Positions 1 through 32,000 of a stretch of 32,000 nucleotides of DNA are shown here, in pieces (positions within the stretch are counted from its first letter, which is position 1; the number at the start of each line of letters is the position of its first letter). The stretch comes from Hyphomicrobiales bacterium (GTDB lineage: Bacteria > Pseudomonadota > Alphaproteobacteria > Rhizobiales > Rhodomicrobiaceae). A program made the position numbers and the translations under genes. The notes below the pieces were generated by a model, which ran no database searches, was not told the origin of the DNA, and saw only the letters and a list, made by a program, of their open reading frames with translations. The stretch is taken from positions 60,478 through 92,477 of the forward strand of contig JAWXCE010000001.1 of NCBI GenBank assembly GCA_034440495.1, given 5' to 3'.

Positions 1-904
1 ACGGCGACAAAGCGCGCAGGAAAGCGGTGCCCGCTGTCATATCTCCGGCGACGGCTCGGGCTTTAATGAAGGCGGCGCGCTCCCAGTTTTGCCCGGCGCT
101 TTCGTAATACTGAAACGCCGCGCTGGTCGATATGGCGATCTGTGTCGAGCCGGGATCGGGGCGCAGCCGCAAATCCGTGCGGAACACATAACCATCCCCA
201 GTTCGCTCCTGCAGTAGTTTGATCAGATTACGAGTGAGGCGCACGAAAAATGGCGTCGGTTCAACCCCAGCCCTTAATGGCGCGGCGTCGCCGTCGAACA
301 AGACAATGAGATCAATGTCGCTGGAATAGTTGAGCTCATGCGCCCCATGCTTGCCCATGGCAAGCACGATGTAACCGCTGCCAATGGACGGATCGGCCAT
401 GCTCGGCGTCACAAGCGTCCCCGCGTTTGCCACTTCGCGCAGTAAGAAACGGACAGCTTCGGCTGTTAATGCGTCGGCTGCTCGCGATAACGCGGCTGTG
501 GTTTCCTCCAAGCTCCAGACGCCGCCAAGATCAGCGAGCGCGGTAAGAAGCGCAACCCGGCGCTTGATCGTCCGCAAGATGCGCATCGCGTCGGCATGGC
601 TTGCCGCGCCTGCCATATCGCGCGAAAGGTCTTCCAGAAGGGTTTGCGCGCATTGATCGGGTTCATTCAGCAGAATGACCTGCAAATAGTCTATCTCGCG
701 CGAGGCGAGCGTGCCCAGGAAGGGCGAGCAGGTGAAAACAGCCTGCAGAAAGTCGTGGGTAGTCTGGTGATTTCTAAGCAGGTCGGTCAGCGGAGCCGAT
801 GCTTCCGAACGCGCAGCTTGCGACTGAAACATGAGAAAAGTCTGCCTGCCCTTTGCGTCCTCGAATTCAACATGCCCCGGCTTTAAGCTGTCTGCGAGGG
901 TCAT
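1..904 (-). CDS. glnE: Glutamine synthetase adenylyltransferase (GlnE), N-terminal part; the gene runs off the left edge
   Basis: Not in the ORF track because it has no stop in the window. My translation of the minus strand from ATG 904..902 is open to position 1. It contains GlnE nucleotidyltransferase hallmarks: YIVLAMGKHGAHELNYSSDIDLIVLFD and FRTDLRLRPDPGSTQIAIS. The ATG overlaps the upstream kinase stop as ATGA. Confidence 0.85.
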   Translation of the reverse strand, partial: MTLADSLKPGHVEFEDAKGRQTFLMFQSQAARSEASAPLTDLLRNHQTTHDFLQAVFTCSPFLGTLASREIDYLQVILLNEPDQCAQTLLEDLSRDMAGAASHADAMRILRTIKRRVALLTALADLGGVWSLEETTAALSRAADALTAEAVRFLLREVANAGTLVTPSMADPSIGSGYIVLAMGKHGAHELNYSSDIDLIVLFDGDAAPLRAGVEPTPFFVRLTRNLIKLLQERTGDGYVFRTDLRLRPDPGSTQIAISTSAAFQYYESAGQNWERAAFIKARAVAGDMTAGTAFLRALSP

Positions 905-2370
905 GTCGTTACGGATATTGCAGGATTCATTTCGTGCTCCTTGGCTATGATGGCTTCGGAATTCTGACTCTGTTCAGCGTCGGTGTTGACGCCGCAGACG
1001 CTAAACACCACTTTAAGGCCTGGATTATTATCTTCAAGACGGACGTCTCCACCGTGGAGACGCGCGACAGCGGCGACAAGGCTGAGACCGAGGCCGCTGC
1101 CCGGTTTTGAGCGGCTGGCTTCCAGGCGGACGAAACGCTCCAGCGCTTTCCCGCGCTGACCGGGCGCTATCCCCGCGCCATGATCCGATATGGCAATCTC
1201 AACCTTTGGGCCCTGCTGCGCTATGTCAAGAGCTATGCCTCGCGTCTCGCTCGATGCATGAGGCGCGCCGTACTTGATCGCATTGTCGAGAAGGTTTGCG
1301 ATGGCCTGCGCGATGAGTTGGCGTTCGCCGGTGATGGGCATGACAGGCGCGCCCGTCACGGTGATGGACAACCCGTGCGCTTCAGCGACTGGCTCGTAAA
1401 GCTCCGCCGCATCGCGGGCGACCGCGCAGAGATCGAATTCAGCGCCTGAAACGCTGCGCGCTCCAGCCTCCATATGCGCGATATTCAACAGCGCGTCGAA
1501 CGTGCGGATCAGCTCGTCGCCCTCCTCTATCGTGTCGCGCAGGGCTTCTTCATAATGCTGCGCATTGCCGCCTTCGCGCAGCGCGGCCTCCGCCCGGTTA
1601 CGCAGCCGGTTGAGCGGCGTTTTCAAATCGTGAGCGATGTTGTCCGAAACTTCGCGCAAGCCTTGCATCAGGCGCTCGATTCTATCGAACATGCCGTTAA
1701 GATTCGCAGCAAGCCGATCAATTTCGTCGCCCGAACCGTCCAATGCTACGCGGCCAATCATACCAGCCGCCATTATGCCATGGCTTTGCCGGGTCAGATT
1801 TTCGATCCGTTGCAGCAGCCTGCGGCCCACGAACAGGCCAACGCCAACGCCGGTGATAAGCAGCGTGGCAAGCCCCCAAAGGGCCGCCGAACGGATTAAT
1901 CCGGCAAATTCTCGCCGCTCCTCGACATCACGTCCGACAATGAGACGAAAGCCGCCCTGCAAGAGCACGACGCTCACAATAGCCATCCGATCTTCAAAGC
2001 CCCCGCCGCCAGGACGCCGATATGCAAACTCGACCTGGCCGAGCGCATTCCACAATTCCGGACTTACCGTGCGCAAGTTGCCGACCACGCGGCCGGCTTT
2101 TTCGTCGGTGAGAAGGTAAAGGCTATTGCCGGGAGTAGCACTGCGTTCGGCGATGGTTTGCGAAAGACGCTGCAGCCCGCCAACCGCATATTGCTCGGCC
2201 AGACCACGAAGTTCCGCCTCGATCGTGCTGTCGATCTGGCGCGAAACCAAAGTCTGTGCGTTCCAATAGGTGTAGGCGATCACGGCGGCACCGGCGGCTC
2301 CGAAAATCGCGACATAGAGCAGCGAGAGCCGGAAAGCCGTGGTGCGTAAAAGTTTAAGCGACACCGTCAC
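901..2370 (-). CDS. Sensor histidine kinase (two TM segments, HAMP, HisKA, HATPase_c)
   Basis: H-box SDNIAHDLKTPLNRL, N-box LDNAIKY, G-boxes DHGAGI and GSGLGLSLV. N-terminal TM helix plus a second TM before a HAMP-like segment. Overlaps the upstream response regulator by 17 nt. Confidence 0.9.
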   Translation of the reverse strand: MTVSLKLLRTTAFRLSLLYVAIFGAAGAAVIAYTYWNAQTLVSRQIDSTIEAELRGLAEQYAVGGLQRLSQTIAERSATPGNSLYLLTDEKAGRVVGNLRTVSPELWNALGQVEFAYRRPGGGGFEDRMAIVSVVLLQGGFRLIVGRDVEERREFAGLIRSAALWGLATLLITGVGVGLFVGRRLLQRIENLTRQSHGIMAAGMIGRVALDGSGDEIDRLAANLNGMFDRIERLMQGLREVSDNIAHDLKTPLNRLRNRAEAALREGGNAQHYEEALRDTIEEGDELIRTFDALLNIAHMEAGARSVSGAEFDLCAVARDAAELYEPVAEAHGLSITVTGAPVMPITGERQLIAQAIANLLDNAIKYGAPHASSETRGIALDIAQQGPKVEIAISDHGAGIAPGQRGKALERFVRLEASRSKPGSGLGLSLVAAVARLHGGDVRLEDNNPGLKVVFSVCGVNTDAEQSQNSEAIIAKEHEMNPAISVTT

Positions 2371-3034
2371 CGATCATATATCCCGCGCCCCGCACCGTTT
2401 GCAGCAGAGGCGTCTCAAAATTCTTATCGATTTTCGCTCGCAAGCGGGAAATATGTACGTCAATGACATTTGTCTGCGGGTCGAAATGATAATCCCAGAC
2501 ATTTTCGAGAAGCATCGTCCGGGTCACGACCTGACCCGCATGCTTCATCAGGTATTCGAGCAGGCGATATTCGCGAGGTTGAAGCGGTAGCGACTCGCCC
2601 TTGCGCGTGACCTTATGCGTCAGTCGGTCAAGCACAAGATCGCCCACGACATAGCGGGAAGTGGACTCTTCCGGTGACGCTCTGCGGGCTAAAGCTTCAA
2701 CTCGCGCCAACAATTCAGAAAATGCAAAAGGTTTGGCGAGATAGTCGTCGCCGCCAGCCCGCAGTCCCTGCACGCGGTCATCGACTGCTCCCAGAGCGCT
2801 GAGTACAAGCGCGGGCGTCTGAACGCCGGATTTTCTTAGCGCCTGAATAACTGCAAGGCCGTTCTGTTTAGGGAGCATTCGGTCGACGATAAGGACATCA
2901 AATTCGCTGGAGGCCGCCGCGTCAAGACCGGCTTCGCCATCGGAAGCGACTTCGGCAGAGTGGCCGCTTTCCTTCAGCGCCTTTTCGAGATAGGCGGCGG
3001 TTTTGGCGTCATCTTCGATGATCAAAACGCGCAT
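2354..3034 (-). CDS. OmpR-family response regulator (receiver plus winged-helix domain)
   Basis: Receiver motifs MRVLIIEDD and DVLIVDRMLPKQNG, with K in YLAKPF. C-terminal trans_reg_C-like LLEYLMKHAGQVVTRTMLLENVW...VRGAGYMI. Confidence 0.92.
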   Translation of the reverse strand: MRVLIIEDDAKTAAYLEKALKESGHSAEVASDGEAGLDAAASSEFDVLIVDRMLPKQNGLAVIQALRKSGVQTPALVLSALGAVDDRVQGLRAGGDDYLAKPFAFSELLARVEALARRASPEESTSRYVVGDLVLDRLTHKVTRKGESLPLQPREYRLLEYLMKHAGQVVTRTMLLENVWDYHFDPQTNVIDVHISRLRAKIDKNFETPLLQTVRGAGYMIGDGVA

Positions 3035-3057
3035 AATCGATAACCCGGATCACGTCG

Positions 3058-3102
3058 GTAAAAATTGTTAAGCCCCGCCACAATCTGCGCTGCGGCGGGG
3101 CT
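3058..3102 (-). terminator. Rho-independent terminator candidate downstream of degP
   Basis: 9-bp GC-rich stem agccccgcc (3071-3079) / ggcggggct (3094-3102). On the minus strand it is followed by a T-run, the complement of aaaaa at 3060-3064. Confidence 0.5.
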
Positions 3103-3118
3103 AATGTCGAGAGCCAGC

Positions 3119-4723
3119 TTAGTTAGGCTTTTTCTCGTCTTTTTTGTCTTTGCCGTCTGCTTTGCGTTCAGCCAGCGAAAGCGCCACGAAACGTGTCTGG
3201 TCTTTGGACTTCACCTGCATAAAGACGGCGCGTTTGCCTTTGTCTTTCGCAGAGCGAAGGCCTGACGCAATATCCTCTGCGGAGGATACTGCCTCACCGC
3301 CGATTTCCAGAATCACATCGCCTTTTTTCAAGCCTTTCTCTGCGGCTTCCGACGCAGGATCGATCTCCGTGATCGCCACGCCTTTAGAACCTGCGCCAGG
3401 CACATCACTCGCTGGAGCAAGTGCAAGGCCCAGATCGTTAAGCTCTTCCGCTTCCTTTTCCTGCGGCTCAAGTGCGGCAAGCTTATCCTGACTTGGGAAT
3501 GTGCCGAGCTTAATGTTCAGGTCACGCTTTTTGCCGTCGCGATAAACGACAACCTTGGTGTCTGCGTCCGGAAGCATAGAAGCAACGGTCCGGGCAAGAT
3601 CGCGCGAATCGTTGATCGACTTTCCGTTCACTTCGACAATCACGTCGCCGACGTTGATTTCCGATTTCGCAGCTGGACCGTCTTCAAGAATTTTCGTGAC
3701 GAGAGCGCCTTTGGCTTCTTTCAGGTCGAGGCTTTCCGCAATGTCCTCACTCACGTTCTGAATCGTAACACCAAGCCAGCCGCGGCTAACTTTGCCGCCT
3801 TTTTGAAGCGCATCGACAACATCACGTGCGAGGTCAGACGGGACAGCGAAAGCAATGCCGACGTTGCCGCCGCTTGGACTAAATATCGCGGTGTTGACGC
3901 CGACAACCTGGCCTTTCAGGTTTACGGACGGACCGCCAGAATTGCCGCGATTAACAGCCGCGTCGATCTGCAGATAGTCATAAGGCCCGGAGCCAATATC
4001 GCGGCTCATCGCCGAGACGATACCGGCGGTGACTGTGCCGCCAAGGCCGAACGGGTTGCCGACCGCCAGCACCCAATCGCCAACGCGAGGGCTGTCGCTC
4101 GCGAAGTCGAGATACTTATCGAACTGCTTGCCGCCTTTAACTTTCAACAGTGCAATGTCAGTGCGCGTGTCCGTGCCTACGAGTTCTGCGTCGAACTTCT
4201 CGTCGTTCTCAAATGTCACGCTGATTTCATCGGCTTTATCGATGACGTGGTTATTGGTGACGATATAGCCATCGCGAGAAATCACAAAGCCCGAGCCTTG
4301 CGCCCGCGCTGGCCGACCTTCTTCCGGTTGTCCGGGCTGGCCTGGAGCTCCAGGACCTCTTTTGAATTGTTCAAAGAATTCTCGGAATGGATGGCCTGGG
4401 GGCAGATCGTCGAAGTTGAAATTTTCAGGCCCCCCGCGACCACCCGGACCGCCCGTGCCGCGCATCGCTGAGCCATTTTTCGTGTAAACGCTGACAACCG
4501 CAGGCCGTACTTTTTCCGCCAGATCGGCGAAACTTAATGGAGCGTTGCCAAAACCTTGCGCAATCGCCGGTTCTACAGTGAAAAGTTTTTGTGGGATTGG
4601 GCTAACGAGCGCAGCGCCGAGCAGGCCTGCGCCAACGATCATCACAAATGTTTTTGCGCGTGCCATATCTATGCCTGCGCTTTTTTCGGCCAGTGACGAT
4701 TTTTTTGTTTCAAACTCAGGCAT
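3119..4723 (-). CDS. degP: Periplasmic serine endoprotease DegP/HtrA (trypsin-like domain plus two PDZ domains)
   Basis: Catalytic motifs TNNHV (His), DIALLKV (Asp) and GNSGGPS (Ser), followed by two PDZ-like segments. The signal-like MARAKTFVMIVGAGLLGAALV suggests the real start may be the internal Met 19 codons downstream of 4723. Confidence 0.92.
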   Translation of the reverse strand: MPEFETKKSSLAEKSAGIDMARAKTFVMIVGAGLLGAALVSPIPQKLFTVEPAIAQGFGNAPLSFADLAEKVRPAVVSVYTKNGSAMRGTGGPGGRGGPENFNFDDLPPGHPFREFFEQFKRGPGAPGQPGQPEEGRPARAQGSGFVISRDGYIVTNNHVIDKADEISVTFENDEKFDAELVGTDTRTDIALLKVKGGKQFDKYLDFASDSPRVGDWVLAVGNPFGLGGTVTAGIVSAMSRDIGSGPYDYLQIDAAVNRGNSGGPSVNLKGQVVGVNTAIFSPSGGNVGIAFAVPSDLARDVVDALQKGGKVSRGWLGVTIQNVSEDIAESLDLKEAKGALVTKILEDGPAAKSEINVGDVIVEVNGKSINDSRDLARTVASMLPDADTKVVVYRDGKKRDLNIKLGTFPSQDKLAALEPQEKEAEELNDLGLALAPASDVPGAGSKGVAITEIDPASEAAEKGLKKGDVILEIGGEAVSSAEDIASGLRSAKDKGKRAVFMQVKSKDQTRFVALSLAERKADGKDKKDEKKPN

Positions 4724-4842
4724 TGGTTATTCACCTCATTTCAATTTGGCTACATAGTGAATAAGGGATATAGTGACTGAAGACTTACGACGCCGTTTCC
4801 ACAGCATTAAATTTCGGTAATGCCAGATAAAACTTTGCCCTC

Positions 4843-6057
4843 GTGGGGTCGATTTTGACAAAGATACAAAAATTGGCGGGCGCCCGACTTAAGAAATGGC
4901 AAATTTTTGCCAGCTTGTTTTTCTTTAATTTCGCCGCATGCTCCATTATCGCAATAGCGGGCGGCGCTACGCCAGGCGCAGAACGCTACCTTTTGCACCC
5001 GACCGCGAGATCTCTACCGGTGGCCGTCTTTGGCGATGACGGGCGACGCGAACTGCCAGAAAAATACAGCGGCCTTGAAGGTAAGATCGGGATGATTTAT
5101 GAACCGATAAGTCAGACGCTATGCACGGCATTTTGCGTTGCGCCAGACGTGGTGGCCACGGCAGCTCACTGTCTTTTCCAGGCGAAAGCCGCAAAAATCC
5201 CCGCTATTTCATCGCTTAGCTTCCGGCTGGACTACGGCAAGGTCTCGACATCCACGGGCCTTGCCGGCAGCCGGAAAGGCGTGGAGAAAAACTTCGTCGC
5301 TGTCGGCACCACCAAGTTTAATCAGGAGCCTCCGCTCTCGGCGCCTCTGGACTGGGCGCTTGCCCGCCTCGAAAGGCCCATATGCCGTTTTGGCGTGCTG
5401 GATGTTGTTCCCAAAACGGTGCCCGAGCTGGCACAGGCGACAACGGAAAAGCGGATTTTTCAGGTCGCTTATCACTGGGATTATCAGCACTGGAAGCTGG
5501 CATATTCGGGCGCGTGCACTATCAGCCGTAGCTTCAGCCTGCAGTGGCGCGCGATCCAGCAGCATTTTTCAGACTCGGAAGATCTGGTTCTACACGATTG
5601 CGATACAGGCGGCGCCTCATCCGGATCACCCATTCTAATGGACACGCCGCTTGGCCCGGTCGCAGTGGCGATTAATGTAGGCACCTACACGCGCACCAGG
5701 CTGTTCCTGCGTCAAGGCCGCGTTGTAAAACGCCTGAACCCGGACGTGATTGCAAACACGGGCGTAAACGCGCGGGCTTTCAAGCACATAATAGCGGAAC
5801 TGGGCACAGCCCAGATACTGGAAAGCCCGGATGAATTGTCACAATTGCAGTTGGAGCTTAGGGCGCGCGCTTTATATTCGGGTAAAGTAGATGGCATTCT
5901 GGGGCGAAACACACGAAGCGCCATTCGGCAGTTTGAGGTCAGCAACGGACTTACTGCAACAGGACTTCCAACACAGAAGGTTCTCGATCAAATTTCGCAA
6001 AATCGGGAACGGCCAGCAGTAGATTATAGCACTGTGCGGGGGAAAGCGCCCAACTAG
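4843..6057 (+). CDS. Secreted trypsin-like (S1) serine protease with a C-terminal peptidoglycan-binding (PG_binding_1-like) domain
   Basis: VATAAHC (His) and DTGGASSGSPI (Ser) motifs. C-terminal LRARALYSGKVDGILGRNTRSAIRQFEVSNGLTATG matches the PG_binding_1 pattern. Hydrophobic N-terminus. GTG start is uncertain. Its stop overlaps the ccmH stop (CTAG). Confidence 0.75.
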   Translation: MGSILTKIQKLAGARLKKWQIFASLFFFNFAACSIIAIAGGATPGAERYLLHPTARSLPVAVFGDDGRRELPEKYSGLEGKIGMIYEPISQTLCTAFCVAPDVVATAAHCLFQAKAAKIPAISSLSFRLDYGKVSTSTGLAGSRKGVEKNFVAVGTTKFNQEPPLSAPLDWALARLERPICRFGVLDVVPKTVPELAQATTEKRIFQVAYHWDYQHWKLAYSGACTISRSFSLQWRAIQQHFSDSEDLVLHDCDTGGASSGSPILMDTPLGPVAVAINVGTYTRTRLFLRQGRVVKRLNPDVIANTGVNARAFKHIIAELGTAQILESPDELSQLQLELRARALYSGKVDGILGRNTRSAIRQFEVSNGLTATGLPTQKVLDQISQNRERPAVDYSTVRGKAPN

Positions 6058-6515
6058 CGGCTTGTAATATCCTTCACGCGTATTTTCTCTTCTTCCGACA
6101 AATCGCCAGATTGCGTGTTGATCGCCGCTGGTTTCCGCGCAGATCGCCATATAAAAAAGGCGCCTGACAGAAAAAGCAGTGCGGGTGTGAGCCAAAGTAG
6201 CGCGGTCGATAACGAAAATGGCGGGCGCAACAGCACAAAGTCGCCGTAGCGGGCAACGATAAACTCGACCGCTTGTTCGTTCGTATCGCCGTTTTTCAGC
6301 CTGTCACGAACGAGAACGCGCAGGTCGCGGGCAAGAGGCGCGTCGGAATCATCAATCGACTGGTTTTGACAAACCAGGCAACGCAACTCGGCCGAGATGG
6401 CGCGGGCGCGGGCTTCAACGGCGGGATCAGCCAAAATTTCGTCCGGCTCGACCGCTAAAGCGCCGCTCCCCGAAAGAGCGACACAAACAATAAAAAACTT
6501 TACCAAACGACGCAT
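6054..6515 (-). CDS. ccmH: Cytochrome c-type biogenesis protein CcmH (CycL)
   Basis: Signal peptide plus the hallmark LRCLVCQNQSIDDSDAPLARDLR (CXXC) and a C-terminal TM. Lies immediately downstream of ccmF. Confidence 0.9.
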   Translation of the reverse strand: MRRLVKFFIVCVALSGSGALAVEPDEILADPAVEARARAISAELRCLVCQNQSIDDSDAPLARDLRVLVRDRLKNGDTNEQAVEFIVARYGDFVLLRPPFSLSTALLWLTPALLFLSGAFFIWRSARKPAAINTQSGDLSEEEKIRVKDITSR

Positions 6516-6517
6516 GA

Positions 6518-8500
6518 CTATGCCGCCGCCACAACGTGACGCGCTGTCTTACCCTTGCGCGGCTCGCCAACGCGCAATCGCCTGTCGGCCAGCGACAGGA
6601 CGCCGCCGAATGCCATAATTAGCGCGCCGATCCAGATGAAGCGCACGAGAGGATGGAAATAAGCGCGCACCGAATAAGCGCCGCCTCCGAGTTCATCCCC
6701 CAAAACCACATAAACATCGCCGCCCCAGGTCGCCAGAATCCCAGCTTCGGAGGTTTGCGTGCGCGGCGCGCTGTAGACGCGCTTTGACGGGAGAAGAGTT
6801 GTGATTAAACGCTCGCCGGTGGTGAGTTCGAAGGTTCCGGTCAGCTCTTCAAAGTTTGGCCCTCTTGACGGAGCAACACCTTTAAATGTCAGCTTGTAGC
6901 CGTTCAATTCGAGTTGCTCGCCAGGCTTTAGCGCCGCAATACGCTCGACCTGCCATGCGCTTGTTCCGACGATGCCGAGCACGGCGACCCCAACGCCCAG
7001 ATGAGCGAGAGCTGCGCCAAAACTGGCGCGCGGCAGATTGACGAAGCGGCTGACCGATTCACGGAATGGCGCCTCAAACAGGCGGCAGCGCGACGCAATT
7101 TCCGACAGCGCGCCGCCAATTAGCCAAACACCAAGGGCAAATCCGATCGGGGCTAGCCATGGCCCGCGCTCCTGAGTAGCGAGAATGGCCAAGCCAGAGA
7201 CACCAGCCACAGCCGCCGCAGCGACAAGTCGCTGCGACGCTGCCGCTAGATCGCCGCGCTTCCACGCCAGCATTGCTCCAAACGGCATGGCCAGAAGCAA
7301 TGGCATCATGAGCGGCAGGAAGGTCGCGTTGAAGTATGGCGCGCCAACGGAGATTTTCTCGCCGGTGATAGCCTCAAGCGCCAGAGGATAGAGCGTGCCG
7401 ACAAAAACCACGCCGCAGGCTGATGTCAGTAGCAGGTTATTGAGAATGAGGCTGCCTTCGCGCGAGATCGGCGCGAACACACCGCCCGCACGCAGTGCAG
7501 GGGCCCTCCATGCGTAGAGTGTGAGAGCGCCGCCGGTGAAAATCGCCATAATGGCGAGGATGAACACGCCGCGCTCCGGATCGACTGCGAATGCGTGGAC
7601 TGATGTCAGTACGCCGGAGCGCACCAGGAATGCGCCGACCAGACTGAGCGCGAAGGTGAGAATGGCGAGCAGCACCGTCCAGACTTTCAGCGAGTCGCGT
7701 TTCTCCATAACGATGGCGGAGTGAAGTAGCGCCGTCCCGGCAAGCCATGGCATGAATGAAGCGTTCTCAACGGGATCCCAAAACCACCAGCCGCCCCAAC
7801 CCAGTTCATAATATGCCCACCACGAACCCATGGCGATGCCGACGGTTAGAAATGACCATGCGGCCAGCGTCCAGGGCCGCACCCAACGCGCCCACGCCGC
7901 ATCGATTCGACCCTCGATGAGGGCGGCCACGGCAAATGAAAACGCCAGCGAAAACCCGACATAGCCCGCATACAAAAATGGCGGATGAAACGCGAGCGCC
8001 GGGTCTTGTAGAATTGGGTTGAGCCCTCTGCCTTCAAACGGGGCCGGGTCGAGACGAATGAACGGGTTTGATGTCGCAACGATGAAAATGAGAAAAGCGA
8101 GCGAAATAGCGCCTTGCACGGAGAGCACATTGGCTTTCAACCGCATCGGCAAATTTTGCCCGAAAGCTGCGACCAGCGCGCCAAAAAGCGCAAGTATTAA
8201 TACCCACAGCACCATTGAGCCTTCGTGATTGCCCCACGCGCCCGATATTTTGTAGATCATTGGCTTGGCAGAGTGCGAATTCTCATAAACGTTAACGACG
8301 GAGAAATCGGAGCTTACAAAAGCCCAGATCAGCGCGGCGAAAGCGAAAAGCACCAGCAAAAACTGCGATAGCGCGGCTGGCGCGGCCATGAGCATAAGTC
8401 TGTTGTCGCCGACCCGCGCGCCCCAAAACGGAGCGGCGGTCTGCACAAGCGCCACGGCCAGCGCTAACACAAGAGCAAAATGTCCGGCTTCGACTATCAT
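6518..8500 (-). CDS. ccmF: Cytochrome c heme lyase subunit CcmF (CycK)
   Basis: 660-aa polytopic membrane protein with the WWD motif WGGWWFWDPVENASFMPWL. Sits in ccmE-ccmF-ccmH order. Confidence 0.95.
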   Translation of the reverse strand: MIVEAGHFALVLALAVALVQTAAPFWGARVGDNRLMLMAAPAALSQFLLVLFAFAALIWAFVSSDFSVVNVYENSHSAKPMIYKISGAWGNHEGSMVLWVLILALFGALVAAFGQNLPMRLKANVLSVQGAISLAFLIFIVATSNPFIRLDPAPFEGRGLNPILQDPALAFHPPFLYAGYVGFSLAFSFAVAALIEGRIDAAWARWVRPWTLAAWSFLTVGIAMGSWWAYYELGWGGWWFWDPVENASFMPWLAGTALLHSAIVMEKRDSLKVWTVLLAILTFALSLVGAFLVRSGVLTSVHAFAVDPERGVFILAIMAIFTGGALTLYAWRAPALRAGGVFAPISREGSLILNNLLLTSACGVVFVGTLYPLALEAITGEKISVGAPYFNATFLPLMMPLLLAMPFGAMLAWKRGDLAAASQRLVAAAAVAGVSGLAILATQERGPWLAPIGFALGVWLIGGALSEIASRCRLFEAPFRESVSRFVNLPRASFGAALAHLGVGVAVLGIVGTSAWQVERIAALKPGEQLELNGYKLTFKGVAPSRGPNFEELTGTFELTTGERLITTLLPSKRVYSAPRTQTSEAGILATWGGDVYVVLGDELGGGAYSVRAYFHPLVRFIWIGALIMAFGGVLSLADRRLRVGEPRKGKTARHVVAAA

Positions 8501-8518
8501 TGGATGCCCGCTTCTGCG

Positions 8519-8986
8519 TTAATTTTGTTTGGTTTCCTTGCCGACCGGCGCTTGGCCTGTGTCGCGCCAGACACCTTGCCTTTTCAACGACTCGGCGACT
8601 TCAGGCGGCATGTAGTTTTCGTCGTGTTTGGCAAGCACAGTATCGGCGGCGAAGACGCCATCGGGCCGCATTTTACCTTCAGCCACAACGCCCTGCCCTT
8701 CGCGAAAGAGGTCTGGCAATAACCCTGTATAGACCACCGGCAAGGAAGATTTAGTGTCGGTTACTGCAAAGCGCACTGTTGTGCCCTCATCCCGCTTGAC
8801 ACTGCCCTCCTCCACAAGCCCGCCGAGCCTAAAACGGCGATTATCAAGCTTTTTTGTCACAGCGTCGGTCGGGCTTTGGAAAAAAACAATGGATTCGCTC
8901 ATCGCATTCAGAACAAGCGCAGTGGACGCGCCGAGCAGCGTTAGTCCAGCGCCAATCATCACTAGCCGTCTTTGCTTGCGTGTCAT
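8519..8986 (-). CDS. ccmE: Cytochrome c maturation heme chaperone CcmE (CycJ)
   Basis: N-terminal anchor RRLVMIGAGLTLLGAS, OB-fold region RLGGLVEEGSV and the heme-binding region LAKHDENYMPPEV. Confidence 0.95.
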   Translation of the reverse strand: MTRKQRRLVMIGAGLTLLGASTALVLNAMSESIVFFQSPTDAVTKKLDNRRFRLGGLVEEGSVKRDEGTTVRFAVTDTKSSLPVVYTGLLPDLFREGQGVVAEGKMRPDGVFAADTVLAKHDENYMPPEVAESLKRQGVWRDTGQAPVGKETKQN

Positions 8987-9028
8987 AAAATATCAAAACC
9001 TCTTGTAACTTATACGATAACCGGTGCC

Positions 9029-10117
9029 TTACGAGTTCAATCCCATCGCCGACGCGAAGTCGTTTATTTGCTTTAGGGCATCCAGATTTCCTGCATACTG
9101 CGACCTGGCTTTCTCAACCGTCGCAATTGCATCGCCTTTTTTGCCAAGAACGCTATAGGCACGGACGAGCCGCAGCCACTCATCCACTTCGCCGCCATTT
9201 TTGCCCAGCCGGTCGGCCAATCCCGCGACCATGCCTTCAATCATCTGCTGTCGCGCCGCAACATCGCCGGGCGTTTGCGTATTAGGCAGGGTCTTACCGT
9301 CTAAAGCAGCAATTTTAGCCTCAACAGCTTTCCGCCAGTCCGGTGCGAGTGAGGACTTCAAAAGCGTTTCATAGCCCGCCCTCGCTGCGGATTTATCGCC
9401 TTGGTTTTCATCGGCAACCGCGAGAAAAAAACGGGCGCGCAGCAGATCGGGACGTTGCTTCAGCGCCTTTTGAAGGGCCGAACGGGCAAGGGCTGTCGCC
9501 ACGCCATCGTTGGCGGCGATTGACGCCTCTCCATACCCAGCGAGCCGATCTGGCGTTTCACCGGTAAGCGCCATGGCTTTGCGGAAAGCGTCCGCTGCAT
9601 CCTCGAAGCGCTGCACACGCATATAAACAGGCGCTATCACATTCCAGCCCGCGCCATCTTCCGGATTAGTGCGAAGCCGTGCCTCAACTTTTGCAATCAT
9701 GGGTTCGATTTTATTGCTCTCATCCGGAGATTCGAGGCGGGCGGCAAGTGGCTGTCCCGGCATTTGGGGCGCGCCTGTCAAGAGGTAAACCAACAAACTC
9801 AGCACTGTTATAGCAATCGCCACAGCGCCTGCGGCCCAGTTTGGCCGAAGCAGCTTGGGCGAGGCGCCGTTTTTGCTGCGGTGGTTTTCATCTGACGCCG
9901 CCAGAATTCGCCGGGATATTTCGCGGGAAACATCCCGCGCCTCATCCTCGCTGATGACATTGCGGCGAAGGTCTTCGTCAATTTCCTGCAACTGAGCTTT
10001 ATAAAGCTCGACTTCGTTGGCGGCGACGTTTTCGGAACGGGCATTGCGATATAGAGGCGCGACGATGACAATAACGATCGCCGCCGTAAGAGATGCCAAA
10101 ATCAACCACAGAATCAT
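9029..10117 (-). CDS. ccmI: Cytochrome c-type biogenesis protein CcmI (CycH), TM plus TPR
   Basis: N-terminal TM helices followed by TPR-like repeats. Its position directly upstream of ccmE-F-H matches the rhizobial cycHJKL arrangement. Confidence 0.8.
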   Translation of the reverse strand: MILWLILASLTAAIVIVIVAPLYRNARSENVAANEVELYKAQLQEIDEDLRRNVISEDEARDVSREISRRILAASDENHRSKNGASPKLLRPNWAAGAVAIAITVLSLLVYLLTGAPQMPGQPLAARLESPDESNKIEPMIAKVEARLRTNPEDGAGWNVIAPVYMRVQRFEDAADAFRKAMALTGETPDRLAGYGEASIAANDGVATALARSALQKALKQRPDLLRARFFLAVADENQGDKSAARAGYETLLKSSLAPDWRKAVEAKIAALDGKTLPNTQTPGDVAARQQMIEGMVAGLADRLGKNGGEVDEWLRLVRAYSVLGKKGDAIATVEKARSQYAGNLDALKQINDFASAMGLNS

Positions 10118-10222
10118 CGCCTAAACGCCGTTCTCGATCCAAATCCATATGAATATGTATAAGGCAACGGATGTGGGGTCAACGGCGTGCTGGATCACAC
10201 TCGCGTAAAGGCGCGCGATCAA

Positions 10223-10690
10223 TCAGATTTGTTTCCAGGCGCCATCATACTGGCGGCAGGCTTTGCCACGAATGATTTCTGGCTCGCCGTCAATATAAAC
10301 CTCATGCTCGAATTCACGGCAGGTCTGGCTTTGGTACGTATAGCGGCGACCGGGCTTGATCACGCCATAACGCCCCTCACGCGAACTGCGCCACCGGCGC
10401 GGCTCGTTATCACGGCCATACTCCAGCGCTTGATATTCGGCGTCCATCGCCATCCGGCGTTCTTCCTCGTCGAGATCGCGGCCAATGCTGTTGCCGATAA
10501 TGCCGCCGATAATCACGCCTGCGGCGGTCGCAGCCACACGGCCTTTGCCAGAACCGAACTGGTTGCCAATGATACCCCCGCCAACAGCGCCGATGATCGT
10601 GCCGCTGTCCTGGTTGGTCATGCCGCCTGGGCCGCAGCTCGCCAGCATCGCTGCAAGAACGCTAATCGCCAGTAAAGAGTATGTCTTCAT
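10223..10690 (-). CDS. Glycine-zipper lipoprotein (17-kDa surface antigen-like)
   Basis: Lipobox MLASC after a signal peptide. Glycine zipper GAVGGGIIGN...AAGVIIGGIIGN and a conserved C-terminal Cys-containing domain. I prefer the ATG at 10690 (GAAGG upstream) to the track start at 10705. Confidence 0.7.
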   Translation of the reverse strand: MKTYSLLAISVLAAMLASCGPGGMTNQDSGTIIGAVGGGIIGNQFGSGKGRVAATAAGVIIGGIIGNSIGRDLDEEERRMAMDAEYQALEYGRDNEPRRWRSSREGRYGVIKPGRRYTYQSQTCREFEHEVYIDGEPEIIRGKACRQYDGAWKQI

Positions 10691-10783
10691 GTCCAAAACC
10701 TTCATTCTTGATGCGGGCCAGTCGAAACAATCACAGTTTGTATGAATCTACCAACTCCAATCCGGCATTTTTGCGGCTGCTAG

Positions 10784-12157
10784 TCAAGCGGATGGAAGGC
10801 TAATTATTGCCTTAAGGCCACCGGCGTCGGCTTTTTCCAGAACGAATTTGCCTTGGTACAAATGCGCCAGATCAGCAACGATTGACAAGCCAAGCCCTGA
10901 GCCGGGCCGCGTTTCGTCATACCGGCGTCCCCGCTTGATAACGCTGGCGCGCTGCTCCTCAGTCAGGCCCGGGCCGTCATCGCTAACCACCACGGTGAAC
11001 ATCCTTACCTCAGAGCCGGACGCTGGCGACTGTGCGACGGTAAGCGTCACGGACGACTGCGCCCACTTGAACGCATTGTCCATGAGGTTGCCAACGATAT
11101 CCTCCAGATCCTGTTTTTCCCCTTTAAACTTCAAATCCGCCGGACCCTCGATTGTCACAGTAAGATTTCGGTCGCGATAAATCCGCTCAAGCGCACTGCC
11201 GAGGGCTGTGACGATAGGCTTGACCGGCGCGACGCTGCCAATAACGCCTGAACGTGCGGCAATACGCGCCCGGTTAAGATGGTGATCGATCTGCTGGCGC
11301 ATGACATCGGCCTGCTCTGCCACTTTCTCCGCAAAGGGCGAATCGGTGGTCTGCGCCTCGTTGATAATGACGCTGAGGGGGGTTTTTAACGCATGCGCAA
11401 GATTGCCGACGTGCGTGCGTGCGCGATCGACAATATGGACGTTTGATTGAATGAGCGCGTTTAGCTCGTTTTGCAGAGGCAAAATTTCCTGGGGCAAAAC
11501 GCCTTCAAGTCGCTCCGCCTCTCCTGAACGGATTGCGGAAAGGCGCGTTCCGATGTCCCGAAGAGGCCATAAACCATATCGCACCTGAAAAAACGTCGCG
11601 AGCATGAGGCCGGCTGCCAAAATCATCAGATTAAGAATAAGCGTCGCCGTAAAATCGTAGATGGCTTCCTCCGCCCCACTTTTATCAAGCGCGACAGCGT
11701 AGGAAAATGACTGCTGTTGATCTCCATCGCTGTAAGACACTTCCCGCTCCATAACGCGAAGTTTTTGTTCATCCGGCCCGTCGATCTCCGCCACGCGAAT
11801 CAACTGTAAGTCTGGGCTGACACCAAGTTCGCTGGGAAGCTTCAATGTTTCGGAGACTAGGGATTCAGATTGGATGATGGTAGGTTGCGACGTTCCTAGC
11901 GTTTTGATCTGCCAGTAATAGCCGGAGAGAGGAAGCAGGAACCTGGCTTCGCCAAGGTTTGGCGCCTTCAACTCCACGCCCTTGTCAGGATATGTGCTCC
12001 CGATAAGATAGGTGAGGTAGACGTTTAGGTCTTCGTTGAAGCCGTCTTCGATCTGGCCGCGATAACCGCTGACCAGAACCAGCGCCGTTACGGGCAGAAC
12101 CAGCAGCGACCAGACGGCGAATGACACGAAAAGGCGGAAGGCTAGGGAGTTAGGCAT
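10784..12157 (-). CDS. Sensor histidine kinase (large periplasmic domain, HAMP, HisKA, HATPase_c)
   Basis: H-box VGNLAHALKTPLSVI, N-box MDNAFKW, G-boxes DDGPGL and GSGLGLSIV. Overlaps the response regulator gene by 8 nt. Confidence 0.9.
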   Translation of the reverse strand: MPNSLAFRLFVSFAVWSLLVLPVTALVLVSGYRGQIEDGFNEDLNVYLTYLIGSTYPDKGVELKAPNLGEARFLLPLSGYYWQIKTLGTSQPTIIQSESLVSETLKLPSELGVSPDLQLIRVAEIDGPDEQKLRVMEREVSYSDGDQQQSFSYAVALDKSGAEEAIYDFTATLILNLMILAAGLMLATFFQVRYGLWPLRDIGTRLSAIRSGEAERLEGVLPQEILPLQNELNALIQSNVHIVDRARTHVGNLAHALKTPLSVIINEAQTTDSPFAEKVAEQADVMRQQIDHHLNRARIAARSGVIGSVAPVKPIVTALGSALERIYRDRNLTVTIEGPADLKFKGEKQDLEDIVGNLMDNAFKWAQSSVTLTVAQSPASGSEVRMFTVVVSDDGPGLTEEQRASVIKRGRRYDETRPGSGLGLSIVADLAHLYQGKFVLEKADAGGLKAIISLPSA

Positions 12158-12821
12158 TTTGGCTCTGGCTGGTCAGGCAATAGCCGAGGCCGCGCATCGT
12201 AAGGATCAGATTGGCGGGAATTTTGCGCCGTAGCCGACCGACAAACACCTCGATCGTGTTGGAATCGCGGTCGAAGTCCTGCTCGTACAAATGTTCCACG
12301 AGTTCGCCGCGCGAGACAATTCGGCCTTGATGATGCATCAGATAAGCGAGCAGACGATACTCAAGGGACGTAAGCTTGATTGGTTGGCCGCTGACTGTCA
12401 CCCGCCCGGATTTAGTGTCGAGCCGCAACTCCCCACATTCGATTTCAGATTTGGCGAGTCCTGCCGAACGGCGCAACAGCGCCCGCACGCGCGCTAGCAA
12501 CTCCTCCATGTGAAAAGGCTTTGATACGTAATCGTCCGCGCCGGCGTCCATTCCGGAAACCTTGTCGCTCCAGCGATCACGGGCGGTAAGCACAAGCACG
12601 GGCATCTTGCGGTTATCGCGCCGCCAATTTTCCAGCACGCTAAGGCCGTCGCGTTTGGGTAACCCCAAATCCAGGATTACAGCGTCGTAGGGTTCGGTGT
12701 CGCCAAGAAAGTGTCCCTCTTCGCCATCGAATGCCGCGTCGACTGCATAGCCCGCAAAGCTCAAGGCCGAGACAAGCTGCCGGTTCAAATCCTTGTCGTC
12801 TTCAATCACGAGCAGCCGCAA
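12150..12821 (-). CDS. OmpR-family response regulator
   Basis: MRLLVIEDD, DAVILDLGLPKRDG, K in YVSKPF, and C-terminal wHTH LEYRLLAYLMHHQGRIVSRGEL...MRGLGYCL. Confidence 0.92.
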   Translation of the reverse strand: MRLLVIEDDKDLNRQLVSALSFAGYAVDAAFDGEEGHFLGDTEPYDAVILDLGLPKRDGLSVLENWRRDNRKMPVLVLTARDRWSDKVSGMDAGADDYVSKPFHMEELLARVRALLRRSAGLAKSEIECGELRLDTKSGRVTVSGQPIKLTSLEYRLLAYLMHHQGRIVSRGELVEHLYEQDFDRDSNTIEVFVGRLRRKIPANLILTMRGLGYCLTSQSQNA

Positions 12822-12830
12822 TTTATGCCC

Positions 12831-13094
12831 TCACTTTGCCCCGACGGTCACCGTCTTTATATGTCGCCCGGTATCGATGACGATACGAATAGTTGCGCCT
12901 GCGCCTTGTCCGCAAAGCTGCACGTTTATAATGCGCGCGCCTGCATACCGGGACAGTATTTCCTTTTGAACCTGACCTATGGACTTGTAATCCCGCGACG
13001 ACCACGAACTGACGCAGCCAGCTTTCACGTCGGTTGAGGGGAATGCGATGGCCCATAAAACCATCATCATCCAGACTATATTCATTTTCCGCAT
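12831..13094 (-). CDS. Small secreted PepSY-like protein
   Basis: From the internal start MRKMNIVWMMMVLWAIAFP (signal peptide, ATG at 13094). The body SIGQVQKEILSRYAGARIINVQL...IRIVIDTGRHIKTVTV resembles PepSY modules often found beside two-component systems. The assignment is by pattern only. Confidence 0.45.
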   Translation of the reverse strand: MRKMNIVWMMMVLWAIAFPSTDVKAGCVSSWSSRDYKSIGQVQKEILSRYAGARIINVQLCGQGAGATIRIVIDTGRHIKTVTVGAK

Positions 13095-13183
13095 AGCGGC
13101 GTCACCGTTCTTCTTCAAACTATGGCAAAAATACGTGTTGACGGCTGAATGTATCATGAATGCGTCACTCGCCAGACATAAGG

Positions 13184-13216
13184 CGAAAAAGGCGCGCCGC
13201 AACTATTGCGGCGCGG
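13184..13216 (-). terminator. Rho-independent terminator closing the GTA-distal lysis-like genes
   Basis: Perfect 10-bp stem cgcgccgcaa (13193-13202) / ttgcggcgcg (13206-13215) with a 3-nt loop. On the minus strand it is followed by TTTTT, the complement of 13186-13190. Confidence 0.55.
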
Positions 13217-13226
13217 ATGTGGCGAA

Positions 13227-13424
13227 TTAGCTGTCGGAGTCGCTTTCATAGTCGTCGCCGCCATCGCCTATCAAAATGGCGGCGACGCCTGCAAACGACG
13301 CGAGAGCGCCGAAAACCTGGTTCCAGTCGTCTTCGCTTAGGCCAAAGATGCCAAGACCTGCAAAAAGCGCGGCCGCGCCGGCGTAGGTGGACGGTTCGCG
13401 CAGGCGATCAAAAATAAAACGCAT
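13227..13424 (-). CDS. Small membrane protein with two hydrophobic segments and an acidic tail (holin-like topology, function unknown)
   Basis: 65 aa: YAGAAALFAGLGIFGL and VFGALASFAGVAAILIG, then DGGDDYESDSDS. AGGAG lies 7 nt upstream of the ATG, and the gene starts 23 nt downstream of the GH108 gene. Confidence 0.55.
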   Translation of the reverse strand: MRFIFDRLREPSTYAGAAALFAGLGIFGLSEDDWNQVFGALASFAGVAAILIGDGGDDYESDSDS

Positions 13425-13447
13425 GATAATGCTCCTGTTTTCTGTGG

Positions 13448-13993
13448 TTAAACTTTCGACTTGGGGTAAGCGTTTTTAGCGCGCTGCAAGGCCATTGCTT
13501 CGGCCATGGTCGCCATTAGCCGACGCGACCAGCCGAGGCCGAATGCAGAGAACAGACGGCTGAGGAGGCCGTAATGCCGCATACGCAGCGCCATGAATTC
13601 AAGCAACAACGCGCGCCCGTCGGCGGTCTTCACCGCAGCAATGGTGCGTTCGCCAATCGCCCCGTCAACGCGAACGCGAGCCGCTTGCTGCAACCATTTG
13701 CGCGCTCGCCCGACGCCCTGATTCACAGCGCAATCGAACACGGCGAGGTCGATGCCGGGCGGCAGCCGGTCGCACGCCGCCAAATTCCAGTAATCTTTCC
13801 GGTAAATCGCCGCAGCCTCGGACGACTTGAGCGCGCGCACCTCGGATTTGGTGACGGAGCGTTTGCGAAATCGCTCCAGCGTGCGTTTCGTTATGCCGAG
13901 ATTGGTCGCGCCGCCGGGATCGAGCGGATGGTCGCTGTAGCCGCCCTCAAACTTGAGTACGTGCTTGAGCGCGGCGGAGAAATTTTCTTTCAA
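13448..13993 (-). CDS. GH108-family muramidase-like protein with a PG_binding_3-like C-terminal domain
   Basis: KHVLKFEGGYSDHPLDPGGATNLGIT plus YRKDYW and DCAVNQGVGRA motifs are typical of Glyco_hydro_108/PG_binding_3. I place the start at TTG 13993, with GGAGG at 14003..13999, giving MKENFSAALKHVL. The track ORF extends to 14095 across a hairpin. Confidence 0.8.
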   Translation of the reverse strand: MKENFSAALKHVLKFEGGYSDHPLDPGGATNLGITKRTLERFRKRSVTKSEVRALKSSEAAAIYRKDYWNLAACDRLPPGIDLAVFDCAVNQGVGRARKWLQQAARVRVDGAIGERTIAAVKTADGRALLLEFMALRMRHYGLLSRLFSAFGLGWSRRLMATMAEAMALQRAKNAYPKSKV

Positions 13994-14004
13994 ACTCGCC
14001 TCCA

Positions 14005-14028
14005 ATAAAAATGCCGCCCGGAGGCGGC
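14005..14028 (-). terminator. Terminator- or attenuator-like hairpin between the small membrane protein gene and the GH108 gene
   Basis: GCCGCC-cgga-GGCGGC at 14013-14028. On the minus strand it is followed by ATTTTTATT, which runs into the GGAGG of the GH108 gene. Confidence 0.4.
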
Positions 14029-14052
14029 GTGGCTGATAAAAATCTGTTGGAG

Positions 14053-14244
14053 TCAGCGCTCGCGCCGCTGCTGTCGTTCTCGCACGAACAGCCAAAGCCG
14101 TCCCGCGCCGAGCACAAGGCCGACACCCAGCGAGGCCGTTGTTAAAAGCTGGTTGACCTCATTCAACCAAGGCGCCCAGGCAGGCGCCGAGATGAGGCTA
14201 GTGGCAATGGCGCCATCGCCCATACCCGAGTCATTGTCTGTCAT
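14053..14244 (-). CDS. Small membrane protein with a basic C-terminal tail (function unknown)
   Basis: From the internal ATG at 14244 (GAAAGG upstream): MTDNDSGMGDGAIATSLISAPAWAPWL...LLTTASLGVGLVLGAGRLWLFV, then RERQQRRER. Lies directly downstream of g15. Confidence 0.45.
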   Translation of the reverse strand: MTDNDSGMGDGAIATSLISAPAWAPWLNEVNQLLTTASLGVGLVLGAGRLWLFVRERQQRRER

Positions 14245-14337
14245 CGATTGCCTTTCGCGTTGATTGCGTCCTTGAGGCCCAGTTGGGCAAGGTGCGGGAA
14301 ATTTTGCCATGAGCGGAGTTTGCCGAGCCATGATCGC

Positions 14338-17300
14338 TTAAACCGTCGCTTGCCGCGCCGCGCCCCGCCCGATAACAGCGCTCATCTGATGTACGCGCAC
14401 GGTGACGGCGGCCTGCGCCGCGCCAAAATCTGCGATTTGCTGCGCGACGGTGTAAACGGCGGCGGGCGCCGTGATAGCGAACGTGCGTACCACAGCCCCA
14501 CCGTTCATCACATCCACCTCATAAGTCTCGCGCTCTTCGGCGAGAGGTATATCTGGCGCTTCCCAGCCATCGCCGCCAATGCGGGTGCGCCGCACCCACG
14601 AGATGGCGAGGTCGCCGCTGGAACGAGCGCCGCGCACATGCACCGGCGACAGAGGCCGCAAACCCGCGCTGGAAAATGCCTGCGTAACGGTCTTAAAAGC
14701 CGGATCGCCGACCGCGTAGGGCACCGGACCATAAGTCCATATAAAGTCACGGTCAATCTCATCCAGCGTTATCTGCGCTTCCTCTACAGCGGTGTCGATG
14801 AGCACGAACCGGGCGCCTGCCGCGACAGGCAAACGCATGGCGCCTTCAGTGCCGTGCTGCCCGCGCAACAGCCTGGTCAGTTCGTATGTGCGCGGCGCAA
14901 TAAGCGTGACGGTCTCAAACTGCAAAACCTCCCATTCGCCATCGGCGTTCTGGATCGCCGCCGTGTTTGCGCCGCCCAGCAAATCGAGTGCGGGCACGGA
15001 TTGCAGCGCGCCGCCGTAAAGCCGGATGGAGAGCCGCGCGCCGCGATCCCATCGCGAAGTCGGCCCGGCGGAGAACGCGCTGGTCGTTTCCCCCATCGTC
15101 GCCGGGAATGAGGCGAGGGTGTTCAGCGCAAACCCGGCCCCCGTTGCCGAGCGATAGAACGCGGCGCCGCTCCATGGCGAGGCGAAAGCGGCGAGGCGGC
15201 CCGCATGCGGCGTCTCCGCGCCAGTAATGAGCGGCAAATCCATGAACGCGGCGATAACGGGGCCGAAAGTCGGCGGCTGGTTCCCCGAAGCAGGCCGGGC
15301 TGCCGCGCGAGTGCGCTCATACACATGCGGTGCGATAGAGCGCGCCTCCACGCTGATAGCGTCGCCCACGCTGGTCTCGGTGATGCGCAAATCAAACGCC
15401 CGCCCGCCCGCGGTGATTATCACTCCATCCGCCGTCTCCAGCGCGAGACGCGAGGGCGGCAGGGAGAATGAGGCGCTCTCCCGCGCCGCCCATGTCTCGT
15501 GCAGCCAGGTCTCGGCAATGCTTTGCGCCTGCGCGTAATCCATAACCGCTGCTACGCTCGCCTGGCTTACGCGCCCGGAACGCATCGCGAGCCGTCGCGC
15601 CTCCGCCGCCCCCTGCTCGTAATCTTTGCTAGCGTCGGCGTAGGAGAGCTTTACCGCGTGCGGCAACTCGGTTTCCTGCCCGCGCGTGACGGCGATAAGC
15701 GGCGCCGATGGCGCGGTTTCCACCAGATCATCCGGCGTAAGCGAGGCGACGGCGCCTGCTTGTTCGCGATGCCTGAAACGGATAACGCCGCCGCTCTCGA
15801 AAGCGTCGAAGAAAAACGCCAGCTCCAGCGGCTGCAGAGCGTCGCGCGCGCTCATCACCCGGTCAAGGGCGTAACCGTGCATGTGACCGGCGAGATTGCT
15901 TGCATCAAACTCGGTGAAACTGCTGTCGCCCAAAATTGCGGCAACCGTTTCGCCCAGCGGCGCACCCGCCAGCCGCCCGTTCAGCCAATGTCCGAACTCC
16001 CAGTTCGCGCCGTCGCTCCAGGCGTTCGTATTGTTTGGGAACGCCGGGTAAGGCCGCGCATCCCATGTGTAGACGAACATGCGCGACGGCTCCACCATTC
16101 GCCCGCTGTAAATCGCGCTCACCGGATTGGCGGCGGCGTCGAATGCCGGGTTTGCCGGGTCGAAAGCGCGCATGAAAGCCTGCAAATAGCGCCGCTGCAT
16201 AAGGTCGTCGCGAACGCCGCGTGAGTAATAAGGCAGCGCGCTTTCCGAGCTTTTCGGGTCATAGAACACGTTGGGCTGGTTTGCGCCTTTATCGACGGCG
16301 GGGCAGCCCAACTCCATGAACCAGAAAGGCTTTGATTGCGGTATCCACGCCGTGGGCGCGGCCGCTTCGACGCCTCCAACGCGACTATAGTGCGCGTTTG
16401 TCCACCAGTTTTTGATATCTTTAAAGCGGTAAATCCATGGCTTGTCGTAAGCGCCATCGGTGATAAGCGTGCGGTTTTGCGCGTCCCGGGCGACGGCGCT
16501 GGCGTAGTACCAGTCATAACCTTCCCCGCCACTTATGTTAGCGCGCAAGTAACCAGGATCGTGGATCGAACTCGCGTTTGCGGCGTCCAGGTGCTCGCCA
16601 TCGCGCCAGTCGGCGAGCGGCCAATATACATCCATGCCGACGGCGTCGATGGCCGCGCTCGCCCACAGCGGGTCAAGGTGAAAATGCACATCGCCCAAGC
16701 CATCCGTCGGCTGATGGCCGAAATACTCGCTCCAATCCGCCGCATACGTGATTTTGGCTGATGGCAACACGGCTTTCACATCCGCCGCTAATGCTACAAG
16801 CGCCGTGACGAACGGATAGCTGGAGGCGCCGTCGCGCACCCACGTCAACCCGCGCATTTCCGAGCCGATGACGAATGCCTCCACGCCGCCCGCAGCCTTG
16901 GCGAGGTGCGCCATGTGCAGAATAAAGCGGCGGTAGCTCCATTCATCCGGGCCGGAGTAAGTGACCGCCCCTTCAGAGATTGCGAAATCCGAGATCGCTG
17001 CGCTGCCGACAAACGCCGCGACTTGCGCTATGGCAGCGGCGGTTTTATCAGGCGAGCCGGGTTGACCAGCACCGGGCGAGCATGTGATGCGCCCGCGCCA
17101 TGGGTATACGGGTTGCGAAGCCGCGCCTGTATAAGGGTCGGGCAGCGCGTTGCCCGCCGGTACGTCCATAAGCATGAACGGCGTCAGCACCGGCGACAAT
17201 CCTCGCGCGCGCAAATCCTTAATTGCGGCGACGACGCTCGCATCGGACGTGGTGCCGCCAAACGCCGGGCGTCCGTCCACTTGCGAGACGACTTGCGCCT

Positions 17301-18246
17301 GCGCCCGCGTTAACCCCGCCGCCGACCATTCGAGCGGGCTGGTTTTCTTGTCCGCGATTTCGACTTTCGGGCGGATCTCGCATTCTCCGCAACGCAAATC
17401 CGAGCCGAACCACGCAATGAACAGCGACACGGCGGCGGCGTTTGGTAGCGTGTCCTGCAACTGATCGAGTGATACCGCAAAATCCGAGCCGCCAAGCCGC
17501 GAGCGGCGATTTTCGGTCAGCGTCACGCCATCGCCCGCGTCGCGGCGCACTTCGGCTGGCTCATAGGCGAACTCGCCCGCCGCAGGAATGAGCGTGATGG
17601 CGCGAATGCCCGCCTCGAAATTGTCCACCGCGCGGAACACCTCGAAATTGAGCTGCGGCAAGCGGTTGCCGAACTGTTTCAGCGGCATACGCTCGAACAC
17701 GATATACGCCACGCCGCGATAAGCAGGGGCATTACCCGCGCCCTGCTTCGCCTCGACAAGGCTGTCCGGCAGTTGCGCGTCGTCACCACGATGCACCCGA
17801 TAGGTGAACTGCGAGAGGTCGAGCTCCTCCCCATCCGCCCAGCAGCGGCCCAGCCTTGTGATTTCCCCCTCGCACAACGCCACGGCGAAATTAGCGTAGT
17901 AGCGATAAGACTTACCCGCGCTCGCTGGAGCCGCCGTCCCCTTGCCCGAGCCGGATGAAGCGGAGACGATCTCCTCCTCGAAATTTGTTGCCCAGATCAC
18001 TTGCCCACCGAGCCGCGCCCGGCCATAAAGCCTGGGAATCGGCGCGCCTTCGGTGGAGGCTGTCACCTGCAGGTCCGACAGACGTGAGCCGTTTCGCGCG
18101 CTCGTCTGCCCGGACGCGCCGAACAGCGCCTGATCTATGTAGCCGCCTGCGACAGCCCCGGCCGCCCGGCCAATAACGCCGCCAAGCCCGGGCAGCGCCG
18201 CGTTGCCAATGGCCGAGCCAGCAGCGGATAACGCCAAAGTCGCCAT
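14338..18246 (-). CDS. GTA g15-type baseplate multidomain / host-specificity protein (megatron-like)
   Basis: 1302 aa. The Gly/Ala-rich N-terminus followed by RLSDLQVTASTEGAPIPRLYGRARLGGQVIWATNFEE is typical of rcc01698-family proteins. Large central TIM-barrel-like region. It is the last gene of the cluster, after the NlpC/P60 gene. Confidence 0.9.
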   Translation of the reverse strand: MATLALSAAGSAIGNAALPGLGGVIGRAAGAVAGGYIDQALFGASGQTSARNGSRLSDLQVTASTEGAPIPRLYGRARLGGQVIWATNFEEEIVSASSGSGKGTAAPASAGKSYRYYANFAVALCEGEITRLGRCWADGEELDLSQFTYRVHRGDDAQLPDSLVEAKQGAGNAPAYRGVAYIVFERMPLKQFGNRLPQLNFEVFRAVDNFEAGIRAITLIPAAGEFAYEPAEVRRDAGDGVTLTENRRSRLGGSDFAVSLDQLQDTLPNAAAVSLFIAWFGSDLRCGECEIRPKVEIADKKTSPLEWSAAGLTRAQAQVVSQVDGRPAFGGTTSDASVVAAIKDLRARGLSPVLTPFMLMDVPAGNALPDPYTGAASQPVYPWRGRITCSPGAGQPGSPDKTAAAIAQVAAFVGSAAISDFAISEGAVTYSGPDEWSYRRFILHMAHLAKAAGGVEAFVIGSEMRGLTWVRDGASSYPFVTALVALAADVKAVLPSAKITYAADWSEYFGHQPTDGLGDVHFHLDPLWASAAIDAVGMDVYWPLADWRDGEHLDAANASSIHDPGYLRANISGGEGYDWYYASAVARDAQNRTLITDGAYDKPWIYRFKDIKNWWTNAHYSRVGGVEAAAPTAWIPQSKPFWFMELGCPAVDKGANQPNVFYDPKSSESALPYYSRGVRDDLMQRRYLQAFMRAFDPANPAFDAAANPVSAIYSGRMVEPSRMFVYTWDARPYPAFPNNTNAWSDGANWEFGHWLNGRLAGAPLGETVAAILGDSSFTEFDASNLAGHMHGYALDRVMSARDALQPLELAFFFDAFESGGVIRFRHREQAGAVASLTPDDLVETAPSAPLIAVTRGQETELPHAVKLSYADASKDYEQGAAEARRLAMRSGRVSQASVAAVMDYAQAQSIAETWLHETWAARESASFSLPPSRLALETADGVIITAGGRAFDLRITETSVGDAISVEARSIAPHVYERTRAAARPASGNQPPTFGPVIAAFMDLPLITGAETPHAGRLAAFASPWSGAAFYRSATGAGFALNTLASFPATMGETTSAFSAGPTSRWDRGARLSIRLYGGALQSVPALDLLGGANTAAIQNADGEWEVLQFETVTLIAPRTYELTRLLRGQHGTEGAMRLPVAAGARFVLIDTAVEEAQITLDEIDRDFIWTYGPVPYAVGDPAFKTVTQAFSSAGLRPLSPVHVRGARSSGDLAISWVRRTRIGGDGWEAPDIPLAEERETYEVDVMNGGAVVRTFAITAPAAVYTVAQQIADFGAAQAAVTVRVHQMSAVIGRGAARQATV

Positions 18247-18247
18247 G

Positions 18248-18778
18248 TCAGTCCTCCAAGTCGGGGAAACGGAAAGCGCCCGCGATGCGGCGGCGCCACC
18301 ATGGGCCGAGGCTCACCTCGCACACGGGTGCGCCCTCGCAGGCGTGAATCATGCGGCTAGAGCGGTTCCCGAAAAGTGTGACGCGGTCTTCCGGCGGGAA
18401 CCGCTCTTCGCTCAAGAATAGCGCCGATCCTGGTTTACATGAGCCGGGATCGTCGTTAAGCGCGGAGAGGATGGCGGCGTGCTTCGCCATCGCGCCCGCA
18501 CGCATGCGGAAGATGAGGACGTCGCCTGCGCCCGCATCCGCTACCGCAATTTCACGCAAATGGCGGCGCGCGGCCTCCAGCATGGTTTCGCTGGCGAAAG
18601 CCTCCGCCCAGTCGCGGCTATAGGGCGGCGGCGCTTCGGCAGGGCGGCCGCAAACTTCGGCGAACACGCCTCGTACGAGGCCAAGGCAATCGCAGCCAGC
18701 GCCGCGCCGAGCCGCCTGATGCTGATACGGTGTGCCGATCCAGCCCTGCGCCGCCGCCACGACTCGCTCGCGCGTCAT
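18248..18778 (-). CDS. GTA g14-type NlpC/P60 cell-wall peptidase, longer than I recall for this family
   Basis: WIGTPYQHQAARRGAGCDCLGLVRGVF (catalytic Cys), AMAKHAAIL (His), MIHACEGAPVCEVSLGPWWRRRIAGAFRFP. See the finding on the extra segment of about 38 aa between the His motif and the IHA motif. Confidence 0.88.
   Translation of the reverse strand: MTRERVVAAAQGWIGTPYQHQAARRGAGCDCLGLVRGVFAEVCGRPAEAPPPYSRDWAEAFASETMLEAARRHLREIAVADAGAGDVLIFRMRAGAMAKHAAILSALNDDPGSCKPGSALFLSEERFPPEDRVTLFGNRSSRMIHACEGAPVCEVSLGPWWRRRIAGAFRFPDLED
18359..18452. repeat. Two-hairpin palindromic element embedded in frame in g14
   Basis: Perfect 13-bp inverted repeat agagcggttcccg (18359-18371) / cgggaaccgctct (18395-18407). 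A second 9-bp inverted repeat, cgatcctgg (18425-18433) / ccgggatcg (18444-18452), has one mismatch. Confidence 0.45.
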
Positions 18779-19647
18779 AAACGGACGCCGCCATCGTTTA
18801 CGCCCCCGGCGGAGACGGGTGCCATTACATAGCCGTTGCCGGGCATGTGCGGAAAACCCCCGAAGTTGACGCCGTTACCGAACTTGGCGCGGCAGGTCGG
18901 GAAGGTTTTGTCGCAGCCTGCTGTAATTGTGAATATGTCGCTCGCCGCGATTGCCCCGGCCATCGTCTGCCACAACTCGATCACGTCGCCCAGATGCGTG
19001 CGCACCTCCATGCTAAGGCCTGTATTGGCGCCGTCCGTCCAGGTGAGCAGGCCGCCGGAGAACCAACCCGCCTCGAATGCGCCGAGACCGGATACGGTGA
19101 TGCGATGCCCCGCCGCGCTGAGGACCGCGCCTGCGCCGCGATAGGTCGGCGCCGTCAAATCCACACCGCACCGAACATCGCCAAGCGCCGCGTCGCAAGC
19201 GTATTGGTACGTGCGGCCCGTCTCCTGGCTGAGGTAATGCGCTAGTCCGCGAACCTCGGCGGTGAAAGAGGCACCCTCCCGGCGCACCTCACCGAGCGAT
19301 CCTGTGCGCATCAGCACGCGCTGCTCTGGCAAATCCCAGCGCACGCGCCAGATTTCCACCCGCGCATCGTCAAAGGCTCCCGCCGCAAGATCGTCCTCAT
19401 TGAGGTGCGCGGACGACAGCGCGCCGGATACGTCGAGATTATCGACACTGAGGCCGACGCCATCCACGATCTCGGTCGCGGAAAAGCCAGACGCGGCTTC
19501 GAACGCAGTTCCATCGAACAGCAGATCGCGGTCGTGTTCGGTGAACCCGAGCCGCATCCCATCCGCCCGTGTTAGGAGCCAGCACCAGCACAAATGCGTG
19601 GCGCCGCCATCCAGATGCGACTGCAAGCTTTGCGAAAGCGTTTTCAT
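18775..19647 (-). CDS. GTA g13-type hub protein (DUF2163 / BR0599-like)
   Basis: LDGGATHLCWCWLLTRADGMRLGFTEHDRDLLFDGTAFEAASGF and the C-terminal CDKTFPTCRAKFGNGVNFGGFPHMPG are characteristic. ATGA overlap with g14. Confidence 0.88.
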   Translation of the reverse strand: MKTLSQSLQSHLDGGATHLCWCWLLTRADGMRLGFTEHDRDLLFDGTAFEAASGFSATEIVDGVGLSVDNLDVSGALSSAHLNEDDLAAGAFDDARVEIWRVRWDLPEQRVLMRTGSLGEVRREGASFTAEVRGLAHYLSQETGRTYQYACDAALGDVRCGVDLTAPTYRGAGAVLSAAGHRITVSGLGAFEAGWFSGGLLTWTDGANTGLSMEVRTHLGDVIELWQTMAGAIAASDIFTITAGCDKTFPTCRAKFGNGVNFGGFPHMPGNGYVMAPVSAGGVNDGGVRL

Positions 19648-19691
19648 GTATGACCCGGGTTACTAACTTGATGTTAGGTGGCGGCGGAAGC

Positions 19692-19720
19692 TTGCTTGCG
19701 GACGCTGCCACGCTTACAGT
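19692..19720 (+). promoter_or_regulatory. Sigma70-like promoter candidate for the opposite-strand coiled-coil gene
   Basis: TTGCTT (19692-19697), a 17-nt spacer, then TACAGT (19715-19720). AGGAGA at 19729-19734 lies 7 nt before ATG 19742. Confidence 0.3.
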
Positions 19721-19741
19721 GCGGCAATAGGAGATAAGCTG

Positions 19742-20011
19742 ATGGCTGCTGTCGAAGAACTGGAACGCCGCGTTACAGCGCTGGAAGTTGCGCAGAACGA
19801 CACAACGCAAACCATGCGCTGGGTGGTCGCGAGGCTCGGGCGGATGTCTGCCGTCCAAGACGAGCACACGCTTCGTTTAGAGCGGATTGAAACCCAGTTT
19901 GGCCGCATGGACGCTAAGGTAGATCGTGTTGATTTAGAACTGCGCAGCTTTCGAGAGGATTTGCCGGGCATAATTGTCGAGGCTGTCCGCGAAGCGCTGC
20001 GTAAGGATTGA
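19742..20011 (+). CDS. Small coiled-coil protein of unknown function, antisense to the GTA operon
   Basis: 89 aa, heptad-like and charged (EELERRVTALEVAQNDTTQT...RLERIETQFGRMDAKVDRVDLELRSFREDLPGIIVEAVREALRKD). Strong RBS, no TM segment and no signal peptide. By eye its GC content is lower than that of the flanks. Confidence 0.6.
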   Translation: MAAVEELERRVTALEVAQNDTTQTMRWVVARLGRMSAVQDEHTLRLERIETQFGRMDAKVDRVDLELRSFREDLPGIIVEAVREALRKD

Positions 20012-20015
20012 CGCG

Positions 20016-20648
20016 CTAAAGCCGGATTTCGACGAGCGGTATGTTGGGGATGGAGCCGTGGCGGAAGCCGTCGAGATTGATCTCCAGCCGGTCGGCGTCA
20101 AAGCGCACTGGAACGTCGAACTCGAAGCCCGCCGTTACCATAGCACCGCTTGTCGGCATTGAGCCGGGGACGAATGTAACGACGCCGTCCGCCAGCAGGT
20201 AATCCTCGCTCTCCGTCTGTACCGCGCCGCCGACAGCCACGAGCACGCTGCCTGCCAAAGGCTTTTTAATGTTGCGCGTCCATGGCGCGAACGTTGAGCC
20301 ATAGGTTTTCACGAGTTGGAAGGCGGCCTGTTCGCCGTCGCTCTGCCCTAGCGCCTGATCCAACGCCGATGGGGCGGCGCCCGGTGCGCAGGATTTGTAA
20401 TCCGTGAAATCCTTCCAGCGGAAACCGTGCAACCGCCCGCGCCGCTCCTCGAAAAACGCGATGACGGCATGCAGATCGTCGAGCGTCTTGACGCCATAGC
20501 CCGCGTTGTAGCTCCGCCTGCTGTCGGCCCAGCGCGCATTTCGCTCCTCCCGGCCGGAGCCGAGCGTGACGATCTCGGTACGCCGCTCCGGGCCGCCACT
20601 CGCGCCGAGCGAAATCACGGTTGGAAATCTGATATCGTGAAACGCCAT
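20016..20648 (-). CDS. GTA g12-type distal tail protein (DUF2460)
   Basis: From ATG 20648 (GGAGAT upstream): MAFHDIRFPTVISLGASGGPERRTEIVTLGSGREERNARW...RGRLHGFRWKDFTDYKS, typical of this family. The track start at 20696 lies in repeat DNA. Confidence 0.88.
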   Translation of the reverse strand: MAFHDIRFPTVISLGASGGPERRTEIVTLGSGREERNARWADSRRSYNAGYGVKTLDDLHAVIAFFEERRGRLHGFRWKDFTDYKSCAPGAAPSALDQALGQSDGEQAAFQLVKTYGSTFAPWTRNIKKPLAGSVLVAVGGAVQTESEDYLLADGVVTFVPGSMPTSGAMVTAGFEFDVPVRFDADRLEINLDGFRHGSIPNIPLVEIRL

Positions 20649-20681
20649 TTTCATCTCCGTCGCGCGGCCCCGCGCTTTTTT

Positions 20682-20941
20682 GTTGCTGTTGCGCATTCGC
20701 GCAACGGGTTTCCGGCTAAGCCGGGCGCGCGGTCGCGCTGTTCGCCCTGCGGGCGCTTAGGGCCTCGGTTGTGGCTAGAGGTTGCGCTAGCCGCGCGAGA
20801 CGGCGCGGGCGAGAGGTTGTTGCCGTTGCGCATTCGCGCAACGGGTTTCCCGCTAGGCCCGGCGCGCGGTCCCGCTATCCGCCCTTCGGGCGCTTAAAGG
20901 CATCAGAGATTGCGCTGGCCACGGGAGACGGCGCGGGCGAG
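20682..20941. repeat. Imperfect tandem duplication (two units of about 130 bp) covering the g11 3' end and the g11-g12 spacer
   Basis: Unit A is about 20682-20813 and unit B about 20819-20941. Each carries the perfect hairpin GTTGCGC-attc-GCGCAAC (20688-20705 and 20825-20842). Each also carries a copy of the g11 terminal sequence: 20903-20941 is the real one, and 20775-20813 is a degenerate relic. Confidence 0.8.
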
Positions 20942-21484
20942 CATTGCCGAGATTTGACCCTCCGAGCGGCGGAAGCTGTCGGCATTGGGCGTCGTGATGT
21001 TCACGGTGACACTCACCGCGCCGCCGCCGCCCGAGCGCACGCCCAGCCTGCCATCCGAGCCGCGCGCCAGGGGCAAAATCGCCTCCGGCCCGGCCTCGCC
21101 CGCTAGCCCCATGCGGCCATTGCCGAGCGGAAACGTGATGGGAGAGGCGACGACGCCGCCGGACGCGAACGGCGTCACCATGGGCTGGCCGACGACGCCG
21201 CCCTTTGCGAAGGCCGAGAAGCCGCCCGCCGCTTGCGAAAGCAAACCGCCGATGCCTTCGCTGACTGGCGCGAGCGCGGAGCGGAACGCGAGCTTCGACA
21301 GGTCGAGCGCCAGCGCGCGCAGCGTGTCGCCAAAGCCCTTGCCCTCAAAAATCGCATCCTCGAACGCGCTGGTGATCTTTTTGCCAAAGCTATCGCCAAG
21401 TTTTTCCAGGTCTTTCAGCTTTTGCCGTGCGTCGTCTGTTTTAGCAGTGATCTCGATGGACAGGCTCGCCACGTTATCGGCCAT
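20903..21484 (-). CDS. GTA g11-type short tail tape measure protein
   Basis: 193 aa from ATG 21484, with AAGGAG 6 nt upstream. Coiled N-terminal part (KTDDARQKLKDLEKLGDSFGKK), then a Gly-rich FAKGGVV...FASGGVV...MGLAGEAGPEAILPLARGSDGRLGV segment typical of tape measures. Lies between the chaperone genes and g12. Confidence 0.75.
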   Translation of the reverse strand: MADNVASLSIEITAKTDDARQKLKDLEKLGDSFGKKITSAFEDAIFEGKGFGDTLRALALDLSKLAFRSALAPVSEGIGGLLSQAAGGFSAFAKGGVVGQPMVTPFASGGVVASPITFPLGNGRMGLAGEAGPEAILPLARGSDGRLGVRSGGGGAVSVTVNITTPNADSFRRSEGQISAMLARAVSRGQRNL

Positions 21485-21504
21485 AGGCAACTCCTTTTTG
21501 GCTT

Positions 21505-21593
21505 GTCATCCTCGAGCGCGGTGAGGCGGAGACCCGAGGATACATTCCTAAGGCGTAAAGTCTGGATGGCCGGGTCAAGCCCGGCGATGATGA
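21505..21593. repeat. REP/MITE-like palindromic element (family A) in the g10.1-g11 junction
   Basis: gtcatcctcgag...cccgaggatac hairpin plus the module tctggatggccgggtcaagcccggcgatgatg. That module is shared with the elements at 25773-25857 and 28684-28747. Confidence 0.7.
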
Positions 21594-21595
21594 GA

Positions 21596-21799
21596 TCAGA
21601 GATCCGGGAAGCGCGCTTTTAGCGCGTCCAAATCGGCGCGGGCGAAAGTAGGAGTGGCATGGCCATGAAGCCCGCGCATCGCGACGGCGATCTCGCGCGG
21701 GGTCGCCGCCCAGAAGTCGCGCGGAGATAGCCGAAGCGCGCCCAGGCCCGCCGCGATCACCGCATCCCAGGGGAACGGCTGCGCCTGCGCGGCGCTCAC
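21596..21799 (-). CDS. GTA g10.1-type small tail assembly protein
   Basis: 67 aa (FPWDAVIAAGLGALRLSPRDFWAATPREIAVAM), the rcc01693-like pattern. GTG start overlaps the g10 stop as GTGA. Confidence 0.7.
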   Translation of the reverse strand: MSAAQAQPFPWDAVIAAGLGALRLSPRDFWAATPREIAVAMRGLHGHATPTFARADLDALKARFPDL

Positions 21800-22125
21800 C
21801 GCTTTCCCGGCGCAACCTCGCTAAGAAAGGTTGCGGCAAGCAACCGCGCAACGATATCGACGAAGCCAGTGGCGCCGCCCTCCGCCCGCATGCGGGAAAC
21901 CTCGGCGTCCGACACATCCGCGCCCGCACCGCGTAAGCCCGCGCCAATCACGCGAATGGCGTCGCGGGCCGCGATCTCACCGCCCTCGAACCGCCGGGCG
22001 ACGGAAAGCATATCTTCGCCGCCAAACGCGTCCTCAAGCTCCGCGAGCGCGCCGAGGGTAAGGCACAGGCGGCGCGGCTCGCTGTCCAGCGTGGCGTCGA
22101 TTTCGCCGCGATATTTGTTGGCCAT
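21796..22125 (-). CDS. GTA g10-type tail assembly chaperone-like protein
   Basis: From ATG 22125: MANKYRGEIDATLDSEPRRLCLTLGALAELEDAFGGEDMLSVARRF, the gene-transfer-agent family pattern. The track's 40-aa N-terminal extension (..LLRFARNDG..) is translated repeat DNA. Confidence 0.8.
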   Translation of the reverse strand: MANKYRGEIDATLDSEPRRLCLTLGALAELEDAFGGEDMLSVARRFEGGEIAARDAIRVIGAGLRGAGADVSDAEVSRMRAEGGATGFVDIVARLLAATFLSEVAPGKR

Positions 22126-22165
22126 CGTTTTCCCTTTGAAAGTAGCGTACGCATGTCTGCAATCT

Positions 22166-22251
22166 CCGTCATTGCGAGCAAAGCGAAGCAATCCATTTCG
22201 CATTCGAGGCGAGGAGATGGATTGCTTGGGCCTGCGGCCTCGCAATGACGG
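22166..22251. repeat. REP/MITE-like nested palindromic element (family B) in the g9-g10 junction
   Basis: Terminal inverted repeat ccgtcattgcgag (22166-22178) / ctcgcaatgacgg (22239-22251). Inner inverted repeat gcaatccat (22188-22196) / atggattgc (22217-22225). I recognise the cattgcgagc-aagcgaagcaatcc motif as a common alphaproteobacterial intergenic repeat. Confidence 0.8.
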
Positions 22252-22266
22252 CGGGGGTGGCTGGAA

Positions 22267-22680
22267 TTAAGCGGCGGTGAAAGTGAGCGCGCCCGCCGAT
22301 TCTAGCGCGATTTCAAAGGTCAACTCGTTGTCGTGCTGACCGGAGAACTCTAACGCGGTGATCTGGAATAGCCCTTCCACCGTGCCGAAATCCGGGATAA
22401 TCATTTGCCAACGGCGGATCGCGCCTGCAAAGAACAGTTCGCGGATTTTAGCGTCTGACGCTTCATCCTTGAAGATGCCGCCGCCAGTGACGCGGGCGGT
22501 TTTCAAGCCCACATTGGCCAGCAGCTCGCGCCATTCGCCCGCAGAATCCGCGTGGGTCGCATCCACCGTCGCCGCGTTGAAGGCGAGGCCGCGTGCGCGA
22601 AGCCCCGCGACGGTTATGAATACGCCCGCGCCGCTCGAGTCGAGTTTCAACAGTAGGTCTTTGCCGCGCTGTGCGGTCAT
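22267..22680 (-). CDS. GTA g9-type major tail (tube) protein, TP901-1 family
   Basis: 137 aa: GKDLLLKLDSSGAGVFITVAGLRARGLAFNAATVDATHADS...ARVTGGGIFKDEASD...ITALEFSGQHDNELTFEIALESAG. Confidence 0.9.
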   Translation of the reverse strand: MTAQRGKDLLLKLDSSGAGVFITVAGLRARGLAFNAATVDATHADSAGEWRELLANVGLKTARVTGGGIFKDEASDAKIRELFFAGAIRRWQMIIPDFGTVEGLFQITALEFSGQHDNELTFEIALESAGALTFTAA

Positions 22681-22706
22681 GGCCGGTCTCCTTGATGTGA
22701 TGGGCG

Positions 22707-23114
22707 TTAAACGGGTTCGGTGACCGCGCGAAAGCGCAGGGCGGCGTGGTAGGTCTCGCCGTCGTCGTCGCGCCGCAGATCGGAGTATTGATGGCGCAGG
22801 TTGATGAGCCGATGGCCGTCGAGGATCAGCGCCGCACCGTCAAGCGCGTCACGGATGGCGTCCGACACGTCGTAAATCTGCCGCCGCCCGGCGTAACGCG
22901 ACCAGATGTGGATGGTGATGAGGTGCTCCAGCCCCGGCTCAGTGCCGGTGCTCCAGTCGCGCGCGGTCGTAGGGTCGATGGTGATGAACGGGAACGTCAC
23001 CGGCTGCGGCGCATCGTCATACACGCGCTGGCCGCCGAGGAGTGCGACCACCGCCGCATTGCCGGTCAACCCCTGAAAAATGCCCGATTGCAGGGCAAAT
23101 CCCGCAGAACTCAT
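22707..23114 (-). CDS. DUF3168-type tail terminator / tail completion protein (RcGTA g8 equivalent)
   Basis: From ATG 23114, which overlaps the upstream stop as ATGA: MSSAGFALQSGIFQGLTGNAAVVALLGGQRVYDDAPQPVTFPFITI...HIWSRYAGRRQ. Confidence 0.8.
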   Translation of the reverse strand: MSSAGFALQSGIFQGLTGNAAVVALLGGQRVYDDAPQPVTFPFITIDPTTARDWSTGTEPGLEHLITIHIWSRYAGRRQIYDVSDAIRDALDGAALILDGHRLINLRHQYSDLRRDDDGETYHAALRFRAVTEPV

Positions 23115-23473
23115 AGGCGTTCTCCCTTGATTGTCGATTTCAGCCAGCGCGCAAAAGCTGCGGCGATACCCTCGCGAGACGCCGCAAGAGCCGGTTCCAA
23201 CCATGGCCGCGCAGGCCGCGCCAAAGTGCCGAACTCAACCGCCGCTGCGTGACCGCTCGCCTCCAGCCGCACCGAGCCATCCGCCGCCGATATGATTGCA
23301 ATCTGCCCGCCGACGCCCGCGGCCTCGTCGAGCGCGACCTCAGACAATCGCCGTTCAGTTTCCAGTTGCAAAACGCTACCGGCTTCCCGAGCCGCGCTGG
23401 AAAGGCTCGGCATCGCGGACGCGGTGGCGAGGCGGCGCTTGAAGGCGTCAAGGCCGATGATTTCCGCGCTCAT
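23111..23473 (-). CDS. HK97 gp10-family head-tail joining protein
   Basis: From ATG 23473 (ATGA overlap with g7). AAAVEFGTLARPARPWLEPAL matches the VEFGT...PF(L)xPA signature of the HK97 gp10 family. Confidence 0.7.
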   Translation of the reverse strand: MSAEIIGLDAFKRRLATASAMPSLSSAAREAGSVLQLETERRLSEVALDEAAGVGGQIAIISAADGSVRLEASGHAAAVEFGTLARPARPWLEPALAASREGIAAAFARWLKSTIKGERL

Positions 23474-23793
23474 AGATCGCGCTCCTCGCATTCGCAGATG
23501 AGAACACGGCGGCGTTCGTCCTCCACCTTGGCGATGATCTCGACCACGCGCTGGCCGAAACGGATGCGCATCGTAGGCAGCACGCCAGCGCGCCAGCGGA
23601 TGGTGATGTCGTGGCTGACGATGCTAGCGAGCCGATCCGCCCGCATTCGCTCCGCGCCGCCCCGCGCATGCACCCGCGCCCACACGGTCGCCACACTGGC
23701 CCAGGTCTCGTTGAAACCACCCGCCCCATCGCTCGCGCGCTGAGGCGCCTCGATAATGACGCGGCGGCGCATTTGCCCGGTGCGCGCGCTCAT
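23470..23793 (-). CDS. GTA g7-type head-tail adaptor / head closure protein
   Basis: 107 aa: RRRVIIEAPQRASDGAGGFNETWASVATVWARV...ITIRWRAGVLPTMRIRFGQRVVEIIAKVEDERRR, the Phage_H_T_join pattern. ATGA overlap with g6. Confidence 0.85.
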   Translation of the reverse strand: MSARTGQMRRRVIIEAPQRASDGAGGFNETWASVATVWARVHARGGAERMRADRLASIVSHDITIRWRAGVLPTMRIRFGQRVVEIIAKVEDERRRVLICECEERDL

Positions 23794-24359
23794 AGCCGCG
23801 CCGTGCGGTAAGGCGCCATCAACGCAGCGACGCCTTGCGGCTGCTGGAACATTTCCTCAGGCGCGGCGGCTTCGCGCTGTTCGTGCCAATGGGCGACAAG
23901 CATGAGGATGGCGTGGCGCAAGGGCTGAGGAACGTCAGCGCCCGACGCGCCGTAGCCCGCCGTAAAGGCGATTTCTATGCCGTTCACCGCGCGGCCGGGC
24001 GCTGGCCAAGTCACGTTGACAGGAGCGAGTCGTGCCGGGCGTGACGCTGCGTCGAGCTGATACTGGTTGGCGGTAAGCGTGGTGACGGCGGCGTTGACCG
24101 CGTAAAGGCGCACATTGTTAATCGCCTGAACAGGGCCAAGCGGTAAGTCCACCGGGCCGACGGGCCAGGCGTCGAGATAAAGCGACCAGTTTTGCGTGAT
24201 GAGCGCCAGATCGAGCGCGTGCTCGATGTGCATCCGCGCGGCAACGATCAGGCTGCCAATCAGCGCGTCTTCGTCCGCGCCGTCAATGCGCAAATGCGCT
24301 TTGGTTTCGGCGAGGCTGACCGGTTCCGCAACAGGGCCGGAGGTGAGAATAAGAGGCAT
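23790..24359 (-). CDS. GTA g6-type head-tail connector (gp6-like adaptor)
   Basis: 189 aa from ATG 24359 (AAAGGA upstream): EPVSLAETKAHLRIDGADEDALIGSLIVAARMHIEHAL... Only this C-terminal part of the 427-aa track ORF is real. The remainder is an alternate frame of the capsid gene. Confidence 0.8.
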   Translation of the reverse strand: MPLILTSGPVAEPVSLAETKAHLRIDGADEDALIGSLIVAARMHIEHALDLALITQNWSLYLDAWPVGPVDLPLGPVQAINNVRLYAVNAAVTTLTANQYQLDAASRPARLAPVNVTWPAPGRAVNGIEIAFTAGYGASGADVPQPLRHAILMLVAHWHEQREAAAPEEMFQQPQGVAALMAPYRTARL

Positions 24360-24370
24360 TGATATCCTTT

Positions 24371-24413
24371 CGCAAAAATGGCCGCGAACGCAATTTATTG
24401 TGCGGTCGCGGCC
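24371..24413 (-). terminator. Terminator- or attenuator-like hairpin between the capsid gene and g6
   Basis: 13-bp stem with one mismatch, ggccgcgaacgca (24380-24392) / tgcggtcgcggcc (24401-24413). On the minus strand it is followed by ATTTTTGCG. Confidence 0.5.
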
Positions 24414-24487
24414 TACGGTTTGCCAGGCGGTTAATCTATCGGGATGAAAATGTGTCTGTACCCAATCCACATGGGGGATGCGAAGCG

Positions 24488-25714
24488 TTAAGACGCGGCA
24501 AACTTCAAAAGTTTTATCGCGTCGAAGTCCTGCACGCCGCCGCCGACACGCTTTGTCGTGTAAAACAGCACGTAAGGCTTGGCGGAGTACGGGTCGCGCA
24601 GGATGCGCAGGCCCATGCGATCCACCACGAGGTAGCCCCGGCGGAAATCGCCGAAAGCGAGCGCGTAGGCGTCCGCCGCGATATCCGGCATTTCCTCCAC
24701 CTCGACCACGGGGAAGCCCATGAGCGTGGCGGGTTGGCCGATGGCGGCGGGCGGCGACCATAGATATTCGCCCGTCGTCGCTTTGAACTTGCGGATCGCG
24801 GCCTGCGTCTTGCGGTTCAAGACGAACGTGCCGTTCTGACGAAACGGGCCTTTCAGCGCATAGATGAGGTCGAGCAGGATATCCGACGGGTTGGAGGCCG
24901 CGAAAGCGCCTGCCGCGCCTGTCGCCAGGTAGCCGATATTGCCCCACGACCAGCTCGCATTGGCGACTTTTGTGTAGTTCATGAAGCCTTTCGGCTGGCC
25001 TGTGCCGTTGCCGTTCACGAGCGCCGCGCTTTCCTGCTCGGCGAAGGAGGTTTCGATTTCGTCGGCGAGCCACTGGTCGATGTCCACAACAGAATCATCA
25101 AGCAGTGTCTGCGTTGCCGCTGGCATGGCGTAAAGTTCCATGGCGGGGAATGACAGTTCCGCCAGCGTGGGCGCCGTGGTCTGGGTGCGTGCGGCCGTCT
25201 CCGCCACCCACCCTGCCGCCGTGCCGACGGTCGAGAACGCTTTTTTGTAGGTGCCCGCAGAAACCTGCCGCACCGACGCGATGCCCCGTATTGGCGACAG
25301 CGTGGAGAGGCGGCGCAACACCTCCGACTCGGTCACGGACGGAGCAAGATAGCCGCCATCCGGGCCCGAGCCAGCCGACAGCGCCTTCAGCTCCAAAGCT
25401 TTCAGGCCCGTGAATTCGCCGGTGCGCACGTAGCTGTCGAACGCCGACTTGTGCTCGCACGCCGCCACGCTTTTTATCTCGCCGCCACGCGCAGGGCGCA
25501 ACGCTTTAAGCGACAGGGTTTCCACCGCCTTGTTCAGCCGGTCCACCTTCTCGGCGGTGACGGCGTCGGTAGACATGCGGCGCTCGATCTGGTCGAGCCG
25601 TTCGTCATTGGCCTCACGGAAGGCGTGCAGCGTGCGCATGAAATCGTCGTAGTCGTCATGGCGGTTTGCGCCCGCCGCCTTGTTTTCCAGGGCCGGGTAG
25701 AAATGTTCGGTCAT
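24488..25714 (-). CDS. GTA g5-type major capsid protein, HK97 family
   Basis: 408 aa. N-terminal coiled delta-like region (ERLDQIERRMS...KVDRLNKAVETL), then the HK97-fold body (GGYLAPSVTESEVLRRLSTLSPIRGIASV...LWSPPAAIGQPATLMGFPV). GAGGA RBS. Confidence 0.95.
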   Translation of the reverse strand: MTEHFYPALENKAAGANRHDDYDDFMRTLHAFREANDERLDQIERRMSTDAVTAEKVDRLNKAVETLSLKALRPARGGEIKSVAACEHKSAFDSYVRTGEFTGLKALELKALSAGSGPDGGYLAPSVTESEVLRRLSTLSPIRGIASVRQVSAGTYKKAFSTVGTAAGWVAETAARTQTTAPTLAELSFPAMELYAMPAATQTLLDDSVVDIDQWLADEIETSFAEQESAALVNGNGTGQPKGFMNYTKVANASWSWGNIGYLATGAAGAFAASNPSDILLDLIYALKGPFRQNGTFVLNRKTQAAIRKFKATTGEYLWSPPAAIGQPATLMGFPVVEVEEMPDIAADAYALAFGDFRRGYLVVDRMGLRILRDPYSAKPYVLFYTTKRVGGGVQDFDAIKLLKFAAS

Positions 25715-25729
25715 GTTTGTCCTCGTTGG

Positions 25730-26317
25730 TTAAGGGCGTAGGCAAATGGCGCGGTTTATGCCATCTCGCTTTGTCATGACCGCGCTTGATCCGGTCATCC
25801 AGGAAGGCTGCGCGGTTTTTGTTTTCTGAATGGCCGGGTCAAGCCCGGCGATGACGGGGTTGGGGGTGGCTATGACCGAGGGGCGTTGATGGGCTACACG
25901 TGCGCCCGCCAGCATTGGGAATGTCACGATGGAGATTTCCCAGAGGTCGATTTCGGTAAGGAGCCGGCCGCCGCGAGCGTCGCGCTGCGATTTGACCGCG
26001 CGGAAGCCGATGGACAGGCCGTCGATGGCGCCGTCGCGCAGAAGACCGCGCAGATCGTTCGATTTCGCCACGCCCTCCGACAGCCAGCCACGCACGTAAA
26101 GCCCGCGCGCATCCTCGCGGATGTCCTCCCACACGCCGACGGGCTGCGCCGGATCGTGCTGGAAAAGCATGCGGATGGCGCAGGCGGGGCGGCGGGCGAG
26201 CGAGGCGCGAAAAGCGCCAGGCGCCACCATGTCTCGCGTCTGATCGGGCACGCCGAACAGGCTTGCATAGCCCGTGATGCGCTGTTTTGCACAGGTGAAG
26301 GTTTTTGCGTCGTGCAT
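25730..26317 (-). CDS. GTA g4-type prohead protease, HK97 family, with a repeat-derived C-terminal tail
   Basis: ITGYASLFGVPDQTRDMVAPGAFRASL, MLFQHDPAQPVGVWEDIREDARGLYVRG, IDGLSIGFR and EISIVTFPMLAGARV. The last 45 codons or so run through the family A repeat element. Confidence 0.9.
   Translation of the reverse strand: MHDAKTFTCAKQRITGYASLFGVPDQTRDMVAPGAFRASLARRPACAIRMLFQHDPAQPVGVWEDIREDARGLYVRGWLSEGVAKSNDLRGLLRDGAIDGLSIGFRAVKSQRDARGGRLLTEIDLWEISIVTFPMLAGARVAHQRPSVIATPNPVIAGLDPAIQKTKTAQPSWMTGSSAVMTKRDGINRAICLRP
25773..25857. repeat. REP/MITE-like palindromic element (family A) inside the 3' end of the g4 ORF
   Basis: gtcatgaccgcgcttgatccggtcatccagga...tggccgggtcaagcccggcgatgacgg. Both hairpin modules are shared with the element at 28684-28747. 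Confidence 0.75.
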
Positions 26318-26363
26318 GGGGGATGTTCTATGGGTTGGAGATTATAAAAAAGGTAAGCGTCTG

Positions 26364-26663
26364 TTGCGTAATATTTTTGTTGCAGCTTTAGTCTTGATGG
26401 CCGCGTCTCCGGCGAACGCCGATGGCATGGCCTGCACGGCGAAAACCGGCGCCGCGAAAATCCTTAAATCACCGAAGCAGGCGGACGCGCATCCGCTCTG
26501 GCCCACCGCCGCTCACGGAGGCTCATCCCTTACCATCGTCGATGGCGAAGAAGCAAAAGGCGACGGCGCCGTTCCCTACATTTCCGGTTCGCTGGTCAGC
26601 CCTCGCGACGGCGCCATCCCTGGCAAAGTCTTCATTATCGCCAGCGAGTGGGAATGCTATTGA
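26364..26663 (+). CDS. Small secreted protein of unknown function, opposite strand to the GTA genes
   Basis: Preferred TTG start at 26364 gives the signal peptide (M)RNIFVAALVLMAASPANA|DG. The mature protein of about 80 aa is bracketed by Cys residues (ACTAK...SEWECY). The start is uncertain, since the track ORF begins at 26274 inside g4. GC content looks host-like. Confidence 0.5.
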   Translation: MRNIFVAALVLMAASPANADGMACTAKTGAAKILKSPKQADAHPLWPTAAHGGSSLTIVDGEEAKGDGAVPYISGSLVSPRDGAIPGKVFIIASEWECY

Positions 26664-26857
26664 AGACCGCTGTTATTTAGCAAGCGGCGCCAAACGGTTC
26701 CCCCCCGCGCTTACATGGGTAGCACGGAGTACGCCTTACATCACGATGTAACGATTGAACCCCGACGCTGTAAAGGCTTGCGAGCTTGTTAAATGCTGTA
26801 TCTTTCTGGGAAAATCTATGTACTTATTTATAGTTAATGTGATGTTGTGAGGTCATC

Positions 26858-27532
26858 ATGCGTTATCTATTGCTAGTAATTTTGATACTTCAGCCAACAC
26901 AGGCTCTCTCAGCCCACTGCTATAAAATTATTCGCAAGACGCCTGTGTATGGTTATAACTCGCGGCATGTTCCAACTCGACGACCGTATGCTCAATGCAT
27001 TTTTTTGCGCAAAGGAAGTGAAATATATGTAAAGCGTTCCACAGATAAAATGCTTTTTCTAACGTATCACACCAAAGCTATGTACGAACTTCCATATTAT
27101 AGAAGTTTATTCGTCTACGCAGACGATGTTACTCCTTGCAGACAAATAGATGCAACAGTCGCGCCGTCAAAACCCCAAATTGAACACACTCCGATATCTC
27201 CAATTAAATCAGATTTTGCGCCTCCAGAAATACCAACCGACGGCACTGTAATAAAATGCGATGATCTGGGTCGTATCGAGAATAGCGATAAAAGGTTTGT
27301 ATGCTTGAAGGCTCAGAAGGACGTAAAGCACTTCGATGCTTTTGGTAAGCCATACGATGGCCCTATAACCAAAGGTAACTGCATATTGGCTTTTAAAGCC
27401 ACCTGGGAAAATACAAGAAGTGTAATCAAGTTTTTCAGGGGCAGCCCCGCGAAACTTTTTGAGGCTGATAAGAAGGAAGACAATAAGGACAATTTCAAAC
27501 TCTGTTTTACTGAAGATTATTTTCAGCGTTAA
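26858..27532 (+). CDS. Secreted Cys-rich two-module protein of unknown function in an AT-rich patch
   Basis: GAGG lies 6 nt upstream of the ATG. Signal peptide MRYLLLVILILQPTQALSA|HC. Two Cys-bracketed modules are joined by a Pro-rich linker (APSKPQIEHTPISPIKSDFAPPEIPTDG). The 3' end overlaps the portal 3' end by 26 nt, convergently. Confidence 0.65.
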   Translation: MRYLLLVILILQPTQALSAHCYKIIRKTPVYGYNSRHVPTRRPYAQCIFLRKGSEIYVKRSTDKMLFLTYHTKAMYELPYYRSLFVYADDVTPCRQIDATVAPSKPQIEHTPISPIKSDFAPPEIPTDGTVIKCDDLGRIENSDKRFVCLKAQKDVKHFDAFGKPYDGPITKGNCILAFKATWENTRSVIKFFRGSPAKLFEADKKEDNKDNFKLCFTEDYFQR

Positions 27533-28664
27533 CCAGTCCAGCGGCAGCGCGTTTTTCGTCTACAGTGAGGAAATCGGCGCGCTGTAGCATATCCCACAGC
27601 GCGGCGCGTTCGCCGCTGAGCGCGTCGACTCTGTCCATGGACAAATTGAGTTCGACCGCGCCGAATGCGGGTGCGAGCCAGGCTGTGAGCGATTGAAGCG
27701 TGCGGGCGACAAGCGGTAGAACGGTCTGGCGCCAGAACACCCGGTTCGCTTCCTGATAATTAGAATACGTGTTGTCGCCGGGGATGCCGAGCAGCATCGG
27801 CGGCACTCCGAGCGCCAGTGCGATTTCCCGGGCGGCGGCGTTTTTCGCCTCGATGAAATCCATGTCCTTCGGGCTCATCGACATGGTTTTCCAATCGAGC
27901 CCGCCCTCCAGCAGCATCGGCCGCCCGGCGTTGATGGCGCCCTGGTAGTTCGTCTCCAGCTCGGATTTGAGACGCGAGAACTGCGCCTCCGTCATGTGCC
28001 CGCCGCTCGTATACACCAGCGCCCCAGACGGCCTCGCGGAGTTATCAAGCAGCGCTTTGTTCCACCCGCTCGCCGCGTTGTGCACATCTATGGCGACCGC
28101 CGCCGCCTCGATTGGCGACATGCCGTAATAGTCGTTGGACGGGTTAAACAGCGCCATGTGCAGAATGGGCCGCAAGCCGCCGTTCAACTGTTGAAACCGG
28201 ACAGTGCGGCCATTCGCGGAGTAATCGTAAGCCTCGGGCCAGCCGTCTGCGCCGGGCACGACCGTCATCCGGTCGGGACGCAGGACGTAAAGCTCGCGCG
28301 GCGCGCCCTCCAAGCTCACCGCTTCGAGATAGGCGTTGCCGGAGATGAGCAAGTAGCCGTACCAGTCCTCCATCAAATCCGGGCCGCAGGTGATAGGGTT
28401 CGGCGTTGCCAGCAGAGACAAAAGCGGATGCTCCGTGAGTTCCCGTCCACTCTCGAACAGACGGATAGGCACAGAGGCGGCGGCTTCAGCGATCATGCGG
28501 ACGGAGCGGTAAACGATGGGGTTCTTGGCGAACCCCTCACGGGCGAAAGCTGAGTAATCGCGCGGACTCCAAACTGCGCGCCCCGTGTCATGCAGGGCAA
28601 TGACAGGCCCTGCCGCGCTCGCTTTCGTTTCCACAGGCGCGGCTTTGCGTTTCCAGAGTGGCAT
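27507..28664 (-). CDS. GTA g3-type portal protein, HK97 family
   Basis: 385 aa from ATG 28664, with AGGAGG 6 nt upstream: MPLWKRKAAPVE...IVYRSVRMIAEAAASVP...GNAYLE...PMLLGIPGDNTYSNYQEANRVFWRQTVLP. The track's 15-aa N-terminal extension is translated repeat DNA. Confidence 0.93.
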   Translation of the reverse strand: MPLWKRKAAPVETKASAAGPVIALHDTGRAVWSPRDYSAFAREGFAKNPIVYRSVRMIAEAAASVPIRLFESGRELTEHPLLSLLATPNPITCGPDLMEDWYGYLLISGNAYLEAVSLEGAPRELYVLRPDRMTVVPGADGWPEAYDYSANGRTVRFQQLNGGLRPILHMALFNPSNDYYGMSPIEAAAVAIDVHNAASGWNKALLDNSARPSGALVYTSGGHMTEAQFSRLKSELETNYQGAINAGRPMLLEGGLDWKTMSMSPKDMDFIEAKNAAAREIALALGVPPMLLGIPGDNTYSNYQEANRVFWRQTVLPLVARTLQSLTAWLAPAFGAVELNLSMDRVDALSGERAALWDMLQRADFLTVDEKRAAAGLVNAENNLQ

Positions 28665-28683
28665 GGCGACCTCCTTGTGGGCC

Positions 28684-28747
28684 GTCATGCCCGGACTTGA
28701 TCCGGGCATCCAGGAGTCTGGATCGCCGGGTCAAGCCCGACGATGAC
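28684..28747. repeat. REP/MITE-like palindromic element (family A, compact copy) in the g2-g3 junction
   Basis: gtcATGCCCGGActtgaTCCGGGCATccaggagtctggatcGCCGGGtcaaGCCCGaCgatgac: two hairpins flanked by gtcat/atgac ends. Confidence 0.8.
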
Positions 28748-28753
28748 GATTGA

Positions 28754-30115
28754 TTAAAAACTGCGGATGCGCGGGTCGCGGCGTTCGTTCAGCATCAGTT
28801 CGGTCAGCGCCCAGACGAGCGCGTCGAGCCGATCTGGACTGCGGCCGCCGAAAAGGCCATCCGGCCCAAAGTCGCACATTTGATCCTCAAGCTCTTGCCA
28901 CGCGCCGACATGCGCGACGCGGCCCTGTTCGTAAAGCGCGGCGATGGGTTCGGCCCGCACATGCTTGCCGCGCGTCGCCCGCACCTGTTTGACGGGCGCG
29001 GCGGTGGCGATTTGCCGAAAAATTTCCCCCACCAGATCGCCGCCTTGGTTGACCTCAGCAACGAGGCAATCTGCCTGCCAATTTTCGTAAAGGCGTAGCG
29101 CGGCGCGCGCCCACTCCAGCGGCTGGCGGCCCTGACAGGTGGCGTCGGCGAGCACATAGGCGCAGCCATCCGCGCAGACGCCCGCCGCCACGATGCCGCA
29201 AGCGTCGGATTTCGCATGGCTCGTCACCGGCGGATCGACCGCAACCACGATGCGCGTCAGCGGCGGCGCGGCGTTTACGCGATGCCGGTCGAATATCTCG
29301 CGGCGCCACAGCGCGTCGGCGCGATCCTCGATGAGTTCGCCATCTAACTCCTGACGGCCGAGGCGCGACCCGCCATATCGCTCCGTCACCATTTCGAGGA
29401 ACGACGGCGCGAGATGCAGCGCGTTTGCCGAGGTTTTCGCGCGGCTGATGGCGACACGCGGGTCGGCCAGCAGCTTTTTCAGCAGCGGCGTCGCGCGCGG
29501 CGTTGTGGTGAAAACCTGCCGGGGCCGCTCGCCGAGACGCAGGCCGAATTGCAGCATGTCCCAGGTCTCCTGCGAATGGCGCCATTTGCCCAATTCATCG
29601 CCCCAGGCTGCGGCGAATTGCGGGCCACGTAAACTGTCGGGGTCTTCCGATGAGAAAATCTGCGCAACCGCGCCGTTTGGCCAGGTTAGTTCGCGCTTCG
29701 ATGATCTGTACTCCGGCCGTTCGTGCCGAGGGTGAATGGCGAGCAGCCCGGACGGCCCCTCCACCATAACGCTGCGCGCATCCGCCAGCGTTTCGCCAAT
29801 CAGCGCGATACGCTCGGCCGACCGCGAGGCAAATGGCGCTAATCCTAGCGCCTGCCCACGCACCCATTCAGCCCCTGCCCGCGTTTTCCCCGCGCCGCGC
29901 CCGCCCAGCAGCAGCCATGTCGCCCAGTCGCCGCCACCCTGCGCGCGCGCGGGCGGCAATTGATCGTCCCGCGCCCAAAGCTGCCAGTCGTGCAGCACAA
30001 ATGCGAGTTCATACGATGACAGTGATTGCAGCAGCTCATTGGCGGCCGTCTCCGCCACGCAGTTTGTCAAGGCGAGCCGCAAGCTGGCGGCGGAAGATGT
30101 CCGCATCGGCGTCAA
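28754..30115 (-). CDS. GTA g2-type terminase large subunit
   Basis: HDWQLWARDDQLPP...WLLLGGRGAGKTRAGAEWV (Walker A), then a nuclease-domain region with VAVDPPVTSHAKSDACGIV. The start is uncertain because the ORF overlaps the g1-like gene by 80 nt. Confidence 0.93.
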   Translation of the reverse strand: MTPMRTSSAASLRLALTNCVAETAANELLQSLSSYELAFVLHDWQLWARDDQLPPARAQGGGDWATWLLLGGRGAGKTRAGAEWVRGQALGLAPFASRSAERIALIGETLADARSVMVEGPSGLLAIHPRHERPEYRSSKRELTWPNGAVAQIFSSEDPDSLRGPQFAAAWGDELGKWRHSQETWDMLQFGLRLGERPRQVFTTTPRATPLLKKLLADPRVAISRAKTSANALHLAPSFLEMVTERYGGSRLGRQELDGELIEDRADALWRREIFDRHRVNAAPPLTRIVVAVDPPVTSHAKSDACGIVAAGVCADGCAYVLADATCQGRQPLEWARAALRLYENWQADCLVAEVNQGGDLVGEIFRQIATAAPVKQVRATRGKHVRAEPIAALYEQGRVAHVGAWQELEDQMCDFGPDGLFGGRSPDRLDALVWALTELMLNERRDPRIRSF

Positions 30116-30509
30116 ACCCTTTCGCTGCAGGCGCGGCGGCGGCCGCTTTCCGGGCGGCGTCGCTCAGCTCGGAGACCCGCTCGAACATCCGTAAAAGTGA
30201 ATGCAGCGTGCGGGCTTCACGTTCGTGATCGGCGGAGGACAGTAATTCGTTGCATTGCAGCCGTTGTTCAAACTTGGTCATTTTGTCGTCCAATGCGTGG
30301 GTAAGGCGGCGCAGCAGACCGTGCGCATCCCGCGCGGCAGGCGAAGCGGCCTTATGCGCCGATCGGGAGGCGAAAACTCCGGCTTTGATGCGCCGGTAAA
30401 GTGACGAGCGGCTCACACTGTGCCGGACGCACAATTCCATAATGGTGCAGTCGGCGCGCGTGTAATCCCGCGCTATCGCCCGCCAATCGACTTGGGTTTT
30501 GGAGATCAT
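30036..30509 (-). CDS. HTH protein at the g1 position (putative small terminase / g1-like)
   Basis: From ATG 30509: N-terminal HTH-like DWRAIARDYTRADCTIMELCVRHSVSRSSLYRRIK, then a helical region. It is the first gene of the cluster and overlaps the TerL gene. The function is assigned by position and the HTH only. Confidence 0.5.
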   Translation of the reverse strand: MISKTQVDWRAIARDYTRADCTIMELCVRHSVSRSSLYRRIKAGVFASRSAHKAASPAARDAHGLLRRLTHALDDKMTKFEQRLQCNELLSSADHEREARTLHSLLRMFERVSELSDAARKAAAAAPAAKGFDADADIFRRQLAARLDKLRGGDGRQ

Positions 30510-30856
30510 CTGCCTGATTTTGTAGAGAGCGGGGAGCGGGGACAATTTGATCTGGCGAAACGGCAATGGAAGTTGCAAGTTTTCCCGACAACCTCGGCGC
30601 CCACATTTCAGATCATATCAAAAACATACATGAGCAGCGGCGCGCTGTCAATATAAAAAGTGCCTATACATATTTTATTGTGCCGCGTTCAAATATTTAT
30701 CCACGCCTATACAGTAAATATACATTAAACATGTTGATGGCCCGTTCCGCCTGTTCAATCACTTTTGAGCGGGCAAACGGATTTTCGCGTTTCCATACGC
30801 CGAGTCATCGCTTAATAATCCGAAGCGACACAACCCATAGATATCGAGACCCGCCC
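30510..30856. promoter_or_regulatory. AT-rich divergent control region between the GTA cluster and the PBP gene
   Basis: The local AT-rich stretch at 30610-30735 carries the direct repeat GCCTATACA twice (30662-30670 and 30705-30713). ATACA(T/G) occurs four times, and AAATATTT is a palindrome. GTAA-N7-TTAAAC at 30714-30730 is an imperfect match to the CtrA box TTAA-N7-TTAAC. Confidence 0.35.
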
Positions 30857-32000
30857 GTGGACGATTGGATATTTAAGCCGAACCGCCGCGCCCGCCTTGT
30901 AGACTGGTGGGCGCTCGACTCATGGCTCGATTCGAGCGTTTACGGCGCTTGGGCGCACTACAAGGATTGGTGGGCGTCCTACTCAGCGTTTTTCGGCCGT
31001 TTCCGCGTCACCGGCGCCCGCAAGATTGCCACCGAGGTTGTCTCGGAGAGCGCCAATCTGGCTATTCTCGGCTTGCTGGCGCTGCTGACATTCTGTCTGC
31101 CCGCCATTGAGGAAACGAACAACGCAGGCTGGCGGACAGCCAGCGAGTTCAGCGTCACCTTTCTCGACCGCGGCGGCGCCGAAGTCGGCAAGCGCGGCAT
31201 TCTCTATTCCGACGCCGTGCCGCTGTCTGAAATCCCCGACGTTCTCATCAAAGCGACGATGGCGACGGAGGACCGGCGGTTTTTCGAACATTTCGGCATT
31301 GATGTCATCGGAACCATCCGCGCGGCCGTGGCCAACATACAAAACAAAGAAATTAGCCAGGGCGGTTCCTCGCTCACTCAGCAGCTCGCCAAAAACCTGT
31401 TTCTCAGCTCCGAGCGCTCGTTCGACCGCAAGATCAAGGAGGCTTTCATCGCGTTATGGCTTGAGGCGCGGCTGACCAAACGCGAAATTCTGAAAATGTA
31501 TCTGGATCGCTCCTATATGGGCGGCGGCACGTTCGGGGTGGAGGCCGCCTCGCAGTTTTACTTCGGCAAGTCGGCGCGCGACATCAACCTGGCCGAAGCC
31601 GCGATGCTTGCCGGACTTTTTAAGGCGCCGACGAAGTATGCACCGCACGCCAACCCGGCGGAATCGCGGGCGCGCTCGAACATTGTGCTCACCGCGATGG
31701 TGGATGCGGGTTATATGACTGAAGGCCAGGTTCACGGCGCCCGCCTGAATCCAGCAAAGGTGGTGGAGCGCACCGGCTCGGACGCAGCGAACTATTTCCT
31801 CGATTGGGCTTTTGAGGAAATCCAGCGCGTCATGCAGGGCAAGGGCGAATACTCGCTGACCGCCCTGTCAACGCTCGACACCAGCATGCAGAACGCCGCC
31901 GAGCAGGCAATCGCCGGAGTGCTGGCGCAGAATGGCAAAGCCAAACGCGTAGGTCAGGCGGCCATGGTCGCCATGGAGACCGACGGCGCGGTGCGGGCTA
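30857..32000 (+). CDS. Class A penicillin-binding protein (GT51 transglycosylase domain visible), 3' end beyond the window
   Basis: Not in the ORF track because it has no stop in the window. My translation gives ATEDRRFFEHFGIDVIG, QGGSSLTQQLAKNLFL, KEILKMYLDRSYMGGGTFGVEAASQFYFGK and AMLAGLFKAPTKY, which are GT51 motifs. The start is uncertain: GTG 30857, or the in-frame ATG at 30731 or 30737. Confidence 0.88.
   Translation, partial: MDDWIFKPNRRARLVDWWALDSWLDSSVYGAWAHYKDWWASYSAFFGRFRVTGARKIATEVVSESANLAILGLLALLTFCLPAIEETNNAGWRTASEFSVTFLDRGGAEVGKRGILYSDAVPLSEIPDVLIKATMATEDRRFFEHFGIDVIGTIRAAVANIQNKEISQGGSSLTQQLAKNLFLSSERSFDRKIKEAFIALWLEARLTKREILKMYLDRSYMGGGTFGVEAASQFYFGKSARDINLAEAAMLAGLFKAPTKYAPHANPAESRARSNIVLTAMVDAGYMTEGQVHGARLNPAKVVERTGSDAANYFLDWAFEEIQRVMQGKGEYSLTALSTLDTSMQNAAEQAIAGVLAQNGKAKRVGQAAMVAMETDGAVRA

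Follow-up and report, generated by a model that had tools for sequence, protein, structure and literature searches.

Antisense genes for predicted secreted proteins at the portal-protease junction of an RcGTA-like cluster in a Hyphomicrobiales bacterium

The window analysed in this study is a stretch of 32,000 nt from a Hyphomicrobiales bacterium (contig JAWXCE010000001.1, positions 60,478 to 92,477), and it harbours a GTA cluster on its minus strand. The gap between the portal gene (g3) and the prohead protease gene (g4) measured 1189 nt (26318-27506). A first-pass annotation had described a gap of about 1.2 kb with no minus-strand gene, and this was borne out, as the minus-strand ORFs listed there were all of 61 aa or less. 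Two genes, referred to here as orfA and orfB, are carried by the plus strand. The features of the region are as follows.

25730-26317, minus strand: GTA prohead protease gene (g4); Pfam Peptidase_S78, E=4e-31
26364 (TTG)-26663, plus strand: orfA, predicted secreted/periplasmic small protein; ORF call and ortholog in the related locus L002
26664-26857, plus strand: spacer between orfA and orfB; sequence and composition
26858-27532, plus strand: orfB, AT-rich, predicted secreted protein of 224 aa; ORF call
27507-27575, minus strand: portal 3' end with depressed GC3; codon-position composition and ortholog comparison
27507-28709, minus strand: GTA portal gene (g3); Phage_portal, E=1.5e-88, profile positions 1-320 of 321

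The start of orfA lies 46 nt from the protease start, in divergent orientation, and orfB converges on the portal gene with an overlap of 26 nt (27507-27532), as had been described earlier. The Pfam domains of the cluster comprised Terminase_6N/6C, Phage_portal, Peptidase_S78, Phage_capsid, Phage_connect_1, Phage_HCP, Tail_completion_gp17, Phage_tail_2, TAC_11 and TAC_6, and the g15 homolog carried GTA_TIM (E=2e-143) and Rcc01698_C. Gene order in the head-tail module was collinear (TerL-portal-protease-capsid...g15), and GTA-specific domains were present. On one side the cluster adjoins ccmF/ccmH, a two-component system and DegP, and on the other a PBP1A-type gene. No integrase was matched among the Pfam-scanned ORFs or called genes of the 32 kb examined, where housekeeping genes surround the cluster and no integrase, replication or lysogeny module was present. 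Judged by its domains and gene order, this is a true RcGTA-like cluster. An assembly chimera was ruled out, as the window was matched at 100% identity by contigs that came from several samples and from different assemblers (Logan, JGI, ENA, NCBI), and several of these contigs spanned both insert junctions. The 3' end of the protease gene is lengthened by a REP-like repeat (repeat copy at 25823-25857); the protease ortholog in L002 is 162 aa long.

The orfA gene encodes 99 aa, with a signal peptide of 19 aa followed by a beta-rich mature domain of about 80 aa that includes two conserved Cys. Signal peptides had been claimed earlier for both plus-strand ORFs, and n, h and c regions of the Sec type with AXA-type cleavage sites were indeed read by eye in both; in orfA the site follows MRNIFVAALVLMAASPANA and precedes DG (cleavage ANA/DG). 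Other possible starts of orfA are ATG 26316 and ATG 26397, the latter being the choice of the gene callers. Its composition was host-like (G+C 0.593, GC3 0.65). The related MAG L002 harbours an ortholog at the same position and in the same orientation, antisense to the GTA operon, with 62% amino-acid identity over the full length, the N-terminal MRNIF included. Between the two, dN/dS was 0.18 and the differences by codon position were 25/20/53; for comparison, dN/dS was 0.20 for the protease and 0.10 for the portal versus L002. This comparison places orfA under purifying selection, and makes it an older lineage feature, common to this species and L002. Profile searches, run against the protein database and against metagenome contigs, gave no orfA family member outside these two. 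For orfA, the AF2 model built on a 2-sequence alignment was a small all-beta domain (pLDDT 70), and SH3b domains, of NlpC/P60 peptidases or of phage endolysins, recurred among the best Foldseek matches in the PDB, at TM of about 0.45-0.5. The likeness to SH3b-like cell-wall-binding domains thus lies in a small all-beta model with weak fold matches; there was no sequence-level match, and the fold E-values ranged from 0.1 to 3. The SH3b-like fold is accordingly a lead for orfA and not an assignment.

The g3-g4 junction was examined at 80 related loci, and expansions of more than 500 nt were counted over 70 clusters. Fourteen of the 70 were expanded. The cargo comprised a type III PKS, a methyltransferase and an FAD oxidoreductase in L001, LysE in L063, DUF2798 in L004, an antisense DUF333 gene with a signal peptide in L042, and, in L006, AT-rich DNA that holds an antisense ORF with a signal peptide. 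L001, the relative with the most similar portal (88% identity), lacks orfA and orfB and has the PKS operon in their place. L002 has orfA and lacks orfB, the orfA and portal stop codons being 15 nt apart. A same-strand g3.5-like gene of about 66 aa was present in 42 of the 80 loci, and in the closest loci without it (L007, L009, L012, L019 and L037) the portal-protease gap was only 20-72 nt. An HMM of this family, built from 39 members, gave no match in any of the six frames of the window, which rules out a hidden minus-strand g3.5 in the gap. Across these loci, the portal-protease junction appears as a recurrent insertion site with cargo that is unrelated from case to case. As unrelated inserts occur at the same junction in many related bacteria, the present case is real but fairly ordinary.

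Two further observations were made on these loci. Antisense secreted-protein genes recur at the junction (orfA, orfB, L006 and L042), a hint of a possible functional link to the GTA as opposed to hitch-hiking. Across Hyphomicrobiales, the recurrent landing sites are the portal-protease, protease-capsid and TerL-portal junctions.

It is conceivable that orfA, orfB or both are lineage-specific GTA accessory factors, which would substitute for the missing g3.5 or have an envelope role in release, recipient capability or exclusion, their expression being inversely coupled to GTA induction by the antisense layout. The slot is the same as that of RcGTA g3.5, between portal g3 and protease g4; its same-strand occupant of 66 aa in the relatives is missing in this clade, and purifying selection keeps orfA at its exact position. 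The weak SH3b-like cell-wall-binding fold matches of the orfA model and the antisense secreted-protein genes at the junction in other lineages also speak for such a role. However, the g3.5-like family of the relatives has the motif GDLAHLxLFLWA...ANRRFDxFVRELxRFN, and orfA and orfB, with their signal peptides, have no similarity to it and lie on the strand opposite to the GTA operon. Moreover, L001 does without either gene, nothing is needed at the junctions of 20-72 nt, the junction cargo is functionally heterogeneous, and the orfA fold matches have E>0.1. An accessory function is therefore considered unlikely, and envelope, exclusion or receptor-masking roles for orfA and orfB are speculation.

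The orfB gene encodes 224 aa. A signal peptide of about 18-19 aa (MRYLLLVILILQPTQALS, cleaved before A) is followed by a mature part with 7 Cys, made of two halves connected by a Pro-rich linker. The G+C content of orfB was 0.409 (40.9%), with GC1/2/3 of 0.47/0.38/0.38 (GC3 0.378), whereas GC3 was 0.75 in portal, 0.75 in protease, 0.80 in capsid and 0.75 in TerL. Windows of 120 nt over 26760-27540 had 0.33-0.47 G+C versus 0.60-0.66 in the portal gene. This is the lowest-GC segment of the 32 kb; only 0.1% of all 675-nt windows were this low, all of them here. The orfB gene is compositionally foreign, as the first-pass annotation had proposed for the AT-rich second gene from a few hand counts. 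Only the self-match was retrieved in a word-indexed search of 5.8e9 proteins and in a full HMMER scan of 1.84e9 representative proteins, and no match was found in Pfam, PHROGs, PADLOC, NCBIfam, PDB sequences, IMG/VR viral contigs or PLSDB plasmids. At the orthologous junction, orfB was absent from all 80 related clusters, the closest ones included. As orfB is absent from L002 and has no homolog among 5.8 or 1.84 billion proteins, it would be a species-specific insertion of foreign DNA.

This lack of relatives might also indicate that orfB is no gene, and that the AT-rich stretch, whether a mobile-element remnant, a regulatory spacer or the like, is foreign or decayed DNA that does not code for protein, its ORF being open by chance or recently dead. 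The single-sequence AF2 model was unusable (pLDDT 31), neither a promoter nor a terminator consensus was detected, and the contigs were all identical, without polymorphism for a selection test: exact-protein look-ups gave only 100% identical DNA, with no variant lacking orfB in the population and the same context in all metagenome contigs bearing it. With no homolog, confident structure or polymorphism, the coding status of orfB is judged from ORF statistics and sequence signals only. These argue for a gene. The stop-free run of 229 codons, at 41% G+C, exceeded that of every one of 2000 composition-matched Markov shuffles (maximum 199), and the ATG is preceded at 5 nt by a Shine-Dalgarno GAGG (26849-26852). 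The signal peptide is canonical and is followed by a Cys-rich, two-domain-like sequence. The GC1>GC2>=GC3 gradient is that of real genes of AT-rich genomes, and independent gene callers agreed on orfB in every contig. A non-coding orfB is thus improbable, and orfB is predicted to encode a Cys-rich secreted protein without detectable relatives.

The spacer between orfA and orfB had a G+C content of 0.55 in its first 100 nt or so and 0.39 in its last 100 nt or so, and includes the palindrome TTACATC-AC-GATGTAA (26736-26751). DNA similar to the spacer or to orfB was present neither elsewhere in the window nor at any of the 80 related loci. No sigma-70-like promoter or intrinsic terminator was detected in 26150-27750 by a crude consensus scan, alphaproteobacterial promoters differing from the consensus used. 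No tRNA gene lies at the insertion, and the inverted and direct repeats at its flanks were chance-level 10-17-mers at most. The absence of promoter and terminator consensus, and of repeats, a target-site duplication, a transposase or a tRNA to account for the arrival of orfB, may count against a passenger-gene reading. An IS element, MITE or transposon was ruled out, there being no terminal repeats, target-site duplication or transposase domain. A non-coding RNA in the gap was also ruled out, as Rfam gave only sub-threshold noise over the gap, with no convincing score in the spacer, and no tRNA. Secretion of the products, independent transcription of the genes, the reading of the event as a gain and not a loss, and any phenotype are inferences.

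The composition break reported earlier inside the portal ORF was confirmed. GC3 fell from 0.75 over the whole gene to 0.35 over its last 20 codons and 0.25 over its last 8 (VNAENNLQ plus stop), and within the portal gene 12-codon windows with 5 or fewer G/C-ending codons occurred only in the last 20 codons or so. The right-hand insertion junction is somewhere within 27507-27575. The AT-rich DNA provides the portal stop codon and probably also the last few codons. It had been proposed that the native portal terminus was replaced; taken as a meaningful rewrite, this is not supported. The Pfam domain is complete, reaching residue 390, and beyond ...EKRAAAG[FLY] each ortholog has a tail of its own length (about 3 to 27 residues) and its own sequence. 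The portal (g3) is intact, with the change confined to a naturally hypervariable C-terminal tail. As the tail AENNLQ resembles ADQNLE of L002, the effect may perhaps be just a truncation of about 7 residues of a dispensable tail.

The drop in portal GC3 began near codon 379, and the AT3 enrichment may extend about 20 codons back into the conserved FLTVDEKRAAAG motif. This would be accounted for if a lower-GC relative, already bearing orfB beside its own GTA portal, had been the donor in a homologous replacement that brought the donor portal 3' end along. Over the same 13 codons, AT3 was 6 in the window versus 0-1 in L001, L002 and L004. This excess is weak, though (binomial estimate P of about 0.08 at p(AT3)=0.25), and L005, which lacks orfB, has an equal AT3 level, suggestive of a local effect beside AT-rich spacers. 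As no orfB-bearing donor or other copy of orfB was present in any collection searched, homologous replacement is very unlikely.

The best explanation, which we consider probable, is that the g3-g4 junction is a permissive slot where passenger genes were gathered in two steps. In the first and older step, orfA would have settled antisense between the portal and protease genes in an ancestor common to this species and L002, and would have been retained since then under purifying selection. In the second, recent and particular to this species, about 0.85 kb of foreign AT-rich DNA with orfB would have been inserted by illegitimate recombination exactly at the convergent junction of the orfA and portal stops, where it would have trimmed or swapped just the non-conserved portal C-terminal tail and given a new stop codon. 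The single accessory insertion of the first-pass annotation therefore holds for orfB, foreign and absent in relatives, but not for orfA, whose host-like G+C (0.59) and conservation in L002 point to a separate history; orthologous clusters carrying both genes would have made the pair a conserved lineage feature, and such conservation was found for orfA only, orfB being absent from the 80 related clusters. Under the two-step explanation, neither gene would be GTA machinery; both would be moron-like, outward-acting cargo, each acquired independently. As both lie antisense to the operon, they must be read through by GTA transcription that runs from g1-g3 into g4-g15, and mutual interference between passenger and GTA late-gene expression would be expected from this.

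A more elaborate version, in which the junction in Hyphomicrobiales is a dedicated cargo slot and not a neutral gap, is highly improbable. Its antisense secreted-protein genes (orfA, orfB and those of L002, L006 and L042, the latter DUF333) would be switched by GTA read-through, silenced in the few producer cells and expressed in non-producers. If true, the slot would be a built-in producer/recipient switch of envelope properties, among them recipient capability, exclusion or protection from lysis.

Phage morons, described by Hendrix and colleagues, are extra genes inserted at the junctions of neighbouring structural genes in lambdoid and other prophages. They are usually co-oriented with the structural operon, and many encode secreted proteins. 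The likeness to orfB is that orfB sits between genes that are 15 nt apart in the close relative L002, its composition is far from that of its neighbours (GC3 0.378 vs 0.75-0.80), a difference not seen for orfA, and its product is unrelated to particle assembly and predicted to be secreted. The host element of orfB differs in being a domesticated GTA and not a prophage, and orfB is antisense to the structural operon, with no promoter or terminator recognised by the crude consensus scan.

A moron-like accessory cassette inside a GTA head module had been noted as not known to be described, which does not stand, given the 14 of 70 expanded junctions, the 5 kb that GTA-Hunter allows between neighbouring GTA genes (PMC6821227) and the report of additional non-RcGTA genes of unknown function inside alphaproteobacterial head-tail clusters (PMC9765227). 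For the additional ORFs that paper cites Shakya et al. 2017 and Kogay et al. 2019; the emphasis is on families conserved in at least 10 genomes, and one proved to be a head completion protein. Like these ORFs, orfA and orfB lie between head-tail genes and have no RcGTA homology; they differ in that orfA occurs in two species and orfB in one, both antisense.

The case by itself reveals no new mechanism. It matters for GTA annotation, as gap tolerances and 'incomplete' calls depend on such insertions. It also bears on operon integrity and read-through in GTA expression, and such junctions stand out as a small reservoir of secreted proteins whose relatives are few or absent. The locus is a clean, dated example of a domesticated phage-derived machine that still takes foreign passengers in its head module while its own genes are kept.

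A complete head-tail cluster of the RcGTA-like type is encoded on the minus strand of the window. The head genes and the two ORFs lying between the prohead protease (g4) and portal (g3) genes are the following.

24488-25714, minus strand: capsid (Phage_capsid)
25730-26317, minus strand: prohead protease (Peptidase_S78)
26364-26663, plus strand: orfA, which could also start at 26316 or 26397
26858-27532, plus strand: orfB
27507-28709, minus strand: portal (Pfam Phage_portal, E=1.5e-88)
28754-30115, minus strand: TerL

Past the capsid, the usual adaptor, head-closure, tail-completion, tail-tube and tail-assembly-chaperone genes were read on locus L082, and the g15 homolog (1302 aa) has GTA_TIM, Phage-tail_3 and Rcc01698_C domains. 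The cluster lies among housekeeping genes: one flank has ccmF/ccmH, a two-component system and DegP, the other a PBP1A-type gene; no integrase was matched among the Pfam-scanned ORFs or the called genes of the window. With this full gene set, GTA-specific g15 domains and housekeeping flanks, the label of GTA head module was confirmed. With intact ORFs and low dN/dS values, the GTA genes look functional from their sequences. The g15 homolog is followed, about 240 nt further downstream on the same strand, by an endolysin-like gene (GH108 and PG_binding_3, 13448-14095) at the cluster end. A tandem duplication of about 137 nt (20680-20941) lies between two tail-region ORFs, and consists of 80-nt copies at 20680 and 20817 (90% identical) and 37-nt copies at 20777 and 20905. 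The cluster also contains three copies (21559-21593, 25823-25857 and 28715-28749) of a REP-like repeat of 35 nt, whose hairpin core is GCCGGGTCAAGCCCGGC. The copy at 25823 falls within the protease ORF (195 aa, versus 162 aa in the related MAG L002), at its 3' end; that at 28715 takes up the TerL-portal spacer and is the source of the 'PGSSPGMTA' and 'GLDPGIQ' strings in ORF translations.

The portal and protease genes are separated by 1189 nt (26318-27506). The first-pass annotation had described this gap as free of minus-strand genes and as holding two plus-strand ORFs with signal peptides, and both statements held. The longest minus-strand ORFs are ≤61 aa. In both orfA and orfB the N-terminus reads by eye as a signal peptide, in which a short basic n-region precedes a hydrophobic core and an AXA-type site; predicted cleavage is at ...SPANA|DG and ...QALS|A, respectively. 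Among the 80 related clusters compared (portal-protein scan, one genome per species), a conserved same-strand family of about 66 aa, presumably g3.5 (motif GDLAHLxLFLWA...ANRRFDxFVRELxRFN), was found in 42 loci (Bosea, Xanthobacter, Stappia and others), and was absent from the window and from loci L001-L019; a profile of this family had no match in any frame of the window. Seven other loci, including the three of Methyloligella, have a different small membrane protein in the slot.

As predicted, the G+C content of orfB was low in the windowed and codon-position checks (40.9%, GC3 0.378), the lowest in the 32 kb, compared with 62-66% (GC3 0.75-0.80) in the neighbouring GTA genes and an average of 60% in the remainder of the window. 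The only other patch below 0.50 in 675-nt windows was at about 4450-5200, a divergent region between a DegP-like gene (3119-4723, minus strand) and a trypsin-like/PG_binding_1 gene (4843-6057, plus strand). Mis-assembly was ruled out: contigs from several metagenome samples and four assembly sources were 100% identical to the window, several of them spanning both junctions.

The gap had been proposed to be a single, possibly strain-specific, insertion, and this was not supported for orfA. The Hyphomicrobiales MAG L002, 86% identical to the window in the portal and 92% in the capsid, harbours an orfA ortholog that is likewise antisense and sits at the same place between its portal and protease genes, with 62% identity over a full-length alignment that includes the signal peptide. 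The codon-position differences (25/20/53) and a dN/dS of 0.18, similar to that of the protease (0.20) and portal (0.10), together with this full-length ortholog, indicate from sequence comparison that orfA is a real gene under purifying selection. Its G+C content (0.59) is host-like. Protein, profile and metagenome searches recovered no family members beyond this species and L002. In its AF2 model (pLDDT 70), orfA folds as a small all-beta domain, whose best PDB matches were weak (E>0.1) but repeatedly SH3b-type cell-wall-binding domains; an SH3b-like fold is a lead only.

orfB was missing from L002, where the orfA and portal stops are 15 nt apart, and from all the other related loci. No homolog of it was found in a 5.8-billion-protein index or among 1.84 billion representatives scanned in full with HMMER, and Pfam, PHROGs, PADLOC, NCBIfam, PDB, IMG/VR and PLSDB likewise gave none; the AF2 model from the single sequence was unusable (pLDDT 31). 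This lack of relatives might suggest that orfB is non-coding, which was considered improbable, as orfB is predicted to be coding from its stop-free run of 229 codons (maximum of 199 in 2000 composition-matched shuffles), its signal peptide, its GC1>GC2≥GC3 pattern and a GAGG located 5 nt before the ATG. The absence of relatives, the absence from L002 and a G+C content 15-25 points below the surroundings are explained most simply by a recent gain in the window lineage, in agreement with the foreign origin first suggested for this gene. As neither terminal repeats nor a target duplication, a transposase or a tRNA were detected at orfB, it probably arrived by illegitimate recombination.

Junction distances, anchored on conserved residues, were compared across the related clusters.

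Distances at three head-module junctions
Portal-protease: median 502 nt, range 117-3381; over 500 nt above the median in 14/70 loci; window 1259 nt
Protease-capsid: median 191 nt, range 120-3492; over 500 nt above the median in 12/63 loci; window 244 nt
TerL-portal: median 164 nt, range 60-3603; over 500 nt above the median in 7/69 loci; window 132 nt

The large protease-capsid expansions (up to 3.5 kb) were mainly in Methyloceanibacter-like MAGs, and those at TerL-portal reached 3.6 kb. GTA-Hunter accepts gaps of as much as 5 kb from one GTA gene to the next (PMC6821227). The portal-protease junction is a common landing site for inserts, and its identifiable cargo is heterogeneous. L001, with the closest portal (88%), has three same-strand genes (2140-5066) for a type III polyketide synthase, a methyltransferase and an FAD-dependent oxidoreductase, resembling an alkylresorcinol-type operon, a secondary-metabolite operon within a GTA head module. 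The cargo in four other loci is as follows.

L063, 7705-8316, antisense: LysE exporter
L004 (Rhodomicrobium), 1231-1779: DUF2798 protein
L042 (Xanthobacter MAG), 4435-4722, antisense: DUF333 protein with signal peptide
L006, 1100-1850: 755-nt stretch (30-56% G+C) that includes an antisense ORF with signal peptide

In several close relatives the spacer is only 20-72 nt, so nothing is required at this position. Occupation of the g3.5 slot and conservation of orfA might indicate that orfA and orfB are GTA accessory factors in place of g3.5; this is unlikely, however, as they lie on the opposite strand, lack homology and are missing from L001, and as the cargo of other loci is heterogeneous.

The insertion had also been said to rewrite the portal 3' end, which overlaps orfB convergently by 26 nt. 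This is literally true, and the proposed composition break inside the gene was observed (GC3 of 0.25 in the last eight codons), with 12-codon windows of ≤5 G/C-ending codons confined to the final ~20 codons. The functional weight is probably trivial. The Pfam model aligned over 1-320 of 321 positions, ending at residue 390 of 400; conservation in all orthologs stops at ...EKRAAAG[F/L/Y], beyond which almost every lineage has a tail of its own sequence and length, the latter ranging from about 3 to 27 residues. The window tail, (L)VNAENNLQ, is within this length range, and AENNLQ is similar to ADQNLE(PLSEPAL) of L002. On these grounds, the insertion would supply the portal with its stop codon and perhaps with a few codons more, trimming at most ~7 residues of non-conserved tail. 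Enrichment of A/T-ending codons apparently extends ~12 codons further into conserved sequence, with 6 of the last 13 conserved codons (27532-27575) against 0-1 in L001, L002 and L004, an excess that alone is weak (binomial estimate, P ~0.08). The same level (6/13) was present in L005, which has an AT-rich spacer without orfB, and may reflect in both a local composition gradient beside AT-rich inserts. The right-hand junction can thus be placed only within 27507-27575. That orfB came by homologous exchange from a GTA of lower GC that already had it, together with a donor portal fragment, is very unlikely.

Passive capture is probable: a permissive intergenic slot of a domesticated phage-derived operon would first have taken the small secreted-protein gene orfA, older and now conserved, and recently the foreign, relative-less orfB. 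Both are moron-like in position, orfB also in composition. A selected antisense slot for secreted proteins, with expression inversely coupled to GTA induction, seems highly improbable. No promoters or terminators were found at orfA-orfB by consensus scan. A perfect palindrome with 7-bp arms (TTACATC-AC-GATGTAA, 26736-26751), about 107 nt upstream of the orfB start and preceded at a distance of 27 nt by a further CTTACAT, may be an operator or have arisen by chance (~0.1 expected per 200 nt).

Both products are predicted to be exported, and any activity would be periplasmic or extracellular. The RcGTA head-tail cluster is transcribed as one operon; if this also applies here, the polymerase would have to cross ~1.2 kb antisense to orfA and orfB before g4-g15, with predicted mutual transcriptional interference and portal and orfB mRNAs with complementary 3' ends. 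Moron-like or extra genes in a phage-derived cluster are of a known kind, of which the window is a further case, and the survey revealed, as a by-product, recurrent expansion of three head-module junctions.
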